Shown here piece after piece: positions 1 to 64,000 of a stretch of 64,000 nucleotides of DNA. How positions within the stretch are numbered: the stretch's first letter is position 1; every line of letters begins with the position of its first letter. The position numbers and the translations under genes were made by a program. The notes under the pieces were generated by a model, which was not told the origin of the DNA, did no database searches, and saw only the letters and a list, made by a program, of their open reading frames with translations. Origin of the DNA: a virus; the IMG/VR virus record IMGVR_UViG_3300029822_000004, positions 1 to 64,000 of that record. One strand, given 5' to 3'.

Positions 1-18
1 GTGCTGGTCTACTGCGAC

Positions 19-51
19 AAAAAACCCCACCAGTTTCCTAGACCGGCGGGG
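19..51 (-). terminator. Rho-independent terminator for the minus-strand early genes
   Basis: On the minus strand reads CCCCGCCGGT-loop-ACTGGTGGGG followed by T6, downstream of 158..943. Confidence 0.6.
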
Positions 52-157
52 CGATTGTGACAGATTTATTTTTTCGGAATTGAAATTAGTGGCTTTTGTG
101 TCGGCCTTTTAGGGCGCCTTATGCCACTAATTCTCTTTGGCGCTAACGATACAGCCA

Positions 158-943
158 TTAACCTTCACCGTTGCCGTTGTCTTCCTCGTTGTCTTCCTCG
201 TTGTCGTCGCCGGGGTCATCCGCCGGCTGTTCGTCAACGGTTCCGGCATACTCTGGCGGTGTCCAGTCGGGATTTTCTTTTGTCTTTTCTTTCCACGTTG
301 CCATCAATAATGCGGCTGCGGTGGGGCTGAATCGCTTTACCGTGTCGTCCTTCTCGCCTGGCCAAAAGGAATATTTACAGTAGAAGTCGAAGATTTTCTT
401 CTCGGCGTCATCCAATTCAAGCCGTTTGCAATTCTCTACAAGTTTCTCGGCATTGATCAATTCGCGCCATAACCGGCATTGCCCTACTGCGGTTCTGGTC
501 GAAGCTTCCGCTATGGCGCATCTGCCGTTCTCTCTCCAGCCTTTCATAATAAACTGTAACGCTAGCGTTGCGCGGGTTAACTCCTGCTGAGTAATTTCGC
601 TCTCTTTGCGGCCGTTGCGGATCAGTAAAGACAAGGCTGCAATGACACGCGAGTGGTCATTACCGTAAACAAGTAACTGACTGTTACTCCAAGGGTCAAC
701 GGGGGCCTTTGGCGTGCGGGTCTTGCGGGTCTGGGCGGCAATTAAGGCAGCCTGGGTTGCGGCTAGTTGTTCCTGCATTGCGGCCATCATTGCGGCAAGC
801 TCCGGGGGGAGTGCGGCTAGTTGTTCGGGCGTCAATGTAACGGCTGCGGGGGTGTTTGCGGGGGTGTTTTCCATTTCATTCTCCAGTTTCTTGGTGGCGT
901 TGTTTGCGGTGGTGGTGGCGTTGGTGGCGTTGGTGTTTTCCAT
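158..943 (-). CDS. Hypothetical protein with low-complexity T/N/A N-terminus and acidic C-terminus
   Basis: 261-aa ORF with GGAG RBS; no recognisable motif. Confidence 0.75.
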   Translation of the reverse strand: MENTNATNATTTANNATKKLENEMENTPANTPAAVTLTPEQLAALPPELAAMMAAMQEQLAATQAALIAAQTRKTRTPKAPVDPWSNSQLLVYGNDHSRVIAALSLLIRNGRKESEITQQELTRATLALQFIMKGWRENGRCAIAEASTRTAVGQCRLWRELINAEKLVENCKRLELDDAEKKIFDFYCKYSFWPGEKDDTVKRFSPTAAALLMATWKEKTKENPDWTPPEYAGTVDEQPADDPGDDNEEDNEEDNGNGEG

Positions 944-1017
944 CTTCTTGTCTCCAGTTTTTTGGTTCCGGTTACTCGCCTATAACCTAGTTGTTATAGG
1001 CGTTAAAATTGTGGTTG

Positions 1018-1227
1018 TTAGTCATGCTGTTTAAGAAGCTCTTCCAGACTCTTTCCGGCATTATTAGTCTTAACCATTGCCGAGACTATTAGTGCTGCTG
1101 TACTGTCGTTTGCCATTGCGCGGGTGGCGTAGTCGGCGTCTGCGGCAATAGCTTCAACTATTTCTGCAAAGGCCGTCTTAAGTAGTTTTTCTGCATGGCG
1201 CAATTTTGTTACTGTCGTTGTTTTCAT
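1018..1227 (-). CDS. Hypothetical protein
   Basis: 69-aa ORF with GGAG RBS. Confidence 0.6.
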   Translation of the reverse strand: MKTTTVTKLRHAEKLLKTAFAEIVEAIAADADYATRAMANDSTAALIVSAMVKTNNAGKSLEELLKQHD

Positions 1228-1630
1228 TTTTCGCTTTTCTCCATGTTAGGGTTTTTACTGGGGCGGGGCGAACTCTTTACTGAGCATGCTATTAATATAA
1301 TGTCTATACCAGTTTTGCGAGTCATTTTTTTGTTTTTTTATGTTTTTTGTGTCGATTGTTTGCAAGTTGTTTATATTCAACGAGTTACATATTTTAACAT
1401 AACTTGGCATACTATACGCTATAATACCATATATGCACACAATTATAGGCGTTCGGTTATTGTATGGTATTTCTTATTTGCTAATGTCTCTTATTTTACT
1501 CTCTTTGTCGTTGTTTAATCATTTACTTAACATTTTATACAATCATATTCATACACCACTATTTATATATCTGTCTGTATGGCGTTATGATTGCCCCAGC
1601 TTGTATTGGCCAGTATATACATCTACACCT

Positions 1631-1720
1631 ATGCATCGGTGTGTGAAAACTCTATGCATCGGCATCTAAAATAGCCCTATGCATCGGCGTGTGAAATGCA
1701 TAGGGCTGTGCATCGACATC
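1631..1720 (+). repeat. Cluster of 4 RTGCATCG direct repeats
   Basis: Cores at 1631, 1654, 1679, 1708. Confidence 0.8.
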
Positions 1721-2052
1721 TACCACTTATAATCTTCGTTCAGCCAGTCCCAAAATACGTTGTCAATGTAATCTTTAATGCCGTTTAGATCCTTACCAGT
1801 GACAACAATATTAAGGCCGTAGAAGCCAGGATTGACAGTAATGGTGTGGTCTGTCCATCCATCATAGAATCCAACATCACTCATGTGGTGATATTCTGTA
1901 TAAAAAATCAGCTTCTTGTTTGAGGATTTGTCTCTGTCAAACGTAGTGCCAGAATCAAATCCGCTTCCCGATGGTGCACTCTTCATGATGTCGGATAGCT
2001 TATCTTCCATTTTACCATCTAGTGCCGTTACGATTGCTTGATAGACCTTCAT
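1720..2052 (-). CDS. Hypothetical phage protein
   Basis: 110-aa ORF, AAGGAG RBS, PSGSGFD motif. Confidence 0.75.
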   Translation of the reverse strand: MKVYQAIVTALDGKMEDKLSDIMKSAPSGSGFDSGTTFDRDKSSNKKLIFYTEYHHMSDVGFYDGWTDHTITVNPGFYGLNIVVTGKDLNGIKDYIDNVFWDWLNEDYKW

Positions 2053-2132
2053 TTGTTAATCTCCTTTGTTGCTTCAATTATCATGGCGTTCAATGCATCG
2101 ACGTGTGATATATAGGGCTATGCATCGGCGTG

Positions 2133-2270
2133 CTACTTTGTCGCATCCTTCTCTGCGTTGATGATAAAGGCATTGAGTGCATCGATGTCCGAATCCAATT
2201 GCCAGATGAAGTCAGCAATGGGATGCTTGGTGGATAGGATGAAATGATAGATGCGTTTGATGGTTTTCAT
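2133..2270 (-). CDS. Small hypothetical protein (start reassigned to MKTIKR)
   Basis: AAGGA RBS ahead of ATG at 2270. Confidence 0.45.
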   Translation of the reverse strand: MKTIKRIYHFILSTKHPIADFIWQLDSDIDALNAFIINAEKDATK

Positions 2271-2472
2271 GGTGTGTCCTTTAGTTATCAATCCCCACGC
2301 CAGAACAAAACACGCTGAGGATGTATGCAATATGAGCCACATTCATCCCCGTCTCGCGACTGATAACCTTGATGGCTTTATGGCGCTTGTAATGGAGATT
2401 GGCAACTAAACGATTGAACATACTGATGACTTTTTCTTTTTCTTCTGTCTTCATTTTCATCTTCTCCTTGTG

Positions 2473-2691
2473 TTAGATATCTTTGGACTCGATGTATTCC
2501 CTGACGTGGATTTCTGCATTGAATACCAGACTATCTTCTGACATATTCGGATCGTTAAAAAGCTCGTCCTCGCTTACATCCCAGTCCTCCTGCGCCTCAA
2601 CCTGCGCATCTGGGTTTTGCAGATTGTGGTCAAACAAGATGTGGAGGCAATAGAAGTTATACAGCAATCTCGCATACTTTTCGTCCATCAT
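2473..2691 (-). CDS. Hypothetical acidic protein
   Basis: 72-aa ORF; leader AAGGAGAAAAGAAAATG similar to neighbours. Confidence 0.65.
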   Translation of the reverse strand: MMDEKYARLLYNFYCLHILFDHNLQNPDAQVEAQEDWDVSEDELFNDPNMSEDSLVFNAEIHVREYIESKDI

Positions 2692-2706
2692 TTTCTTTTC
2701 TCCTTG

Positions 2707-2970
2707 TTATTTTACATTACAGAGGATGAAAACAAGCAAAGCAGCAGAATGAATCGCTTGATCGCTTGGCTTGTGTGCAACGTCGTACAGAAGCTCCAAA
2801 ATACCACAATCAGTAAAAAAGTGCCCAGAACAATCGTACTTCTCAACAAATGCCTTCACGATATCAATGCTGGCCACATCAAACGTGTCGTCTTGGATGG
2901 CAATAATAATGACACTCAGATGGCCGACAATCCAGAGACGCTGTTTCATGGTGGGCTTTTTCTTCATCAT
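2707..2970 (-). CDS. Hypothetical protein
   Basis: 87-aa ORF with similar AAGGAGAAAAAGAAAATG leader. Confidence 0.6.
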   Translation of the reverse strand: MMKKKPTMKQRLWIVGHLSVIIIAIQDDTFDVASIDIVKAFVEKYDCSGHFFTDCGILELLYDVAHKPSDQAIHSAALLVFILCNVK

Positions 2971-3049
2971 TTTCTTTTCTCCTTTACATTAGATATAGAG
3001 TAACCGAAACTGGCACTGCACCGTGATTGATGCAGTGCCGACAAACTGC

Positions 3050-3673
3050 CTAGTCTGGTATCTCTATGATGCGTGAGAGATGCCAGTCCATGCTCATCTT
3101 CAGTCGCTTTTTCTCCAGATTGTCATAGCGGTTATTCTTGTGCTGTAACTGCGCCAATGCATCTTTGTCCCTTGCCGCGCTGGCGACCATCTCTTCATTA
3201 AACTTGATGGCCTTGTCCTTCTGTCTATCGTACTCGTCTTTTGCCGATGACCAGGCCTTTGCGGCGATCAGGATATTGTACCATGATTCAAATGCGCCCT
3301 CATCTACCTCACAGATTGACCCTCTGGTATACTGGCGACACTCACATCCATCCCAAAGATAGATGTAGTCGCCATACGTACTATCCCCCCTTCTACGATA
3401 GACAGTACGTGTTTCCTGCCCTCGCCATCCACGCGACAGAAGATTCGCAACTAGGGTCACTCCGTAGCTATGGCATCTGATAACGCGCTTAACCGCCTTA
3501 TCGATAAGCGCCTTGTCGTGCATCTCGTCGTTTAGGGCAGTGGGATGCTTGCTACCCTCTTCATTCATAGTAGTGCAGAGATCATCAACTGCATACAAAT
3601 AGTTCATCCAGGCACTGTTGAGCTTATCGGCCAGGGATACGCTGCTCAGGGTGTTGGTGATAAATTCCATCAT
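3050..3673 (-). CDS. Hypothetical protein (start reassigned to MMEFITN)
   Basis: RBS AGGGAG before 3673; the longer ORF start overlaps a promoter. Confidence 0.7.
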   Translation of the reverse strand: MMEFITNTLSSVSLADKLNSAWMNYLYAVDDLCTTMNEEGSKHPTALNDEMHDKALIDKAVKRVIRCHSYGVTLVANLLSRGWRGQETRTVYRRRGDSTYGDYIYLWDGCECRQYTRGSICEVDEGAFESWYNILIAAKAWSSAKDEYDRQKDKAIKFNEEMVASAARDKDALAQLQHKNNRYDNLEKKRLKMSMDWHLSRIIEIPD

Positions 3674-3745
3674 TTTCTTTTCTCCCTTAGATAGAGGACG
3701 CACACATTGGAACCTTGCTAGTAACTTGTTTTTGTTACTGTCTAT

Positions 3746-3773
3746 ACTATAGCTCATGTTTTACGTTTTTCAA
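3746..3773 (-). promoter_or_regulatory. Phage consensus promoter TTGAAA-N16-TATAGT
   Basis: Reverse complement reads TTGAAAaacgtaaaacatgagcTATAGT. Confidence 0.75.
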
Positions 3774-3864
3774 GTAACATTCACATAAATCTTAACATTA
3801 TTTTTAGATAGTCTGGCGGTGTTTTGTCCATGCTCTTTTTTGTCGCCTGTATATAATAAAGTAT

Positions 3865-3892
3865 ATAATAGTGCATAGTTTCATATTTTCAA
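3865..3892 (-). promoter_or_regulatory. Second leftward promoter TTGAAA-N16-TATTAT
   Basis: Same -35 and 16-bp spacer as the consensus. Confidence 0.55.
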
Positions 3893-4080
3893 GCCACTAA
3901 AACAATAAAATTACATGTATCTTTTTGGTAGAAGAAATAATTATGTCAGTTTCGATATAATTAAACGCGGGCATCGGGCTGGGCGCTCATTTTTGCACAT
4001 TTTTGATTAACTCCGTGCTTATTTATGATCGGTTTTGCTTGAATTTGCTCATCTAGGCGATTAGCTCAAGGCTAAACTAA

Positions 4081-4198
4081 CGTCGCATAATATCACCAAA
4101 AACAAACAATCGTAATAACTCTCATGCCTAAAAAGTAGAAAATACCATAAAAACACAAAAATCGTAATAATTCCCACGTCGCATAATATCACCAAAAA
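4081..4198 (+). repeat. Direct repeats CGTCGCATAATATCACCAAAAA x2 and AATCGTAATAA x2
   Basis: 22-mer at 4081 and 4177; 11-mer at ~4109 and 4160. Confidence 0.75.
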
Positions 4199-4297
4199 TA
4201 ATTGATTCACTTATGTTAAATCACTTCTCACAAAAGTAAATCAATCATAGTTAAGTTGTTTGTGTATAAGCCTTTGTACATAAATCAATTTCCAGCT

Positions 4298-4440
4298 ATG
4301 CATCGACATTTGGAATTGCATGGACTTTTCTATGCATCGGTATCTAGGATTGTGTGCATCGGTATCTGGGATTGTATGGACTTTTCTATGCATCGGTATC
4401 TAGGATTGTGTGCATCGGTGTATGGAGTTGTGCATCGACA
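4298..4440 (+). repeat. Cluster of 6 RTGCATCG repeats including a ~49-bp duplication with a 56-bp period
   Basis: Cores at 4298, 4332, 4354, 4388, 4410, 4430. Confidence 0.85.
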
Positions 4441-4579
4441 TTTGGTGTTCTGGTATGCCTCTCTTTTTGATTGTAGCAGCCTTATTTCGCGTCTTATAGT
4501 CCAGATGGGGTAATTAGTGGGGTATTATTCCATTTGCTCTTTTTGGGGCCTTTATATCAATTCTACGGCGTTTATGGCT

Positions 4580-5420
4580 GATGGGGCATGGCGGCAGTGG
4601 AAAGAACTGTTTTTGAGATTTGGGAATTGCCACGTTTTAAGGAAAGGGGGTAGGGGGATAGGATTCTTCTGTTGGTATCTCGTGGGGGGAGGGTGGCGTC
4701 TTTTCTTTTAATGGGGAATGATGCCGGAGAGCAGCCTTGTCTTTGGATTTGGGAATGACTGAGGGGGTCGAGCGATAGCGAGCCACCGAAGGAATGGTGT
4801 TTGCATTGAGGATCGGCCAGAGGATGGGGTTTTGGATTGGGATTGGGATTGGGTGTGTGTGCTTGGTTTCCGTAAATGGTGTATTGATCCGATCCAGCGA
4901 GCGATAGCGAGCTGGTGAGGATGGTTGTGTTCCTCTTGTTTTTCTTTTCTTATATTTCTTTTCTGTAGGTATTTAAAAGAGAAATCCAATCCGTATTCCT
5001 TTTTTGTTTTTCTTTCCCATTTAAGAGATTGGAAATAATACATAATTACTTTTACTTCTATTTCTATGTTACTATCTATGTAAACTTTTGCTATAAATAC
5101 ATACCCTAACACCTATCACCACCCCGTCACCTATCAACCCCAAACATACCACCCAACACCAAACCCAGAAAAAACAACCCCAATCCAAACACCAAACCCC
5201 GACAACCCTATCCTCCTTTATCTTTTTCCCCTAACACTTCCTTTACCCTATCCCCTATATCCCCTTTCCCTAATGGTTCCTCTTTCCCCCTTTCCTTGAT
5301 GGTTCCTTTCCCTTGCTCCCCTTTCCTCTTTCCTTGCCCCTAAAAAAGAATCCCTTTCCTCTTCCCGCCTTTCTTTCCCCTTCTTTCCTATCCCCCTCCG
5401 CTTTCCTCTATCCCCAAATG
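4580..5420. other. Mirrored G-rich / AT-rich / C-rich non-coding region; candidate origin or terminus-associated element
   Basis: GC skew flips at ~5020; degenerate inverted arms; lies between divergent gene blocks. Confidence 0.45.
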
Positions 5421-5467
5421 AATCTTAGGCTTGAAAAAATAAATAGCACTAAAATGTTTAATACGAC

Positions 5468-5495
5468 TTGAAAAACGGTAATTGTGTGCTATAGT
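5468..5495 (+). promoter_or_regulatory. Phage consensus promoter with extended -10
   Basis: TTGAAAaacggtaattgTGTGcTATAGT. Confidence 0.8.
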
Positions 5496-5586
5496 ATTAC
5501 CATATTAAATAAAGGCGACAATGACACGGCGCCAGTAACCGAAAAGAGTGTCAAAGAATCCCAAATCTAAACCAAAGGAGAATCCC

Positions 5587-5838
5587 ATGCCGGATTGCTT
5601 ATCTGTTCTGAGTGTGGGCGATGATGTTATGCTAGATGATGGTGTCGAATATGATAATGTAATAGCGAACGTCATAAGTCTGTCCAAAGAATACATTGAA
5701 GTTCGTGTGGTTTACTGTATCAATGCGGAGCTGGATGATTTTCTACGCAATGCAAGGATAAAAATACCAATCAAGACATTTTTGCAAGGTGTGTACTATA
5801 TCCGCCGTGGTGTTCATGTAATATGGAAAGCAGACTAA
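5587..5838 (+). CDS. Hypothetical protein
   Basis: AAGGAG RBS before ATG 5587. Confidence 0.6.
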   Translation: MPDCLSVLSVGDDVMLDDGVEYDNVIANVISLSKEYIEVRVVYCINAELDDFLRNARIKIPIKTFLQGVYYIRRGVHVIWKAD

Positions 5839-5849
5839 AGGAGAGCAAG

Positions 5850-6161
5850 ATGGAAAAGGTCTATGAGATCGTTATCGGGCTGAATGACAAGGATACCAAG
5901 CAGCAGAAAATCTCCACTGTCGAAGCCTATAAGATCACGGAGAACCTGCTTTGCCATCATATCGGTGGTGGGAGCATATTCGAGGGTATGGGCATCTACA
6001 CGCACGCCGACAGTACCATCGTGCGTGAGCGGTCGTTGTCGGTAAAAACATCTACCGACAATCACCAGTCCGTTCTTGATTTTGTTGCGGCGGTGAAGGC
6101 TGCATTGAATCAGGAATCCGTCTACGTGCAGCAAATGGAAGTGAATGTGTCGTTTATCTGA
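5850..6161 (+). CDS. DUF3574-like protein
   Basis: IGLNDKDT...GxxIFEGxGxY...IVRE pattern; RBS AAGGAG. Confidence 0.55.
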   Translation: MEKVYEIVIGLNDKDTKQQKISTVEAYKITENLLCHHIGGGSIFEGMGIYTHADSTIVRERSLSVKTSTDNHQSVLDFVAAVKAALNQESVYVQQMEVNVSFI

Positions 6162-6183
6162 TCACAAACCAAAGGAGATTACC

Positions 6184-6540
6184 ATGAGTACAAAGAAGTA
6201 TCCAGCACCAAAGCATCCAGACCCAATTAAGCCACCAACACACAAGGACATGCTGGAGTTGATTGCCATGGCTGCGGACTTTGCTTCCATTAGCGATCCA
6301 GGAGACATGAGGAAGGGCATAGGATTGCTGGCGGGCGCACTTCACAAATTGGGCATTCATCATTACTTTTGCGGCGGACTGTTTGGCGGCCTTGAGGATG
6401 TGCACAGGACATCCTATCAATCCGACCTCTCATATAACAAGTTTCAGTGGTTGCGCTTTATTCAGAGATTGTCAACATTCAAGGTCGAACGTGATTGGCC
6501 TGAGAAGAGCGTTTCGGAGTCCAGCGAAGAGCAGAACTGA
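6184..6540 (+). CDS. Hypothetical protein
   Basis: AAGGAG RBS, operon context. Confidence 0.6.
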   Translation: MSTKKYPAPKHPDPIKPPTHKDMLELIAMAADFASISDPGDMRKGIGLLAGALHKLGIHHYFCGGLFGGLEDVHRTSYQSDLSYNKFQWLRFIQRLSTFKVERDWPEKSVSESSEEQN

Positions 6541-6568
6541 TGTCGAACCAACTAAAGGAGATTGACCC

Positions 6569-6934
6569 ATGACAAGCAAGGAAGAAATCAAAGAAGCTCT
6601 CTATGAATGCAATGATGAGTTGGTTATCGGTCTGTGGAATAAGTGTGCCAATGAACACAAGTACGAAGAGGTGTTTATCAACGATGTGGGGTTCTTCTAT
6701 GACTGTATCGTGCGCGGGGGCAATCACTGGGAGTTTGCGGAGGCGGTATGCGGAGGCAACTACAACACTAAGGATAAATATGCATGGTTCAACTCCAATC
6801 GTGCGCTTATGTCTTTCAATCGCCCGTGTGATGAATTGTCGCCAGTTGATTACGATGTGTTGGCCAGCTTTATCCATGAGCGGTATGACTTGATAGCGCC
6901 CAGTGATTTGTGTGATATCGAAATAAACAACTAG
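6569..6934 (+). CDS. Hypothetical phage protein
   Basis: 121-aa ORF with RBS. Confidence 0.7.
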   Translation: MTSKEEIKEALYECNDELVIGLWNKCANEHKYEEVFINDVGFFYDCIVRGGNHWEFAEAVCGGNYNTKDKYAWFNSNRALMSFNRPCDELSPVDYDVLASFIHERYDLIAPSDLCDIEINN

Positions 6935-6944
6935 GAGGATTAAG

Positions 6945-7358
6945 ATGGAAAGTTATACTGATATGAAAGCCCGCCATCACAAGGAAATTGACGCTCTGCC
7001 AATCTGTTATGCATTCAACAAAGAGCAGCTTGATGAGGCAAAAAAGAAGTTGGGTGATGTCCCACTTGCTACTTTCGGGTGTGGCTCTGTATATCGCAAG
7101 GCCGACTTTGGCCTTATTAGTTCAGTGCTTGATCGGCATGAAGAAGAGCACAAGAGGCTCCGCGAGGATTACAAAGCGCTTGAGGATGGATTCTTGTATG
7201 AGATGGCCAATCATGAGTTCAACATCAACTGGCAGGGCGTCGAGGATGTGCTTCGGTGTTTTGATATGACCGAAGAAGATTTGCAGACCAATCAAGGGTT
7301 GAAGGCGGCATTTGATTCAGCACGTCGCCGGTATTATGAAAGCATCAAGGAGGATTGA
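6945..7358 (+). CDS. Hypothetical phage protein
   Basis: 137-aa ORF, AGGAGG RBS, YEMANHE motif. Confidence 0.75.
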   Translation: MESYTDMKARHHKEIDALPICYAFNKEQLDEAKKKLGDVPLATFGCGSVYRKADFGLISSVLDRHEEEHKRLREDYKALEDGFLYEMANHEFNINWQGVEDVLRCFDMTEEDLQTNQGLKAAFDSARRRYYESIKED

Positions 7359-7361
7359 TCA

Positions 7362-7637
7362 ATGCCAAAACAAAGACAGATTATTGCACTGGTGAGAGTA
7401 TGCAATGCCGTGGCTGAGTATTGTGAAGCCATGCGCGAGGTGGATAGGGATTCGATTCCTTATGTATGGAAGTGGCTAGTGAACTTTGAGCTGAATAAAA
7501 ACAAAGGGGTGATGGACATTATTGAGCAAATTAACAGTTGTACCAATAACAGCGATTGGGAGCATGTCGTGAAGCTATGGTTGCGCCTCGTTGCTGCTGT
7601 GGCCGTCACTGATTGTGTTGCTTACAAGGAGGATTGA
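7362..7637 (+). CDS. Hypothetical protein
   Basis: AGGAGG RBS, tight packing. Confidence 0.6.
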   Translation: MPKQRQIIALVRVCNAVAEYCEAMREVDRDSIPYVWKWLVNFELNKNKGVMDIIEQINSCTNNSDWEHVVKLWLRLVAAVAVTDCVAYKED

Positions 7638-7639
7638 TT

Positions 7640-7888
7640 ATGCGAAGCCTGGGAATGTTACCAATCGTGCTTATTATCTACTCACAACCAAAAGGTATTA
7701 TGATTGGTCGTTATGTAGCAGATGAGGCAGACTGTGCTGATGACGCCCAAAAGGAGCTGATGGCCGGCGTGCGTGATTGGACAAAGCAGCGTGTGGATAA
7801 GTATATGGGATTGCACCAGGATTATTTTGCCAAAGATGATATCCGCAATCTCAAGAAATATGGATTCGGCAAGGATTTCACTATCTAG
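7640..7888 (+). CDS. Hypothetical protein (start uncertain)
   Basis: ORF following an AGGAGG RBS. Confidence 0.5.
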   Translation: MRSLGMLPIVLIIYSQPKGIMIGRYVADEADCADDAQKELMAGVRDWTKQRVDKYMGLHQDYFAKDDIRNLKKYGFGKDFTI

Positions 7889-7905
7889 AACAAAGGAGAA
7901 TCACG

Positions 7906-9189
7906 ATGGAAAACACTATGACCGCAGCAGACATTCAAGCTCAAGCGACCAAGATTGAGGACAACGCCAAGACAGCTATCCCGGAGAACAAAACACGCGA
8001 GGAGTTCATCAAGCGCGTCAGCAAGATTGACCCGCTGGTGCAGGAGTTTTTCTGTAAGGGCTTCAGCGCGAAAAACAACAGGGATTTTGAGGCCGAGTTA
8101 AAGATGTTCAATGGCGACAGGAATGATGGTTTGGGTGCTTCGTATAGCTTTAATCATCACCTGCCATTGAGTCCTGTGAAGCCGCCGAGATTTTATACGC
8201 CATTGGAAGCAGCGACACTTCATGTATCCGATGACCTGACACGCAAGCAGCTTTCTTCCATCAAGGTAGAAAATGGCTATGCCTGTGGTACTGATGGTCG
8301 TCGGTTGGTGATTGTGCCTTTCACCGATTTTCCAGATGGCATGTGGCGCGAGATTGACAAGAAGAACTACATAGCTTTCGGTGACAGGTCGGAGGATGAT
8401 GTCAAGAAGTGGATTGATGCTGCTTTTATAGATTCACCGCCCAATATCGTAGAGGCTATTGCGATGTCTGAGGCGTACAAGCGAACTGCCGAATTCACAT
8501 CACACTACCCACGGAAGATTGGCAAGAAGTGGTATCATAACAACATCGAGGGCGAATATCCAAACGTCAAACAGGTCATTCCTACTGACCTCTCCGATTG
8601 CTTCGTGATTGAACACGCCGAAAAACTCCTGCCACATGTCCAAGCGGCACTTAATTTTTACAAACTTCGAGGAACTGATTCGACGACTGTGACGGTGCTG
8701 TTAAATGATGAGATGGTCTATTTTGATGGTGTGTTTATCCGTGATGCGCTGTTGTCTCTTGGGGGATTTGGGCCAGTTACGTTCTACATTGGCGATGTGA
8801 GAGGTCCAGCAGTGCTCAAGGCCGGCGATGCTCTGGCGGTGATTATGCCAATGCGAGGAGAAAGGGCAGACGATTATAGTACGGTTTCAAGCGGCGTCAT
8901 TATCAATATGCCTGGGTGGGATAAGGTCTCCAATGCCCCATCACCCACGAAACGAAAGACCATCACCAAGACAACCAAACGTACTATCTATGCGGTGGCG
9001 TCCATGATAACCGAGAGTACATTGTTGGTAGTGACCCAAGATGGTGCTGTTGGATTTGCTATTCCGAGTGATGGTACTACCCACACGGAAGATGATGCCA
9101 TAGAGATATTCAAGAATGAGTGCCATAGGTATCTGACAATTCTAGGTCTGGCTGACTCCATCGACTTGCGCATCACTAAAGGGCGCTAA
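7906..9189 (+). CDS. Protein with a DNA pol III beta-clamp-like (DnaN domain II/III) region
   Basis: GTDGRRL, IEGEYPNVKQVIP and VIMPMR resemble DnaN ATDGHRL, IDGRFPDYRRVLP and VVMPMR. Confidence 0.6.
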   Translation: MENTMTAADIQAQATKIEDNAKTAIPENKTREEFIKRVSKIDPLVQEFFCKGFSAKNNRDFEAELKMFNGDRNDGLGASYSFNHHLPLSPVKPPRFYTPLEAATLHVSDDLTRKQLSSIKVENGYACGTDGRRLVIVPFTDFPDGMWREIDKKNYIAFGDRSEDDVKKWIDAAFIDSPPNIVEAIAMSEAYKRTAEFTSHYPRKIGKKWYHNNIEGEYPNVKQVIPTDLSDCFVIEHAEKLLPHVQAALNFYKLRGTDSTTVTVLLNDEMVYFDGVFIRDALLSLGGFGPVTFYIGDVRGPAVLKAGDALAVIMPMRGERADDYSTVSSGVIINMPGWDKVSNAPSPTKRKTITKTTKRTIYAVASMITESTLLVVTQDGAVGFAIPSDGTTHTEDDAIEIFKNECHRYLTILGLADSIDLRITKGR

Positions 9190-9193
9190 TCAC

Positions 9194-9236
9194 ATGCTCC
9201 CATCATAAATCATAGTGATGGGAGCATTTTTCTTTT
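9194..9236 (+). terminator. Rho-independent terminator
   Basis: Perfect 12-bp stem ATGCTCCCATCA/TGATGGGAGCAT followed by a T-tract. Confidence 0.85.
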
Positions 9237-9245
9237 CGTTGTTAC

Positions 9246-9273
9246 TTGAAAAACACATAAGGTGTGCTATAGT
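9246..9273 (+). promoter_or_regulatory. Phage consensus promoter
   Basis: TTGAAAaacacataaggTGTGcTATAGT. Confidence 0.8.
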
Positions 9274-9339
9274 ATTCAATGTTACGGAAAGAACGCCGCA
9301 ACGCCAAACATCCACACACTAACAACGGAGAAGATTACA

Positions 9340-10245
9340 ATGGCAAGCGTATACGAGATCGTAACCGAAAAGATTATCGAAAAGATGGACAAAGGTATCA
9401 TTCCGTGGCATCAACCTTGGCACGGAGCCAGTCAGATCGATGGTGTGTTGGGTTTCTATCGCAATGGCGTGTCGAAGCGCAAATACACAGGAATGAATAT
9501 CCTTATGCTTGCGGGATGCGGATATGATAGCCCAGACTTCTTTACGTTCAAGCAGATCAGTGACGCCGGAGCACATATCAGAAAGGGCGAGAAGTCCGAG
9601 ATGGTAGTGTTTTGGAAGCGCAGTCAATATCTATCAAAACCAGAGGAGGGTGATGACGACTCCGAGACTGAACTGAAAACAGGATTGCTTATGCGATATT
9701 ACAACGTATGGAATCGTGCACAGATTGAAGGACTGAAGCCACCAAAGGATGTACAAAATGCCGACAGCACTACACCAGAGGCACCAAAAATCCGCCCTAT
9801 TGACATGGCCGAGAAGGTAGTGCAGGGCTATCAGGACGGGCCGACAATCGCAGAGGGCGTCCAGCGTGCATATTATTCACCAGTCATTGACCATGTGAAT
9901 ATGCCAGAACGCCAATCCTTTATCAGTGCAGAGGCTTGGTACAGCACGTTATTTCATGAATTGACGCATTCCACGGGACACGATAAGCGCCTAAACCGTA
10001 AGGACATGAAAATCTATCGCAAGGAGTTTCGAGCGCGTGAAGAGCTGATTGCGGAGATCAGCGCGGCGTTCCTCTGTGAGCATTGCGGGATAGGTGCTCC
10101 GGTGATCGAAAACACCGTGGCATATGTACAATCGTGGAAGAAGCATCTCAAGGACGACCCGAGGATAATTGCCACGGCGGCGCAACAAGCACAAAAGGCG
10201 GCTAACTGGATACTGAACAACCGCAATCAGAACAAGGAGTACTAA
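9340..10245 (+). CDS. ardC: ArdC-family antirestriction protein (ssDNA-binding plus zincin-like metallopeptidase domain)
   Basis: IPWHQPW, YTGMN, TFKQ, IRKGEK, HELTHSTGH, EELIAE motifs. Confidence 0.9.
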   Translation: MASVYEIVTEKIIEKMDKGIIPWHQPWHGASQIDGVLGFYRNGVSKRKYTGMNILMLAGCGYDSPDFFTFKQISDAGAHIRKGEKSEMVVFWKRSQYLSKPEEGDDDSETELKTGLLMRYYNVWNRAQIEGLKPPKDVQNADSTTPEAPKIRPIDMAEKVVQGYQDGPTIAEGVQRAYYSPVIDHVNMPERQSFISAEAWYSTLFHELTHSTGHDKRLNRKDMKIYRKEFRAREELIAEISAAFLCEHCGIGAPVIENTVAYVQSWKKHLKDDPRIIATAAQQAQKAANWILNNRNQNKEY

Positions 10246-10246
10246 G

Positions 10247-10876
10247 ATGAGCTACACGATCAAGTTCAAAAATGGATGTATAGGGAAGTTTGAAGCACTT
10301 CACCACGAAGATCTTAGTTATGCCGATCTTCATGGTGCTGATCTTAGTTATGCCGATCTTCATGGTGCTGATCTTAGTTATGCCGATCTTCAGGATGCCA
10401 ATCTTCACGGTGCCAATCTTAGTGGTGCCAATCTTCACGGTGCCAATCTTAGTGGTACCAATCTTTATGGTGCCAATCTTCACTGTGCCAATCTTCACGG
10501 TGCCAATCTTAGCAGTGCAGATCTTGGCCCTGCCAATCTTAGTGGTGCCAATCTTAGCAGTGCCAATCTCAGTTGTGCAAATCTTCGTGGTGCAAATCTT
10601 AACAGTGCCAATCTTAGTGGTACCAATCTTAGTGGTGCTGATATTGATTTTTCTGTATGGCCTTTGTGGTGTGGGAGCCTCGGCGTTAAAACAGATAAAC
10701 GCGTCGCCGCCCAGCTGCTCTATCACGCTTTAGATGCGATGGAGAACTGCACCGATGCTTGTGTTAGGGATATGGTGTTGCGCCATAAGGATTTGCTAGA
10801 GTTTGCTAATTCCTTCCATCGTGTGGTGGACGGTGATTGTGCTTCCATTTGTGCCAAGACTAACAAGGAGGATTGA
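10247..10876 (+). CDS. Pentapeptide repeat protein
   Basis: ~22 A(D/N)Lxx repeats followed by WPLWCGS; exact 30-bp DNA tandem repeats at ~10310-10390. Confidence 0.9.
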   Translation: MSYTIKFKNGCIGKFEALHHEDLSYADLHGADLSYADLHGADLSYADLQDANLHGANLSGANLHGANLSGTNLYGANLHCANLHGANLSSADLGPANLSGANLSSANLSCANLRGANLNSANLSGTNLSGADIDFSVWPLWCGSLGVKTDKRVAAQLLYHALDAMENCTDACVRDMVLRHKDLLEFANSFHRVVDGDCASICAKTNKED

Positions 10877-10879
10877 ACA

Positions 10880-11389
10880 ATGGATAAGCAAAAGTATTAC
10901 GTAATCTCATGCGAAGATGCCGCGCACGCAGACGCCGACAACGACTGGATGTATGTTTCAACCAAGCCAGCATACGGCAACATGGATAAGCAGCCGGTTA
11001 TCTATGGATGGGCCGGTGCGACAAACGGCATCAGCGTGTGTGGCCTTGGTGAGTTCAATTCTGTGGAATCAGCGCTTGAGTACATCCATGAGAACTTTGA
11101 TTGTAGGGATGGTGATGAGAATGGCCTATATGACGACTTCAATCAAGACCCCGACATCATCCACACCTTCAAGCTCGGACTGCTACACGTGATGGACAGA
11201 CAGGAGACGGGTGATTATATGTGGGAGTGGCTAAAGGATATCACAGGAAAGGAAAGTGATAGTGACCTTGACAAGATGTGGGACAATGCACAAGAAAATG
11301 CAAGGGACAACGGATGTCTTGTTGGTGGCGGAGGTCTTGATATGCTTTATGCCAGGCGCGATGCAGTCAAGCACGAAAGAGAGGGATGA
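10880..11389 (+). CDS. Hypothetical acidic protein
   Basis: 169-aa ORF with AGGAGG RBS. Confidence 0.7.
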   Translation: MDKQKYYVISCEDAAHADADNDWMYVSTKPAYGNMDKQPVIYGWAGATNGISVCGLGEFNSVESALEYIHENFDCRDGDENGLYDDFNQDPDIIHTFKLGLLHVMDRQETGDYMWEWLKDITGKESDSDLDKMWDNAQENARDNGCLVGGGGLDMLYARRDAVKHEREG

Positions 11390-11673
11390 CCATGTGTAGA
11401 AACAGAAATTGTGAAAACTTTAATGCGGAATCGGCTAAACATGATTATTGCGTCAAATGCATAAAGATGGCGAATGAAGTAATGTCAAATGCACGATGCG
11501 TCAAGACGGGAAATAGACCTGAGTTCGAACAAGCATTAAGAATCGCTGAGCACGCCTTGAAGATTTATCAAAATACCTATTCTTCACCTGAACAATTGGA
11601 ATGGGCTACTATGATTTACCCATCTGGCTGGGCTGACTTGTTTGAAGGGAATAAAGAAGAGGTGAAGCCATGA
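11386..11673 (+). CDS. Hypothetical protein with N-terminal Cys motif
   Basis: CxxxxC...CxxC; ATGA overlap. Confidence 0.55.
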   Translation: MTMCRNRNCENFNAESAKHDYCVKCIKMANEVMSNARCVKTGNRPEFEQALRIAEHALKIYQNTYSSPEQLEWATMIYPSGWADLFEGNKEEVKP

Positions 11674-11775
11674 GCAGCAATAATTTCCAGATGGGTGGTA
11701 TGCTGAGGATTTGAAGCCGGTATTTGAGCGTGTTACTGGCTTGTACTTGAGTCTATAATACAAGGAGAAACGACA

Positions 11776-12030
11776 ATGAAGCAAACAAAAGTGACCATCC
11801 GGAGAGGTGAGTGCTACGGTGCTGGATATGTCTATAATGTCTATGGGCAGGATGGCATAGACAATGGCGAGCTGGTGGCAATCTATACCTCAGGCCCAAA
11901 CGGATTCAAATTGCATGGCTCAGGAGGAGTTCGTGGATGGTACAAATGCCACCGGTTATTCAAATCATTTGAGGAGCTGGTGAAGGCTCGTGGGTGGATT
12001 GTGCTGGAAAATGGTAGCGTTGACATCTAA
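11776..12030 (+). CDS. Hypothetical protein
   Basis: AAGGAG RBS. Confidence 0.6.
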   Translation: MKQTKVTIRRGECYGAGYVYNVYGQDGIDNGELVAIYTSGPNGFKLHGSGGVRGWYKCHRLFKSFEELVKARGWIVLENGSVDI

Positions 12031-12044
12031 AGGAGTACCGAGCA

Positions 12045-12437
12045 ATGGACATGGAAAAACGTAAGCAGATCATGAACTTTATCATCGAGAACGGAATTGA
12101 TGAATACGGCTGGTTGATTCGTGTATGGAACGAGTGTGTACTTAGCGCTGAATTGGGGAACGAGCTGCTAATCTTCAATAATACACCGGATGCTTTTCTG
12201 GCTGCTAGGGCACACGGTAAAGGGCCAATAGCGGGTAATCGGATGGTTAAGTACGCAGCGAAGGATGATTATGTCTGCTTTGCTGGCAAGCAGGCAAGGT
12301 CGTTTAGCGATTTGCGAGAAACCGACTGCCCACTTGATTTGTGTTTGATGGTGGAGTGCCTGTGTGATATGGATGATGATGAACGCCGGAGCCTTGGTAT
12401 CTATCTTGTGGACGAGGTAAGTCCTGATGAAGAGTGA
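12045..12437 (+). CDS. Hypothetical protein, possible distant paralog of 6569..6934
   Basis: Shared LxxxWNxC, IFxN-like and D(D/K)Y patterns. Confidence 0.6.
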   Translation: MDMEKRKQIMNFIIENGIDEYGWLIRVWNECVLSAELGNELLIFNNTPDAFLAARAHGKGPIAGNRMVKYAAKDDYVCFAGKQARSFSDLRETDCPLDLCLMVECLCDMDDDERRSLGIYLVDEVSPDEE

Positions 12438-12609
12438 TGTATAGTATAGCGGCATGGCACTTTACCCTTGCTTTAAGAACGTGAATAAAGGGCCATTTTA
12501 GGGCACTACGGCACTTCACCCTATAGGAACCGCCCTTACAGCACAACGCCTTAAAAATGGCCTATTATGCAAAGGGAATAGGCCATTTACACAACCAATA
12601 ACGGGAACA

Positions 12610-13110
12610 ATGACCATGACAAAGAAAACAAGGCACGACGTATTGAAGGAGTTTGTTGAATCACCAATCTTTAAGCGGCGCAATGATGATTCTGACTGGA
12701 TGCTGAGGACTGACCCGTTGAAGGGCGTGGATACTCGCGTGACTATGGCCATGCTATCAAGAGGCAGCACACCAGAAAGTATCAAGATTCATATGTTGGT
12801 AGATATCTGTGGGGCCGTAAATGCAATGAAAACGGTGGTTATCGACACTACGGATGACATTACATCGATATACGTTCTAGACAGCCGTTACCAATCCTTT
12901 GACCGTGAGCTGATTGATGTCGTCCGCAAGTGGCTCAATCAGGCACCAGAGGACGACATGATACATGATGAGAGCTTCTTGTCATCGATAGATGGCGACT
13001 CTGGTTACAAATATCTATGGTTGGTTGCGTGGGCAGGTGCATCGGTATGCGTGGGCTTCTGTGTCTTTTGTACATGGTTGAAAGTAAGTGAGTTTTTTGC
13101 GGGGTTGTGA
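12610..13110 (+). CDS. Hypothetical protein with C-terminal hydrophobic segment
   Basis: 166-aa ORF. Confidence 0.6.
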   Translation: MTMTKKTRHDVLKEFVESPIFKRRNDDSDWMLRTDPLKGVDTRVTMAMLSRGSTPESIKIHMLVDICGAVNAMKTVVIDTTDDITSIYVLDSRYQSFDRELIDVVRKWLNQAPEDDMIHDESFLSSIDGDSGYKYLWLVAWAGASVCVGFCVFCTWLKVSEFFAGL

Positions 13111-13430
13111 TGGATTACTTGACCATAGGTGAATTGCAACGGTCGTTTGACACAAAGCCAATCGACGAGCAGATAAAGATTGCCGGTGAGCTTGGTGAGT
13201 GGTGTGTGCGGGCTATAGAAACCAACGGCCTACATCGACATACGTACTGCATTCACCCTATGGAACTGCACATCACCAAGGCCATCGTCTACGGCATACC
13301 ACTTGAAACATTCATCGCTCAATATGTTGGAGTGAACGCAAAGACCAACCCTAAAACAATCAGAAGGCATTGGCGACGCATTAAGGCCATTATTGACACG
13401 GTGGATAATGAACGAAAGGATTACCAGTGA
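13107..13430 (+). CDS. Hypothetical protein
   Basis: Overlap-coupled ORF. Confidence 0.55.
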   Translation: MMDYLTIGELQRSFDTKPIDEQIKIAGELGEWCVRAIETNGLHRHTYCIHPMELHITKAIVYGIPLETFIAQYVGVNAKTNPKTIRRHWRRIKAIIDTVDNERKDYQ

Positions 13431-14080
13431 GAGGCCGTAGCAAACTTCTGGATATGATGCCACTTGTAAGCATGAGCGATGAAGAGCTAAGGGAACAGGT
13501 ATCAAAAGCAAAGGCCGGAGATGATGAGGCCGTTGCCATTGTCCTATCTGCTGTCATGCGCCGTGTCTACTGGCTTGCACAACGATATGAGCGGGTAGAC
13601 TTGCTTGACGACATGATACAAGAAGGTGCTATGGCTGTGATGGAGGCTATTGACAAGTTTGATCCTGAGAGGGCAAGGGATTCTTCGTTTATATCTTACA
13701 TGACGCTTTGGGTAAAATCTCGTATACGCGGCCATTTGAAGAAGGACGTGCAGATAAGGACACACGATAAGAGCGTTGAGTATGTAAGCATGGACGCGCC
13801 TATTGCTGATGATGAACGGGTGTGGCATGACGTACTGGCAGTGGATTCACAGTCACCGTACACGCAATGCCAACTGAGTCATGATGCAATAGTGATACGC
13901 GGTCTTGTGCATGAGCTTGACGACAAGGAACGCGATGCAATTATTATGACATTTGGCTTGGGTAGAGAGCCTATGCCGAGAGATGAGTATGCCCGTCGGT
14001 GTGGTGTTACAGGCCAGACAATCTACAATCGAGTACAGAGCGGCATAGGCAAAATGAGAAAGATGGCAGGATTGAAATGA
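13427..14080 (+). CDS. Sigma-70 family RNA polymerase sigma factor (copy 1)
   Basis: Region 2 DDMIQEGAMAVMEAIDKFDP...FISYMTLW; VSMDAP; region 4 HTH. Confidence 0.88.
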   Translation: MRGRSKLLDMMPLVSMSDEELREQVSKAKAGDDEAVAIVLSAVMRRVYWLAQRYERVDLLDDMIQEGAMAVMEAIDKFDPERARDSSFISYMTLWVKSRIRGHLKKDVQIRTHDKSVEYVSMDAPIADDERVWHDVLAVDSQSPYTQCQLSHDAIVIRGLVHELDDKERDAIIMTFGLGREPMPRDEYARRCGVTGQTIYNRVQSGIGKMRKMAGLK

Positions 14081-14304
14081 AAATGAAAGTAACAGTGGTA
14101 TTTGATGAGGAGATAGCGGTAGAACGGGCCGTGGATTTTGTTGCGAGGATATTAAGGAACAGGATTGAGTACATTAAACACAATCGCGACCACACTATTG
14201 AGTATGATAACGGGATGCTTAAGGCCGACCTGTATCCATCGGCAAAAGTAAATAAAGATGATCTGTGGTTTAGTGTCACGCAAGCAACGAACGAAGGGGA
14301 TTGA
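14077..14304 (+). CDS. Small hypothetical protein between the two sigma genes
   Basis: Start/stop overlaps on both sides. Confidence 0.55.
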   Translation: MKMKVTVVFDEEIAVERAVDFVARILRNRIEYIKHNRDHTIEYDNGMLKADLYPSAKVNKDDLWFSVTQATNEGD

Positions 14305-14987
14305 CACCAGTGAGCGAATCAAGCAAGTACATCATTGGCCATCTTGGTACTGTAGACCTTGACGATGCCACACTACGCAAGGAAGTAATCAAAGCGCAGA
14401 CCGGTGACGATTGCGCCATGAATACAGTAATATCGGCAGTCATCAAGCGCATACATTGGATAGCCTCTCGTTGTGGTCGTCCAGAGATGATGGATGACCT
14501 GGTGCAAGAGGGTGCGTTGGCCATAATGACAGCCGTTGAACGTTTCGATGCCGAGAAGGCCGGGAACTCGTCCTTTGTGTCCTATGCGTCATTGTGGGCT
14601 AAATCACGCATGAGGAATGCCCTAGCGCTGGCAGAGCCGGTAAGGTCACAGGATAAGGGTACGGCATTTCTGAGCTTTGATGCCATGCTATATGAAGATT
14701 CAGACAAAGCCCTACATGAGACTATTCCATCGACATACCCAACCCCGTATGCAGCCTATCGACAAGAGGAGGATGTAAAAACCATGTACGAACTATTGGA
14801 CAAACTGAGCCTAGAAGAAAAAGATGCGATCATGCGCGTGCTCGGTCTAGGCGATGGTGGCAAGGAGCGGAATATGGATGTGGCTGCGAGTTGTGGTGTT
14901 AGTAAGAACGCTATCACCAATCGTGTCAAGCGCGGCATCAAACGTATGCGGGCGATGGTGCAAACGAAGGAAGTGGGACAACTATGA
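14301..14987 (+). CDS. Sigma-70 family RNA polymerase sigma factor (copy 2)
   Basis: DDLVQEGALAIMTAVERFD...FVSYASLW; region 4 HTH CGVSKNAITNRVKRGIKRMR. Confidence 0.88.
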   Translation: MTPVSESSKYIIGHLGTVDLDDATLRKEVIKAQTGDDCAMNTVISAVIKRIHWIASRCGRPEMMDDLVQEGALAIMTAVERFDAEKAGNSSFVSYASLWAKSRMRNALALAEPVRSQDKGTAFLSFDAMLYEDSDKALHETIPSTYPTPYAAYRQEEDVKTMYELLDKLSLEEKDAIMRVLGLGDGGKERNMDVAASCGVSKNAITNRVKRGIKRMRAMVQTKEVGQL

Positions 14988-15280
14988 AGAACGAAACAAA
15001 TAAATCAGAATCTCGTACCTACACAACTGATGAGATGGTTGCACTTGTCAATAGATTGCTGGCGTACTTGGATGACAGAGATTGGAGACGCGTGGAGGAT
15101 ATATTTCCAGATGAATACGAAAGAGATATAGCTAGAAAGCTGACTGCTGGCTATGGTGAACTGACGCATTGTGCCATGTGCGGGCATTGGAAGTGGAATA
15201 AGGATATGTCTGGCCAGTGCTCGTTGCAGCTAAAAGGCAGGTGCGACAAGTTTTATAGAAAAGATCAGCAATGGAGATGA
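14984..15280 (+). CDS. Hypothetical protein with Cys-rich C-terminus
   Basis: CxxC...C...C. Confidence 0.55.
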   Translation: MKNETNKSESRTYTTDEMVALVNRLLAYLDDRDWRRVEDIFPDEYERDIARKLTAGYGELTHCAMCGHWKWNKDMSGQCSLQLKGRCDKFYRKDQQWR

Positions 15281-15283
15281 ATA

Positions 15284-15340
15284 ATGAAATACATGGGCAG
15301 TAAAAAGGCGATCGAAAAACTGTTCAGATGTAAAATGTAA
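15284..15340 (+). pseudogene. Probable internally deleted remnant of a Dam/D12-class adenine methyltransferase
   Basis: 18-aa ORF MKYMGSKKAIEKLFRCKM with GGAG RBS. Confidence 0.45.
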
Positions 15341-15349
15341 GGAGTAGCA

Positions 15350-15517
15350 ATGAACCCCACATGGAGAAATATATTACCGATTGCATATGCCGCAGTTCTG
15401 GTCGCTGTTAGGCTGGTTGCGCACAAATATGACATTCAAGACCCATATATCAGCGCACTATGTACCATCTTGTTGATTGCGTGTGTGTTCTGTTGGTTCG
15501 ATTCCTTTTTTAGTTGA
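15350..15517 (+). CDS. Small membrane protein with two hydrophobic segments (not in ORF track)
   Basis: 55 aa, AAGGAG RBS. Confidence 0.5.
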   Translation: MNPTWRNILPIAYAAVLVAVRLVAHKYDIQDPYISALCTILLIACVFCWFDSFFS

Positions 15518-16121
15518 TCCTCTTTATCTGCGGTGTCACATCTTTCAACTCTCGTGGTCGTTCAGAGAAGTTGAACACCACCGACACGGCCTTTGATTCG
15601 CTCTTTTCCTTTTCCGTCTGAGCGAGTTTAGCCAGGCCATCAATAGCCTTGAGTCGTGCCTGCGGGGCCATCTCGCCGTCGTCAGCAATTTCCTCATACA
15701 TCGACGCCAAGGATAGCTTGTTTGGCTGCGTCACTTCCCATTCAGTATTGATCAGATATTTGAGGCGTTCTCTGAATCGTGGCTTGCGCATCAATACACG
15801 CATGGAGTTTTTGTCTTGGAAGTGCTTTCCGGTGATGGTGAATCCGGCTTCCTTGTACAGCAGAAACAGATCATCGGATTTAGTTATACGGCGGTCGATT
15901 ATGTTCAGTAAAAAGGTTTCTATCTTTTCGTCGTCTATGGGATCTTCTGGATTGCCTTCCACATCGGCTGCTGGAAATGGACTCGTTGGCTCTGTATCGG
16001 CGTGTATGGCAGCGAGCTTCTGTCCTCTGGTGAGCGCTACATCGGCAGGTGGATTAGTTGGGTCGATTTCCACTATTTGCATAGACGCATCAAGTAAGTT
16101 TTTTGGCATAGTAAACGACAT
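15510..16121 (-). CDS. Possible terminase small subunit
   Basis: GGAG RBS at MSFTMP; YKEAGF, LMRKPRFRERL and ARLKAIDGLAKL resemble TerS signatures. Confidence 0.45.
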   Translation of the reverse strand: MSFTMPKNLLDASMQIVEIDPTNPPADVALTRGQKLAAIHADTEPTSPFPAADVEGNPEDPIDDEKIETFLLNIIDRRITKSDDLFLLYKEAGFTITGKHFQDKNSMRVLMRKPRFRERLKYLINTEWEVTQPNKLSLASMYEEIADDGEMAPQARLKAIDGLAKLAQTEKEKSESKAVSVVFNFSERPRELKDVTPQIKRIN

Positions 16122-16137
16122 TTTTAGTTTCTCCGGC

Positions 16138-16165
16138 TTGTATTTATAGCATTTAGTGCTATAGT
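16138..16165 (+). promoter_or_regulatory. Rightward promoter for the helicase/primase operon
   Basis: TTGTAT-N16-TATAGT with TG extension. Confidence 0.65.
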
Positions 16166-16167
16166 AT

Positions 16168-16195
16168 ATTATAGCGTAAAGAGAACGAAAGTCAA
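16168..16195 (-). promoter_or_regulatory. Leftward promoter for 15510..16121
   Basis: Minus strand TTGACT-N16-TATAAT. Confidence 0.7.
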
Positions 16196-16374
16196 GCTCA
16201 AACAGGTGTGAGGTGCAATCGCCATCGGCGGGTTTTATCCATTTTCCCCGCCAACCACTCCCATCACCCATCCAGTCTTCTCCTGCTGTGGGTGTGCAGG
16301 CCCTTGTTCCGTGTCCTGCCGTAATTGCATCGACGGAACGCTTTTTACACCACCACGAAAGCCCATAAATATTC

Positions 16375-17883
16375 ATGTATATCCACAACAACCATATTTA
16401 TTTCGAGCACAAAGGCCAGACGCTAAAGTTGCCTTATAGCGAAAAAGCGTTGGATACCCTAAGTGCTCGCGGCATAGATATAACTCCGATAACGACAGTC
16501 AATGGCCGACTGAAACGGGAGTTATATCCATTCCAATTTACGGCAATCCTCAAGTGTCGGGAACATGGCTGGAACTTGTTGCTTGCGGATCAGATGGGCG
16601 TTGGTAAGACCCTGACCGCCATCGCTTGTTCCGTGGCCTATGGTGCCGAGAAAACGCTGTACGTGGTGCCTGCAAACGTGAAGTACCAATGGCAGGACGA
16701 GATACTTAAAAGCGTGTCTGGTGCGCCTATTGTCCATGTATGCGAGGGCCAGACATTCACGGATGGGGACTTGCATTGGATAAGCCTTGCCAACCACATC
16801 ATCATTAACTATCAAATTGTCAACTACTGGATAGAGGCACTAACTACTGTCCATTACGACTTTATGATTCTGGATGAGGCGCACAAGATAAAACACCGCC
16901 AATCACAATGCGCCAAAGCCTGTCACACCATAAAAAGAAATGCCGACCACGCCATCTGTCTGTCCGGTACGCCATTGACAGACCGCACAGCCGATATCTG
17001 GAATGTAGTGAAGTTCGTAGACCCTACCATATTCCCATCAGAGTTCGCCTTCCAGCAGAGATATTGCACGGGCCTCAGTAGTACATCGGCAACCGTGTCC
17101 GTGAACACCCTTGACCTGCATCGGCAACTGACCAATTCCGGTGTGATGCTCCGCCGCACAAAGAAGGACGTGTACAAACAGTTGCCAAAAGTAGTGACCG
17201 AGATTGTGCCATTGAGAGTATCATCATCGGCCCTCGCTGAAGCTGAACGCAAATCGGTAGGCATGATGAGGAACATGGTGCGGTCTATTGGTGCAGGTAG
17301 AAATACCATGCAGTTCAAGTTTCAGGCATCCATGGAAGAGTATATGCAGGAGGCCGTCAAAGCTAAGATGCCCCTTATGCTCAAGTGGATAGAGGACTTT
17401 CTTGAGGACAGCGATGAAAAGCTGGTGGTAGCTGTAGTGCATCGTGAAAAGGCCGGCCATGTCATCTACCGGCACTTCAAGCATTGTTCTGTGCTCATTG
17501 ATGGCGCTGTGACGGGCAAGAACAAGGTGAAGATGAAAGAGCAATTCCTGAAAGACCCGAACACCCGGCTGCTTATTGGCAATGTACAGAGCATTGGTAC
17601 TGGCATTGACGGCCTGCAATCGGGTTGTAGCTCAATGGCCGTATGCGAATTGCCGTGGTCGCCGGCAGACTACCAGCAGCTTCTTGCCCGCCTAGATAGG
17701 AATGGCCAGAAGGAGACTGTCAATATCTTTGTGCTGTCCGTATATGGCTCAGTAGATGGCTATCTTGCCGGAGTGCTGGATCGCAAAGCCCGTGTTTTGC
17801 GTGAGGTCTTAGATGGCCGCCAGCCCGATGACGTAGAACTCATAACAGAACTAATGAAAGTGTACGATGCCCAAAACACCTAA
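16375..17883 (+). CDS. SNF2/SMARCAL1-like helicase
   Basis: LLADQMGVGKT, DEAH, LSGTP, RRTK, GTGIDG, QLLARLDRNGQ. Confidence 0.92.
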   Translation: MYIHNNHIYFEHKGQTLKLPYSEKALDTLSARGIDITPITTVNGRLKRELYPFQFTAILKCREHGWNLLLADQMGVGKTLTAIACSVAYGAEKTLYVVPANVKYQWQDEILKSVSGAPIVHVCEGQTFTDGDLHWISLANHIIINYQIVNYWIEALTTVHYDFMILDEAHKIKHRQSQCAKACHTIKRNADHAICLSGTPLTDRTADIWNVVKFVDPTIFPSEFAFQQRYCTGLSSTSATVSVNTLDLHRQLTNSGVMLRRTKKDVYKQLPKVVTEIVPLRVSSSALAEAERKSVGMMRNMVRSIGAGRNTMQFKFQASMEEYMQEAVKAKMPLMLKWIEDFLEDSDEKLVVAVVHREKAGHVIYRHFKHCSVLIDGAVTGKNKVKMKEQFLKDPNTRLLIGNVQSIGTGIDGLQSGCSSMAVCELPWSPADYQQLLARLDRNGQKETVNIFVLSVYGSVDGYLAGVLDRKARVLREVLDGRQPDDVELITELMKVYDAQNT

Positions 17884-18178
17884 AGAAAAGAAGATAACGT
17901 ACATCAAAAAGGGAACCAAGGTACGAGTCACAAACTGTATCGGCAAAGAGCGCGTTGGCATTATGGAAGGCTGTAATGACGTATTGGGCCATATCATTTT
18001 AGGCGATGGCTTCAGATTGGCTTTTGGTTGTGATGCGAAGATCGTCCCAGCGTCAAAGAATACGCCATTGTCTTTGTGTGATTATGTCATTGAGCGCGAT
18101 AGATTCTGGGATGTAGTGAGTGGCGAACCGAGCAAGCGATACAAGGATGTCTATTATGGAGAGCATTGGTATAATTGA
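17867..18178 (+). CDS. Hypothetical protein
   Basis: 103-aa ORF in operon. Confidence 0.55.
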   Translation: MPKTPKEKKITYIKKGTKVRVTNCIGKERVGIMEGCNDVLGHIILGDGFRLAFGCDAKIVPASKNTPLSLCDYVIERDRFWDVVSGEPSKRYKDVYYGEHWYN

Positions 18179-19073
18179 ATTGCTTGAGGAAAATGGAGTG
18201 CCGATGGCCAGCCGAAAGCACGAGCATTATCGCTATGGATGGATACAGGTGTGCTGTCCCTTTTGCGGTGATGGCAATTTTCATCTTGGGTACAATGTCA
18301 GCAAGGGCTACTTCAACTGCTATCGATGCGGAAGTCACGGATTGATTGAGACGTTGGCGCTGATTTGTGACGTGCGATACAACGAGGCAAGGCAATTATC
18401 GCAAAAGTACAAACTGAAGAATACGAACAACACCGAGTATACCACAGATACTATAGCCAAGAATCCATTCAAGATTCCAAGCTCAGGCGATATCTTGAAA
18501 GAACGCGTGCCTTATTGTTACCTACGGGAGCGCTTCAAGGCGTTGACAGAAGCGGCCTTTAAGAGCATGGTAAAGGCCAAGGGCATAACCTACACGGGCC
18601 TCGACTACAACGTGCGAGAATGGGCCGCTAGAATCGTTTTTCCGGCCTATTACGAGGGCCGAGCGGTGTCTTTTCAGGGCCGGTCATTTGCTCCACTGAG
18701 TAAAGCCAAGTATCGGACGGCAGAACCAGAAAATGAACTGATGCATCACAAGACGTTCCTATGGGGCATTGATGACGTACCATACAACACCGCCATTGTC
18801 TGTGAAGGCGTTATGGATGCGTTGAGTATAGGTGATGGCGCTGTACATACTCACGGGATTGAATGGACGAAGGAACAAGCCAGGATGTTGACCCTATTTG
18901 ATAAGGTATATATCTGCTATGACAATGAGGACATAGCATACAAGAAGGCGGCCAAGTTGAAGGCTGAGATAGGTCATAGGACAAATGTTCACATCGTTAA
19001 ATTATCCGCGCACGATGTGAATTCCTGTAGCCAAGATGAACTAGCGGAACTGAAGGGATTGTTAGATGCGTAG
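18156..19073 (+). CDS. DNA primase (Zn finger plus TOPRIM)
   Basis: CPFC..H..CYRC; FQGRS; CEGVMD; YDNE. Confidence 0.9.
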   Translation: MESIGIIELLEENGVPMASRKHEHYRYGWIQVCCPFCGDGNFHLGYNVSKGYFNCYRCGSHGLIETLALICDVRYNEARQLSQKYKLKNTNNTEYTTDTIAKNPFKIPSSGDILKERVPYCYLRERFKALTEAAFKSMVKAKGITYTGLDYNVREWAARIVFPAYYEGRAVSFQGRSFAPLSKAKYRTAEPENELMHHKTFLWGIDDVPYNTAIVCEGVMDALSIGDGAVHTHGIEWTKEQARMLTLFDKVYICYDNEDIAYKKAAKLKAEIGHRTNVHIVKLSAHDVNSCSQDELAELKGLLDA

Positions 19074-19365
19074 CAATAAGGATTACGAGCAGAGCGAAGC
19101 AGGCAAGGCGGCCAAACGACGGTACTATCTCAAACACCGAGAGGAGCGTATTGCCAAACAGAATGAGTTCAACGCATCCGAGGCAGGAAAGGCCGCACGG
19201 AAGCGATACTACGAGAAGAACAAAGAGAAGCTGAAGGAACGGATGCGCGAATACAATCAACGACCGGAAGTCAAAGAACGCCGAAGACAGCTACAGAAGG
19301 AGTATCGTGAACGCATTAAGGAGTATGCTCGCAAGTATATGGATATGATGAAGGAGGACAGCTAA
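19066..19365 (+). CDS. Highly charged helical protein with a SEAGKAAxxRYY repeat
   Basis: Internal duplicated motif. Confidence 0.65.
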   Translation: MRSNKDYEQSEAGKAAKRRYYLKHREERIAKQNEFNASEAGKAARKRYYEKNKEKLKERMREYNQRPEVKERRRQLQKEYRERIKEYARKYMDMMKEDS

Positions 19366-19366
19366 C

Positions 19367-20659
19367 ATGGACGGTGATGTAAGTTTTGGTGCGCTCACGA
19401 AGTGCCCTACGTGCAAGGATGATACTACTGGCGTATGTTTTGATTTCAATGATGGGCTACGAATTGTTACGCCAGAAGATGATGTTGTGTGGCAACTTAG
19501 GGTGTGGAATTATCAGACGGGTGATTTGCTCGCTGAAAAAACCATACCATCAAACTCTTTCTGGAGCAGTCCCAAAAAATACTTTGTGCCATACCATTTC
19601 AGAATCACCGACAACAAAGGCCGGACGCTTGAACACACGATGAATCTGCGTGACATGAAAGTAGTCATAAAGATGCCACTTAGGACACTCGGTGATCCCA
19701 TTGCGTACTTCAGCTACTTTCCAGAGTTCCAACAGCTTCATCAATGTAAGCTCGAAGTACACACCAGACCGCACATCATTGATATGTTCGAGGGACTGTA
19801 TGAAAACATATTGCTTAAGAATATTGATGATGCCGAGGTTGGGGATGTTTATGCGACGTACTATATGGGATTGTTCTTCAATGCCGAATATGCCACATCA
19901 CACCAGCCTTACGATTTCAGAACGTATGGCCTACATCAGCAATCGGCACACATCCTTGGATTGTCTGACATTGGCTATCCGACGCCACCAAAGATAAACA
20001 AGGGCATCAGTACAATATCTGGCAAGTACGTCGTCATATCCTATTCTGGCTCCAAACAGTGCAAGATGTGGAATAACCCCGCTGGATGGCTTGGCGTGGT
20101 GAGGCATTTGCGTGAAATCGGCTATGACGTGTATTGCATTGACAAGGAGCCGGTGATGGGCGTTGGCAACACGTGGAACTATGCGCCTATCGGGGCCATC
20201 GACCTGACCGGCAACATACCCATTCGCGACAGAGCGGCAGTCATATCCGGCGCTGATATGTTTATTGGCATGGCCTCTGGATTGTCGTGGGTGGCGTGGG
20301 CTTGCAATGTACCTGTTATTATGATTAGTGGCTTCAGTCTGCCCTTTGCCGAGTTCCCTTGCTTTCGTGTCATCAATCCATACTGTGAGTGTATCGGCTG
20401 CTGGAATGACACTCGGATTAACTTCAGCCATCACAACTTCATGTGGTGTCCGCGCATTGACGCAAAGATTGATCTCAAACAAGAGGCGATGCGAAAGACC
20501 ACAGACGAAGAAGAAATCAAGCTACTTAAAGAGCAGATAGCGGAACTTGAAAACGAAAAGTTCATCTGCACAAAGTCAATCACGGCATCACACGTCAACG
20601 CTTATATCGACAAGGTTGCGCGAATGATAGCCAAAAAGAAAGAGGGCAAAAATCAGTGA
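19367..20659 (+). CDS. Autotransporter strand-loop-strand O-heptosyltransferase (Aah/TibC-like)
   Basis: FDFNDGLR, KKYFVPY, TLGDPIA, KMWNNPAGW, FIGMASGLSW, ISGFS, metal-binding CIGCWN..WCPR..FICTKSIT. Confidence 0.88.
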   Translation: MDGDVSFGALTKCPTCKDDTTGVCFDFNDGLRIVTPEDDVVWQLRVWNYQTGDLLAEKTIPSNSFWSSPKKYFVPYHFRITDNKGRTLEHTMNLRDMKVVIKMPLRTLGDPIAYFSYFPEFQQLHQCKLEVHTRPHIIDMFEGLYENILLKNIDDAEVGDVYATYYMGLFFNAEYATSHQPYDFRTYGLHQQSAHILGLSDIGYPTPPKINKGISTISGKYVVISYSGSKQCKMWNNPAGWLGVVRHLREIGYDVYCIDKEPVMGVGNTWNYAPIGAIDLTGNIPIRDRAAVISGADMFIGMASGLSWVAWACNVPVIMISGFSLPFAEFPCFRVINPYCECIGCWNDTRINFSHHNFMWCPRIDAKIDLKQEAMRKTTDEEEIKLLKEQIAELENEKFICTKSITASHVNAYIDKVARMIAKKKEGKNQ

Positions 20660-21360
20660 AGCCGTACTACAATGACAAGTGGGTGACGCTGTATCATGGC
20701 GGCTGTACAGAGATAGTTCCTGCCCTTGGTATGTTCGATCTTGTATTGACAGACCCGCCATATATCCTTGATCCGTCACCACAGGGCAGATCAGAGTTTT
20801 GCACTGAGGTGAAGCGACTAAAGACCGACGACTACATCAAGCTCACGGATGGTTTTGATGTCGATGGTATTATGAGCGGATGGCAGAAGCATATGGCGCT
20901 ATTCAATGCCTTCTGCTTTTGCTCAAACAAACAGATACCCGACATCATGAATTGGGGAATAAGCAAGGGATACATAACGACATTGCTCATCTGGAACAAG
21001 CCCAACGTCCCGCCGTTTGCCAATAATGTATGGCGCGGAGATGCTGAGTTCTGTGTCCATATAAGGCAATCTGGGGCGTATTTTGAGGGCGATTCCGAGC
21101 AGAAGAAGAAGGTGGTAGCGATGCCGAGGCTTGCAGGCACGGAGCATCCTACAGAAAAGCCACTTGATCTCGTGTCGCGGTATGTACAGATAGGCACAAA
21201 GGTACAGGACATCATACTTGACCCATATGCGGGATCGGGCACAACCGGCGTGGCAGCCAAACGCCTAAATCGCCGTTGTGTGTTGATTGAGATGGAAGAG
21301 AAGTATTGTGAAATTGCTGCAAAGCGTTTATCTCAGGGCGTGCTAACTATAGATTTCTAA
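20656..21360 (+). CDS. N6-adenine/N4-cytosine DNA methyltransferase (beta class)
   Basis: DPPY precedes HPTEKP and DPYAGSGTT. Confidence 0.92.
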   Translation: MKPYYNDKWVTLYHGGCTEIVPALGMFDLVLTDPPYILDPSPQGRSEFCTEVKRLKTDDYIKLTDGFDVDGIMSGWQKHMALFNAFCFCSNKQIPDIMNWGISKGYITTLLIWNKPNVPPFANNVWRGDAEFCVHIRQSGAYFEGDSEQKKKVVAMPRLAGTEHPTEKPLDLVSRYVQIGTKVQDIILDPYAGSGTTGVAAKRLNRRCVLIEMEEKYCEIAAKRLSQGVLTIDF

Positions 21361-21371
21361 AGGAGTAAAAG

Positions 21372-21620
21372 ATGGGTTTTGTACATGAAACAATCATCCA
21401 GCGACCCAATAAAACCTACGGATGTTATCTGTGCGGGAAAGAAATCACCGGAGAGCACATCAAGGTGTTTTTCGTCGATGGTGGAATGGGGCACAGCTAC
21501 AGGACGCATAAGGATTGCTACAAGGAGGCGCAGAAAATGTGTGCTGATTGTGACTACTGCTATGACTGCCAATATGATGTAGCCGAGTGCTTTTACGAAA
21601 AAATGAAAGATAAGGAGTAA
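21372..21620 (+). CDS. Small Cys-rich hypothetical protein
   Basis: Multiple CxxC; AAGGAG RBS. Confidence 0.6.
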   Translation: MGFVHETIIQRPNKTYGCYLCGKEITGEHIKVFFVDGGMGHSYRTHKDCYKEAQKMCADCDYCYDCQYDVAECFYEKMKDKE

Positions 21621-21623
21621 AAG

Positions 21624-22409
21624 ATGTCAGAACTGATCAAAAAACACCTGCTGGAAGATGTGCCTGTGGTGTACTTTGACTTGGAAACCACCGACGCCGA
21701 TCCAGACTACTGCCGGACTGTGACACTATCCGCATGCAGCAATGGCGTATGGAAATCGTGGTTGTTTGATCCATGCGTATTGATCAGCCCAGGCGCGTCC
21801 AAAGTACACGGATACATTGACATTGACGTGATAGGCAAACCAAAGTTCTCAGATTGCGTTCAGGACATATACCCGCTGTTTGATAGGGCGTATTGGTGCG
21901 CTTACAATGGCCATGCTTTTGACTTCAAGATCATCAAGAGGGAGTTTGAGCTTGCTGGACATAAGCAACCGGTGAGCCTGGGGAAGATTGATCCCTACCG
22001 GATATTTCTGAAGTATTATGGTAAGGCTGGAAGGGGCCAGAGGACACTATCAGCCGCATATAGACAATACTGCCAGAAAAAGATGGTCAATGCCCACGAT
22101 GCAAAAGCCGACACCAGCGCCATGATTGAGATACTGTATGGCCAAATTGAAGAACATGGCATAAAGGACATGGACACACTGATTGAGGCGTCTGTGTTCT
22201 ATGACAGGAAGGTAGACAAGAAGGGCTTTTTCATCTTCAAGGGCCGGTCATTGATGGCGTGCGCGGGCTATGGCAGATTCTCCGGTATGCCCATGAATCA
22301 GATACCGGCGAGTTACTACAAGTGGATGATTGCGAATAACTTTCCAGACGATGTAAAAGAGATAGCGAAGAAGGCAATCATGGGGTACTTTCCACGGCGA
22401 CCTATCTAA
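21624..22409 (+). CDS. DEDDh 3'-5' exonuclease (DnaQ/ExoX-like)
   Basis: FDLETT, AYNGHAFD, AHDAKAD; C-terminal GRFSG..IPASYYKWM. Confidence 0.9.
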   Translation: MSELIKKHLLEDVPVVYFDLETTDADPDYCRTVTLSACSNGVWKSWLFDPCVLISPGASKVHGYIDIDVIGKPKFSDCVQDIYPLFDRAYWCAYNGHAFDFKIIKREFELAGHKQPVSLGKIDPYRIFLKYYGKAGRGQRTLSAAYRQYCQKKMVNAHDAKADTSAMIEILYGQIEEHGIKDMDTLIEASVFYDRKVDKKGFFIFKGRSLMACAGYGRFSGMPMNQIPASYYKWMIANNFPDDVKEIAKKAIMGYFPRRPI

Positions 22410-22428
22410 CTTTATTTTTCATAGTGGC

Positions 22429-22456
22429 TTGAAAAACGCATAAAGTGTGCTATAGT
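22429..22456 (+). promoter_or_regulatory. Phage consensus promoter
   Basis: TTGAAAaacgcataaagTGTGcTATAGT. Confidence 0.8.
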
Positions 22457-22509
22457 AAAGACCGTTGCAGAGAAAAGCGTAAAGAGCAAGTAAACAAGGA
22501 TGTGGGCGT

Positions 22510-23577
22510 GTGAACTACTACAACGACTTTGACAAAAAAGCATGCGCATGGCTTCGAGAGCTGATTAAAGCTGGTGAAATACCAGATGGAATTGTTGATG
22601 ACAGGAGTATAACAGATGTTACAGCAAATGATCTTCGTGGATTTACTCAATGCCACTTCTTCGCAGGGATCGGGGGGTGGTCGCTGGCCTTGCAACTCGC
22701 CGGATGGCCAGAATATAAACCAGTCTGGACGGGAAGCTGTCCATGCCAGCCTTTCAGCGTCGCAGGAAAAGGGGACGGAAAATCAGACGAAAGACACCTC
22801 TGGCCTGCTTTCGCCAGGCTCATTGCAGAGTGCAGACCTCCAGTTGTCTTTGGCGAACAGGTTGAAAGCGCGATTAAGCACGGGTGGATCGATGATTTAC
22901 AGGCAGACATGGAAAGAGAAGATTACGCCGTCGGGTTTGCGGTATTGGGCGCACACAGCGTCGGCGCGCCGCATATCAGACAGCGATTGTATTGGGTGGC
23001 CGACGGCCTCGTCACGGGACGGGAAGGGAGGATATTTGGGGGGGAGGATACGGGACGGGAAAATCAGCACCGACGTGTTGGATGTAACGGCGCAGTTATC
23101 GGGCTGGTCGACTCCAATAGCGAACAAGCAGTCGCCGCAGACCAGAGAAGATTTTACCCCAAATCTCTCTGCGATAGCGATTACAGCAGGGTGGCCGACT
23201 CCGGATTGCTCGGATCGTCGCGGTCCGGGAAGCAAGCAGCAGGGGGTGAAAAATGTTGCGGAATTGGCGGGCTGGCCGACACCGACGGTAACGGATTGCA
23301 GCCGAGGGAACGGGACAATACGTCCGCAGGACACGGGGATACCCTTGCCGCAGCGGGTTGCAATGATCGACAGGGATCAACCTGCCAGACTAACAGCCTC
23401 TGGGCAGCTCCTGACTGGCTCTTCTGCCGGGATGGAAAGTGGCGGCCAGTTGAATCCGGCACATTCCCGCTGGCTGATGGGATACCCGGCAGAGTGGGAT
23501 TGTTGCGGGGCTATGGCAATGCAATTGTGCCGCAAGCCGCGGCGGAGTTTGTAAGAGCATTTATGGAGGTGTTCTGA
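22510..23577 (+). CDS. C5-cytosine DNA methyltransferase, alpha chain
   Basis: FFAGIGG (I), SCPCQPFS (IV), EQV (VI), HIRQRLY (VIII), [10 protein letters not shown] (X); motif IX absent. Confidence 0.92.
22616..23554 (+). CDS. Nested out-of-frame ORF: C5-MTase beta chain supplying motif IX (start uncertain)
   Basis: 312-codon overlapping frame ending [16 protein letters not shown], with 4 GW(P/S)T repeats. Confidence 0.75.
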
Positions 23578-24029
23578 TGGCTGTTAATTATGGTAATATG
23601 GACGGCAAGAGATTCAAAGTAGATTGTGGCTGTATGGAAAAGAAGGAAAAGAGGCATCAGATGGCAAGCAAAGTAAGGCGGGTTGAGTGTGGTTGGGGGG
23701 GTCATTTTATTTGTGCCGACATGTGTTTGTTTCGTCGGAATACTCACTTGGAAAAGGATGGTGTTTGGGTTGTGGTATCGACTGTTGGAAATATGTACAT
23801 GCCCAACAGCAACAAGGCATCTGAGATCAGTGTTGGTAAGTTCTATGAGACGATGGTTTTTCTTTCGGACGTGGATGACAACAAATACCATGATGCCGAC
23901 GTAAGTAAGTGTATACCGACGCAAGGAAGATGGTGTATAGACAAACCGAATTGTGACAACGAGGCTAATGATATGCATGAAGCCATTGTTGCGGAAATCA
24001 CTGAACGCATGGAGAGCGGTGCTATCTAA
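23577..24029 (+). CDS. Hypothetical phage protein
   Basis: GWGGHFIC, VVSTVG, YETMVF motifs. Confidence 0.7.
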   Translation: MAVNYGNMDGKRFKVDCGCMEKKEKRHQMASKVRRVECGWGGHFICADMCLFRRNTHLEKDGVWVVVSTVGNMYMPNSNKASEISVGKFYETMVFLSDVDDNKYHDADVSKCIPTQGRWCIDKPNCDNEANDMHEAIVAEITERMESGAI

Positions 24030-24047
24030 CAAGAAAGGAAGTGTCAG

Positions 24048-24350
24048 ATGGAAGATGAACGCATCAAGATATTAACAGATCGCATAGAAGAACTTGAAAA
24101 CCTTGCCGATGAGCGAGACAAGTTTGTTGACAGTTTAGCCAAAGAGCTATCAGAAATGCAGGACTTATACGAGGATGCACTAAAAACGATCGAGGTAGAG
24201 GCGTTTACAAGGGCAGTGCTGGTAGATAAGTGCAAACGTCTCAAAAAGGCTGCGCTAGGCGTGCGTAAACTGGCAGAAGATATCTCTGAGGAGCCTGATA
24301 CTCTGGCAAAAGATAAAGCATACCAAAGGCTTAACAAGGAGCTTGAATGA
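24048..24350 (+). CDS. Coiled-coil hypothetical protein
   Basis: Heptad-rich 100 aa. Confidence 0.6.
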   Translation: MEDERIKILTDRIEELENLADERDKFVDSLAKELSEMQDLYEDALKTIEVEAFTRAVLVDKCKRLKKAALGVRKLAEDISEEPDTLAKDKAYQRLNKELE

Positions 24351-24637
24351 TCCCGCACAACCACAACCGCAAGCCCAGACGCCCGCGCATGGTGGCGATA
24401 CGACGAAGGCAGCCATGCAACCGGATGTCAGCATACTGCTTCATTCCCCGCAGCTATAGGCACCCTAAAGACCTTAGATGGGCAGATTCAAACGATGCTT
24501 TCTGGTCTGCGACGCTCTATGAAGACGAGTTTGGCAATCTCTTTAGGCGCTGTAATCCAAAAGGAGATACGCCGCCAAGGCATGTACGATTGAGGAACGG
24601 CCCTGACCCGATTGTGCTGAGTTCGATAAGTATTTAG
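24347..24637 (+). CDS. Hypothetical basic protein
   Basis: ATGA overlap with AGGAG RBS. Confidence 0.45.
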   Translation: MIPHNHNRKPRRPRMVAIRRRQPCNRMSAYCFIPRSYRHPKDLRWADSNDAFWSATLYEDEFGNLFRRCNPKGDTPPRHVRLRNGPDPIVLSSISI

Positions 24638-24676
24638 GAAAACAAGGATGACGGAACTAGAAAGCGAGCATGAAAA

Positions 24677-24868
24677 ATGATTTACTTTGTAGCGGCTGGA
24701 TTTTGTATCGTGGCAATCATGTTCTATATCGTGATGACAATACTTTGCCATCTTTACGCCAAACAGGAGCACTTGGAAGAAGGTGTAAAATTGGCACTTG
24801 AAACAATTAAGGCCATGATTGATGCGGACGTAGCCAAAAGGAATCTGGACAAATGCAAGAACAAGTAA
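24677..24868 (+). CDS. Small membrane protein
   Basis: N-terminal hydrophobic helix. Confidence 0.55.
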   Translation: MIYFVAAGFCIVAIMFYIVMTILCHLYAKQEHLEEGVKLALETIKAMIDADVAKRNLDKCKNK

Positions 24869-25044
24869 ACAAAGACCAGATGCTCGTATTGCAGTGCTAT
24901 GACGATTCTAAGGAGGAGTGGTGTGATGTATCGTATTCTAGAAGCAGAGATGAGTTAATCCAAGAGATCAACCAGATATGTAAAAATAGCTATTATATAG
25001 ATGATGATTTCAGGATCATACAATACTACACCACAGAGGAATAG
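24853..25044 (+). CDS. Hypothetical protein
   Basis: 63-aa ORF in operon. Confidence 0.5.
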   Translation: MQEQVNKDQMLVLQCYDDSKEEWCDVSYSRSRDELIQEINQICKNSYYIDDDFRIIQYYTTEE

Positions 25045-25047
25045 ACC

Positions 25048-25296
25048 ATGCAAAAACGGAAAGTAGGACGACCGGCCTTGGAGCTGGATATGGATATGGT
25101 CATTGGCCTGTACAAGAAGCACTGGTCGATTGAGGCCATTGCCGCCAAGATTGGTGTAAGTCAGATGACCGTGTGGAGAAAACTCAAAGAGATGGGGGTG
25201 CTAAAAAATGACAACGCAGGAAATAGTAAGCGCAATCGGGAAGGCGGTACTCAAGCCACTAGTGCAACCACGGGGAACGAAACTCCAAATCTGTGA
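25048..25296 (+). CDS. Helix-turn-helix DNA-binding protein
   Basis: GRP...SIEAIAAKIGVSQMTVWRKL. Confidence 0.75.
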   Translation: MQKRKVGRPALELDMDMVIGLYKKHWSIEAIAAKIGVSQMTVWRKLKEMGVLKNDNAGNSKRNREGGTQATSATTGNETPNL

Positions 25297-26143
25297 GGCG
25301 TACTTTGAGCGATTCAGCGACCAGCAAATCAATCTGTTTCTTGATAAATTGAAAAAGAGTGAGTGGGTCAACAACGGTTCTTTTGGTCTGGATGAGCTTG
25401 TAAAACGCGATCTGGTGAATGTACTGCTATCGGGTTCACGGAAAGTGCTCAATGTCAGCAAGCACTACAATCCAGTTGTCATTGCGGGGCCAAGAGATAG
25501 CCACCCCATCACACTAGGCTCTCTGACAACAGGCAAGACGTGCGGTGAGTGTCATGCGCCCATGTCGTTGACTGTATCGCTGTTTGAGGACAGGGCGAGC
25601 AAAGAGCTACTTTGTACTGCATGCAATAGTAACATATATCAAGCCGCCATCACAAAAACAAGTGCCATAGTGGCCAAACGAATGCAGGAAGGTGGTGTAC
25701 CTAATAGATATATTGACTCATACTTAAGAACACAGGATGCCCCAAACGACACGCTTACTGAAAACAGGATGCTACCGCGCGGTGTATACTTGTTTGGTGA
25801 ATCAGATACAGGTAAATCACACGCACTAGCTGGCTGGATGCGCCTGATGTTGTCATTTGGGCATAAGTGCGTTTGGTTGAACTGGTCTGACGAGTGCTGT
25901 AAACTCCACACCGATCAGAAGTATTTTACTGAGCTGGTGGGAAAGATTAGTGGCAAAGTGGTGTTTATTGACGACTTCGACACGACAGACAAGTTCCTGA
26001 CGGTGTATATTTACAATCTGGTCGATATGTTCTACAGAAACAACGTGCCAGTATTCTACACATCCAGCGCCCTGCCCGACAATGACAAGCTGGCTATGCG
26101 CATCGGCAAGACCACCACGCAGATTGAGTTCGTAGGGGCATGA
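25208..26143 (+). CDS. DnaC/IstB-like ATPase, helicase loader
   Basis: CxxC..CxxC; GVYLFGESDTGKS; VFIDDF; adjacent to DnaB. Confidence 0.75.
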   Translation: MTTQEIVSAIGKAVLKPLVQPRGTKLQICEAYFERFSDQQINLFLDKLKKSEWVNNGSFGLDELVKRDLVNVLLSGSRKVLNVSKHYNPVVIAGPRDSHPITLGSLTTGKTCGECHAPMSLTVSLFEDRASKELLCTACNSNIYQAAITKTSAIVAKRMQEGGVPNRYIDSYLRTQDAPNDTLTENRMLPRGVYLFGESDTGKSHALAGWMRLMLSFGHKCVWLNWSDECCKLHTDQKYFTELVGKISGKVVFIDDFDTTDKFLTVYIYNLVDMFYRNNVPVFYTSSALPDNDKLAMRIGKTTTQIEFVGA

Positions 26144-26147
26144 CAAA

Positions 26148-27692
26148 ATGGAAATTGTTGATGATACCACAACCGCGCTTGAACGTCGCATTGTCTATCT
26201 GTATTGCACGAACAACGAGTTCGCCAATGAGATAAGCGCCTTCTATCGCTCTGGTATGCTTGAGGGCAAGTACCTGTCCAAACTTGCCGACATATGCTTC
26301 AAGTTCCACGAGAAGTTCAACAGCGCGCCCGGTGACAAGATTGATCGCTTCATAGAAAATGCCACGGCCCTCAAAAAGATGGATGCCGATACCGCCGCCG
26401 AACTCAAGCTCATTGTCAGCGGGTTTACATCAGAAGCTCCAGCCGATGATGTGTCTTTTGAGATTGGTGAGGCCATGCGGTACTTGGCTGGTACTGCGAT
26501 GTCTTTGGCCATGGATGAAGCAAAGGCCCTGCTGGCAAAGGGCAAGGTGACTGAGGCGAGGGATTTTCTTTCGGCTCTGGATATTGTCAGGGAGAGGCGC
26601 CTTACGGGTGGCGACATCATGCAGGAAGATGTTGATTACCTGTCTGAGTTGTTTGCTTTCAATGCCGAGCCGATCTTCACATTGCCGCAGGAACTTGGCA
26701 GGCTGATGAACAAGACCCTCACCAAAAACTCGCTGGTGGCATTCTTGGGCAGGAACAAAGTAGGCAAATCGCATTGGCTGCTGTACTTGGCGCGCATGGC
26801 AAGGAATCAGGGCAAGTTCGTCATATACATCAGCGCCGGCGACATGACCAGAAAACAATGCGAGAAACGAATATTGCAGTCTGATGCGCACACCACAAAC
26901 TTTAAGGATGATCTGGACAAACAGCGCATACCCTATATTGACTGCAAGAAGAACCAGATGGGGCAATGCCTGGACTGCCCAACAACCATCACACTGCTTA
27001 ATGAGTTTAACGAGCTAGCAGAAGACCCCGAGATGAAGGATGGTTATGAGCCGTGTACCAAGTGCCATGACAAGAGATTCGAGCAGACCGTTGTATGGAA
27101 GAGGGTAGAGCGGCCATTGATGACTGAGGAATTGGCCATGGAAGTGCAGGACAAGTGGCGAAAATCAGGCAAGACCGGCATTCTCCATGTAGAGTCGCGC
27201 CCAAATTCATCTCTTACTTGCGATGAGTTCAAAAGCATTGTGAAGCTCGCATGCCGTCAATACAAGAAACCCAACCCAGATGTCATTATATTGGACTATG
27301 CAGACATCATGGCCAACGAGGAAAGAGACCCACGGGAATCGACCAACAAGAAGTGGAAGTTCCTGCGGGCGTGTGCTGATGATTTCGAGTGCCTAGTGAT
27401 TACCGCTACGCAACCCAATGCCGACGCCTTTAGCTTTGATGACCTGACGCAGCAGAACTTTTCAGAGGACAGGCGCAAGTTCGATCACGTCACGGCCTTC
27501 TACGCAATCAATCAAAAGCCGGAAGAGCGCCTCAAGAGTATCTGGCGTATTGCTGCCCTGAATATGCGCGAGTTCTCATTTCAGGAAAGCCACCAAGCGC
27601 TTTGTTATGGATGTCTTGCTTTGGGTACGCCGCATCTTGCATCAACCTTCCACTATGCACCACCGCCACCACCAAAAATCTTCAAGAAATAG
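26148..27692 (+). CDS. Replicative DnaB-like helicase
   Basis: GRNKVGKS, ILDYADIM, ITATQ, FSED. Confidence 0.88.
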   Translation: MEIVDDTTTALERRIVYLYCTNNEFANEISAFYRSGMLEGKYLSKLADICFKFHEKFNSAPGDKIDRFIENATALKKMDADTAAELKLIVSGFTSEAPADDVSFEIGEAMRYLAGTAMSLAMDEAKALLAKGKVTEARDFLSALDIVRERRLTGGDIMQEDVDYLSELFAFNAEPIFTLPQELGRLMNKTLTKNSLVAFLGRNKVGKSHWLLYLARMARNQGKFVIYISAGDMTRKQCEKRILQSDAHTTNFKDDLDKQRIPYIDCKKNQMGQCLDCPTTITLLNEFNELAEDPEMKDGYEPCTKCHDKRFEQTVVWKRVERPLMTEELAMEVQDKWRKSGKTGILHVESRPNSSLTCDEFKSIVKLACRQYKKPNPDVIILDYADIMANEERDPRESTNKKWKFLRACADDFECLVITATQPNADAFSFDDLTQQNFSEDRRKFDHVTAFYAINQKPEERLKSIWRIAALNMREFSFQESHQALCYGCLALGTPHLASTFHYAPPPPPKIFKK

Positions 27693-27703
27693 CATTGTGT
27701 GAC

Positions 27704-27731
27704 TTGAAAAGGTTACATTGTGTGCTATAGT
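27704..27731 (+). promoter_or_regulatory. Phage consensus promoter
   Basis: TTGAAAaggttacattgTGTGcTATAGT. Confidence 0.8.
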
Positions 27732-27780
27732 ATTGAACAGTAAAGCCGCCTATACACCACACCACCAAAAGGACACCACC

Positions 27781-28230
27781 ATGTCAAATGCGAACGAGCT
27801 ACAACACGCAGTCGATGAACTGAAGTTCAAGGGCCTGGTCAAAGAAAAACTGGGCGAGAATCTTACCGAAACCATAACACGATTCGCACGAACAGCACCG
27901 GCACTGTCATTCTTGTATCTGAGTGAGCATACCCGGAGTGTGATCGAAAATGCAGTAAAGAGCGTCGAGTTGTGTAAAGAGTACCGAGAGATCACCTTGG
28001 ATGAGGCATGCATCATTGCCATCATCCGCCAGCGCACAAACTTCGGTGCGAGCACTATCGCCATATATGCGCAGGGAATATACGAAAGCATAAACAAGCA
28101 TCCCGTGGGCGATAGCGAGGCGTTGATTGCCGCTTCCCAAATTGTGTCCATGATGAGCAATCCCAGTGTTGGTTTGCTTATTGAAACGAATGACCGCTAT
28201 ACCATCAATCCCAATGTAGAACTCAACTAA
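27781..28230 (+). CDS. Hypothetical protein
   Basis: AAGGA RBS before ATG 27781. Confidence 0.65.
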   Translation: MSNANELQHAVDELKFKGLVKEKLGENLTETITRFARTAPALSFLYLSEHTRSVIENAVKSVELCKEYREITLDEACIIAIIRQRTNFGASTIAIYAQGIYESINKHPVGDSEALIAASQIVSMMSNPSVGLLIETNDRYTINPNVELN

Positions 28231-28241
28231 AGGAAAAAGAA

Positions 28242-29282
28242 ATGGCAGAAACGATTGACAAAAAAGAATTACAGGCGGCCATTGCGTTGGTAGTGGATTG
28301 TATTGAGCCTTCCGATGCATCAGCGCCCAGTACCTACACCATCTTTCAACGGGGAAGAGTGCATGGCTTCAATGACATCTCTGGTGTGAGTGTGCCATTG
28401 AGTGTCGTATTGCCGGATTGCGCAGTGGAAACCAAGCTGCTGTATGACTTCGTTAGAAAGGCGCCAGATGAACAGCTCATTGTCGGCCTGAGCAACGGCA
28501 ATCTGAAAATCGTGGGTGCGTCAAAGAACATCAACGCCGAGTTTGCAATCCGTCAAGACCTCATATATCCAGAAGAGTGGATTGTGACAGACCCATCAAG
28601 CCTTATGATGCTTCCAGAGGCGTTTCAGGCGGCGCTGGTATCCGTCGCTCCCGCCTGCTCTGAAGACAAACCGCAGTACCGCAACGTCATCTTCAAGGAC
28701 GGCAAAGCATATGGCGTAAGTCCTGATTACATTGCTTTGTTTGACCTTAATGACCCCGAGCTATTCAAGGACATGCTTTTTATCTCACCAAAGGCAACCA
28801 AGTTCGTCAACAAGTACCTGCCCAAACGCTACAGCTCCAATGACGGGCTTGTCCATCTGGTGTCTGAGGATATGCAGGTCTATACGACACGGACACGCAG
28901 CGACATTGCGGAGTCCATCAATCTTGGATTTCTGGATGCGTACTTTGGCAGTCCAGAGCTTTCGACATTCCACTTTCCGACATCAATGGATAAGGTTCTG
29001 GATCGATGCAATCCCTTCAGTGGCAAGAGCGTCAAAGCAAAACGCCTGAGCTTCAATCTGCATGACGGCATGATGGAAGTTTCGGCGGTGCGTGAAGATG
29101 GCTCAAAGATCAAGGAACGCTGTCTTGGCATTGAGTGCACAAATCCCATCACATTCACCACGGGCTTCAAGTTACTATCCACGGCTCTACCCCTTACCAC
29201 TGATTGTTCCGTGTGTGATGGCATGCTGTTGCTACGGGGTACGCAGTTCACCGGCATCATTCCATTAGCCGAGGAGGTTTAA
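28242..29282 (+). CDS. Putative sliding clamp (DNA pol III beta-like)
   Basis: 346 aa, clamp-like length and pattern (FND..VS, AV..KLLYDFVRK, terminal IIPL); lies between helicase and polymerase. Confidence 0.5.
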   Translation: MAETIDKKELQAAIALVVDCIEPSDASAPSTYTIFQRGRVHGFNDISGVSVPLSVVLPDCAVETKLLYDFVRKAPDEQLIVGLSNGNLKIVGASKNINAEFAIRQDLIYPEEWIVTDPSSLMMLPEAFQAALVSVAPACSEDKPQYRNVIFKDGKAYGVSPDYIALFDLNDPELFKDMLFISPKATKFVNKYLPKRYSSNDGLVHLVSEDMQVYTTRTRSDIAESINLGFLDAYFGSPELSTFHFPTSMDKVLDRCNPFSGKSVKAKRLSFNLHDGMMEVSAVREDGSKIKERCLGIECTNPITFTTGFKLLSTALPLTTDCSVCDGMLLLRGTQFTGIIPLAEEV

Positions 29283-29431
29283 GCCATGAAAGACACAAAC
29301 GTTTGGCTCTTTATTCTTTGGGCAGCTACTTTGGCCGGCATGATACTGCTTGTCAATCTGCGTGTCAGTGTCCTAGAAGAGCGCCTTAACTCGATCGAAC
29401 CAGCATTGCATATCCCCAAAGAGATATCAAA

Positions 29432-30652
29432 ATGAAGTTTGCCCTACCACAAACTCAACTCAAAGAACGCATATCAAATTGTGAGGCTTGCGGACTCAAC
29501 AAATCCTCTAAAATACCCGTTTATGGCTCTGGTGGTATGGGATTATTGATCGTGTTCGATGGCCAAGACTCGCTTCAGCAACAAGTGAAATCATTTGGTA
29601 TTGGCTTTAGATTTGAGTTTGTGCGCAGGGCATTGAAGGAATTAGGTATTGACATAACGCATGATTGCTGGGTCACGTCGCTGATACAATGCTACAGCAA
29701 CGACTACACCAATCAGCAAGGGTCGTACTGTCTGGCCAATCTACACAATGCTCTTGATACACTAAAGCCAAAAGTCGTGCTGTTCTTTGGTGAAGCGTGT
29801 CCGAGGGCCGTACTAAAAGACACCATCAAGGGCATTTATCTGGATATGGTTCGGGGCATTGTTCACAACTCGCGGATGTTCGGTTGCAGGATGGTCTTTA
29901 CACTGTCACCCTTTCATCCGGCCAGTCAATCAGAAGAGGCGGTTATCAAAGTCATTCACCGTGATATTGCCATAGCCGCGAACTGTCTTGCGAGGCCATA
30001 TAAGCAATACAAGGCAGAAGAGGGCTGTATTGAGCTAATGAACCCCCGTAATGCGGCGCTGTGGCTCGAACGTGAGGCCGGCCATACTCAAACACGGTGG
30101 CAGGCCTTCGACTATGAAACGAACAGTTTAAGGCCCTATAATGACACGGCTGAGTTAGTGTCCTGCGCCATAGCCGACACGCCAGATCACGTTGTATCCT
30201 TCATGATTGACGATGTTACCACCGGGCCACTAAAACGCTGGCTGACATCACGGCATATAAAGAAAATTGCACACAACACGGCATTTGAGAGGGCGTGGTC
30301 AATCGTCAAGCTCGGTGTGGCTCCAGAGATGCTTATTGCTGACACGATGCTGTTATTTCACGCCATGGACAACCGCAAGGACAAGGTACGGTCAATCAAG
30401 TTCCTGGGGCCGATGCTCACGGGCTGTCAAATATGGAATGAGCATATTGAGGGATACCTTGAGGGTGACGCGGAGGGCAGCTATGGCATTAACAAGGTCA
30501 GGCAGATACCACAACGACAACTGCTGATATACAACGCCATGGATTCGCTGATTGAGTTTCGGGTATTCGATGTGCTGACGGAGCAACTTAAGGACTACAA
30601 GAAGACATTCGCGCTGGCAAAGGAGCTGAAAAAAGAAAGGGATCAACAATGA
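29432..30652 (+). CDS. DNA polymerase N-terminal part: UDG-like domain fused to a 3'-5' exonuclease
   Basis: CxxC..PVYGSG..LLIV (UDG family-4-like); AFDYETN, AHNTAFE, YNAMD (Exo I-III). Confidence 0.8.
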   Translation: MKFALPQTQLKERISNCEACGLNKSSKIPVYGSGGMGLLIVFDGQDSLQQQVKSFGIGFRFEFVRRALKELGIDITHDCWVTSLIQCYSNDYTNQQGSYCLANLHNALDTLKPKVVLFFGEACPRAVLKDTIKGIYLDMVRGIVHNSRMFGCRMVFTLSPFHPASQSEEAVIKVIHRDIAIAANCLARPYKQYKAEEGCIELMNPRNAALWLEREAGHTQTRWQAFDYETNSLRPYNDTAELVSCAIADTPDHVVSFMIDDVTTGPLKRWLTSRHIKKIAHNTAFERAWSIVKLGVAPEMLIADTMLLFHAMDNRKDKVRSIKFLGPMLTGCQIWNEHIEGYLEGDAEGSYGINKVRQIPQRQLLIYNAMDSLIEFRVFDVLTEQLKDYKKTFALAKELKKERDQQ

Positions 30653-30870
30653 GCAGTAACGACTTTAAGCAGGGCGATATTGTACAGGTCACGAACATCC
30701 ATCATCCGTGGTTTCCTGCCTTGTTGGTTGTACAGCACACTACAGAGGACACAATATCTGCAAATGCGGTGATCCCAACCAATGACGGCGTTCAATATGC
30801 ACCAATCCAGCTATCAGACTATATGGGCTGCAAGTATGTTGGGCGGTCTTACATTTACTTGGAGAAATGA
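30649..30870 (+). CDS. Hypothetical protein (SH3/KOW-like FKQGDIVQV)
   Basis: ATGA overlap. Confidence 0.55.
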   Translation: MSSNDFKQGDIVQVTNIHHPWFPALLVVQHTTEDTISANAVIPTNDGVQYAPIQLSDYMGCKYVGRSYIYLEK

Positions 30871-30882
30871 AAGGATAACATC

Positions 30883-31374
30883 ATGCCAAAAGAAATCACA
30901 ATCCAAAAAGATACGTATTATAGCTGCAAACATTGTAAGGCACTATTCGAACATTTTACGGATGCTGTAGAACACGAAAAACGCTACCACAGCGCAGAAA
31001 TTTGGCACACAGAACCAATGCCAAAATATTTTATTGGTGATCTTATCGGCTTTGGTGGACATATGTACATCATAAGAGACCTTGAGCTATGCCAGAACAC
31101 CAACATGAATCTTTATTCTATTAGTGCTTACCGTGAGTTCTATACAGGAACAAAGGACGCTGAAGGCCCATTCATGTTTGAAGATAAAACAATCAAGGTA
31201 TATGAAGATGACATCACCGGAAGGATTAACAAGGGCAAGCTGCTTGAGGTCACGAGAAGGTTACTTAAAGTATACCCCTTTACGCAGGCAAAGGTTCAGG
31301 TCATGTCGGGATATGGTGATACGACACTCACGGAACTTCTTCCAGTAATAAACCTTGGATTGGGGAACGAATGA
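30883..31374 (+). CDS. Hypothetical protein with N-terminal C2H2-like motif
   Basis: CKHC...HEKRYH. Confidence 0.6.
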   Translation: MPKEITIQKDTYYSCKHCKALFEHFTDAVEHEKRYHSAEIWHTEPMPKYFIGDLIGFGGHMYIIRDLELCQNTNMNLYSISAYREFYTGTKDAEGPFMFEDKTIKVYEDDITGRINKGKLLEVTRRLLKVYPFTQAKVQVMSGYGDTTLTELLPVINLGLGNE

Positions 31375-31730
31375 TGACCATAGGAAAGCTAATCAAAGAA
31401 CAACGTGAATGGCTGAACACTAATGGCGAGTTTTCTATCCGAAAGGTCGCCAAGCGGTGCGGATTCAGCGCTACCTATTTGAGCAAGATTGAGCGGGGTG
31501 TAGAAAATTGCCCCACCATGAAAGTAATCAGCGCACTGGCAGAAGACTTACAGATGAAGGAAGATGAACTCTGTCAGGCGGCTGGACGATTGCCAGACCA
31601 TCAAGTAGAGTGGTTGGCATCAAAACAAACCCTGCTCATTGGTCTGCTGACGTATGGTTTGTATCTAACTGACAAAGAATTGGAAAAGATAAACAACTAT
31701 GCACTAAATCTCTTGAGAGAAAGGGAGTGA
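31371..31730 (+). CDS. XRE/Cro-C1 HTH transcriptional regulator
   Basis: SIRKVAKRCGFSATYLSKIERG. Confidence 0.85.
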   Translation: MMTIGKLIKEQREWLNTNGEFSIRKVAKRCGFSATYLSKIERGVENCPTMKVISALAEDLQMKEDELCQAAGRLPDHQVEWLASKQTLLIGLLTYGLYLTDKELEKINNYALNLLRERE

Positions 31731-31731
31731 T

Positions 31732-33102
31732 GTGTTAACGCCCACTACGTCTGATGCGTTCAAGTTACTCATGCGCGGTGAACAGGCCCTTACCGCCATG
31801 AGCATAAACGGCATGAAGATTGACCGTGACTACTATGCAGGTCTTGAACCAGAAATCATAAATGAAGCGGCAAAGTTGGAAAATGCAATACTTAACAGCA
31901 CCGAGATTGGTTCCGTATGGTCTGGCATGTTCTCGACGGCTGCCAATCTTGACTCTACTGACCAACTCAAAAAGGTGCTGCTGTCCACGGGCTTTGATAG
32001 ATTCAAGACAACGGAAAAGGGCGGGTTAAGTGCAGATAAGGAAGTCATTGCAAAACTCCCTTACGAATTCTCAAGTCGCTATCTCAAGTATAAACAGCTC
32101 AAGAAAGCGTGGGGGAGCATCATTCAGCCCATGCTTCGTGAGTGTGATGACAAGGGCTTCATTCACCCATTGTTCAATCTCCACACCGTATCGACCTACA
32201 GAAGCTCCGGTAGTGACCCCAATCTCCAGCAGGTAAGCAAACACGACAAGCTGATGAAGCGTTTGGTGCGTACTGGCTGCATACCACGGACACCAGACAG
32301 GCAGTTGCTGGAGATTGACCTAAAATCGAATGAAGTGTCGGTTGGTTGTTGCCTGCACAAAGACAAGCAGATGCTCAAATTTCTGCAAGACCCCGATGCC
32401 GACATGCATGAAACAGTAGCAAAGAAATACTACAGATTGAGAGCGGACGAATTCACACGGGACTTGCGAACATCTGTAAAGGGCCGGATTGTCTTTGCGT
32501 CGTTTTATGGTGCTGGATACGAGAGCATGGCGAACAGCCTCTGGGAGTACATAACCGAAGAGAATCCCAAACTGGCTACGGGCGAGGAGCTGAAGATACA
32601 TATGCAGCGCCTTGGTCTTAACAGCTTTGAGGATTGCAAGACGTATACCGAGAAGTTCTATGATTGGTACTGGCACACGCTGTTCAAGGATTATGACCAA
32701 TGGAAAACCGACATTTGGGATCATTATACAAAAGTCGGCTATGTTGATTTGCCTACGGGCTTCAGGGCAGTAAGCGCCATTGGCAAGACGCAGCTAATCA
32801 ACTTGCCAATACAGGGTGCGGCTTTTCATGTGCTGCTGGCTACCGCGATTGGCCTTGTAAACCGCATGAAGCACTATAAGCTAAAGTCGGTCGCCATAGG
32901 ACAGATTCATGACTCTGTGTTGCTTGATATCGTACCAGAAGAGCTACAGCAAATCGTTGAAATGTACATGGACTCGCAGGACGACGTTCGGAAGATGTGG
33001 CCTTGGCTGATATACCCTATCGGCGCTGAGGCTGATATATCAAAAGTGGGTGGAAACTGGTGTGATATGGAAAGTATTGGTCTTTTACAACGTGCAGCAT
33101 AA
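31732..33102 (+). CDS. Family A DNA polymerase, polymerase domain only
   Basis: TYRSSGSDPNLQQ, motif A EIDLKSNE, motif B RTSVKGRIVFASFYG, NLPIQG, motif C QIHDS. Confidence 0.92.
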   Translation: MLTPTTSDAFKLLMRGEQALTAMSINGMKIDRDYYAGLEPEIINEAAKLENAILNSTEIGSVWSGMFSTAANLDSTDQLKKVLLSTGFDRFKTTEKGGLSADKEVIAKLPYEFSSRYLKYKQLKKAWGSIIQPMLRECDDKGFIHPLFNLHTVSTYRSSGSDPNLQQVSKHDKLMKRLVRTGCIPRTPDRQLLEIDLKSNEVSVGCCLHKDKQMLKFLQDPDADMHETVAKKYYRLRADEFTRDLRTSVKGRIVFASFYGAGYESMANSLWEYITEENPKLATGEELKIHMQRLGLNSFEDCKTYTEKFYDWYWHTLFKDYDQWKTDIWDHYTKVGYVDLPTGFRAVSAIGKTQLINLPIQGAAFHVLLATAIGLVNRMKHYKLKSVAIGQIHDSVLLDIVPEELQQIVEMYMDSQDDVRKMWPWLIYPIGAEADISKVGGNWCDMESIGLLQRAA

Positions 33103-33111
33103 GGAGTTTTT

Positions 33112-33303
33112 ATGGCAGATATAACGTACTGCGCCAATGTTGATTGTTTTTTCGCCACGAGGTGCTTTAGAAGCATCATTCACAAAGAGAAGCCGGATAG
33201 CCCTTGGATAAGCGTGGCGCTTTTCGGGCCAGATAAGGATGGGCATTGTGACAACTTCATTAAACTGATAAAGGAAAGGAACAAACGATGCAAGAAGAAT
33301 TGA
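33112..33303 (+). CDS. Small Cys-rich protein (DITYC family)
   Basis: AAGGAG RBS; paralog of the N-terminus of 33492..33896. Confidence 0.6.
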   Translation: MADITYCANVDCFFATRCFRSIIHKEKPDSPWISVALFGPDKDGHCDNFIKLIKERNKRCKKN

Positions 33304-33491
33304 TTACGGACGCGGCCATGCAATACCACACCATCAATGAGTACATCAATCATTGTTCGCAAGGACGGCGAATTGACCCTTACAACCGGCGATGAGTTCT
33401 TTGATGACGCATTCAGGCTCTTTGCCTCGGCCAGGAATCACCTTGCCGTAATTGCCGAGTTTACCCAATACACGGAAGGAGTATGTGAATC

Positions 33492-33896
33492 ATGCAGGCT
33501 ATGACCGACATGACCTATTGTACCAACGATTCATGCACGATTGCCAAAAAATGCCGACGGAATTTTGATAATTACACCGTTGATGATTTTGGGTGCGATA
33601 AGCCTTATAGCTTCTGCAACTTTGAACAGGATGGCACTGGCGATTGCTATATGTACATTGGACCAGGAGAGGAAAAGAAAATGCAAGAAGAGTTGAATGA
33701 TTGGCTGATTACTGACGCGGCCATGCAGTGCCACACCATCAATGAGTACATCAATTATTGGGCGCGTGTAAGCAAGAGGGCGGCAGCCGATGGTGACTAC
33801 AATTTACAGAATAGCGCGGCAGCCATCATCACTGGACTATCTCGGGCAGCCTATGCGCTTGATGAAGTGTTTGACAAGAAGGATGAAGTAAAATGA
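33492..33896 (+). CDS. Hypothetical protein, apparent fusion of two duplicated small genes
   Basis: DMTYC N-half plus MQEEL..TDAAMQ C-half. Confidence 0.6.
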   Translation: MQAMTDMTYCTNDSCTIAKKCRRNFDNYTVDDFGCDKPYSFCNFEQDGTGDCYMYIGPGEEKKMQEELNDWLITDAAMQCHTINEYINYWARVSKRAAADGDYNLQNSAAAIITGLSRAAYALDEVFDKKDEVK

Positions 33897-34099
33897 TGTA
33901 CGAAGGAAAGAGATATATAAATTGCACAGAATGCTTTTATTGCGGGGTATTGCTGCACAGTGGTATTGTGTGCTTGCATGAAAAAGCCAGATTAGAAAAT
34001 GGGAACAAACGCAAGCGGGTGTTTAAGACATATTTTGAAATGCGTAATCCGCGTGGCGACTGTGGATTGGAAGCAAAGCTATTCGAGGTGCCAAAATGA
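33893..34099 (+). CDS. Small Cys-rich hypothetical protein
   Basis: CxxCxxC...CGLEAKLFE. Confidence 0.55.
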   Translation: MMYEGKRYINCTECFYCGVLLHSGIVCLHEKARLENGNKRKRVFKTYFEMRNPRGDCGLEAKLFEVPK

Positions 34100-34306
34100 G
34101 TGAGCAAACACCGATGGAAGCAAAGGACAAAGGCAATGAACAAAAATGACGAAAAACAATCCTATGAGAGCAGGGCCGGCAAAAAGCTCAACGACTCAAT
34201 GCACAACCTTGTGCTCAGTGTTATCTGTCTGCTGGTTGTATTCATGGCCCTTGTAGTATATAGATCAATCCAAGCCCTGTCGTTTATCTCAAACACCACA
34301 CCTTAA
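34100..34306 (+). CDS. Small membrane protein (start uncertain)
   Basis: One hydrophobic helix. Confidence 0.5.
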   Translation: MSKHRWKQRTKAMNKNDEKQSYESRAGKKLNDSMHNLVLSVICLLVVFMALVVYRSIQALSFISNTTP

Positions 34307-34316
34307 CGGAGAAATC

Positions 34317-35279
34317 ATGTCACTCTATACCGACTACCGCCCACAATCGTTCGATGATGTCTTTGGCCAAGATGAGGCCGTGAAGCTGATGAAGGCCATA
34401 CTTAAGCAGCCACACAAAGACCGCCCGAAGGTATTCTTGATGGAAGGCCCTGCCGGATGTGGAAAAACCACCATGGCCATGCTCTTTGCAAACGCCATAG
34501 GTTGTGATACGTCCATCGCAGGTCTGGACTTTCAGGTCCTGGACTCCAGCAAAGATCGGGGCATTGACAACATCAGGGCCATTGCGGATGTCATGGGTGC
34601 TCGTCCTATGGCAAAGGACTGTGATGGGCGAGTGTGGCTTTTTGATGAGGCGCATAGCCTGCTCAAAGCATCACAAGAAGCCATGCTCAAAATCTGCGAG
34701 GATGTGCCACCAAGTACATACATCTTTATTGCCACCACCGAACCGCAGGCGTTGGGGAAGGCTCTGAAAACACGATGCAAGACCATAGCCATCAAGCCCA
34801 TGACCCTCGCTGCGGCTTATCACACAATCCTTAATGTCGCTAATCGTGCTGGCATTGCCATTACTGAAGACGCCGCTAAGGCCATGGCGTCAAAGTGTGA
34901 TGGCTCTGCGCGGATTGCTATACAAATACTTGAGAACTACATGCTCAATGGCGGCGATGTTGAAAAGGCCATCAGCATGCAGATAGGTCAAGGGGCGAAG
35001 CTGGAGGCTGATACACGAACCCTGTGTTACCATATCGCAAGAGGTACTGTCAAGTGGGATACTATGGTCGTGCCTTTCTGTAAAAACTACACGGGTCAGG
35101 CTGAGATGGTGCGCCTCGCTGTACTTGGATATTTGAAAGCGTGCATGCTCGGAACGGAGGATGCTCCACGCCGCAAGCGCCTAATCGGCTTGATGGAGTG
35201 CTTCATGCAACCATACTTCGGCGGCGGTACAGATGCGTGCCTCGTATACAGCCTTGCTTGCGCATGCGACATCCAATAA
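34317..35279 (+). CDS. Clamp loader, DnaX (gamma/tau)-like AAA+ ATPase
   Basis: LYTDYRPQSFDDVFGQ, GPAGCGKTT, DEAH, ATTEP, TRC. Confidence 0.92.
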   Translation: MSLYTDYRPQSFDDVFGQDEAVKLMKAILKQPHKDRPKVFLMEGPAGCGKTTMAMLFANAIGCDTSIAGLDFQVLDSSKDRGIDNIRAIADVMGARPMAKDCDGRVWLFDEAHSLLKASQEAMLKICEDVPPSTYIFIATTEPQALGKALKTRCKTIAIKPMTLAAAYHTILNVANRAGIAITEDAAKAMASKCDGSARIAIQILENYMLNGGDVEKAISMQIGQGAKLEADTRTLCYHIARGTVKWDTMVVPFCKNYTGQAEMVRLAVLGYLKACMLGTEDAPRRKRLIGLMECFMQPYFGGGTDACLVYSLACACDIQ

Positions 35280-35605
35280 CCATCACCAGCTCATATGAGG
35301 ATATTCAAGAAGCCATGCCAGAGATGTACTTGACCGAGGTAATACGCTTCATAGTCATTACATCCGAGGACATACTGCTTGAATATCCGCACAAGCTCTT
35401 GCCCTATGAAAAAAGAATGCTGAAGCGCTTGGCTGGTAAAAGCATAAAATGGGCAATGGGCAGGAATAAGGACATAGGTCAATGCCGGCGCAGAATAGGC
35501 GCTATTTTAAGCGACGTGTTGTTAGTCGTGCAGAGGCTCCCGCAGGCAGCAAAAGCCGTCATAAACGCCAATTTAAGCGAAACGGCAATAGACCATGAAT
35601 TGTAA
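35264..35605 (+). CDS. Hypothetical protein (start uncertain)
   Basis: ORF overlapping the end of the clamp loader. Confidence 0.4.
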   Translation: MRHPITITSSYEDIQEAMPEMYLTEVIRFIVITSEDILLEYPHKLLPYEKRMLKRLAGKSIKWAMGRNKDIGQCRRRIGAILSDVLLVVQRLPQAAKAVINANLSETAIDHEL

Positions 35606-35644
35606 ATAAAACTACCAAAAACGCTATAAAACAACCAAAAGCGT

Positions 35645-35672
35645 TTGACTTTTACCCTTTGTGTGCTATAGT
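35645..35672 (+). promoter_or_regulatory. Phage consensus promoter
   Basis: TTGACTtttaccctttgTGTGcTATAGT. Confidence 0.78.
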
Positions 35673-35730
35673 ATTTAACAGTCGCCAAACAAGCGACAAG
35701 CCCAGTAGACACCACCGAAAGGAGATCATC

Positions 35731-36069
35731 ATGGACAAGCAGACACGGACACTTCTAATTGATGCGCAACTGAAACTCGCTGATGCCGTGCATGCCGCGT
35801 GTATTGCAGGCGTGCAATCCGACATGGCTAAGCACAGCGCCCGTCTTAATCTCTACAAGGAGAAGGAAGCAGGTCGAAAGATTACCGAAGAGGCCATCCG
35901 CAGCGAGGCATTCGTTCTCTGCGGTGAAAAGTTGCTTGCTGCACAAAAAGCATCAGCAGAGCTAGAAATTGCCCGTGCGTACTTCAAGACCGCGTTGGCG
36001 ATTGCGCAAGGTACTGGCCTATGTACCTGCGAAAGTGACCCCGAACCATCCACCGACACCGAAATCTGA
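35731..36069 (+). CDS. Hypothetical helical protein (possibly UvsY-like)
   Basis: KITEEAI motif, upstream of SSB; function is inference. Confidence 0.5.
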   Translation: MDKQTRTLLIDAQLKLADAVHAACIAGVQSDMAKHSARLNLYKEKEAGRKITEEAIRSEAFVLCGEKLLAAQKASAELEIARAYFKTALAIAQGTGLCTCESDPEPSTDTEI

Positions 36070-36080
36070 AAGGGCTGATT

Positions 36081-37247
36081 ATGTACAACATTGAAAAACT
36101 CCGAGCCAGACGCGCTGCACGCCTTGCCGATACCCGAAGTGCGGCAGAGGGCAATGATTTTGAGATACTTAACACCACCTTTCTGCCGCAGGGTGTGAAT
36201 CTGTGGTTCCCAGCCGAACAGTGCCAGGTGATGATGCGCGTGGTGCAGTTCGAGGTTACGCAGAAGAACAACATCGACAACAACGAGATTGGCGATTATG
36301 TGGCTGCCCGCTCGTATTACCTGCATCGCCTGCCTGGCCGGAAAAAGCCGTTCATCTGCCCATCCACCTATGGCAAGCCCTGTCCCGTGTGTGAGCGCTT
36401 CTATTCATTCAGCAAAGAAGAGCGCGGAAACTTCAAGGGGCCGGCCAACGCGTTCAAACCACGTCAGATGGTTGTATTCAACGCTCTGTGCAAGATTGCC
36501 AGCGAGGACGGCACTACCAAGACAGTGATGCGCGTTGTTCGTGGTGGCCATTTCAGTACCTACGGCAAGATTCTCGAGGCTGTAAAAAATACCGCCACGT
36601 TCAATCCCAAGCGCGCCGATGATATCTTCCAGTTTGAGGACTTGGAACTGGGCTACTGGCTGCAAGTTGGGTTTGCCAAGGCCGCATCTATCTCTGGCGC
36701 TGGTGGCACGCCCTTTATGCAGATCGTGGTATGCAATCCCATGTGGCAGGAGCAGCGTGTGGCCATCAGCGAAAAGGTATGGGCGAAAGTGACCGACCTT
36801 GATCGCCTTATCCCGCAAGCACCGTCCATTGCTGAAATCAATGAGATGCTTGGGGATGGTGTCAGCGACTTCTCAAAAGAGGTCGAGGATGGCGGTGATG
36901 ATCTCGGTGATGACTTCTCTGATAATGTGAAGGGCATTGCTCCTGCTGTCGTAGACCCTGCACCAGCACCCGCCCCAGCACCCGCCCCAGCACCCGCCCC
37001 GGCTCCAAAAGATGGTGACGACATTGCGGACGACGATGTACAGACAGTAACCGCCCCGCCAGAGGATGACTTTGGCGATATCGGTGCTGAGACTGTTCCT
37101 ACAGACGCCGTTCCCGTATCTGATTTCGAGCAGTCGGTACCAGCCGCACCAAAGTCCGCACCAAAGTCCGCACCGAAGCCCGTGGCACCTAAGCCAGCTC
37201 CGGCATCCACGCTTGGCGCTGATGACTTTGACTCATTCGATTTCTAG
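36081..37247 (+). CDS. Single-stranded DNA-binding protein (gp32-like)
   Basis: H..CP.TYGKPCPVCE; long acidic and PA-repeat tail ending DDFDSFDF. Confidence 0.8.
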   Translation: MYNIEKLRARRAARLADTRSAAEGNDFEILNTTFLPQGVNLWFPAEQCQVMMRVVQFEVTQKNNIDNNEIGDYVAARSYYLHRLPGRKKPFICPSTYGKPCPVCERFYSFSKEERGNFKGPANAFKPRQMVVFNALCKIASEDGTTKTVMRVVRGGHFSTYGKILEAVKNTATFNPKRADDIFQFEDLELGYWLQVGFAKAASISGAGGTPFMQIVVCNPMWQEQRVAISEKVWAKVTDLDRLIPQAPSIAEINEMLGDGVSDFSKEVEDGGDDLGDDFSDNVKGIAPAVVDPAPAPAPAPAPAPAPAPKDGDDIADDDVQTVTAPPEDDFGDIGAETVPTDAVPVSDFEQSVPAAPKSAPKSAPKPVAPKPAPASTLGADDFDSFDF

Positions 37248-37255
37248 TAACTGGT

Positions 37256-37285
37256 GGTGGCCGGTGTAGTGATATGCCGGCCACC
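37256..37285 (+). other. 13-bp hairpin with GNRA loop after ssb (terminator, processing or stabilising hairpin)
   Basis: GGTGGCCGGTGTA-GTGA-TATGCCGGCCACC; weak U-tract. Confidence 0.6.
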
Positions 37286-37292
37286 TGAATTT

Positions 37293-37542
37293 GATGTTAT
37301 AGAAAGGTGGGCTTAGAAGTAGCCATCCTATAATGAGCAGGAAGAACTACCATTGGCGCTAAAAGGTCACTACTATCTAGGACAGCATATAATCTCTAGA
37401 AAGAGGATAAGGGCTGTCTGCAAGGTGGCTATGACTGATGTGCTGATGGGAAAATAGGAGTAAGTGGAGTTAAAGACTTCCACCCAGGTTAGATAATACT
37501 ATGGGGTAGTTCCTCTTGGTGTAAAAACACATCTATAACATC
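37293..37542 (+). ncRNA. ~250-nt structured RNA mimicking 23S rRNA H43-H44 (L11-binding/GTPase-associated centre) with a ~180-nt insert
   Basis: 11-bp closing stem; AGGTGGGCTTAGAAGTAGCCATCCTATAATGA and GTGTAAAAACACA align to 23S 1057-1088 and 1091-1103 with compensatory changes. Confidence 0.8.
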
Positions 37543-37585
37543 TTTTATTCATGCAGGCATCAAACAGCATCATAAATCGCACACT

Positions 37586-37798
37586 ATGATCACACCGAGT
37601 AACGTACTGTTGAACTGGATTAACGAGTTGAGTGCAAGGCGTGATGCACTGATACTCGCAACAGAAAAGATCAGCGACAACGAAAAGCGTATGGAGTCAA
37701 TGGATGAGGCATATAACATAGGAGGGCAGATAGCCAGAGCAAAGGACATGCTCGCAGACATAAACAGAGAAATAACAAACCCTAGAGGCTATCGATAG
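37586..37798 (+). CDS. Hypothetical protein
   Basis: 70-aa ORF. Confidence 0.5.
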   Translation: MITPSNVLLNWINELSARRDALILATEKISDNEKRMESMDEAYNIGGQIARAKDMLADINREITNPRGYR

Positions 37799-37807
37799 GA
37801 GTAAACC

Positions 37808-38035
37808 ATGGCAAGCCTAAACATAGCAATGACCACCATCACCTTCAGGCGCACTAGGCAGGTCAAGGAGTACGAAAGCGCCACCATTGAGATTTCCACC
37901 ACCGTACCCAAGCACCCAGAAGACGTTTCTGCCGATATTGAAAAGCTCGAACTGATTGTGGATGCGGAGCTGGACGACTATATCAATAAGCATAAACCAA
38001 AAGACATGAGTTGGGAGGTGAATCTAGACGAATGA
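37808..38035 (+). CDS. Hypothetical protein
   Basis: AGGAG RBS; RTRQVKEYES motif. Confidence 0.65.
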   Translation: MASLNIAMTTITFRRTRQVKEYESATIEISTTVPKHPEDVSADIEKLELIVDAELDDYINKHKPKDMSWEVNLDE

Positions 38036-38337
38036 GGATGCTCAACAAGCTAGCTGAAGCCAACAAGAAGCTGATAGAGATCACGGCAAGCCCCCTAGAC
38101 GCCAAGATGACGGTAGAGCAAGTGCAGGAAATTGCCGACTACAACATGGCCTACCGGTCGTTTTATAGAAAATCAGGACTCACCGAGAAGGCGTGGAGTA
38201 AAATCCTCGGCGTCCCTCAGTGCAAGCATCGGGAATATGAGACTTTCACAACGAAAGTACCTGCTCACACGCTAAATAGGGCTGGAAGAATCGACAGACT
38301 CATGAGATCAGTAAGACGAAGGATGAAAGACAAATGA
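38032..38337 (+). CDS. HTH-like protein
   Basis: RKSGLTEKAWSKILGV..YE. Confidence 0.55.
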   Translation: MRMLNKLAEANKKLIEITASPLDAKMTVEQVQEIADYNMAYRSFYRKSGLTEKAWSKILGVPQCKHREYETFTTKVPAHTLNRAGRIDRLMRSVRRRMKDK

Positions 38338-39227
38338 CACAAACATTATTTCCTGAAAACGTGGCACCGAACGCAACCAAGCTACTTGTAGACAGCAAAA
38401 ACGTGGCCTATCATGCTTATTCGTGGGCGCTCAAAGCCTACGACGGCGAAGATGTCCAAGCGGCGTACTTTGTCTGCTTCTGGGCCAAGATCAAGTTCGC
38501 CGCCCGCCGCTGTCGCACTACCCGCATTGCCTTTTGCTGGGACAGCGACAACTCCAAGCGAACGGCTCTCTATCCTGCGTACAAAGCACAGCGGAAGGTT
38601 GCCGATGACCCCGAACGCGCAGAGATGTTCAAGACTTTCGACCACACCCGCGATGTCGTATTGCCTGCTCTGGGATTCAAGAACAGCTACCTGCTGGACG
38701 GCTTTGAGGCCGATGACATTATTGCCAAATTGGTTGAACAGAACAAAGATAAACGCGTGCCACTGGTTATCTATTCCACCGACAGCGACTTGTATCAGCT
38801 TCTCGGCAACAACGTCTACATGATCAATGCGCGGATGGCAAGTGACTATGGACGCCTCAAGCCCTTCACTGCGGCATCCATGCGTGAAAAGTACGGTGTG
38901 ACTCCTGCTGATTGGCCTATGGTAAAGGCTATCGCCGGCTGCAACTCCGATAACATTCCTGGTGTTCGGGGCATTGGTGAAAAGATCGCCTCTGCGTATA
39001 TTCGTGGTGAGGCAAAGCCCATGGCCGTTGCAAGGATTGAAGCTAGCATGGACACAATCAAGGAAACGCTGCGGCTAGTCAAGTTGCCATTCGAGGGTAC
39101 GCCTGATCTTGAATTCGTGCCGGATGCCCTGAACTACGATGCGTTCATGCGGATGTCTGCCGAAATTGGCGCCATTAGCCTGAGTGATGATGGGTACTGG
39201 AAGCGTTTCTTCAATGGAGAGGTGTAA
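38334..39227 (+). CDS. 5'-3' exonuclease / flap endonuclease (RNase H-like)
   Basis: YPAYKAQR, GFEADD, DSDLYQL, SDNIPGVRGIGEK. Confidence 0.92.
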   Translation: MTQTLFPENVAPNATKLLVDSKNVAYHAYSWALKAYDGEDVQAAYFVCFWAKIKFAARRCRTTRIAFCWDSDNSKRTALYPAYKAQRKVADDPERAEMFKTFDHTRDVVLPALGFKNSYLLDGFEADDIIAKLVEQNKDKRVPLVIYSTDSDLYQLLGNNVYMINARMASDYGRLKPFTAASMREKYGVTPADWPMVKAIAGCNSDNIPGVRGIGEKIASAYIRGEAKPMAVARIEASMDTIKETLRLVKLPFEGTPDLEFVPDALNYDAFMRMSAEIGAISLSDDGYWKRFFNGEV

Positions 39228-39229
39228 CG

Positions 39230-39691
39230 ATGGCCGGCGTCTTTAGCATATTCATCCCATGCACACCAAAGGCCGTCCAGTCGGTGCGGTCTTTCGTGGC
39301 TGGCAAGAAAATTATGCACTACCAACCCAAGGACGTGGTTGACTGGAAGACGTACATCCAAGTAAGTATCCTCAACGCCCTTACACCCGCATGGACGCCA
39401 CTTGAATGCCCCGTGTCCGTTGATGTGGTCTATATATTCTCTCCACGGAAGAGCGAAAAAAAGACCATCCTTGCGGAAATTGCTGACGGCGCGTGGTACT
39501 ACAAGACGACAAGGCCCGACATGGACAATCTTGGCAAGGGCCTCTATGATGCATGTACTGGCGTGCTGTGGGCTGATGACTCGCAGATCGCAGAGAAACA
39601 CGAGGTGAAAGTCTACGGAAAGAAAGAAGGCATAATGATATGCGTAAACAAACTGCCAACGAGCATACAAAGCTCTACCAGTATCTCCTGA
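39230..39691 (+). CDS. rusA: RusA-like Holliday junction resolvase
   Basis: RPDMDNLGKGLYDA, WADDSQI. Confidence 0.9.
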   Translation: MAGVFSIFIPCTPKAVQSVRSFVAGKKIMHYQPKDVVDWKTYIQVSILNALTPAWTPLECPVSVDVVYIFSPRKSEKKTILAEIADGAWYYKTTRPDMDNLGKGLYDACTGVLWADDSQIAEKHEVKVYGKKEGIMICVNKLPTSIQSSTSIS

Positions 39692-39879
39692 AGAACCTGA
39701 TTGATCCTACTGCGGTAGCCAAGCTGCTTCGATGTTCGCGACAGACCATGCGTGTGTACACGTTGCAAGGCCCGCCGAGCTATCTGGTGGCATGCGCAAT
39801 AGCCTATGTACTTGGTTGCACGCCAGAGGACATCTACAGCAAAGAGGAAAGCAGAAAGGCCAGAAGGAATGCTCTCTAA
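39640..39879 (+). CDS. Small HTH protein
   Basis: VAKLLRCSRQTM..IAYVLGCTPEDIY. Confidence 0.55.
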   Translation: MRKQTANEHTKLYQYLLKNLIDPTAVAKLLRCSRQTMRVYTLQGPPSYLVACAIAYVLGCTPEDIYSKEESRKARRNAL

Positions 39880-41068
39880 AATTACATTGAAGAACATCCA
39901 AGCCCACGAGGATTTGACCTTGGAGTTTGGGCCGGGCCTCAATGTAATCCACGGCAGTACCGATAGTGGAAAGACTGCGGTACTGCGTGGTTTATTGTGG
40001 TCTGCACTGAATGATGGCAATGGCGACAAGTTGCTCAAAAACAACAACGGATCAAAAGAGTGCTCAGTTGAATTGACGCTTGATGGCCACACTGTACGAC
40101 GCTCATGGTCGAAGTCTGCCAACACGTATTCAATGGACGGTGTGAACTTCTCAGCCTTCAGGACATCGGTTCCTGCCGCAATCGCTGAAGTAGTGAACAT
40201 GGACGCAATCAATGTCCAAAGGCGGCGTGATGTGCCCTTTATGGTCTACTGGAAAGCCACCGAAAACGCCAACCAGTTCAGCCAGATGCTCGACATTGAT
40301 GAAATCGACCGTTCTATCAATGCTATCAACAAAGACGTGCGAGAAGGCCAGCAGGCGGTAAACACCATTGAGGACAATCTACTGCTATCCAAACAAAAAC
40401 TGGATGCCCTCGGGTGGGTTGATGGGGCCATGGAGGAGTTCAAGCATCTGGAAACGCTGAATGCCACCATAGACGACCACAAGGCAAAACTACAGGTTTA
40501 TACACGTTTATACGACGATTACCGTATAAATGCCAACGCCGCAGAGGCCATCCAAGATTCGATGGCGGCCCTTGAAGATGTCACCGCCATCATAGAAGCG
40601 TATAACAACGTTGTACAGCTATCAAAGGACAAACAATGGCTATCAAAGACGTGTGAAGTGTATACCGCAGAATACCGACGTTGTACTGCGCTTAAATCTG
40701 CCGAAGATGGTTACACTGAGCTTGTAACTCTGCTTTCCGATGTTACCAGAGCAAAGAATATAGCGGTAGAACGCGCGGAGCTCAACACGCTATACAAAGG
40801 CCATTTAGCCGCCGAGACCAACGTTACCAAGTATTCATATGGCAAGGACAGCTTGACGCAAATTATGGCTGTTTGTGTGCTCGCTGAGGGCCTTCCAGAG
40901 CTACGAAAGAGCGTCACTTCACTACAGGCGGCACACAGGCAGTACCAGACACAAAAACAACACTACATCAACGCAAAACAGCTACAAGAACGCACAAAGG
41001 CACAGTTCGATGCTGCAATGCCGGATGTGTGCCCATTGTGCGGCTCAGAAGGATGCAAACACCAATGA
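39869..41068 (+). CDS. SbcC/Rad50 N-terminal half (Walker A, coiled coil, Zn hook)
   Basis: LKNIQAH..GLNVIHGSTDSGKT; ends with CPLCG. Confidence 0.85.
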   Translation: MLSKITLKNIQAHEDLTLEFGPGLNVIHGSTDSGKTAVLRGLLWSALNDGNGDKLLKNNNGSKECSVELTLDGHTVRRSWSKSANTYSMDGVNFSAFRTSVPAAIAEVVNMDAINVQRRRDVPFMVYWKATENANQFSQMLDIDEIDRSINAINKDVREGQQAVNTIEDNLLLSKQKLDALGWVDGAMEEFKHLETLNATIDDHKAKLQVYTRLYDDYRINANAAEAIQDSMAALEDVTAIIEAYNNVVQLSKDKQWLSKTCEVYTAEYRRCTALKSAEDGYTELVTLLSDVTRAKNIAVERAELNTLYKGHLAAETNVTKYSYGKDSLTQIMAVCVLAEGLPELRKSVTSLQAAHRQYQTQKQHYINAKQLQERTKAQFDAAMPDVCPLCGSEGCKHQ

Positions 41069-41961
41069 AACTACTCTGCATAGCCGATGTCCACTTGAAG
41101 GAAAAGAAACCCGAATGCCGCCTTGCCGAAGAGGATTGGCTACAGGTCATTGAACAAAAGATGGCCTGCATTGGTGAAATCGCTTCGGATGCCAATGTAG
41201 ACGCCGTGGTAATAGCCGGTGATGTATTTGATGGCTGGCGTGGTGTATCATTCGAGTTCTTCAATCGCTGTGTGGTGTGGCTGAATTACATCAAAGCCAA
41301 CACCAAGGACAAGAAGATATACACCATCGCAGGAAACCATGATCTTCCTGAGCATCTCTATGAGCAGATTAGCAGGACGCCCTATCAAGCGATGTGTGTA
41401 TCTGGCGTATTCACAGACATCTATGCCGATGATACCTTGCCCTTTACCTGCATGGCCTACACCGATCAGAGAATTACAGCGTCAAAAGACATTCTGGTTG
41501 CACACAAGGGCCTCTATCTGGAAAACAAGATATTCCCAGGCGTAAATGAAAATGCGCAGGTGGGGAACTTTGTTAAGAACTGCATACCGCCCAACGTCCG
41601 ATTGGTCATAGCGGGCGACTTTCACAAACCGTTTACAACCACCATCGGAAGTACACTCGTTGTCAACTGCGGGAGCATCTTCAGACTCCGTGCAGACCAA
41701 TGCGAGTTCCAGCCTGTCGTACATATTGTCGATACCGATATGATGACAGTCGTTAGCAAAAAGCTACCATTGTCAAATCCAATCCGTAGGGACTACATCG
41801 ATGACCGCAATGACCGCAAAGAAGAGCTGAACGAAATCATTGGCAACATCGATGGCGACTTCGAGATTACACTGAACTACCGAGACAATTTCAAAAAGTT
41901 AACAGAGGCACTACCAAACCGATCCGTCATCAACTCCATCTTTGAAAGGACACTGCAATGA
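41065..41961 (+). CDS. SbcD/Mre11 metallophosphoesterase nuclease
   Basis: ADVH, AGDVFD, GNHD, AH, GDFH. Confidence 0.9.
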   Translation: MKLLCIADVHLKEKKPECRLAEEDWLQVIEQKMACIGEIASDANVDAVVIAGDVFDGWRGVSFEFFNRCVVWLNYIKANTKDKKIYTIAGNHDLPEHLYEQISRTPYQAMCVSGVFTDIYADDTLPFTCMAYTDQRITASKDILVAHKGLYLENKIFPGVNENAQVGNFVKNCIPPNVRLVIAGDFHKPFTTTIGSTLVVNCGSIFRLRADQCEFQPVVHIVDTDMMTVVSKKLPLSNPIRRDYIDDRNDRKEELNEIIGNIDGDFEITLNYRDNFKKLTEALPNRSVINSIFERTLQ

Positions 41962-42209
41962 TTGACACCAACGAACTACTGACCCTCAAGAAAAAAGCAG
42001 AAGCAGCCGTAACCGAATACAATCAGGCGGTGGGGCGATTGTCTGCCATCAAGAACCAGATTAAAGAAGCGGGGTTCAACTCCATACTCGAAGTTGAGGC
42101 AGAGATTTCACGCCTGTCAGAACTTATCCAACAAACAGAAGCAGATGTCGAATCCCGCCTGAATGAGTGGAAGGCCAAATATTCGTCACTTATCAACCGG
42201 AGCTTGTAA
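41958..42209 (+). CDS. Short coiled-coil protein
   Basis: Heptad pattern; translationally coupled. Confidence 0.6.
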   Translation: MIDTNELLTLKKKAEAAVTEYNQAVGRLSAIKNQIKEAGFNSILEVEAEISRLSELIQQTEADVESRLNEWKAKYSSLINRSL

Positions 42210-42811
42210 TGGACATCGATACATGTAAACAATCCTTAATCGATGTGTACTATCGCAGAAAAGGCTATCTTGATGACATAGAGAGAGATACAAAACGCCT
42301 TGAAACGACGAAGGTCAATCTTGAAAATCTCCTATTGACACAAGGACTCATTCAAGAAGCATCGCAAATGACCCTTGAGTGTATCAGCATTCGCATTAAC
42401 AACATCGTCACAAAGGCGTTGGCTGCCGTATTGCCAGAGCCGTATACATTCGAGTTGAGCTTCCGCATCACTTATGGGAAGTTAAGTACGGATATGCGGT
42501 TAAAAAAGGACGGCAGGCTGTATGCACTTACGGATAACGTGGGTGATGGCGTTGTTGACATTGTGGCCTTGGCATTGCGTGTGGCCATATTGTGCCTAGA
42601 CAAGCGCAAGTTACGGCGTTTGCTGGTGCTTGACGAGCCTGTAGGGGCCTTGAGCGTAGACTACCAGCCTTTAGCCGGCAAAATGCTTGAGCACCTGTCT
42701 AAGGCCCTCAATATGCAAATCATCATGGTGGCGGCGCACGGTAGCAACTACGAATTTACGGACGCCGAGGTCTTTGACTCAAGTAATTTCAGAAAAAAAA
42801 TAAAAAATTGA
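42209..42811 (+). CDS. SbcC/Rad50 C-terminal half
   Basis: Degenerate signature VGDG, Walker B LVLDEP, H-loop MVAAH. Confidence 0.82.
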   Translation: MDIDTCKQSLIDVYYRRKGYLDDIERDTKRLETTKVNLENLLLTQGLIQEASQMTLECISIRINNIVTKALAAVLPEPYTFELSFRITYGKLSTDMRLKKDGRLYALTDNVGDGVVDIVALALRVAILCLDKRKLRRLLVLDEPVGALSVDYQPLAGKMLEHLSKALNMQIIMVAAHGSNYEFTDAEVFDSSNFRKKIKN

Positions 42812-42840
42812 AGAGTTCGTGTGAACTTTTGCTTTTCCAT

Positions 42841-42851
42841 TGCTATAGTAT
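42841..42851 (+). promoter_or_regulatory. Extended -10 element TGCTATAGTAT upstream of the large ncRNA
   Basis: Matches the -10 half of the phage consensus; -35 is degenerate. Confidence 0.55.
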
Positions 42852-42855
42852 ACTT

Positions 42856-43660
42856 GTCGGAGACCTAGAGGTTAAGACCGAACTCCGGGATTACACGACA
42901 GCGGCAACGTAGCGCTGTTCACACTGATTAAGGGGTATGCTGGCGGGCTAGGTGGCGTCTCAAAAGTGCATATTCCCGAGATACTGGTAGGCCAGTGGCG
43001 TGGTTCCCCAGACGAACCGGGTGACAACCTGACAGTTAGTTTGAGCATACTTAAAAGCTCCGTGATTGCTCTTTTACATCTTGGTTTCGAGTAAGGAGTC
43101 TGAGTAGGAGGCGAAAGCTAACCTACAGTAGCCAAATCAGAGAAAAATTGCATGCGAAGTTCGGACGGTTCGCTACAATCGGGCATGCAGCCAATGGTCA
43201 ATAACGTAAGGGTATGCGCAGCCTAAAGCCAGCAATGGCCATGGCATAAGTTGGTAGGGCCGCCAACAAGATGCATACAGCGGGTGAGAACCCCGCCAAC
43301 AGGGAGCCACACAATTCAGCTCAACCAGTTGACACTTCAAGGTAACGACAGCCTGACGATGAAACAAGTGTTGGCGTAGCGATTCCAGCGCCGGACACGA
43401 CCAAGATGTAAAAGCAAGCAACCGTTAATGCGGTTTTGCCTCCTGCGTGAAAACGGGATAGACTGTAGAGGTATGGTCTATCGGTGATGTGGGTGTCTCT
43501 TTCATGGTGCAACCACGCCATGTCTGCCACACAATGAAAGCGCTTGGAAGGACGTTAGGCAAAACTAGATTTTAGTCCACCAAGGGATTATTGTGCCTTT
43601 TATGGTTTTTAATCTTGGTTTCGCGGACAGGTAACGCAACAAAAGAGCCTCCAATTAGCT
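42856..43660 (+). ncRNA. ~800-nt large structured non-coding RNA candidate (3' end approximate)
   Basis: No credible ORF; many nested long-range helices, GNRA and T-loop-like hairpins. Confidence 0.75.
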
Positions 43661-43750
43661 AACCATTATACACTTCTTTCTTTTAAGAGGTGTTTACGTT
43701 TTCAGGCTTTTCAAGCCTTAAACAAAAACACAAAAACAGGTATTATCGGC

Positions 43751-44545
43751 ATGAAGTATCTCCATCCGGGTTCACTTGGTGACATAATTTACTCAATGCC
43801 CTTCATGTTAAGCAACGAGGGTATATTTGAACCAGAAGAGCTACCAAATGCCGACATACATTTGCTTTTGGATACTACTGGCTATGGCAATGCCCGATAT
43901 GACGTTTTTCCGATTGTGACATCCATGGCGGCATTTTTAAATACACAGCCATGCATCAAAAGTGTCAATGCCCAAAGAAGTTTCAATAACGACGAAAAGA
44001 GAACCTGTATTAACCTCGGGGCTTTTCGTGATGGCCGTGTACAAATTGGCAAGGGCGATTGCATGCTCAGGTACAGGTATTTGAAAAGAATGCCCATGTA
44101 CTACAATTTGGAAGCGCCGTGGCTCGAAGTACCCAAAGAGGATAAGTACAACCATCTGCAAAACAAGATCGTCGTATTCAGGAGCCACCGTTACCGCAAC
44201 CGTCGTATGAGTTATGCACCATTGAAGCCCTACGCCGACATAATGGTGTTTATAGGCTTCGAGAATGAATACCAGGACTTTTGTACCAGAACAGGCATAA
44301 AGCCCCAATTTCAGCCTATTACGGGCATTACTCAAGCCGCCGCAATGATCCGCAATGCCGCATTTGTCGTAGGGAACCAAACGTGTTTCTTTGCGCTGGC
44401 TGAAGGCATGAAGGCCCCACGGATACTTGAAATGAGTAGCGATCTGCCAGACGTAATTCCAAAGGGCGACTGGTCTTTTGATGCCGTGGATGACACTGAT
44501 CTTGGTAACTGCCTGAAGCTCTGCGTGGCGACGTTCTTACACTAA
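43751..44545 (+). CDS. GT9-like (heptosyltransferase-fold) glycosyltransferase
   Basis: HPGSLGDIIYS, VFIG, FVVGNQT..ALAEG. Confidence 0.65.
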   Translation: MKYLHPGSLGDIIYSMPFMLSNEGIFEPEELPNADIHLLLDTTGYGNARYDVFPIVTSMAAFLNTQPCIKSVNAQRSFNNDEKRTCINLGAFRDGRVQIGKGDCMLRYRYLKRMPMYYNLEAPWLEVPKEDKYNHLQNKIVVFRSHRYRNRRMSYAPLKPYADIMVFIGFENEYQDFCTRTGIKPQFQPITGITQAAAMIRNAAFVVGNQTCFFALAEGMKAPRILEMSSDLPDVIPKGDWSFDAVDDTDLGNCLKLCVATFLH

Positions 44546-45475
44546 TGCCTTTGTAAGAATCTCAGTGTATGCGGCTTTAGTAATCGCCTTGTGTTCAGTC
44601 AGTTCTACATGCCGATTGAATAACGACTGCTGGTTGATTTGATCTAGTTGGCTTGGATTGAATGACAGGAAGCCATCTACTGCACCAAGGCGGAAGTCGT
44701 CCACCAATGTACACAAAGAAGGTATGGCCATTGATGCAGCTAGCCCACAACCATGTATTCTTGGCGACACAACAAAGCCATAGCGCCAATACAGTTCAAC
44801 CAAGTCATGCCAATCATAACAGTAATGCACGGTGGCTGTAGGGAAGCGTTTTTTGGCCAAAGGAAGCTCATCACAGCGGTGACAGACGACATCAAAGGCC
44901 ATGCGGTCAGCAAAGTAGTCAAAGCACATATCCGCTACCATGGCATTCTTTTTACCGATGCCCTGCCAGCCCTCTTCCTTGTCATACACAAAGAGCGCCT
45001 TGTCAACTACCAAATCTGCACGTTGTCTATCAGCTACAAACAATGCTGGACAGGGCATACACTTCACGCTGCGGCCAAAGAATGACGAGTATCTCTCAAT
45101 GAGGTCTTCTTGGCGCACGGTGATGAGCTTGGCGGAGTTGGCCATCTCAGATACTGTCGTGAAGTCAATGTCGCCAGCACCAAGAATAAGCAACGGAATC
45201 TTGTTGTTGTTCACGATTTCGTAGAACGTCCGCATACGTTGTGTGAAGGTCTCGGGCGTTCCTGCTATAACCGCCAAATCGATTATGGAGGGATCGTAGT
45301 CACCAAAAACGCTGTCATCTCGCTGTACGCTCTTACGGTTTATGCTCGGATGACAATTATACAGTATGGCGTTGTGTTCACCGATTGTGGATTTGATCAG
45401 ATTTATGGTGCCACGAAGAATCAGCTCGTCGCCTATATTCCATCCGCGTGTGGTCTTGTACAGCACGGTCTTCAA
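44537..45475 (-). CDS. Polysaccharide pyruvyl transferase family protein
   Basis: WNIGDELI, ITVR, PCPAL, RIHG..A..IP; TTG start overlaps the upstream stop. Confidence 0.72.
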   Translation of the reverse strand: MKTVLYKTTRGWNIGDELILRGTINLIKSTIGEHNAILYNCHPSINRKSVQRDDSVFGDYDPSIIDLAVIAGTPETFTQRMRTFYEIVNNNKIPLLILGAGDIDFTTVSEMANSAKLITVRQEDLIERYSSFFGRSVKCMPCPALFVADRQRADLVVDKALFVYDKEEGWQGIGKKNAMVADMCFDYFADRMAFDVVCHRCDELPLAKKRFPTATVHYCYDWHDLVELYWRYGFVVSPRIHGCGLAASMAIPSLCTLVDDFRLGAVDGFLSFNPSQLDQINQQSLFNRHVELTEHKAITKAAYTEILTKALV

Positions 45476-45807
45476 TCTTCTTTCCAGTCCTCTCGTTGGC
45501 GGGCGTTGGCCCTGTCTGCGGCCTTGACTAAATCGGCCTTTACTTCCGTGAGAGTGCAATTCATGTTCGATAGCTGCGTCTCAATCGCCGTGAGCCTGAC
45601 TTTGATATCGAGTTGCATCATGGAGGCCCGTCGTTCTTCTTCAACGTCAGCAGCGTTCAGGCGCAAATAGCCGCTAATGCCAGCAGTCACCAATCCAGCA
45701 TAAGCGAGCCACAGCCACAAAATATGACTCGCGATGTTGGTAATCTGGTCGCGTGGTGCTGGCGGCGGTGGTGATATCGTCCCTGGGTGCATTGTACCTC
45801 GTTCCAT
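45472..45807 (-). CDS. Single-TM plus coiled-coil membrane protein (holin-like?)
   Basis: ILWLWLAYAGLVTAGI helix. Confidence 0.5.
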   Translation of the reverse strand: MERGTMHPGTISPPPPAPRDQITNIASHILWLWLAYAGLVTAGISGYLRLNAADVEEERRASMMQLDIKVRLTAIETQLSNMNCTLTEVKADLVKAADRANARQREDWKED

Positions 45808-45932
45808 ATAGATTTATCCATGTTTTATTGGTCTTGGCGTCATCTGTAACATACCATAAAACAACGCCAAAGCAACACCGTATGCTATATTATGCACAGA
45901 CACACCTTTAAAAGATTGAAAGGATTCAAGAC

Positions 45933-46529
45933 ATGGCTATCGCTGTAGTATCATTGAAGACACCGGAGATTGATAGTTACGCAGTATATACCACGGAAAC
46001 AAACCGGCTGTATTGTCAAAAGCACAATCTGCAATATTTCTGTTATGGCCACACGCTAGACAACACCAAAACTCCCCACTGGTCTAAGCTGCTTGCACTC
46101 AAAAATCACATTATGGATTATGACTGGCTGATGTGGATAGATGCTGATGCTGCATTTGCCAACCACACTACGACCATTGAATCCATTATTGAAAACCACT
46201 CAGCGATGATATTAATGAGCAAAGGGCGGCTGTATGGCTGGAATTCTGGCGTGTTTTTATTGCGTGGTGGACAAGAGAGCGAATCTTGGCTTGATTTTGT
46301 ATTTGGCTTACATGGTACTATTTCTGGGCCATTCTATGAACAGGATGCCGTTGTGCACAGCTTTGGTCTTCCACTATATAAAGACAAAGTGATTGAGGTA
46401 CCAAAGCGACTAATCAATGTATCAATAAAAGATTACACGGCTGGGGATTTTATAGTTCACGCGCACGGTACTGACAACAAGAAAAGAGAGTCGTTCTTTA
46501 AGTCGCTGCGTCAGTCTTTGCCATCATAG
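45933..46529 (+). CDS. GT34 (GMA12/MNN10-like) glycosyltransferase
   Basis: YCQKH, WSKL, WIDAD, NSGVF, EQD, GDFIVH. Confidence 0.85.
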   Translation: MAIAVVSLKTPEIDSYAVYTTETNRLYCQKHNLQYFCYGHTLDNTKTPHWSKLLALKNHIMDYDWLMWIDADAAFANHTTTIESIIENHSAMILMSKGRLYGWNSGVFLLRGGQESESWLDFVFGLHGTISGPFYEQDAVVHSFGLPLYKDKVIEVPKRLINVSIKDYTAGDFIVHAHGTDNKKRESFFKSLRQSLPS

Positions 46530-46975
46530 ACGTGGTAGTTGCCATCGTCTTCACTTGGTGTGTGGGGCTTCTGCTCATTGCGCTTTGCATTGTAATTCCA
46601 AGCAGCCCATCCACCAATGCGCAATCCACAGTAGATAGCCCTGCGACGCGCACCGCTTACACGACCTTTGAGCATCTCATATAGCACCCTATCTGCCGTT
46701 GCTCTATCCACGTCCTGATAGCGGTAGAAGTAGTCGTGCAGTATCGCCTCATACAGGTAGGCATGATCAAATGGATGCCCCAATGCCCTCCAAGCAAAGC
46801 GCGGCATGGAGCACCCATCTGACACAAAGCCCCTAGGAACCAACACATCACCAATAGGCGTGTTGAGGTACAGGATGTCCTTCAAGAGCCTAATGCCGGT
46901 CTGACCATTGGGTAATTCAATGATCTCAACCGGCAGGCCCTGAGTCTTTTGCGAGTATGTATACAAATCAGGCAT
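46511..46975 (-). CDS. DUF1353 family protein
   Basis: VPRGFVSDGCSMPR, AILHDYFY, R..AD. Confidence 0.85.
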   Translation of the reverse strand: MPDLYTYSQKTQGLPVEIIELPNGQTGIRLLKDILYLNTPIGDVLVPRGFVSDGCSMPRFAWRALGHPFDHAYLYEAILHDYFYRYQDVDRATADRVLYEMLKGRVSGARRRAIYCGLRIGGWAAWNYNAKRNEQKPHTPSEDDGNYHVYDGKD

Positions 46976-46982
46976 AGGCTAA

Positions 46983-47483
46983 TTACTTGTTCGGGTAGGT
47001 GATGCCCGTGGCTTTTTCAAGTGCCGCCGCTTCCGCAGGAGATAATGCCAGGCACTCCGGGCATTCGATGTATGACGCCTTGAGTAGCTTCCATTCTGAC
47101 AGGCTCATATTCAATCCAGCAGGCACGGTTTCTGTTTTGTCCTTATCGACCATGCCATAGAGTTTAGACAGCACCGATTGCGTGATGCTTGCTCCGGCGG
47201 CTTGTGGGAGAGGAAGCGTAACCGTGTCGTTGTCGGCAATATCCCCACCGGCCTTGTTTTTGGCCACGTCGCCCCTAGTGCCATCATACGTCATAGCACC
47301 CTCAGTCCATGAAATCAGCGGAGTGCCAGCAACAGGCTCAATGCCAGTAAGCTCAATGTAGACGCTTACGGTTTTTGTTTGTTGTCGCGCCGATGCCATG
47401 CCAACAGGCGATGTCAGGCCCGTACAGCCACAAAGAGTCGCCAGTAGAATCACCATGCACACGGCCATTAGAAGTTGTTTCAT
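46983..47483 (-). CDS. Lipoprotein
   Basis: Signal peptide with lipobox LCGC. Confidence 0.7.
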   Translation of the reverse strand: MKQLLMAVCMVILLATLCGCTGLTSPVGMASARQQTKTVSVYIELTGIEPVAGTPLISWTEGAMTYDGTRGDVAKNKAGGDIADNDTVTLPLPQAAGASITQSVLSKLYGMVDKDKTETVPAGLNMSLSEWKLLKASYIECPECLALSPAEAAALEKATGITYPNK

Positions 47484-47635
47484 TGTAGTGTCCTCTTTAT
47501 TGCTTTTCTGTTTATGGCCTTACACACATCGCCTTTGTAGCACTTTTCGCCACAAAATATACAATAGCCCTTGCTTGATTCGATTACAATCAGCTCCCAG
47601 AAGGGACAGCCATCGCCGCAATTGACATCACGAGC
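47480..47635 (-). pseudogene. 3' part of a 56-aa Cys-rich gene interrupted by IS607 (5' part at 49571..49585)
   Basis: Joining the IS flanks restores an ORF coupled to both neighbours. Confidence 0.75.
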
Positions 47636-47726
47636 CGTAGTTTGTGTTGGTTACATTTGTTGATTTCATATAAAACTTTCAGCTTGTGTTTGTATTTATT
47701 AGTTTCAGGGATATATTATCTGTATT

Positions 47727-48281
47727 ATGAAACTATCTAAATGGGCAACTCAACAAGGTATCCATTACCAAACAGCTTGGCAATGGTACAAAGACGGGCG
47801 CATAGCAAACGCCTATCAAACATCCACCGGATCAATTTTTGTACCTGATCCGCATCCCTCTAAAGATGAGCGTGTGGTTGTGTACGCAAGGGTTAGTAAT
47901 CGGGAACGCAAAGAGTCCTTGCAGTCCCAGGCAGATCGATGCGTTACGTTTGCCAACGCCAATGGGCTGTCGGTGGATAAGGTCTATACCGAAATAGCAT
48001 CCGGTATGAATGATACCCGCCGAGAGCTTTGGCGTATGTTGGATAGTAAACCAACCGTGGTTATCGTAGAAAACCGTGACCGTCTTACTCGATTCGGCTT
48101 TGAGTATCTTAACCGGCTGTTGAAACAACAGGGGTGCACGGTGCTCGTACTGAACCAAAGCGAGACGGATACCCAGGATTTATTAAGAGATCTCACCAGT
48201 GTAATCTACTCCTTCTGCGCACGGCTGTATGGAAGACGCAGAGCAATGAACCGATTAAAAGACATCAAAAAATGCCTATAG
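47727..48281 (+). CDS. tnpA: IS607 serine transposase
   Basis: N-terminal MerR-like HTH, YARVS, EIASG, DRLTRFGF, ARLYGRR. Confidence 0.93.
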   Translation: MKLSKWATQQGIHYQTAWQWYKDGRIANAYQTSTGSIFVPDPHPSKDERVVVYARVSNRERKESLQSQADRCVTFANANGLSVDKVYTEIASGMNDTRRELWRMLDSKPTVVIVENRDRLTRFGFEYLNRLLKQQGCTVLVLNQSETDTQDLLRDLTSVIYSFCARLYGRRRAMNRLKDIKKCL

Positions 48282-49543
48282 TCCGCACATCACCGGTACT
48301 GCTGTCCAAAGCCAATGAAGGCAAACTGGATATATTGCACGGATTCCTTGAAGAGTACCGTAGAGTAGTCCAGTGCACTATTGACCATGCCTGGGATAAT
48401 CGGCTGATTTTTGGCGAGCGCGTTTTAGACATTCAAAACGACCGCTTGGAGCTTCCCTCCTTTCTCCCCGTTGCCTGCTTACCAGAAATGGACACTCCTT
48501 TATCTGGGCGGGCGATTAAATGCGCTACCACACAGGCAATGTCTATGCTTAAGGCTGCTTTGAAGCGACGGGTAAAGGACATTGCCTGGCTCTCCAAGCT
48601 TGATGGTACTCCTGCGCCAAGGATTCTTATGCAACGGCTGAGCAGGCCGCTAGTAAAGCCGTCAGCTGCCGGTGTGTCGGCAGAGCTTAACTCCATTTGC
48701 GCTAAACTTGTCTGGACATCTGAAACCTCCTTTGATGGGTGGCTCGTGCTTTCATCGTTGGGGAAACCGTTTGGTAAGCTGCATCTGCCCGTCAACAGGC
48801 ACCGGCATCTTAACAGGCTTGCTGTCGGCACACAACTGGCCAGTTTGCTTATTAGCGAAACACGGGCGGATGTGCGTTTTGCCATGGAATCAAAAACAAA
48901 AAGTTCTTTGGCGGTTCGTGTGGTAGGGGCGGACACCGGACTCAAAACCGTCCTCTCCTTATCTGACGGTCAGACGACCCCTGAGATCGATTGCCACGGA
49001 CATTCGTTACAGAGTATATGCCACGAACTAGCCAGAAAGAAAAAAGGATCCAAGGCGTTTGGCCAGGCTCAGGATCACCGCAAGAACTTTATCAACTGGT
49101 CCCTTAACAGGCTCAATCTCTCCACCATTACAGAGATTCGTCTGGAGAGGGTTAAACACATTAACTATGGACGTAGATCTTCCAGGTTTATGCAAGCCTG
49201 GACAAATGCAGACATCCAGCGCAAGGTGCTAATGATGGCAGAAGATCAGAATGTTTCTGTGAAACTCCAGTCAAGTGCCTACCGTAGTCAGCGCTGTTCG
49301 TGCTGCGGAATGGTAAGGAAAGCAAACAGGAAGGGGAAAGTCTATTCATGCAAGGGATGTGGATTCGTCTGTGATGCAGATTTGAATGCCGCACGCAACC
49401 ATGAACAAGATCTTCCCCCCATCCCTGATGCTTTCTTTAGGACGGGTAAGAACACTGGCAAAGGTTTCTACTGGAAATCTACTGGCTGCTCTTTATCGAC
49501 CGGGGTGGAGTTTGCAGTCCCATCTTCCAACTGTCAAGCCTGA
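48272..49543 (+). CDS. tnpB: TnpB RNA-guided nuclease
   Basis: RuvC GADTG, LE, DADLNAARN; Zn ribbon CSCC/CKGC. Confidence 0.9.
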   Translation: MPIVRTSPVLLSKANEGKLDILHGFLEEYRRVVQCTIDHAWDNRLIFGERVLDIQNDRLELPSFLPVACLPEMDTPLSGRAIKCATTQAMSMLKAALKRRVKDIAWLSKLDGTPAPRILMQRLSRPLVKPSAAGVSAELNSICAKLVWTSETSFDGWLVLSSLGKPFGKLHLPVNRHRHLNRLAVGTQLASLLISETRADVRFAMESKTKSSLAVRVVGADTGLKTVLSLSDGQTTPEIDCHGHSLQSICHELARKKKGSKAFGQAQDHRKNFINWSLNRLNLSTITEIRLERVKHINYGRRSSRFMQAWTNADIQRKVLMMAEDQNVSVKLQSSAYRSQRCSCCGMVRKANRKGKVYSCKGCGFVCDADLNAARNHEQDLPPIPDAFFRTGKNTGKGFYWKSTGCSLSTGVEFAVPSSNCQA

Positions 49544-49585
49544 CTTATATTTACTGAGTCAATAGGCAACTGTCATTGTCTTCAT

Positions 49586-50032
49586 TCATAGTCTGCACCT
49601 TTCTAGTATGTCGTTGGCATCTACATTGAGGATGCCTATCAGCAGCTCCTTGGTCGCCATGAAATCGGGATGGTCGCTCGATAGGTCTTGCGCCAAATCG
49701 AAAGCACGCCACTTGCCATACTGGGTCAATGTCGTCTCAAAGGTGTCCCACATACCCAAAGCAGTAAGCTCTTCATATAGACGGAGCTTGCTGTACCGCT
49801 GCGGCGGCGGGTTGTCATCGATGACCCATTGGCCCTGCGGTACGCTCACGCCGTCCACAAGCGCAAACGGCGGCGTGCTCGCTTGCCACACCATGCCTGC
49901 TGATGGTGCTGGAGGCTGCTGCGCTACGCGGTGGTAGCCCTGCGCGTTGAGCCATGCGTCCGATGGGTGATTGCCTGCGCCGGGTGGGATGCCTGGGCGC
50001 TGATAGGTGTTGTCGTGGTAGAGGTGGTACAT
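49586..50032 (-). CDS. Hypothetical tail-associated protein
   Basis: Context downstream of fibre genes. Confidence 0.55.
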   Translation of the reverse strand: MYHLYHDNTYQRPGIPPGAGNHPSDAWLNAQGYHRVAQQPPAPSAGMVWQASTPPFALVDGVSVPQGQWVIDDNPPPQRYSKLRLYEELTALGMWDTFETTLTQYGKWRAFDLAQDLSSDHPDFMATKELLIGILNVDANDILERCRL

Positions 50033-50040
50033 GGTGGCTC

Positions 50041-50793
50041 CTAGTTTGTGCTGACGGTAGCCCACTTGTTAAATCCGACGCCTAGCGAGTCATTGAGCAG
50101 CTCGTAGGCGATTTCTCGGCCTGGCGTGGATGATGATACTGGTGGCGATTGGCAGGGCTGGAACGTGCCAGATGGGGCGGCGGTGCCTGTACCGGAAATG
50201 TTGATCGTGCCGTTGGTACGTGTGCGAGGGGCGATGGACGCCAAATAAAGACCACGCAGGATACTATCTATTTGAGCCTGCCCCAGCGAGCATCCCACCA
50301 GCGTTAAGGTATACAGCCCCGTATATCCAGAGAGCGATTCTTGCGTGATGGTAAAAACGGCCAGAGGAATGTTGTTGATTTGGATGTTAGTGGGTCGCCA
50401 ACCGGAAAGGTCTGATAAGTCGATGGTTGCGGCTGCGGTTGGTGCGCTGATAAGATTTAGTGTGGCAATGTTGACCATCGGTGCGAGGTTTTTGCTGTCC
50501 AGCACTAGCGCCGCGCCGTTGTCGCGTAGGTCTAAGTAGGTCACGTTACCCGGCTGCATTATTTTGATAGTGTAGGTTCCTGCGGCGATATATTTGCGCG
50601 ATCTTGAGCCGCTGCCTGTGGTCTCCTGCTGATAGCCGTCGCCCCAATCTAGCGTGGTAGCCGCCGAGACGGTAAGCCCATGTATTGTATGTGTCTGCCC
50701 AGCCGCGACCGTGACCTGATAGCTGGCTACGTTTTCACGCTGGCTCAATAGGTGCGCCATCATGCGTTGTGTATCTGCGTGCGTTACTCTCAT
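50041..50793 (-). CDS. PKD/LRR-like tail accessory protein
   Basis: DWGDG..Y..AGTYTI and LxxLxL repeats. Confidence 0.6.
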   Translation of the reverse strand: MRVTHADTQRMMAHLLSQRENVASYQVTVAAGQTHTIHGLTVSAATTLDWGDGYQQETTGSGSRSRKYIAAGTYTIKIMQPGNVTYLDLRDNGAALVLDSKNLAPMVNIATLNLISAPTAAATIDLSDLSGWRPTNIQINNIPLAVFTITQESLSGYTGLYTLTLVGCSLGQAQIDSILRGLYLASIAPRTRTNGTINISGTGTAAPSGTFQPCQSPPVSSSTPGREIAYELLNDSLGVGFNKWATVSTN

Positions 50794-51761
50794 GCCAGCC
50801 CTCCAGCACTCACGACCAGATAGGTGCCGTCATCCTCTATCAGCGCCTTGGATAGTGCCGTAGCCACCCCATCCCAAGCGCCCTCAGCCAGCAACTTGCT
50901 CGTGCGGCCAGTCATCGATGGTTGCGCAACGGCCAGAGTCCCCACATTGGTCAGCGTGATTGAGCACAGGCCTGGACGCGTGAAGGCCACCGTGAAGCTG
51001 GTAATCTCGACATTGACGGTGGCGGTGTAGGCTGCGCCGGGGATCAGTGCGAGGGTAGGCGTTGCTCCAAGGTTGCCAAGCGCGTAGGCCGCCTCGTAGC
51101 TGATGCACGTCCAGCCAACGCCATCGTGCATGTATACTCCTGGTGCGGCCTTTGCGGCGTCGTCTGCGGCGGTGAGGCGGATCATCTGGCCAGCAACAGT
51201 CACAGTCGGCAGAGTCGCTACTTCCTTGATTGGGCCGTGTAACTTATCATCTTCGTCACTCAGTTCATTCAAATCAGAAGGTACTACGATTGTGGCAAGG
51301 GCTGCTGCAATGGCTGCGTCGGTCTGCGCTGCTGTATAAAAGGCCGCTATTGGCGTGGGTATGGTGCTGCTGCCATCTGGTATAATGTTGCAGAGCGTCA
51401 CCCAGAAACTCACTGTAAGCGCGGCGGTGGTCTGTCCTGCCTTGAAGCCCCGTAATTGCGCCACGGCATTTCTTTTCATCCGTGAGCCGAGGTAATCAGC
51501 CACTTCCTCGGTGTTGGTAATAAGGTCGAAGCTGACTGTCTTGTTGTTGACCGTAAAGCCAGAATCAACAAACAGCATTGGCGTAGTGTCTTGGCTATGA
51601 TTTTCTGCAACGGTGAATGTCCACGTCGTAATGCCGGTAAAATCAGCATCATCAGACACTATTGCAAGAGCCATGGGTAAATTGGCCATCCGAGGCAGTT
51701 GCGGTATGGATTGCGTACCTGCTTCGACCTTCATTGGCAACTGTGTGAGGGTGATGTTCAT
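50790..51761 (-). CDS. Putative tail fibre/baseplate-attachment protein
   Basis: YTAAQTDAAI linker; structural context. Confidence 0.5.
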   Translation of the reverse strand: MNITLTQLPMKVEAGTQSIPQLPRMANLPMALAIVSDDADFTGITTWTFTVAENHSQDTTPMLFVDSGFTVNNKTVSFDLITNTEEVADYLGSRMKRNAVAQLRGFKAGQTTAALTVSFWVTLCNIIPDGSSTIPTPIAAFYTAAQTDAAIAAALATIVVPSDLNELSDEDDKLHGPIKEVATLPTVTVAGQMIRLTAADDAAKAAPGVYMHDGVGWTCISYEAAYALGNLGATPTLALIPGAAYTATVNVEITSFTVAFTRPGLCSITLTNVGTLAVAQPSMTGRTSKLLAEGAWDGVATALSKALIEDDGTYLVVSAGGLA

Positions 51762-51776
51762 ATCATTTCACCATAG

Positions 51777-52949
51777 CTATATAACCAAAAACGCAATAGA
51801 TAAATCATAGCCAGCAAAACATCTAGTAAATGTCGTTCCGGTGTTTATTGTCTTGAATATGTATGAGCCATCGTCATCAATCCCAGTGCCTAGCCCACCA
51901 TACGAGTTGCTACCACACCCAAGGAGAGCGCCTGTAGATTTTACTGCCAGACTGTGCGCATTTCCTGCCGCAATGTCCACCCAGTCCGTATCTGTGCCTA
52001 CTTTAGTCGGAGATAATATGTCAGTACCTCCAGTGGAACCATTCCCAAGCGCCCCGTAGCCGTCGCTGCCCCACGTATATAGCTCACCTGTTGTTTTAAG
52101 TGCAATTACATGGTCGTAGCCAGTAGATATCTTAAGCCAGTCGGTGTCGTTTCCTATTTTAATAGGTGAGTTTTGTTGTGTAGTACTCCCTATGCCTAGT
52201 TTTCCATACGTATTATCACCAAAAGAGTATAGTTCTCCATTGGCGTTTTTTGCTACTGTGAACAGTGTCCCACACCATACGTCAGTCCAGTTTGATTCCG
52301 TGCCCAGCTGCACAGGTGATGGCCTATTATCAGTATCTCCAAGCCCTAGCTGCCCACTTGAGTTATTTCCCCACACCCACATTTCGCCTAGGCTGTTGAT
52401 TGCGGCACTGTGCGTTGCTTCCGCTGGTGCCGTTGATGCTGTTATCCAGTTCGATGCAATGCCTAACTGTGTAGGCGAGAGCCTGTTGTCAGTATCTCCA
52501 AGCCCCAGCTGCCCGCTTGAGTTATATCCCCACACAAGCAATCTACCAGCAGTATCTACCCCAACACTGTTATTCCACCCACAGGAGATCTTTCTGAATG
52601 TAATGTTTGGTATTAGTGTGGGTGTGTACTTATCTTCCGTCGAGCCGTTGCCCAATTCGCCGTTATAGCCATTGCCACAGCCGTATGCATACCTGGACTT
52701 GTTAAGTAGGATGGTATGGGTAAGCCCGACTGCACAGTCTGCCCAATCCTCTCCAAGTACATTAGTCCAGTCAAAATAATATCCACCAAACCCAATACCA
52801 GACTGTCCATCTGTATCATGCCCAGTAGCTTTGGCATTGTATCCAACAAGCGGAATCTCTTGTATATGACGTAGCCCAGCATCGGATAGCTTTCTGTATC
52901 TGACAAGAGTACCCCTGTTGGTTCTTTTAGTTGTTCTGTATACTGCCAT
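51777..52949 (-). CDS. RCC1-repeat beta-propeller protein (probable receptor-binding protein)
   Basis: ~6 WGxNxxGQLGxG repeats. Confidence 0.9.
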   Translation of the reverse strand: MAVYRTTKRTNRGTLVRYRKLSDAGLRHIQEIPLVGYNAKATGHDTDGQSGIGFGGYYFDWTNVLGEDWADCAVGLTHTILLNKSRYAYGCGNGYNGELGNGSTEDKYTPTLIPNITFRKISCGWNNSVGVDTAGRLLVWGYNSSGQLGLGDTDNRLSPTQLGIASNWITASTAPAEATHSAAINSLGEMWVWGNNSSGQLGLGDTDNRPSPVQLGTESNWTDVWCGTLFTVAKNANGELYSFGDNTYGKLGIGSTTQQNSPIKIGNDTDWLKISTGYDHVIALKTTGELYTWGSDGYGALGNGSTGGTDILSPTKVGTDTDWVDIAAGNAHSLAVKSTGALLGCGSNSYGGLGTGIDDDGSYIFKTINTGTTFTRCFAGYDLSIAFLVI

Positions 52950-52950
52950 G

Positions 52951-53253
52951 TTATATCTCTACAAGGGACGCAGACACCATGACACTCATTCCGCTAGCGT
53001 CTGCTTTTGCTGTAAGTTTGTATCCTGTTGTTAAAAATATCTTACTGTCTATAAAAACAGTGTCATCTGCTTCTATTGCTAGTTTTGTTGCCCACGCGTC
53101 ATAACTGCCATCATTGACGGTGAGCACAAGAGCGCCGCCGGAAGAGCCACCAGATGCGGAGATATTGATGATTGCCAGCTCATTTCCAGCAGGAACCTCA
53201 ACAAGCTCTTGCGGTGTGTTAGCTACTGTAACGCAGTTGTAGTTCTTTAACAT
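52951..53253 (-). CDS. Small beta-rich virion protein
   Basis: Structural context. Confidence 0.55.
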   Translation of the reverse strand: MLKNYNCVTVANTPQELVEVPAGNELAIINISASGGSSGGALVLTVNDGSYDAWATKLAIEADDTVFIDSKIFLTTGYKLTAKADASGMSVMVSASLVEI

Positions 53254-53262
53254 AGTAATCCT

Positions 53263-54258
53263 TTAGCCAAAAATTAGAGCCTGCATTTGTGCCATCTTTA
53301 ATGTGGTTGCGTTTGTTGTGCTATCTAACGTATGCGCCACAACATCGCCAGACGAGTCAACGATAAGCACTTTCCCAGCATCCGCGCTGGTAATGTTTGG
53401 TAGAGTTAGGTCTAAAGTCTTGACATTCCAATTTCCTTCCTCATCTACTGTAAGAACTTTCCCTGCGTCTTCAGCAGCCACAGATGGTAATCCAGCACCG
53501 TCAAGGCCCGGTGGCCCATAGGGAACGGCTTTTGGCAACGACCACGGCATATCAAGACCAGCTAGACGCATCTTGAAATACGTGTCGGTCGGCGTAATGA
53601 GTTCCGTGTGCCAGCCATCGCCACTGTCAGAGCTATCAAACAGAAACTCAAATCTGTTGTTAAGTGCGCTTTTGACTTGTGATACGACTTCAGTACCCGG
53701 ATTTGGCGTATATTGAGCACTAGACCAATCGCGGATGGTATTGCAACCAGTAAAGTTCAGCCAAGCGATTGTACTAGGATTCGCAATGCCCGATGTGTAC
53801 TGCTTGACGTTGATGTACAGGCCGCTATAGATACGGTCATAGTCGCCCATTACGGTGGAAAACTTGACCGTATCGTTGTTTACCCGTACTGATAGTTGTC
53901 CGAGAGTGATGTCAGCCGTAGTGCCATCAATCCAATCACCCTCAATTTGCATCATGTTGGAGTTGTGGTCGGATTCATCAAAGGGCACGGACGACTGCAA
54001 CGACTTCAGCATCAAGTTGTCATCGTCCTCAAAGTTGTCATCAGCAACAAGCAGATAAGAATGACCAGCACCAAAGGACACAGGCGATATAGTAACGATT
54101 CCTGCATCGTCCTCATCCACGCTGACAAACTCAATACACAGCACTTGCCATTGTCCGCGCTCAAGCTCAGGATATAGTGCAGTTCTGTCTACCGGCTGGC
54201 CATTGGGTTGAACATGGCGGCGGGTCTTTACATCGATGTATATGTGTGTTTTTTGCAT
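53263..54258 (-). CDS. Putative tail fibre/BppU-like protein
   Basis: LP.V...DAGKVL.VD repeats x2, short GPPG. Confidence 0.55.
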   Translation of the reverse strand: MQKTHIYIDVKTRRHVQPNGQPVDRTALYPELERGQWQVLCIEFVSVDEDDAGIVTISPVSFGAGHSYLLVADDNFEDDDNLMLKSLQSSVPFDESDHNSNMMQIEGDWIDGTTADITLGQLSVRVNNDTVKFSTVMGDYDRIYSGLYINVKQYTSGIANPSTIAWLNFTGCNTIRDWSSAQYTPNPGTEVVSQVKSALNNRFEFLFDSSDSGDGWHTELITPTDTYFKMRLAGLDMPWSLPKAVPYGPPGLDGAGLPSVAAEDAGKVLTVDEEGNWNVKTLDLTLPNITSADAGKVLIVDSSGDVVAHTLDSTTNATTLKMAQMQALIFG

Positions 54259-54285
54259 TCATTTATCCTTAAGTTACCACGTAAT

Positions 54286-54313
54286 AATATACAACGAATA
54301 CGGCTATTGTAAA
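54286..54313 (-). promoter_or_regulatory. Possible internal promoter TTTACA-N16-TATATT
   Basis: Same 16-bp spacing; intergenic. Confidence 0.4.
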
Positions 54314-54319
54314 GGGGTG

Positions 54320-55264
54320 CTAGTCTGGTATATCGACACGCACGCTTGCATAGAAGTTAAAAACGACCTTACGCAAGATTGAAATATAATCAGAAGTCCA
54401 TTTAAGCCAACGCTCGTCTTCAGCCCCCAGTGTTTCTATTATATGTACATCGTAGTTATCATTAATCCATGATTTTAGCCCCTCAACAAGGGTAGAGACT
54501 GTAGCATATGTCATTGACCCAGAGTCATCAATAAAGATTCCAACATTAAAATATCTATCCTTTATCTCTGGATACTGGTTTCTTAATTCAACAAATGCCG
54601 ATTTAAGGGAATCTAAATCAGCACTGTAGTTTTCTCCGTATCTAGCACAGGTGTACTGCAACACATTTGGAGGTACAGTACCGATATTACTTCCGAAGTT
54701 CCCCTCCTCTACGTGGAATAGCGCCACGTTGTCTTTAACATTTTCATCAAATTCAGCCCTATCTGATGCATAAGGTTCTGGCGTGGCTACATACACAGGA
54801 TCTGCCTCATCAATGAAAACAAACGGCAACACAATTCTTTCCATCTCAAGCAGATTTACAAATTTGTAACTCTGCCATAGCCACCGGGCATCAAGAAAAT
54901 ATGGATTTGTAGCGTATTCTTCGGTGTCGCCTATTGCAATGAGTGCATTTTGTAGTGTCCATATTGGTTTATCAGGTTTTCTTATGTCGTGGTATTGTGT
55001 GAATAGCCATCTAATTGTATTGTGTATAGTTACTTCCATTTTCTTATAGTCTTCATTTGGTGTGAATCCATACAGTATTTTACTCACATCCTCCGGTATA
55101 TAAGATTCCGCAGTATCATATATTGCAAACACTCGCTCTCTTGTAGCCTCCCATAGTGCCCAACCATGTCGTATGGGGTATGCCAGAACAGGAACACCAT
55201 CCCATGTCGCACTATTTGAAGTCCATACTGTCGGCTTTTCTATGATTGAATTCTGTGTTTGCAT
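54320..55264 (-). CDS. Tail-region protein with a vWA-like MIDAS motif
   Basis: IFIDDSGSM in the C-terminal part. Confidence 0.55.
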   Translation of the reverse strand: MQTQNSIIEKPTVWTSNSATWDGVPVLAYPIRHGWALWEATRERVFAIYDTAESYIPEDVSKILYGFTPNEDYKKMEVTIHNTIRWLFTQYHDIRKPDKPIWTLQNALIAIGDTEEYATNPYFLDARWLWQSYKFVNLLEMERIVLPFVFIDEADPVYVATPEPYASDRAEFDENVKDNVALFHVEEGNFGSNIGTVPPNVLQYTCARYGENYSADLDSLKSAFVELRNQYPEIKDRYFNVGIFIDDSGSMTYATVSTLVEGLKSWINDNYDVHIIETLGAEDERWLKWTSDYISILRKVVFNFYASVRVDIPD

Positions 55265-55854
55265 TATGAATATCTATTATTGTATAAAACACCGTCGTTA
55301 TATATCTGTTTTATGCTAGATATCTTTCCACCTTCAACCGCAACATAGCCAATAATGGCCACAAAAGATGAAGATGTTAGTGCTGGTATAGCAGGTGATA
55401 GTGATAACCATATAGTCCAATATGCTGGGGTTTCTCCAGTCAGGGGTGTGTATGTCGCATTAAAGAGTACATAACTTGATGTGGTTACAGGTAGAAGCGC
55501 CTCATTTGCATACACCGCATCAATTCCAGATACAAATAACCCACACCTCCCATTACCTAGCGTTTCAGTACCATCAACTACCTTAATCTGTAGGCCAGCC
55601 TCCTCTGTACTTGCATCTATAATATGAAAAAACCCGTGGTATCCCTCAGCCGCGCTACTCTCTCCACCCTCATCAACAGTAAAACCTTCACCGCCACCCA
55701 TCTTCCCAGTATAGTACGCCCTCATACCATTCTGATCTTTTTCCCAATGGATGGACGCAGTGTCGATGGGCTGTACCGATTGCAACTCTTGACGGATTGC
55801 AGTCAGAATATCAGTAAGACTAGACCATGCACCAGTTCGTAACCACTTTAGCAT
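55264..55854 (-). CDS. Putative tail protein
   Basis: Coupled to neighbours in the tail module. Confidence 0.55.
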   Translation of the reverse strand: MLKWLRTGAWSSLTDILTAIRQELQSVQPIDTASIHWEKDQNGMRAYYTGKMGGGEGFTVDEGGESSAAEGYHGFFHIIDASTEEAGLQIKVVDGTETLGNGRCGLFVSGIDAVYANEALLPVTTSSYVLFNATYTPLTGETPAYWTIWLSLSPAIPALTSSSFVAIIGYVAVEGGKISSIKQIYNDGVLYNNRYS

Positions 55855-57731
55855 TATTTGTGCTCCACCCAAGAACCATCGTCATACACACTAGACCAAT
55901 AGCCATATCTGAGGGCTATGATGGTACAAGTTACGGCAGTCCATGTTTTGCCACGGTTGTCTTTTGTTTCCGAAGTCGATATGCCCGCGCCCTTGTAACT
56001 CGTAAAGCGGCTATTCTTAATCTTGGCACAGGCGGCTTTGTAATAGTTGCTGAATGATTTGGCCAAGACGGTCTGGGCGGTACCAAGATAATTCAATGTC
56101 ACTTGGAATGACATATAAGGTACGCCGTATTTGATGAACTTTTTTTCAAATGGCGCATCATAGGGCGTGCCGCTTACTTTTGGATAGTTTGACAATGATG
56201 CTCTTGTTGGATAGATTGGCGCAGACTCGGATGCCTTCCATTCCTTGAAAACACGCTGGATCGCTGTGTCATTCTTATTCTTCTCGTTTGGTTGCGCATA
56301 GACATAATCCATAAGGTGCAAAGAGACAACCTTACTTAGAGGCAGCGCATTCCAGTATTTATATGGTAGCCACTTTTGCTCATCGCTATCAAGGCCCACA
56401 ACAACAGAATACCCTATCCTTCGTGACAATATAGCAGATGCCACAGCAGAGCTAGACCAGCCATTATCCATTAGCTGATTTGTGTCCATCGTATATGTAA
56501 ATGTGGTCTTTGGAGGGTCATTGATCTTAATATAGTCCACACCAGAAACAGCCGGCATCCATCCAATATGCTCAGGCTCAAGAATGAATTTACCATCCGA
56601 TGAGCTGATAGAGCAATAAGCCTTCATGATGGATTGAGAACCACCAGTAGGCCCCCACGAACCAGTATTGTCATCAACTAGGCGCAATATCACTTCCCAC
56701 TCATTGACGCCCACTTGCCTGCGATTAACACTTTTGATGGTGTAGCCGCTATAGCCATACGCCGATGCCTCTTTACCATTATCAGCCAAGAAGTCATCTT
56801 TGTACTGCGCGGTGGTCTGGTATGTCAACGTCACTTCACGGATGTCACCATAAGCCTGATCTTCATAATTGACATCGGCCTTCACAAACACTTTTGATAC
56901 ATGCTTGGCTGTAATCTCAAGATTGTAACCAAGAACACCGATGTTGTTAGCCTCTACACCAGTGACAATGTACCCAGAAGCGCCAGTAAGACCCAACCAC
57001 GACGTAGCATCAGAACCAATGGCAGGCTTGACGTATCCACTTGATTCATATGTGGCTTTGCTTACTCGCCATGTGGTCTTTGCCGTCTTTTGGTTATAGC
57101 TGTCGGTTGAGTAAGAAGGAATGCCCATCTGTTTGGTGGTCATGTCCTTAAGCGTAAAACTCAATAGGTAGCTCGTCAAAGACTCAGCAGTATAGGACGA
57201 CGACTCAATGAGGTAAGATGTGCCCAGTTGCGTAAGGTAATCGCCACTATTCATGAAGTGCGTATCGATGCCATCATAGTCGGGCAAACCAGCGGAATCC
57301 AAAGGTACTTGCACTCGATAGCTGAGGGTCTTGGTGCGCTGATTCACGTCATCAATGCTGGCAGATGCGTTACCTATGGCCTTTATCACCGAGTTGTTTT
57401 GTAGATTGGTGTAAGTGACCTCGCAGTGCGTCCTGTTTACTGAGTTGACAGATACATTACCAACAAGGAACTCCGTGCTTTCTGTAAAGGCCGTGCATTG
57501 ACCTTGACCACCAGCACCAGAATTTACAGTGGGCTTCTTCCACTTGTCACCAACACCGCCAGCCCATGCAAGTACATCATCTTGAAACGCCAACCACCTG
57601 AACGCCGTGTTGTCCTGCGTGTTGTCATAACATATCCACGTGGTCACACACTCAAGCGTGCCGTCATTTGCCAGTGAGTATACAGGCGTGCCCTTCAGCA
57701 CATACGATACTTTTGTTGAATCACCCGCCAT
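55854..57731 (-). CDS. Putative tail tip/hub protein
   Basis: 625 aa, beta-rich, directly after the tape measure gene. Confidence 0.55.
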   Translation of the reverse strand: MAGDSTKVSYVLKGTPVYSLANDGTLECVTTWICYDNTQDNTAFRWLAFQDDVLAWAGGVGDKWKKPTVNSGAGGQGQCTAFTESTEFLVGNVSVNSVNRTHCEVTYTNLQNNSVIKAIGNASASIDDVNQRTKTLSYRVQVPLDSAGLPDYDGIDTHFMNSGDYLTQLGTSYLIESSSYTAESLTSYLLSFTLKDMTTKQMGIPSYSTDSYNQKTAKTTWRVSKATYESSGYVKPAIGSDATSWLGLTGASGYIVTGVEANNIGVLGYNLEITAKHVSKVFVKADVNYEDQAYGDIREVTLTYQTTAQYKDDFLADNGKEASAYGYSGYTIKSVNRRQVGVNEWEVILRLVDDNTGSWGPTGGSQSIMKAYCSISSSDGKFILEPEHIGWMPAVSGVDYIKINDPPKTTFTYTMDTNQLMDNGWSSSAVASAILSRRIGYSVVVGLDSDEQKWLPYKYWNALPLSKVVSLHLMDYVYAQPNEKNKNDTAIQRVFKEWKASESAPIYPTRASLSNYPKVSGTPYDAPFEKKFIKYGVPYMSFQVTLNYLGTAQTVLAKSFSNYYKAACAKIKNSRFTSYKGAGISTSETKDNRGKTWTAVTCTIIALRYGYWSSVYDDGSWVEHK

Positions 57732-57733
57732 TG

Positions 57734-60700
57734 TTACCTCACTACGATTGAACTACCAGACCTAAGCGTACTATATATGTTCTCTACCGTTGTTGCCAGT
57801 CCTGCTTGACGGTATTGCTGTGACATAATATAGGCATCCAGCGCACGAGCAACTCCGGCCTGAGCATTTGCCGCATTCTTGAAGTTAAGGGCTTCTGGCA
57901 CCGCTCCTGTGGGCATGGTGGGCGATCCAAGCAATCTTTCAGGCGGGGCCAGTCTTGCCATGAAGTTAATGCTGTGATAGAGCGACGTGGCAGTCAAATC
58001 ACCACGTGGGTCTTTCATGCCAGAGAGGGATTGTACACCACCCATGATACCTTGCTGATTCATATCACGGGCGAAATCCATACTCTTTGCGAAACTCCTT
58101 GTTGCTAGTGTTGCCTTGTCAAGATTGGTCGCAAACTCAGCGATGTCTGTTGGTGTAAAGATGCTGTTTTCTCCATTGGCTTGGTAGTCTTGGACAGCTT
58201 TGTTATATAGCTTTTTGGCTTCCATCTCTATATTCTTAAGCATTGCTTGCTGTATCTTACGATAGGCTACACCACCGATCTTGCCCATTTCCTTCCCTAT
58301 GTCAGCGCGCTCCATCTGCATTTGGAAGATACCGATGCGTTGGCCTGCGATGCTCTTTTCATAGTTGGCTTGTTGATCACGTGCGTCATTGAAGGCTTTT
58401 TCTGCCGCTTCTTGCTTTTTCCTTTTGGTTTCAAGGTCTGCGGCTTTGTTAGGATCAGCAGGAGCCGCATCCACAGCCGCTTGTGCCGCCTGTAATTCCT
58501 TTTGCGCTTCCAAAAAGATATCTTGAGCTTTTTTGAGATTCTCGCTAGGTGCGGCACGGCCCGTCCTCAAGTCCTTTTGTGCAGCCGCCAACGCCGCTTC
58601 CGCATCCTTGACAGCCTTTCGCAGCTCTGGATTTTCTTCTGCGGTTGCTAATTCAGCGCGCTTTTCATCCAATGTCTTTTTGGCGTCAGCAATCCTTTTC
58701 TGAGCGGCCCTTTCAGCTTCCTCTGCCTTGGCTTGGTCATTGAGTGCGCGGCCCAAGTTGTTCTGTGTGTCCTTATTCGGATTGAGATCATAGGCCTTCT
58801 GTGCTCTTGCTACCTCCAGCTTGCGTTGTGCAATAAGATTACGTGCCTCGCCGCGTTCTCCTTGTGCAGCGTCATATTCGGCTTCTGCATCTTTTACAGC
58901 GGTTTCGGCGGCAAAGCGTGGATCATTCTTCATAGCATCTCTAGCTTTGGCCAACTCCTCCTGTTTAATCTTCACGTTGTCCTCAAGCATGGAGCGTTCG
59001 TTGAGTTGTTCTTCCCTCAGCCTCTTTTGCGCTTCGTACAGTATTTCTTTTCTCCTCTTAAGCCAAAAGCGCTGTTCTTCGGTGCCTTTAGACCCCTCTA
59101 GCTCTTCACTTGCAGTAGCCAATTCGCTTCGCGCAGTATCAAGACTCTTTGCAGCCGTACGTCTAGCAGTTTCTGTAAATCTTAGTTGTCGCGCGCCCAA
59201 ACGAATATCCGCACGACCAAGAAGTGCCGGACTCAACCCGCTTGCCCGTTCTGCTGCTTCCAATATGGTTCTTCCGAGATTTGCCTGCCACTTTGCTAGA
59301 GAATCGTACACGCCCTTTTCTGCGGTGCTCATCTTTGCAAAAGCCGCATTTAGCCGATCCTTTGCGGCAGACATATTGGACTCAAGCTCCGCGCCCTTCA
59401 TGCCTTTGTCTGTCCACTCTTTCAGTTGGCGATTGTACTCTTCTCTGATCAGGTCTAGAGTCTCCCTTGCCTTGCCGTAGGCACCCTGCGCCCTATCCAT
59501 TGCGGCCTCAGTGAAGTTCTCAGAACCAAAGCCCTCATATTGGTCAATCATCTCAAGACCAAAGTCCCGCATGGCGTTATCAAAATTTTCTTGGTACTCA
59601 TCTAGCTTGTTTACAAATTTTATTCTCTGCTCATCGGTAGTACTCTTTGCCTCGACATTTTTCAGGGCTTTTTCTATATCAAAGATTTCCCCCGCATCAA
59701 CGGCACCAAATTCGGCACCGGTAATGATGTCCTTGACCACTTGTTGTTGGTACTTGCTATAACCACCAAGTCCGGCTGCCTCAAAATCACCGGCTTTCAC
59801 ATTGGTATAGAGCTTCCCAAAGTCGTCACCTGTAACGGCTTTCTGTAACATTTGTATGGCGTCTGAGCGCTCTTTTATGCGTTGCTCTTTCTCCTCGTTC
59901 CTGAACCTTGTAGCGTCTGACTTACCATATGCCATCGCTTCTGCAAATGATATTGGTTCGTCTTTTCTTAGTTCCTTTATCTCCTGTTCTTTTGTATACC
60001 TATCTATTGCGCTGCCAATCACCGCTGTACGAGATGGAGTTGCAATGCTAAGTGGCGCAGTTTTCATCCGTTCGCGGAACTCTTCTAGATCTTTTTTAGC
60101 CTTATCTACAGCCTCTTGCGCCAGCTTAAGTTGCTCACTACGTTCTTCAGCCGGTGTGGTGCGCTGATTGATGAGGTCGCGGTACTCATTGTTGATTGCA
60201 ATTCTGGTTTCTTCATCTGGTGCGCTGGCTATGCGCTTCTGGAGCTCCATCCTCTCCACGACATTCAGTTTCGGGCCTGTGGGGTTGGCAAGGTCTCTCT
60301 CAATTATCCGTGTTGCGTTGGATGCCTGTGCTTGCATGCCTTCTGCTGTCTGCTGTGCACGCATAACACCAGCGCCAGTCCATCTATCGGACACCTTATC
60401 AGATACGCCAAATCTCGCATCTAGTGCCTTACCAAACTGATAGCCCATCTGTGCAACTTGGATAGCGAGCAAGACATTGAACGCCTTCTCCATGCCCGTA
60501 TCGCCTAGGCTGAATTTCTTGGCCGTGCCGCCAACGCCACCAACACCACCAACTCCGGGCATCCCTGCTGTGGCGTTGGTTATGCTCTTAGCTATATCGC
60601 CCGTGTTCTTGATCTTGATGCCATCTTTATCCAACCTGCCAAGGAGTTTAGCTGCGTCATATTCTCCAAGATGTGTAATTGGAGCGTCTTTGCCTGTAAG

Positions 60701-63181
60701 ATTGGCTACAGCATCTTTGCCAAGGACTTTAGATACGTCATCACTACTCAACGCACTGAAGTTATGTGATCTACCAAAGAAGCTAATACGCTTGCCAGTA
60801 TAGCTGTCCTGTGTACCGACTGGATAAGTGGAAAACGGCCCAGGATGGTCTGGTATTCGTTGCTTTAGTCTGCTGGCAGGTATTTTTGGCCCAGTGAATC
60901 CATCATATAGTGCAGAACTACCACCAACAACCGCTGGGGCGAGCATAAAAGAAGCAGACGATCTCCATGGTATCTTTGTTCCAGTTGGCTGTGGTGTCGC
61001 GCTTGTCGGCGCGGTGCTGATGTTCGTTACGTTAGTAAATCCAGCATCAAGACTAGTAGCACCGCCACCAGATACGGGAGCAGGAAAGATGGTATTGACA
61101 AAGCGGCCCTTGGAATCCCTTTGCGTGTACCTCTTGTTATTTACAGCTTTAGGTTCAGGGCCAGCACCAAAGAAGAACTCACGCTCTAGCTGATTCTCGT
61201 AGCTGTAATTTGGTATGGCCTTGTTGACATAATCTCTGTATAGCCTGTCCTCGTAGTTGCCATAACTACCGGCAGCATCAGACACTCTTGGCGATGCCGC
61301 ATTGCTTCTTGCCGTTGCGGGAGTAACTGGTTTGCTGGTAGGGGTAGATGTTGGGCCGCCGGTAAGCATTGCCCTTGATGTTTGCAATAGCGCAATCTGC
61401 TGTGTGAGCGCATGATTCGTAGCGGTTATGGACGCCGTATGGGCAGCATATCCGGCATTGACAAGCGCCTGCTCAACACGGATAGCTGCTAGGTTGGATA
61501 AGGTTAGCTTCAGGCCTAGATTAGTAGATGTTACAGCACTGCCAGCGGCGGTCATTTCGGTAGTGATGACAGCGGCGAGCTTGGACACGTCACTGAGTGC
61601 AGTCTTTAGTCCAGTAACCGCCGTTGTAAATCCAGACGCAGCGGCCTTTGCAATGTTTATTTTATCGTCAAGGGTAATGACTTCGGTGGCGATGGCCTTT
61701 ACTGATGCTTTAATGGACACAAAGGCATCACTAAGACCACGAACAGCCGGACTGACCTGTGTGGTTATAGTCGTGGTCATCCGTTTCAGAGCCGCGTCCG
61801 TAGCATCAATGGCAACAGCATCCTTGGCAAATTTACTTGTTGGCGTTCGTGGTGTCTTTGGCGTTTTACCATCCCCGCCACCCGTAGGCCCGCCAATGTC
61901 CCCACGGATGTTTGCCAAGGTGCTGCTTATCTTGGTGAAATGGTCGCTAATGCCTTTGTAAGCCCGCAGAGCGCCCATCAAGTACAGCGTCCAGCGGCTG
62001 AAGTATTTGATTTGTTTGTCCAGCTCTTCGGGTATCCTGGCCGTGGTACCCAGCAGATCATTCACGTCACTAACAAAGTCACCAATGCCCGATGACGAAC
62101 TCCTGAATGACTCAAGCAATGATGAGCCGAATTGCGCTAGGGTGGTGGTGACGACTTCCGTGTCTTTGCCGACGGTGATGAATGCCTTGGTGACTTCGTT
62201 CTTGAAGCGCTCGGTTTCGGCACGCATGGTGTTCATCTGTTTCTTGAACGCCTCTTCAGCGGAACCGGACTTGCCCCTCATCTGATCAAGTACTTCTATG
62301 TATTCATCAAACTGCGTACCGGTCAACGCCAAGACAGCACGGCCAGCTCGGATGTTACCAAACATGGCTTCAAGGGCTTCTACATTGCCACCGACCTTAT
62401 CTCTTAACTCACGCAGTACACCAGCGAGGCCCTTGGTCTGTATGGCTGTCGCGCTTATCTCCACGCCCCACTTTTTGGCGGCGGCTTGGGCTTCCATGGT
62501 TGGTTTGATGATGGCATTGAGCATCTGGTTCAAGCCAATCATGGACTGTGACGCAGATTGGGTACGGCTAAGGATGGCCACGGCTGCAAACAAATCATCA
62601 AGCTCAGTGCCCATAGCGGATGCGGTGGCTGTGACTAAACCGAATGTCCGAGCGAGTTCATCACCGTGTGCCTTACCTTCGCGGACGGTAATAAACAAGC
62701 CGTCCATGATGTCTTTGGCGTCTGTGGCGGCTATTCCCCACGCATTCATGATGGTGGTCATTGCGTCGCCGGTAGATACAATGTCAGCACGAATTACGTT
62801 AGCAGTCTTGCCGATGATTTCAGTAAGATCTGCTATCTCTTTGTTCGTGCCATCAATACCAGACGAGAATACCTCATACATGGTATTGGCTGAACCCAGG
62901 GCGGTGCTTATGCGGCTGTCAATATCAAGAAGGAGCTTGTCTACATTTTCAAGAGGCTGACCAGAAATAGCGCCAATGTCCGCGACGGCTTGGTAGAACT
63001 TTCCAGCCGCATCTGCTGCTCTGGCGAACGTTCCAGCAACGCCAGCCATACCAAGATATTGCTTGGCGGTATCATATATGAGCGCAAAGGAATCTGCCGA
63101 TTTCTTGGCAGCGTTGTCCATGGCGCTGTTGAATCCACTTGGATCTGCATTGAGCGCTACGCCTAAGTTGAAATCAGCCAT
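57734..63181 (-). CDS. Tail tape measure protein (TP901-type N-terminus)
   Basis: 1815 aa, Ala-rich helical; TVREGK, IKPT..A, MFGNIRA motifs. Confidence 0.9.
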   Translation of the reverse strand: MADFNLGVALNADPSGFNSAMDNAAKKSADSFALIYDTAKQYLGMAGVAGTFARAADAAGKFYQAVADIGAISGQPLENVDKLLLDIDSRISTALGSANTMYEVFSSGIDGTNKEIADLTEIIGKTANVIRADIVSTGDAMTTIMNAWGIAATDAKDIMDGLFITVREGKAHGDELARTFGLVTATASAMGTELDDLFAAVAILSRTQSASQSMIGLNQMLNAIIKPTMEAQAAAKKWGVEISATAIQTKGLAGVLRELRDKVGGNVEALEAMFGNIRAGRAVLALTGTQFDEYIEVLDQMRGKSGSAEEAFKKQMNTMRAETERFKNEVTKAFITVGKDTEVVTTTLAQFGSSLLESFRSSSSGIGDFVSDVNDLLGTTARIPEELDKQIKYFSRWTLYLMGALRAYKGISDHFTKISSTLANIRGDIGGPTGGGDGKTPKTPRTPTSKFAKDAVAIDATDAALKRMTTTITTQVSPAVRGLSDAFVSIKASVKAIATEVITLDDKINIAKAAASGFTTAVTGLKTALSDVSKLAAVITTEMTAAGSAVTSTNLGLKLTLSNLAAIRVEQALVNAGYAAHTASITATNHALTQQIALLQTSRAMLTGGPTSTPTSKPVTPATARSNAASPRVSDAAGSYGNYEDRLYRDYVNKAIPNYSYENQLEREFFFGAGPEPKAVNNKRYTQRDSKGRFVNTIFPAPVSGGGATSLDAGFTNVTNISTAPTSATPQPTGTKIPWRSSASFMLAPAVVGGSSALYDGFTGPKIPASRLKQRIPDHPGPFSTYPVGTQDSYTGKRISFFGRSHNFSALSSDDVSKVLGKDAVANLTGKDAPITHLGEYDAAKLLGRLDKDGIKIKNTGDIAKSITNATAGMPGVGGVGGVGGTAKKFSLGDTGMEKAFNVLLAIQVAQMGYQFGKALDARFGVSDKVSDRWTGAGVMRAQQTAEGMQAQASNATRIIERDLANPTGPKLNVVERMELQKRIASAPDEETRIAINNEYRDLINQRTTPAEERSEQLKLAQEAVDKAKKDLEEFRERMKTAPLSIATPSRTAVIGSAIDRYTKEQEIKELRKDEPISFAEAMAYGKSDATRFRNEEKEQRIKERSDAIQMLQKAVTGDDFGKLYTNVKAGDFEAAGLGGYSKYQQQVVKDIITGAEFGAVDAGEIFDIEKALKNVEAKSTTDEQRIKFVNKLDEYQENFDNAMRDFGLEMIDQYEGFGSENFTEAAMDRAQGAYGKARETLDLIREEYNRQLKEWTDKGMKGAELESNMSAAKDRLNAAFAKMSTAEKGVYDSLAKWQANLGRTILEAAERASGLSPALLGRADIRLGARQLRFTETARRTAAKSLDTARSELATASEELEGSKGTEEQRFWLKRRKEILYEAQKRLREEQLNERSMLEDNVKIKQEELAKARDAMKNDPRFAAETAVKDAEAEYDAAQGERGEARNLIAQRKLEVARAQKAYDLNPNKDTQNNLGRALNDQAKAEEAERAAQKRIADAKKTLDEKRAELATAEENPELRKAVKDAEAALAAAQKDLRTGRAAPSENLKKAQDIFLEAQKELQAAQAAVDAAPADPNKAADLETKRKKQEAAEKAFNDARDQQANYEKSIAGQRIGIFQMQMERADIGKEMGKIGGVAYRKIQQAMLKNIEMEAKKLYNKAVQDYQANGENSIFTPTDIAEFATNLDKATLATRSFAKSMDFARDMNQQGIMGGVQSLSGMKDPRGDLTATSLYHSINFMARLAPPERLLGSPTMPTGAVPEALNFKNAANAQAGVARALDAYIMSQQYRQAGLATTVENIYSTLRSGSSIVVR

Positions 63182-63479
63182 TACTTTCGCCTCTCATTTT
63201 CTTCAATATCTTTTCTGCGCGCTCGTTGGCCTTGCGCTTGTTTTCTTCCGATAATACCTGCCTCATTGCGTCCTTATCGTCAATTATGGCCTCGGTTTCG
63301 ACTGTCTGCAATCTCTCAATCAATGTCTGGTCGTGCAATGCCGCTGCGCTCACTGTCCCGTCAAGCCTCGTGAGAGTCTTTGCTTTCTGTGCCAGATCAT
63401 ACAGGTACATTACATGACAAAAGGGCGTTGACATCAGTTTATCCATGTCATACGCCCCAAAGTACGTCAAAATTAGCAT
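63174..63479 (-). CDS. Tail assembly chaperone, T part (frameshift extension)
   Basis: In the -1 frame of the upstream ORF, open from the slippery site. Confidence 0.7.
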   Translation of the reverse strand: MLILTYFGAYDMDKLMSTPFCHVMYLYDLAQKAKTLTRLDGTVSAAALHDQTLIERLQTVETEAIIDDKDAMRQVLSEENKRKANERAEKILKKMRGESNG

Positions 63480-63511
63480 CAGTACATACTTGATATCAAG
63501 ATATTGTGGTA

Positions 63512-64000
63512 CTAGTCCGAACTTTTTTTTTCACCTTCAGGCGCTTCAGGGGCATCTTCGGGTTCCTTGAATGCGTCCTTTCCGTAAATCATGCCTTCCA
63601 GAATCTTGAAAGTGGAGGCGTCTTGCTTGGTCTTGAGGACGGATACGATATCATCCATCTTCGGGTACTTCGACATGAACTTATGTGCCAAGTCGGTAAT
63701 CTCATGAGTCTTCTCAATCAGTTTGCCGACCTCGCCTTGCAACTTCATGATAAAGTCTGCCGTGTCGCTGAGGGCCTGGTAGTCCTCATCCTTTGGCGCG
63801 ACATTTTCGTTTTCGAGATAACCATCAGCGAGCTGCTCACACTGCGCCTTGCGGTTTTCCATGCGGGCCACGGTGAGATTCCACTGGTTTTGAATGTTGC
63901 TGAATTGCCGCAGAAGCAAGACTGCCTGTGGGACATCACGCAACGTCAACAACGGTAACTCAACAACTGTATCCTTGTCAAGCTGTATGGTAGCGGATTC
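63512..64000 (-). CDS. Tail assembly chaperone G (5' end beyond window)
   Basis: Upstream of the tape measure gene; ends at a G-A9-G slippery run. Confidence 0.65.
   Translation of the reverse strand, partial: ESATIQLDKDTVVELPLLTLRDVPQAVLLLRQFSNIQNQWNLTVARMENRKAQCEQLADGYLENENVAPKDEDYQALSDTADFIMKLQGEVGKLIEKTHEITDLAHKFMSKYPKMDDIVSVLKTKQDASTFKILEGMIYGKDAFKEPEDAPEAPEGEKKSSD

Follow-up and report, generated by a model that had tools for sequence, protein, structure and literature searches.

Results

A stand-alone RNA gene behind a putative gp32-like gene

The window analyzed here is a whole stretch of 64,000 nt (positions 1 to 64,000 of IMG/VR record IMGVR_UViG_3300029822_000004) from an uncultured phage with a 74-kb genome. 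At 37293-37542 it carries a stand-alone non-coding RNA gene, a member of a large family of phage RNAs that mimic the GTPase-associated center (GAC) of 23S rRNA. The features of the locus are as follows.

36081..37247, plus strand: gene for a gp32-like single-strand DNA-binding protein (SSB) with an acidic tail, upstream of the RNA (from an Atlas score, a lead only)
37256..37285, plus strand: GNRA-capped hairpin, 13 bp, GUGA loop, between the SSB-like stop codon and the RNA (-25 kcal/mol, z = -5.72)
37293..37542, plus strand: the whole GAC-mimic RNA, 250 nt (match to covariance model R1, folding, no overlapping ORF)
37293..37303, plus strand: 5' strand of the closing helix, standing for the top of H42 (perfect 11-bp pairing with 37532-37542)
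37304..37336, plus strand: H43-like arm including the turn at 1082-1086 as well as G1087 and A1088 (E. coli 1056-1088; 26/32 identical to 1057-1088)
37337..37518, plus strand: inserted domain of 182 nt at the place of 1089/1090 (helices from alignment A2)
37519..37531, plus strand: H44-like hairpin (E. coli 1091-1103; 9/13 identical)
37532..37542, plus strand: closing helix, 3' strand, with a short U-rich stretch after it (37543-37549)

A preliminary description of this DNA had pointed to an intergenic RNA closed by a perfect 11-bp stem. The stem is present in the sequence, and no ORF of at least 40 aa overlaps 37293-37542 on either strand. The minimum free energy of the RNA is -87.2 kcal/mol (z = -4.76), and none of 200 shuffled sequences folded equally well. 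Among 12 relatives, the closing helix has compensatory changes at all nine aligned pairs, and in near relatives a T>G at 37295 is matched by A>C at 37540, and a T>C at 37297 by A>G at 37538.

The RNA begins 45 nt after the SSB-like stop codon, and it had been proposed to be expressed in an ssb transcript behind a GNRA hairpin. The hairpin is indeed present at 37256-37285, while the identity of the upstream gene as a gp32-like SSB is a lead only. Its protein has no Pfam or PHROG match; the nearest Atlas clusters carry PF08804 gp32 on 20-26% of their members (feature score 0.93), and one structural row reaches the bar for gp32. Neither the related-locus search nor tblastn in phages returned relatives of this protein, and no cultured phage relative was identified. 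A promoter and terminator scan called nothing on the plus strand adjoining the RNA, and the U-rich stretch at 37543-37549 was not called as a terminator. None of the downstream ORFs matched a family, and near relatives lack them. Since the RNA persists in these relatives, its stem carrying paired changes, while 37583-37805 is missing, it is not the leader of the next ORF.

A ribosomal-protein autoregulatory leader was considered and rejected, as there is no ribosomal-protein gene downstream and no uL11 or bL12 gene in the genome. The search of the phage genome for uL11, bL12, and RelA/SpoT domains found none, so that any partner of this kind would be a host protein; no link to MazG or RelA was seen in the genome either.

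Contigs from four RNA libraries were also inspected. In near relatives, three span the RNA (depths 2.6-18.9), although such contigs cannot show transcription, transcript ends, or level. Very deep RNA-library pieces matching 37304-37337 are real 23S rRNA of other organisms.

Elsewhere in the family, tRNA genes lie within 1.5 kb of the RNA at 44 of 60 loci; in the examples compared, they share the strand of the RNA. The cultured Pseudomonas phage UNO-G1W1, for instance, carries a family RNA of 194 nt between tRNA-Trp and tRNA-Arg, at about 70493-70686 of its record. The window RNA sits outside any tRNA array: the window holds no tRNA, and the only one in the genome (73696-73769, minus strand) is 36 kb away.

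The RNA carries the fold signature of the ribosomal GAC

As the reference for comparison we used E. coli 23S rRNA from the rrlH gene, with the GAC defined as E. coli 1051-1108. This segment comprises the top of H42, H43, and H44, which we take to be the site of uL11 and thiostrepton; U1060, A1088, the 1082:1086 pair, and the 1072 triple are presumably the fold elements recognized by uL11.

Against the retrieved rrlH sequence, the identity counts of the preliminary description proved exact (26/32 between 37305-37336 and 1057-1088; 9/13 between 37519-37531 and 1091-1103). The ten differing positions are 1058, 1061, 1072, 1080, 1082, 1086, 1092, 1097, 1099, and 1101. Seven of them are compensatory, as had been claimed: 1058:1080 changes from U-A to G-C, 1082:1086 from U-A to A-U, and 1072/1092/1099 from C/C-G to U/U-A. 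G1071, G1091-C1100, and G1087-C1102, which had been described as retained, are all present in the window RNA.

The alignment of relatives places the pairs of the H43-like arm at 37305-37307/37327-37329, 37310-37313/37321-37324, and 37330/37334, with A1067 at 37315 and the U at the equivalent of 1072 at 37320. In the H44-like hairpin, G37519-C37528 stands for 1091:1100, U37520-A37527 for 1092:1099, and A1095 falls at 37523; G37335-C37530 stands for 1087:1102. The RNA therefore has a closing helix together with the hairpins H43 and H44, in register with rRNA, and it carries the tertiary signature of the GAC, namely the 1072 triple with 1092:1099, U1060 at 37308, A1088 at 37336, 1082:1086, G1071, and G1087-C1102.

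With the E. coli GAC, the window RNA shares the three-way architecture, the H43 hairpin (17/18 identical over 1062-1079), the 1082:1086 turn, G1087-C1102, and the H44 register at 1091:1100 and 1092:1099. The 1072 triple is common to both as well and covaries alike, C/C-G to U/U-A; this triple of 1072 with 1092:1099 is a known covariation of rRNA. Unlike the E. coli GAC, it lies outside any rRNA gene, has its own closing helix and 182 nt inserted at 1089/1090, and carries A instead of U at 1101, as does the consensus of the phage family.

As a control for chance, both strands of the window were compared with E. coli 23S rRNA, and the H43-like segment was the sole ungapped 32-mer with at least 26 matches; the best on the minus strand had 23, and ten shuffled windows gave 22-24. 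A bacterial LSU (23S) rRNA gene was rejected as an explanation of the locus, since Rfam detects no LSU in the window and protein genes lie on either side.

Covariation across a large phage RNA family follows the rRNA fold

Covariance model R1 was built from 18 other phage RNAs, without the window RNA and without its insert subfamily. In the 64-kb window, R1 returned one match only at E up to 10, at 37296-37539 (67.6 bits, E 5.5e-16, model positions 1-166). It also finds the true GAC in E. coli 23S rRNA (1048-1111, 54.6 bits), and it matches 79 of 80 family loci, 12 of those 80 being seed sequences. Pattern scans of viral sequences yielded at least 118 and at least 120 loci, from phages with hosts of many phyla. 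Among the matches listed, no viral locus of either scan lies inside a 23S gene, which argues that this is not a decayed piece of rRNA.

Among the matches listed, 76 distinct relatives document the covariation. The triple 1072/1092/1099 is C/C-G in 61, U/U-A in 14, and mixed in one, so that 1092:1099 (C-G in 61, U-A in 15 of these relatives) covaries with 1072. The pair 1058:1080 is U-A in 29, G-C in 28, A-U in 14, C-G in four, and unpaired in one, and 1087:1102 is G-C in 66. Loci found with the H44-only pattern add compensatory changes at 1062:1076, 1063:1075, and 1064:1074. The preliminary description had argued for a three-dimensional fold under selection rather than decayed rRNA, and had proposed a search for phage homologs with covariation; the relatives that we found keep both halves and have covarying pairs, and the covariation including the 1072 triple, together with the zero listed viral loci in 23S genes, upholds that argument.

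In ribosomes, A1067 is near-universal and is needed for thiostrepton and EF-G contacts. Both loop adenines reported as kept are present in the window RNA (37315 for 1067 and 37523 for 1095), but the family, unlike the ribosomal GAC, is relaxed at 1067: in 109 members, among the matches listed, this position is A in 81, G in 24, C in three, and U in one. Contact with factors or thiopeptides therefore does not constrain the family as a whole.

The window insert (37337-37518) sits between 1088 and 1091, the insertion site of the family. Family inserts range from 47 to 352 nt and differ in sequence. A 66-nt form with no insert also exists (L012, 38.7 bits with R1), and thus the core alone is kept by selection. 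In at least 14 relatives, whose inserts measure ~350 nt, there is in addition a sarcin-ricin-loop (SRL) copy. It is an exact AGUAC-GNRA-GGA hairpin inside the insert, 242-277 nt after the start of H43, found at 14 or more loci against 0.32 expected.

When the 361-nt region was compared by BLASTN with 50,697 phage records, nothing matched; a query of the 41-nt core, with E allowed up to 10, hit five records. Separately, 13 further DNA runs contain 0.52-0.72 of the sampled words.

Conservation of the inserted 182-nt domain

Alignment A2 gives the helices of the insert as 37339-37343/37510-37514, 37347-37349/37455-37457, 37350-37359/37440-37449, 37365-37369/37432-37436, 37373-37377/37424-37428, a hairpin at 37464-37481, and 37482-37485/37504-37507, with a variable tip at 37378-37423. 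Pairing over the whole structure (59 pairs) reaches 96.3%, versus 80.7% for shuffled controls, and at 34 of the pairs both sides have changed. The inserted domain of 182 nt is conserved: inserts of the window type are strongly conserved, with invariant loops, and are common to loci L068/L244, L101/L253, L254, L255, L258, and L261-L263.

This structure revises several stems drawn from the single sequence, the corrections resting on 12 relatives. Of the long stem proposed at 37338-37350/37506-37518, only the basal part (37339-37343/37510-37514) stands, and 37347-37349 pairs instead with 37455-37457 (U-A in seven, C-G in five). The hairpin proposed at 37464-37468/37479-37483 is real in a different register (37464:37481 and 37466-37471:37475-37480), and the stem at 37380-37386/37413-37419 falls in the variable tip.

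A pseudoknot between 37374-37379 and 37490-37495 had also been suggested, and the 12 relatives do not support it as a feature of the family. Nine of them have the partner segment, with 88.9% pairing, and three lack it; the same paired percentage arose in 61 of 500 shuffles and the same covariation score in 44 of 500. The pseudoknot competes, moreover, with helix 37373-37377/37424-37428, which is 100% paired with two covarying pairs.

The GUGCGAAAUG...UGAUGUGC loop of the insert also occurs in an RNA from a Flintibacter muris prophage (L308). Judged by eye, the GUGCGAAAUG/UGAUGUGC loop is a clean fit to neither a k-turn nor an S-turn. A search of the window insert for other rRNA look-alikes returned a 9-mer match only, and the insert has no AGUAC-GNRA-GGA (SRL) hairpin.

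The family appears undescribed

The Rfam search that had been proposed as a check gave zero matches in the window at the gathering score, and hence no described family. Rfam 15 in E-value mode returned only noise in the window (best 16.4 bits) and no LSU match, and on 35 related loci Rfam found tRNA and tmRNA only. We found no phage GAC mimic described in the literature. A catalogue of 10,006 viral structured-RNA candidates names no rRNA mimic in the part available to us, and its sequence supplements may contain an unnamed entry (PMC10690425). Altogether, the phage GAC-mimic family appears to be undescribed, and the occurrence of GAC and SRL copies on one phage RNA is new here.

Discussion

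What might a free copy of the GAC do for a phage? We infer, with about even confidence, that the RNA may act in trans as an off-ribosome imitation of the uL11 stalk base. It would be made as a stable species acting away from the ribosome and would bind host uL11 (the window RNA keeps U1060, A1088, the 1082:1086 pair, and the 1072 triple). The RNA, or an RNA-uL11 particle, would compete with ribosomes for ligands that dock at the GAC, and the insert would supply a second binding surface. As for the pay-off, we regard two versions as rather doubtful to a similar degree: the RNA might draw off GAC-directed attack on translation by defense toxins, competitor toxins, or thiopeptides, or it might blunt uL11-dependent signaling or GTPase traffic (RelA, EF-G, IF2).

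There are precedents in vitro, in a bacterial toxin, and in phage genomes. "Ribosome-in-pieces" oligonucleotides are free copies of the same rRNA elements, and the free SRL oligonucleotide binds EF-G and IF2 in vitro (PMC3496166); a thiostrepton-domain oligonucleotide appears in the reference list of that paper (Munishkin & Wool 1997). These are laboratory constructs, whereas the phage RNAs are natural genes under selection. The bacterial toxin Tre23 acts on H44 (PMC8661411), and domains of the bL12 stalk protein are encoded by phages (PMC6375957). Against the imitation of the stalk base, neither the conserved insert nor the SRL copy of at least 14 relatives is accounted for by a uL11 sponge, position 1067 varies in the family, and competing with tens of thousands of ribosomes must require a high copy number; the window member, in addition, lies outside a tRNA array.

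An alternative that we consider unlikely is a strict decoy for toxins or antibiotics, in which the RNA would be a pseudo-substrate or bait for attackers of the GAC and, in some relatives, of the SRL, late translation being protected and uL11 incidental. Such attackers exist: the bacterial toxin Tre23 ADP-ribosylates H44 at 1095-1098 (PMC8661411), and a free SRL oligonucleotide is still recognized specifically by alpha-sarcin and ricin, going by the title of Endo 1988 as cited in PMC3496166. At least 14 relatives put both of these documented toxin-targeted rRNA elements on one RNA. The family is also co-located with tRNA arrays, and phage tRNAs are thought to offset tRNA-cleaving defenses. However, we know of no GAC-directed toxin of phage defense, a stoichiometric bait stops catalytic toxins poorly, the window RNA has no SRL copy, and hosts of many phyla would require an equally widespread attacker.

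The RNA-uL11 particle could instead engage translational GTPases or RelA, lowering (p)ppGpp synthesis or retuning elongation, which we think quite unlikely. uL11 is required for the activation of RelA, but RelA also requires the whole ribosome with an A-site tRNA, and no MazG or RelA link is seen in this genome. Among the matches listed, 28 of 109 members do not have A at 1067, and most members lack the SRL copy. In its favor, one subfamily unites GAC and SRL copies, which together form the factor-binding center (PMC2330231), and the binding of EF-G and IF2 by free SRL RNA (PMC3496166, as above) points the same way.

No less improbable is a scaffold, in which the GAC-like module would be a compact nuclease-resistant handle, perhaps stabilized by uL11, and the variable insert would do the work. 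That inserts span 47-352 nt with differing sequences is consistent with this, as is the strong conservation of the window-type insert with its invariant loops; the 66-nt insert-free form speaks against it, and the conservation of the core far exceeds the needs of a mere clamp.

We hold it very improbable that the RNA is a cis element of the gp32-like mRNA (a 3'UTR stabilizer, terminator, or regulator of neighboring genes). Its position, 45 nt past the SSB-like stop codon, behind a strong hairpin and before a short U run, would suit such an element, yet relatives stand in tRNA arrays with no gp32-like gene, the RNA is kept where near relatives lack the downstream ORF, and the scan called no terminator. 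Finally, chance resemblance or a decaying captured 23S piece has a negligible probability: although the 33-nt H43-like stretch is at least 90% identical to real 23S rRNA contigs from the same habitats, this explanation is contradicted by the 32-mer control, the reciprocal R1 matches in the window and in E. coli 23S rRNA, the covariation including the tertiary triple, the RNA's own closing helix, and the conserved insert.

The imitation of the stalk base has parallels among known RNAs. Ribosomal-protein leaders, such as the L10 leader (Rfam RF00557), which we take to imitate an rRNA binding site, are likewise RNA copies of the rRNA site of a protein and so bind a ribosomal protein off the ribosome. 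They are cis-acting parts of cellular ribosomal-protein operon mRNAs with a loose likeness to rRNA, whereas the phage family reproduces a whole folding domain with high fidelity and is found beside tRNAs or replication genes. RNA anti-CRISPRs (Racr) are encoded by phages and mimic CRISPR repeats. Should the decoy reading hold, both would be phage RNAs that resemble an RNA of the host and sequester the proteins it partners with. The RNA imitated and the target system differ.

GOLLD, ROOL, and the T4 stable RNAs C and D are also phage-borne, often beside tRNA genes as in the GAC-mimic family, and have no known function; to our knowledge, none of them copies an rRNA domain. No Rfam family is matched in the window, nor any in the 35 related loci beyond tRNA and tmRNA. 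Within the family, the window member has the same core and the same insertion site as the other phage GAC mimics and is, like them, absent from Rfam. It differs in lying behind a gp32-like gene with no tRNA array, and in its distinct conserved type of insert.

The natural covariation of the family, in the 1072 triple and in the compensatory changes of H43, is a ready mutational data set for a well-studied RNA tertiary fold. The relatives with both GAC and SRL copies point to the factor-binding center as the object imitated, and could serve as its minimal models. Members occur in cultured phages such as Pseudomonas phage UNO-G1W1, which makes the question of function directly testable. Should uL11 or other GAC ligands be bound by these RNAs away from the ribosome, viruses would have a new route to the translation machinery, the copying of an rRNA folding domain, in a large family whose hosts belong to many phyla.

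A broader version of the imitation of the stalk base is possible, if somewhat doubtful: phages of many phyla may rebuild the docking site of translation factors as a free RNA particle that traps or misdirects defense toxins, RelA, or translational GTPases. The particle would then hold the uL11 stalk base and, in some phages, also the sarcin-ricin loop, and the window insert would be a further docking module. This would be the first viral mimicry of an rRNA domain as counter-defense or translation control.

A phage RNA copies the GTPase-associated centre of 23S rRNA

The 250-nt RNA at 37293-37542 (+) is a stand-alone, selected copy of the fold of the GTPase-associated centre (GAC; top of H42, H43 and H44, E. 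coli 23S positions 1051-1108), its GAC-like ends being separated by a 182-nt insert (37337-37518). A scripted position-by-position comparison with the E. coli rrlH 23S gene returned the identities given in the preliminary description, 26/32 for 37305-37336 against 1057-1088 and 9/13 for 37519-37531 against 1091-1103. The ten differences fall at 1058, 1061, 1072, 1080, 1082, 1086, 1092, 1097, 1099 and 1101; seven are compensatory and make up the three sets that had been named (1058-1080, 1082-1086 and the triple 1072/1092/1099). In an exhaustive ungapped comparison of both strands of the window with the whole 23S, no 32-mer other than 37305-37336 reached 26 matches, and the best match in ten shuffled windows was at most 24. 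From the rrlH recount and this comparison, we conclude that the earlier numbers and coordinates are right and that the likeness is above chance.

No ORF of at least 40 aa overlaps 37293-37542 on either strand. The plus strand folds at -87.2 kcal/mol, against -63.75 ± 4.93 for shuffles (z = -4.76; 0/200 as good), and the minus strand folds more weakly (-69.1 kcal/mol, z = -4.22). The IMG/VR record comprises 74,240 bases and is complete by CheckV, the window being its first 64 kb, and the RNA sits in a replication and recombination module:

34317-35279, clamp loader
36081-37247, 388-aa ORF, candidate gp32-like single-strand-binding protein (SSB), stop codon 45 nt before the RNA start
37256-37285, 13-bp hairpin with a GUGA loop (-25 kcal/mol), between the SSB-like gene and the RNA
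38334-39227, 5'-3' exonuclease
39230-39691, RusA
39806-41961, SbcC/SbcD-like genes

The SSB assignment is a lead only: the 388-aa ORF matches nothing in Pfam or PHROG, a protein atlas groups it with single-strand-binding proteins of the gp32 type (feature score 0.93), PF08804 is found on 20-26% of cluster members there, and one structural row meets the bar. Pro-Ala and PKSA repeats occur in the linker of this gp32-like protein (window 36955-37005 and 37140-37170), and relatives show in-frame deletions of 24, 6 and 12 nt in that linker.

The RNA belongs to a widespread family with covarying GAC pairs

An 18-base pattern taken from the H43-like hairpin matched at least 118 loci in viral contigs, and none of the 118 matches listed lies in a 23S gene, their similarity to 23S never exceeding 300 nt. 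Their flanks share a common layout with the window RNA. Among the matches listed, 77 of 106 distinct contexts contain an H44-like hairpin and, after it, a closing helix of 4 bp or more, with inserts of 47 to 352 nt. Those 77 include the window itself and one false call; pair counts are based on the 76 good ones. Among these listed matches, the tertiary triple 1072/1092/1099 reads C/C-G 61 times and U/U-A 14 times and is mixed once, the pair 1058:1080 is U-A in 29, G-C in 28, A-U in 14, C-G in 4 and unpaired in 1, and 1087:1102 is G-C in 66. When the sole anchor for the loci was a closing helix of 7 bp or more, which made no demand on H44, the H44 consensus re-emerged in 135 of 168 distinct contexts, at ~65-70% per column.

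The converse search, with an H44-only pattern on one genome per prokaryote species, yielded 57 loci from many phyla (L268-L324), which are probably prophages or mis-binned phage contigs. An H43-like arm was found upstream, though it was not part of the pattern, with compensatory changes at 1062:1076, 1063:1075 and 1064:1074. Isolates with a match include Flintibacter muris DSM 110149, Citrobacter freundii M-21, Hymenobacter telluris BT186 and Olivibacter sp.; two archaeal MAG contigs were also matched.

We then used R1, a covariance model of the GAC pairs seeded with 18 aligned members, from which the window and every RNA with a window-type insert were excluded. At E up to 10, its single match in the 64-kb window was 37296-37539 (+), at full length (67.6 bits, E 5.5e-16). 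On the E. coli rrn locus, the only match was the GAC itself (L120:1307-1370, 23S 1048-1111; 54.6 bits). All but one of the 80 flanked viral loci, 12 seeds included, matched R1, and the exception (L041) looks unrelated. Of the 57 genome loci, 31 were matched at E ≤ 2e-9. A 66-nt insert-free form was also recovered (L012:1487-1552, 38.7 bits).

We found no family for a GAC-mimic RNA in Rfam 15 for the window or related loci, and a full-text literature search found no description of a phage GAC mimic. Outside its large supplements, a catalogue listing 10,006 candidate structured RNAs of viruses mentions no mimic of rRNA (PMC10690425). We cannot find in print this kind of element, a phage gene copying a whole rRNA folding domain.

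The insert is a conserved structured domain

The insert of the window RNA is conserved. Window-type relatives were gathered by pattern searches of viral and metagenome contigs, and twelve were aligned (alignment A2), with an RNAalifold consensus structure corrected to the GAC register. The 59 pairs of this structure are formed in 96.3% of cells, against 80.7% in shuffled and 39-47% in slid alignments; 34 pairs show changes on both sides, and 0/500 shuffles were as good on every measure. A2 supports the following elements:

37339-37343/37510-37514, helix
37347-37349/37455-37457, helix (U-A 7, C-G 5)
37350-37359/37440-37449, helix with conserved GCGC/GUGC
37365-37369/37432-37436, helix
37373-37377/37424-37428, helix
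37378-37423, variable tip
37464-37481, hairpin
37482-37485/37504-37507, helix

The helices 37350-37359/37440-37449 and 37365-37369/37432-37436 enclose an asymmetric internal loop, itself conserved, which recurs in a wider set of shorter RNAs (alignment A1), including L308 from Flintibacter muris DSM 110149. Of the stem proposed earlier at 37338-37350/37506-37518, the basal part (37339-37343/37510-37514) stands and the distal part gives way to 37347-37349/37455-37457. The hairpin placed at 37464-37483 is kept in another register, backed by three compensated pairs in the relative L244, and the pseudoknot 37374-37379/37490-37495 finds no support as a feature of the family, its partner being missing in 3/12 relatives and its pairing competing with a fully kept helix. 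At the four-way junction of the insert, two invariant strands, GAA (37344-37346) and GAGUAA (37458-37463), oppose each other. These strands recall the AGUA/GAA S-turn (loop E), a likeness of which we are unsure, L244 having A for the bulged G.

Some longer relatives also carry a copy of the sarcin-ricin loop

In the 238 collected loci (361 kb), we counted 14 exact occurrences of the sarcin-ricin loop (SRL) motif AGUAC-GNRA-GGA, on at most 12 distinct contigs, against a shuffle expectation of 0.32. All 14 matches lie on the RNA's own strand, 242-277 nt past the H43 start, within inserts of ~350 nt. The flanking helices vary with compensation (GCAU/AUGC, CCUCGC/GCGAGG, UUCCA/UGGAA, GUGCA/UGCAC, CCCGC/GCGGG), and 11 of the 12 SRL-bearing RNAs match E. 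coli 2653/2654-2665. They include L040:1125-1538 (-), L076:1119-1532 (-) and L123:489-911, of ~415-425 nt, together with L132, L139, L148, L151, L156, L158, L178, L222 and L238. Since GAC and SRL together form the ribosome's factor-binding centre (PMC2330231), an RNA with both copies imitates both halves of it. The window RNA lacks the SRL hairpin, and no further rRNA look-alikes were found in its insert.

Most members lie in phage tRNA arrays, and some occur in cultured phages

The family is associated with the tRNA arrays of phages. Of 60 loci, 44 have tRNA genes no more than 1.5 kb from the RNA, and in the examples compared these genes are co-oriented with it; one phage contig (L049) has two copies 80 nt apart in its array (1488-1724 and 1805-2070), and at two loci the mimic has a phage tmRNA gene no more than a few hundred bases away (L039:1840-2107, L076:705-1077). 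The window member's placement is atypical, since the sole tRNA of its phage is 36 kb away. Four named cultured phages bear unannotated members:

Pseudomonas phage UNO-G1W1 (PP551948.2), L264:1495-1688, 194 nt, between tRNA-Trp and tRNA-Arg, 88.5 bits
Pseudomonas phage Astolliot, L267:1825-2001, 86.3 bits
Xanthomonas phage XaC1, L266:1490-1725, 62.3 bits, G at 1095
Ralstonia phage RSP15, L265:~1486-1790, 41.4 bits, R1 aligning 1490-1568 and 1655-1789 only

In UNO-G1W1, an opposite-strand CDS annotated 'hypothetical protein' overlaps the RNA and is probably spurious.

RNA-library contigs span near relatives' copies of the RNA, though contigs alone cannot prove transcription. They carry paired closing-helix changes (37295 T>G with 37540 A>C; 37297 T>C with 37538 A>G), identical to those of metagenome loci L256 and L257. 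Such contigs of near relatives have one base in place of 37583-37805, a segment that covers a 70-aa ORF (37586-37798); the RNA is therefore kept where this downstream ORF is missing. The ORF is an indel adjoining the conserved RNA, and another RNA-library contig skips 37555-37756.

Discussion

To our knowledge, A1067 is essentially invariant in ribosomes, where it matters for thiostrepton and EF-G contacts and not for uL11 binding. An H43 pattern with the loop left unconstrained matched at least 120 loci, with no 23S genes among the 120 listed; among the 109 distinct matches listed, position 1067 is A in 81 (as in the window) and otherwise G (24), C (3) or U (1). From this relaxation, read against what is known of the ribosomal residue, we infer that the family is selected for the fold and the protein-binding face more than for factor contact.

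The RNA may act in trans, imitating the uL11 stalk base: it would bind uL11 and compete with ribosomes for GAC ligands. The uL11 bound would be the host's, because the window's phage encodes no uL11, bL12 or RelA/SpoT domain. Several points count against such a decoy: the family tolerates bases other than A at 1067, the reading accounts for neither the insert nor the SRL copies, and any decoy faces a difficulty of copy number. We consider the chances about even that the RNA is an off-ribosome uL11-stalk decoy. Free SRL RNA binds EF-G and IF2 (PMC3496166, where Munishkin & Wool 1997 is the reference for the SRL and the thiostrepton domain alike), Tre23 is a toxin that ADP-ribosylates positions 1095-1098 of H44 (PMC8661411), and phages encode bL12 domains (PMC6375957). 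With these precedents, both pay-offs of a decoy, diverting attacks on the GAC and damping uL11-dependent signalling or GTPase traffic, are conceivable.

Follow-up and report, generated by a model that had tools for sequence, protein, structure and literature searches.

A candidate family of large structured non-coding RNA in a phage of anaerobic digesters and landfills

What does a phage encode in a stretch of 939 bp from which no credible protein can be read? The question is raised by positions 42812-43750 of a 64,000-nucleotide stretch (the window, to which all coordinates refer unless stated otherwise) taken from the 74,240-bp virus record IMGVR_UViG_3300029822_000004, where the stop of a gene coding for a 214-aa ATPase and the ATG of a gene coding for a 264-aa protein bound a gap whose longest ORF, on the minus strand, has 82 aa. 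The original prediction, made from the letters of the window, had counted about 940 bp without a credible ORF at this place, a count that holds, and had proposed that they encode a large, highly structured non-coding RNA of a possibly new class with its own promoter-like element. The source phage comes from anaerobic digesters and landfills and turns up in many engineered anaerobic systems; the stretch is present in 20 runs from 14 studies, 14 of the runs being of DNA. The RNA locus is directly preceded by 37 kb of genes for replication and recombination, which code for helicases, a DnaB-like helicase, a DNA polymerase, a clamp loader, an exonuclease, RusA and an SbcCD-like protein. The base composition of the RNA region is ordinary. 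ARAGORN detected neither a tRNA nor a tmRNA in the 64-kb window, and the sole tRNA of the genome (Met) is at genome positions 73,695-73,769, about 30 kb from the RNA. A Shine-Dalgarno-like motif is seen at 29 of the 51 gene starts. The features to which we refer below are these:

42841-42849, plus strand: promoter-like extended -10 element TGcTATAGT, read from the sequence
42865-42872, plus strand: left (5') end of the RNA as seen in metatranscriptome contig starts
42865-43066, plus strand: variable 5' domain, shared by the window and L122, with about 66 unrelated nt in its place in L123
43067-43420, plus strand: central domain, in which a 19-bp long-range helix (43067-85/43400-20) closes a multi-helix junction
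43421-43662, plus strand: 3' domain with the hairpin 43457-82 and the near-invariant block 43478-43565
43663-43770, plus strand: 3' tail with a conserved U-rich stretch and small hairpins at 43670-93 and 43702-16, within which two RNA contigs end
43751-44545, plus strand: downstream 264-aa gene, with a predicted GT-B, heptosyltransferase-like fold (AlphaFold model)

Transcription and non-coding nature of the gap

A metagenome scan recovered two homologues of the locus, namely L122, which is 98% identical to the window, and L123, which is 72% identical. No open frame is common to the three, be it under genetic code 11 or with any single stop codon reassigned. Several indels of 1-2 nt separate the window from L122 despite their 98% identity, the ORFs of the gap match nothing in Pfam or PHROGs, and a reading of the translations places the conserved nucleotide blocks in different frames in the two lineages. 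Across the region the minus strand of L123 stays open for 185 codons, a frame that is lost in the window and L122, whose longest frames reach 83 and 77 codons. A recoded or frameshifted gene was rejected on the grounds that frames are not conserved and no protein family is matched; the gap transcript is non-coding.

In four of four metatranscriptome runs (four studies) a single contig spans the gap, starting at 42865 (X16, X20), 42868 (X18) or 42872 (X15) and ending at 43741 (X20), 43770 (X16), 44004 (X15) or 44169 (X18), with an RNA span of 877-906 nt or more. Sequencing-adapter letters abut 42865 in X16 and 42872 in X15, and X18 has another contig, of low depth, that ends at 42849; the right contig ends showed no adapter letters, and two of the four contigs reach 250-420 nt into the 264-aa gene. 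The mean depths of the RNA contigs in the four runs are 52.5, 62.5, 223.7 and 60, against 0-15 for other contigs in 40000-46500 in three runs and 4.5-31 in X18 (where a 5.3-kb upstream contig has a depth of 18.9), that is, at least 7-fold over the neighboring genes, in runs that were picked for holding this stretch and from contigs that carry neither strand nor local depth. The uncovered parts of 40000-46500 are unusable as evidence, as are the word shares of the RNA runs (0.54-0.59). The RNA is transcribed far above its neighbors and has a defined 5' end, which the original prediction had looked to RNA-seq to supply and which falls at 42865-42872 in every one of the four runs.

These contig starts lie 16-23 nt downstream of the promoter-like element at 42841-42849, which reads TGCTATAGT in the window, TGTTATAGT in L122 and TGCTATTGT in L123, with the conserved form TGnTAT(A/T)GT. 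The promoter-like element that had been anticipated is accordingly conserved and suitably placed, and it probably acts as the promoter of the RNA; a consensus promoter scan omitted it because its -35 is weak. The RNA probably lies on the plus strand, to which the conserved upstream element points. The Alifold energy is -150.6 on the plus strand versus -132.1 on the minus strand, and the z-score of the central domain is -3.43 versus -1.24. The type of adapter found at the left ends would presumably also fit a plus-strand RNA, if the library was of the dUTP kind.

Conserved folding of a core of about 600 nucleotides

The structural alignment comprises the window, L122 and L123, that is, only two diverged lineages, so that each covarying pair rests on one event. 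The consensus fold derived from it has 162 pairs, of which 21 are compensatory; column-shuffled and refolded alignments yield 9.05±2.4 such pairs, with none of 100 reaching 21, pair shuffles yield 7.0±2.2 (0/500 reaching it) and slid controls 1-3. Likewise, the consensus energy of -150.5 compares with -107.0±6.8 in the column-shuffled alignments and is attained by none of the 100. A transcribed RNA with compensatory changes and a consensus fold above controls, observed across two diverged lineages, is what a structured non-coding RNA should look like.

At the level of single sequences the picture differs by domain. The central domain folds better than all of 100 shuffles both in the window (z -3.43) and in its L123 counterpart (z -3.68), but the 5' domain (z +0.71; 151/200 shuffles) and the 3' domain (z -1.50; 17/200) fail to beat shuffles individually, and the whole 805 nt reach z -1.92, with 1 of 20 shuffles folding as well (+0.43 for the minus strand). 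The expectation that the RNA would fold better than shuffled sequence was thus confirmed for the central domain and for the alignment but not for the two other domains, and the description “highly structured” is not supported for the first ~210 nt, which are replaced in L123 and are no better than shuffles. Single-sequence minimum-free-energy folds of the window and L123 have 33 pairs in common in the central domain (of 112 and 121) and 9 in the 3' domain (of 76 and 80), much of the fold being provisional.

The helices that had been listed from the letters of the window do pair there, most of them fully, although two are not supported outside the window's own strain. Within the 5' domain, the 9-bp helix 42933-41/43044-52 forms all 9 pairs, the domain as a whole being missing from L123; this domain also contains, at 42996-43005, a 10-nt perfect complement of the invariant loop 43511-20. 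In the central domain, compensatory changes are found in the closing helix, the GAAA hairpin 43104-26, the hairpin 43148-90, the three-way element 43208-77 and others. The long-range helix 43071-85/43400-14 forms 15 of 15 pairs in the window and, including a single C-G to U-A swap, 14 of 15 in L123, and 43148-55/43183-90 forms 8 of 8 in all three sequences with one swap, whereas 43328-37/43366-75 falls from 10 of 10 in the window to 3 of 10 in L123. The predicted GAAA hairpin is preserved in its 5-bp lower stem and GGC-GAAA-GCU, and the putative T-loop at 43280-96 proved to be a plain 5-bp hairpin, in place of which L123 has another stem and loop.

The 3' domain is distinguished by the block 43478-43565, in which the window and L123 show 5 differences over 88 nt and no indels, so that it is nearly invariant against an identity of about 80% in neighboring coding DNA. 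Its hairpin 43457-82 forms 11 of 11 pairs in the window, L122 and L123 with three compensatory swaps, one C-G to U-A swap backs 43445-48/43540-43, and the helix 43433-41/43557-65 forms 9 of 9 in all three without any variation. The remaining helices of this domain are invariant and hence candidate pairings. The helix that had been listed at 43579-43590/43610-43619 forms 7 of 10 pairs (43579-88/43610-19) in the window and 4 of 10 in L123, and the third copy of an 18-nt repeat at 43606 is not considered a conserved feature, since it is missing in L123. In the 3' tail, upstream of the 264-aa gene, L123 preserves no strong intrinsic terminator, and the A-rich stretch just before the ATG of that gene is conserved.

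Known RNA families and phyletic distribution

At the gathering score, Rfam provided no match in the window and only one tRNA elsewhere in the genome; when the filters were permissive and E<=10 was allowed, nothing relevant was recovered with 42700-43800 of the window or 1700-2550 of L123. In particular, the GOLLD and ROOL covariance models matched neither the window nor L123 at either threshold, and group I and II introns, RNase P, tmRNA, OLE, HEARO and raiA gave no Rfam match. The comparison with Rfam by which the original prediction could have turned into a known class therefore left it standing: an RNA that is transcribed from a defined 5' end, covaries above controls, keeps no reading frame and belongs to no Rfam family. 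We take Rfam release 15, in which nothing matched, to include the 224 motifs of PMC5737381. A sub-threshold candidate, cow-rumen-1 (RF02946; 17.1 bits, E 0.69, 43368-43408), lies below its gathering score of 53.4, is absent in L123 and was dismissed as chance; a 15-specified-base pattern of it occurs in 110 IMG/VR stretches, none extending beyond 16-24 nt. Mimicry of rRNA at the sequence level was rejected with Rfam and with BLAST against the E. coli rRNA operons. In the literature, which cannot be searched by sequence, we found no RNA of this kind described for phages of digesters or landfills.

L123 preserves the core of about 600 nt, and in it the RNA and the 264-aa gene lie in a common block of about 80% identity, the genes upstream being 94.5% identical, with a recombination breakpoint at 42852; the gene thus appears, from this shared identity, to be inherited together with the RNA. 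The 264-aa protein has no sequence match in Pfam, PHROG or PDB, and its AlphaFold model (pLDDT 76, pTM 0.79) matches the GT9 heptosyltransferases, namely 3tov (E 1.2e-5, TMq 0.49), WaaC, WaaF and TibC. An RNA-binding partner encoded next door was rejected in view of this GT9-like fold.

All searches for further homologues were made in samples, and their outcome reads as not found in those searched. BLAST of the gap gave no match in 50,697 phage records, the PLSDB plasmids or E. coli genomes including their rRNA operons; neither a tblastn search of phage records with the flanking ATPase nor single-protein IMG/VR scans with both flanking proteins returned anything. Related proteins were seen at 84% for the ATPase and at 79% and 40% for the glycosyltransferase. 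A profile of the ATPase, built from an alignment of 33 of 71 ATPase sequences, detected 10 IMG/VR loci with 55-58% amino acid identity, none of which has the gap or the RNA, and a scan of GTDB contigs detected two loci, in a Paludibacteraceae MAG (69%) and an Acutalibacteraceae MAG (53%), both lacking the RNA. Distant relatives with the same replication genes are without RNA or gap at every locus compared (10/10 in IMG/VR, 2/2 in MAGs), and whole records of distant relatives contained the RNA in 0 of 5 cases by BLAST and by covariance model. As the labels of the two MAG loci disagree, we name no host. Exact scans with the conserved blocks produced 0, 12, 0 and 0 IMG/VR stretches and none in GTDB contigs; the 12 are all unrelated, most of them being one coding gene in near-identical phages. 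BLAST of the core against sampled genomes hit 2 of 401 at E<=0.01 in the order of the Paludibacteraceae MAG (23 and 32 nt, at chance level) and none of the 399 genomes scored for the Acutalibacteraceae MAG's class (2 more being unscored). The covariance model R1 (43428-43570) was negative in all 5 phage records of distant relatives and, among 11 sources, recovered only its own three training sequences. The further idea of the original prediction, that the RNA may form a two-RNA host-takeover module with the element at 37.3 kb, stays a conjecture without support. Region 37248-38010 had no BLAST match in the records or genomes of 5 more distant relatives, themselves without the gap RNA.

Possible functions and relation to known large RNAs

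We propose, with moderate confidence, that the gap encodes a stand-alone, abundant, folded plus-strand non-coding RNA of about 0.88-0.9 kb, most likely acting in trans; judged by its sequence it would be a candidate new family of large phage non-coding RNA, GOLLD- and ROOL-like in kind and a member of neither. Its own extended -10 promoter (42841-49) would start the RNA at the end of the replication and recombination operon, and a replaceable 5' extension would precede the conserved core (43067-43662), which would combine the central multi-helix domain with the 3' domain and its 88-nt block. By analogy with GOLLD and ROOL, its most likely mode of action is in trans, as a particle of folded RNA, with the invariant block and conserved junction strands perhaps serving as working surfaces for a host or phage partner or for further copies of the RNA. 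Its complementarity to the rest of the window nowhere exceeds 13 nt, which is at chance level, and an antisense regulator of phage genes was rejected for this reason. A bolder form of the proposal, which we consider unlikely though worth stating, is that it constitutes a third class of giant RNA in phages, independent of these two, that forms an RNA-only quaternary assembly or acts as a ribozyme; the 88-nt block and the GNRA loops might then provide inter-subunit or catalytic contacts and the 5' domain might be cargo or linker.

Against the stand-alone reading speak the two contigs that run into the 264-aa gene and the want of a conserved terminator, which allow the RNA to be a structured 5' leader of very great length for the glycan-modification gene or genes downstream, acting in cis through attenuation, processing or mRNA stabilization, the abundant 0.9-kb species being its terminated or processed form. 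We see in this, taken as a whole, the foremost contender among the rivals, albeit an improbable one. It would agree with contigs that continue to 44004 and 44169, with the absence of a strong conserved intrinsic terminator between RNA and gene, with the single ~80% identity block set off from the 94.5% of the upstream block and with a neighbor whose fold is GT9-like rather than RNA-related. However, the contigs of X16 and X20 stop at 43770 and 43741 and do not cover the gene body (as contigs, weak evidence), an A-rich stretch just before the ATG is conserved, the gene might be served separately by the promoter-like TAAACA-16-TATTAT at 43719-46, and about 890 nt with a conserved multi-domain core of about 600 nt is a great deal for a leader: to our knowledge the described bacterial cis-regulators are far smaller.

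The other rivals account for less of the evidence. Little probability attaches to a decayed gene or a DNA-level element, such as a packaging or recombination site, that is transcribed by chance and non-functional as RNA; the 185-codon frame in L123, the confinement of the family to one phage lineage and the breakpoint at 42852 are compatible with it, but that frame is lost in the window and L122, the conserved blocks occupy different frames without a protein-family match, and neither the compensatory changes and consensus energy far beyond column-shuffled controls, nor a near-invariant 88-nt block beside ~80% identical coding DNA, nor a depth at least 7-fold over neighboring genes is to be expected of it. 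Very improbable, too, is a replication-related transcript, a structured pre-primer or an origin RNA made where the replication module ends, after the fashion of RNA II of ColE1. The RNA does directly follow the 37-kb replication and recombination block under a promoter of its own, but the region, ordinary in base composition, has no AT-rich unwinding element and an iteron origin was rejected because its only repeat is one of 8 nt in two copies; moreover, distant relatives with the same replication genes lack the RNA (10/10 and 2/2 loci; 0/5 records), and its very high steady-state level is unexpected for a primer. We give as little credence to a highly divergent GOLLD or ROOL member beyond the reach of the Rfam covariance models: phage encoding, similar size, a variable 5' and conserved 3' region and high expression would suit it, as PMC12286853 and PMC5737381 describe these families, but two sequences only 72% alike both went unmatched at E<=10 with permissive filters, and there is no adjacent tRNA.

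The interest of this RNA lies in the rarity of large, intricately folded bacterial and phage RNAs; PMC12286853 and PMC5737381 suspect those found so far either of an unusual biochemistry or of assembling into cages made of RNA only, and their functions are still unassigned. Its assets are expression in environmental metatranscriptomes, a defined 5' end and a compact core of about 600 nt that can be transcribed in vitro, and its broad presence in anaerobic systems offers material for finding the host and a partner of the RNA. Metatranscriptome contigs, moreover, can validate non-coding RNA candidates of uncultured phages. Should the assembly reading be true, large self-assembling RNAs would be a recurrent phage invention rather than two oddities.

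Among the known systems, OLE, raiA, HEARO, group I and II introns, RNase P and tmRNA are comparable in size class and in complex multi-domain folding; yet all but the introns are cellular genes, whereas this RNA belongs to a phage, and unlike the introns it has neither flanking exons nor an intron-encoded ORF. With long 5' leaders and riboswitch-type attenuators it has in common a position upstream of a same-strand gene with which it is partly co-transcribed, but it differs from them in its multi-domain core and in having no conserved expression platform or terminator; typical structured leaders are about 5-10 times shorter. ROOL, as portrayed in PMC5737381 and PMC12286853, has a mean length of 581 nt with few highly conserved nucleotides and a model in which six multistem junctions are combined with three pseudoknots. 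The ~600-nt core, several multistem junctions, phage context and anaerobic fermenting habitats of the present RNA recall that description, whereas its long near-invariant stretches (in a comparison of only two lineages), its lack of an Rfam match, its distance from tRNAs and the fact that pseudoknots are not established in its alignment do not. The absence of a nearby tRNA, unlike many GOLLD and ROOL loci, tells against a GOLLD- or ROOL-like reading, although such a neighborhood, described for GOLLD as frequent, is not strictly defining, and from GOLLD in particular the RNA is set apart by the lack of an Rfam GOLLD match or adjoining tRNA and by its restriction to one phage lineage. GOLLD itself, as described in PMC12286853, is a phage or prophage RNA often found beside tRNA genes, with many members over 800 nt, a conserved 3' region and a variable 5' region. 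Measured against that description, both are phage-encoded and strongly expressed with a function unassigned, the transcript here being of about 0.9 kb; both have GNRA-capped hairpins and many junctions; and both place a less conserved or replaceable 5' part before a conserved 3' core, a resemblance of layout rather than of homology.

Setting and transcription of the ORF-free gap

The virus record comprises 74,240 bp, the window being its bases 1-64000, and a single-copy stretch of 939 bp within it, whose longest ORF is 82 aa, separates the 214-aa ATPase C-half that ends the replication and recombination block (stop at 42811) from a 264-aa gene starting at 43751. A Shine-Dalgarno-like motif precedes 29 of the 51 gene starts of this phage. 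The features are:

~5.8-42.8 kb, plus: replication and recombination genes, namely helicases, a DnaB-like helicase, a two-ORF DNA polymerase, a clamp loader, a 5'-3' exonuclease, RusA and an SbcC-like ATPase whose two parts flank an SbcD-like nuclease
42841-42849: promoter-like element
42865-43066, 43067-43420 and 43421-43662: 5', central and 3' domains of the candidate RNA

The 264-aa protein had no sequence match in Pfam, PHROG or PDB; its structure model (pLDDT 76, pTM 0.79), which matches 3tov (E 1.2e-5, TMq 0.49) and also WaaC, WaaF and TibC, resembles GT9 heptosyltransferases. Upstream, across ORFs 39806-41068, 41029-41961, 41958-42209 and 42167-42811, the N- and C-half genes of a seemingly split SbcC/Rad50-like ATPase flank an SbcD/Mre11-like nuclease and an 83-aa coiled-coil ORF, an order that ORF maps also display in distant relatives. 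ORFs 29432-30652 and 31732-33102 align to successive portions of a single DNA polymerase family (phrog_17 positions 538-831 and 835-1235), with two small ORFs (30883-31730) lying between them; the pair could represent a split polymerase or an inserted element. A second ORF-poor gap, 37248-38010, home to the putative 23S L11-site mimic that the original prediction tentatively linked to this RNA, gave no Rfam match at the gathering score and no BLAST match in five records or genomes of distant relatives.

The stretch is present in 20 public runs of 14 studies, drawn from fermentation, biogas, bioreactor, landfill, wastewater, digester and manure metagenomes; six are metatranscriptomes, and one of the 20 may be the source sample. 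An original prediction had proposed an ~800-nt structured non-coding RNA here, which had to be transcribed, and in four of four RNA runs one contig covers the gap, these runs having been preselected for holding the stretch and coming from four studies, two of which match in year and habitat and could belong to a single campaign. Contigs were placed on window 40000-46500.

Gap-spanning contigs in four metatranscriptome runs (depth is the mean across each contig; contigs do not give strand)
X15: 42872-44004, depth 52.5
X16: 42865-43770, depth 62.5
X18: 42868-44169, depth 223.7
X20: 42865-43741, depth 60

The remaining contigs in these 6.5 kb lie at depth 2-15 in X15, X16 and X20 and at 4.5-31 in X18, where a 5.3-kb upstream-gene contig at 18.9 indicates that the whole phage is expressed, the gap contig being about 12 times deeper. 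All four gap contigs carry variants of the type found in L122, a metagenome contig with a homologue of the RNA. Adapter letters directly abut 42865 (X16) and 42872 (X15), which are therefore read as real molecule ends, and the left ends of the contigs lie 16-23 nt past a -10-like hexamer.

Based on the consensus energy (-150.6 for plus versus -132.1 for minus), the central-domain z-score (-3.43 versus -1.24), the position of the promoter-like element and the consensus cells (50 G-U versus 3 A-C, a count skewed by the plus-strand derivation of the structure), we propose that the RNA very probably lies on the plus strand; the adapter type at the left end presumably fits this as well.

Fold, covariation and coding potential

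Nearly all the pairings listed in the original prediction are present in the window. The expectation that the region would fold better than dinucleotide shuffles held for the plus-strand central domain and failed for the first ~210 nt and the 3' domain.

Folding against dinucleotide shuffles (z; shuffles folding as well)
Whole 805 nt, plus: -1.92; 1/20
Whole 805 nt, minus: +0.43; 15/20
First ~210 nt: +0.71; 151/200
Central domain 43068-43418, plus: -3.43; 0/100
Central domain, minus: -1.24; 9/100
3' domain: -1.50; 17/200

The RNAalifold consensus of the window, L122 and L123, a second homologue-bearing metagenome contig, has 162 pairs, of which 21, in 15 of 26 helices, are compensatory (both sides changed, pairing kept), each depending on the single split between window/L122 and L123. 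Reshuffling pair partners and sliding the 3' partners are controls lenient towards a structure that was itself built from these sequences. We therefore added a third control, permuting alignment columns inside gap and conservation classes and refolding each of 100 such alignments. The covariation predicted among homologues exceeds all of these controls.

Compensatory pairs in controls
Reshuffled pair partners: 7.0±2.2; 0/500 reach 21
3' partners slid by 1-3 columns: 1-3
Column-shuffled alignments, refolded: 9.05±2.4; 0/100 reach 21

The consensus energy was -150.5 versus -107.0±6.8 in the column-shuffled refolds (0/100 as low). The 19-pair helix closing the central domain (43067-85/43400-20) contains one C-G to U-A swap and hairpin 43457-82 three compensatory swaps. 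Other results speak against a settled structure: when each lineage is folded singly, the two MFE structures have only 33 central-domain pairs in common (of 112 and 121) and 9 in the 3' domain (of 76 and 80), where the invariant block admits mutually exclusive helices indistinguishable by alignment.

An 18-nt direct repeat, 89% identical, occurs at 43072-43089 and 43606-43623, 534 nt apart, and its inverted copy at 43400-43414 makes the closing helix; as L123 has not retained the 3' direct copy, only the window's strain could form the alternative pairing. Hairpin 43222-43244 bears a GNRA cap (GCAA in the window, GAAA in L123) and an internal loop (CCUAAA/CAUGG and CCUAAG/CUACGG, respectively) that we take to resemble the 11-nt GAAA tetraloop receptor, into which the invariant GAAA loop 43113-16 could dock.

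By its sequence the gap is non-coding. Whether code 11 is used or any single stop is taken as sense, the window, L122 and L123 have no open frame in common, 1-2-nt indels between the 98%-identical window and L122 strains count against coding, and by reading of translations the nucleotide blocks conserved between the two lineages lie in different frames. A 185-codon minus-strand frame runs antisense to the RNA core in L123 (L123:1914-2471), where databases may come to annotate it as a gene; neither the window nor L122 keeps it intact. ORFs tested from the gap region, this one included, had no match in Pfam or PHROGs.

Distribution and strain exchange

The flanking ATPase has 70 database relatives, the nearest belonging to a 90% cluster of 81 members, and a metagenome scan recovered L122 and L123. 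L122 is collinear with the window and shares 94.4% identity with it across 5.5 kb; across the gap the figure is 98%, the differences being substitutions and several 1-2-nt indels. In L123, 94.5% identity persists as far as 42852 and then breaks off abruptly: about 66 unrelated nt replace window 42853-43067, and 43068-45886 is 80% identical, with 72% in the gap (423/584 aligned positions; 41 gap columns). Conservation there is strongly uneven, block 43478-43565 having 5 differences in 88 nt and no indels, and conserved blocks alternate with hairpins whose stems changed in sequence and kept their pairing. The upstream element TGnTAT(A/T)GT is kept in all three sequences.

The sharp breakpoint (window 42852/42853, L123:1748) falls exactly at the RNA's putative promoter and, judged from the alignment, points to recombination between phage strains; it separates upstream genes at 94.5% from the RNA core and downstream glycan genes at ~80%, with a 5' domain of 212 nt in the window exchanged for ~66 nt in L123.

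As far as searched, the RNA is narrowly distributed. Among more distant relatives, gap and BLAST checks found neither the gap nor the RNA in any of 10 IMG/VR loci and 2 MAG loci, and in five whole viral records BLAST and a covariance model each found the RNA in 0/5; phage records, PLSDB plasmids, IMG/VR, GTDB contigs and sampled genomes held no homologue beyond L122 and L123. The GTDB contigs of two distant relatives (L130, L131) are binned in a Paludibacteraceae and an Acutalibacteraceae MAG, which belong to different phyla; at least one of these assignments is thus doubtful, and we draw no host inference from them.

Possible function and relation to known large phage RNAs

Transcribed where the replication module ends, the RNA reaches a level far above that of neighbouring mRNAs, and its ~600-nt folded core is kept. 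We posit that it would act in trans as a folded particle, that the invariant block and junction strands may bind a partner or further RNA copies, and that the 5' domain would serve as an interchangeable accessory; the window-type version of this domain is perfectly complementary to the invariant loop 43511-20 over 10 nt. The main rival, a cis-acting leader of the downstream glycosyltransferase gene, strikes us as improbable. The right ends of the gap contigs are ragged; in favour of a leader, two of the four contigs run into that gene, and comparison of the window with L123 found no conserved terminator after the RNA. A replication primer, for which the position beside the replication genes might speak, and non-functional DNA, which would have to accommodate the covariation, are minor alternatives.

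A cryptic GOLLD or ROOL member is likewise a minor alternative. Rfam at the gathering score gave no match in the 64 kb and only tRNA-Met in the remaining 10 kb, ARAGORN found nothing in the window, and E<=10 yielded unrelated weak rows only, none common to the window and L123; the search for known large RNA classes thus bore out the original failure to recognise one, GOLLD and ROOL included. The sole tRNA of the genome by ARAGORN and Rfam, tRNA-Met (L146:9695-9769, genome 73,695-73,769, minus), lies about 30 kb from the RNA.

We conclude that the large phage RNA encoded in the gap is real, that it is both expressed and structured, and that it has no place among the classified families. Like GOLLD and ROOL, as characterized in PMC12286853 and PMC5737381, it is phage-encoded, 0.6-0.9 kb long and abundant, with many helices, GNRA-capped hairpins and a variable 5' part ahead of a conserved core; unlike them, it falls outside their model-based membership and is without adjoining tRNA genes. 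As it belongs to no Rfam family and resembles GOLLD and ROOL only in kind, our reading is that it represents a new family of large non-coding RNA in phages.
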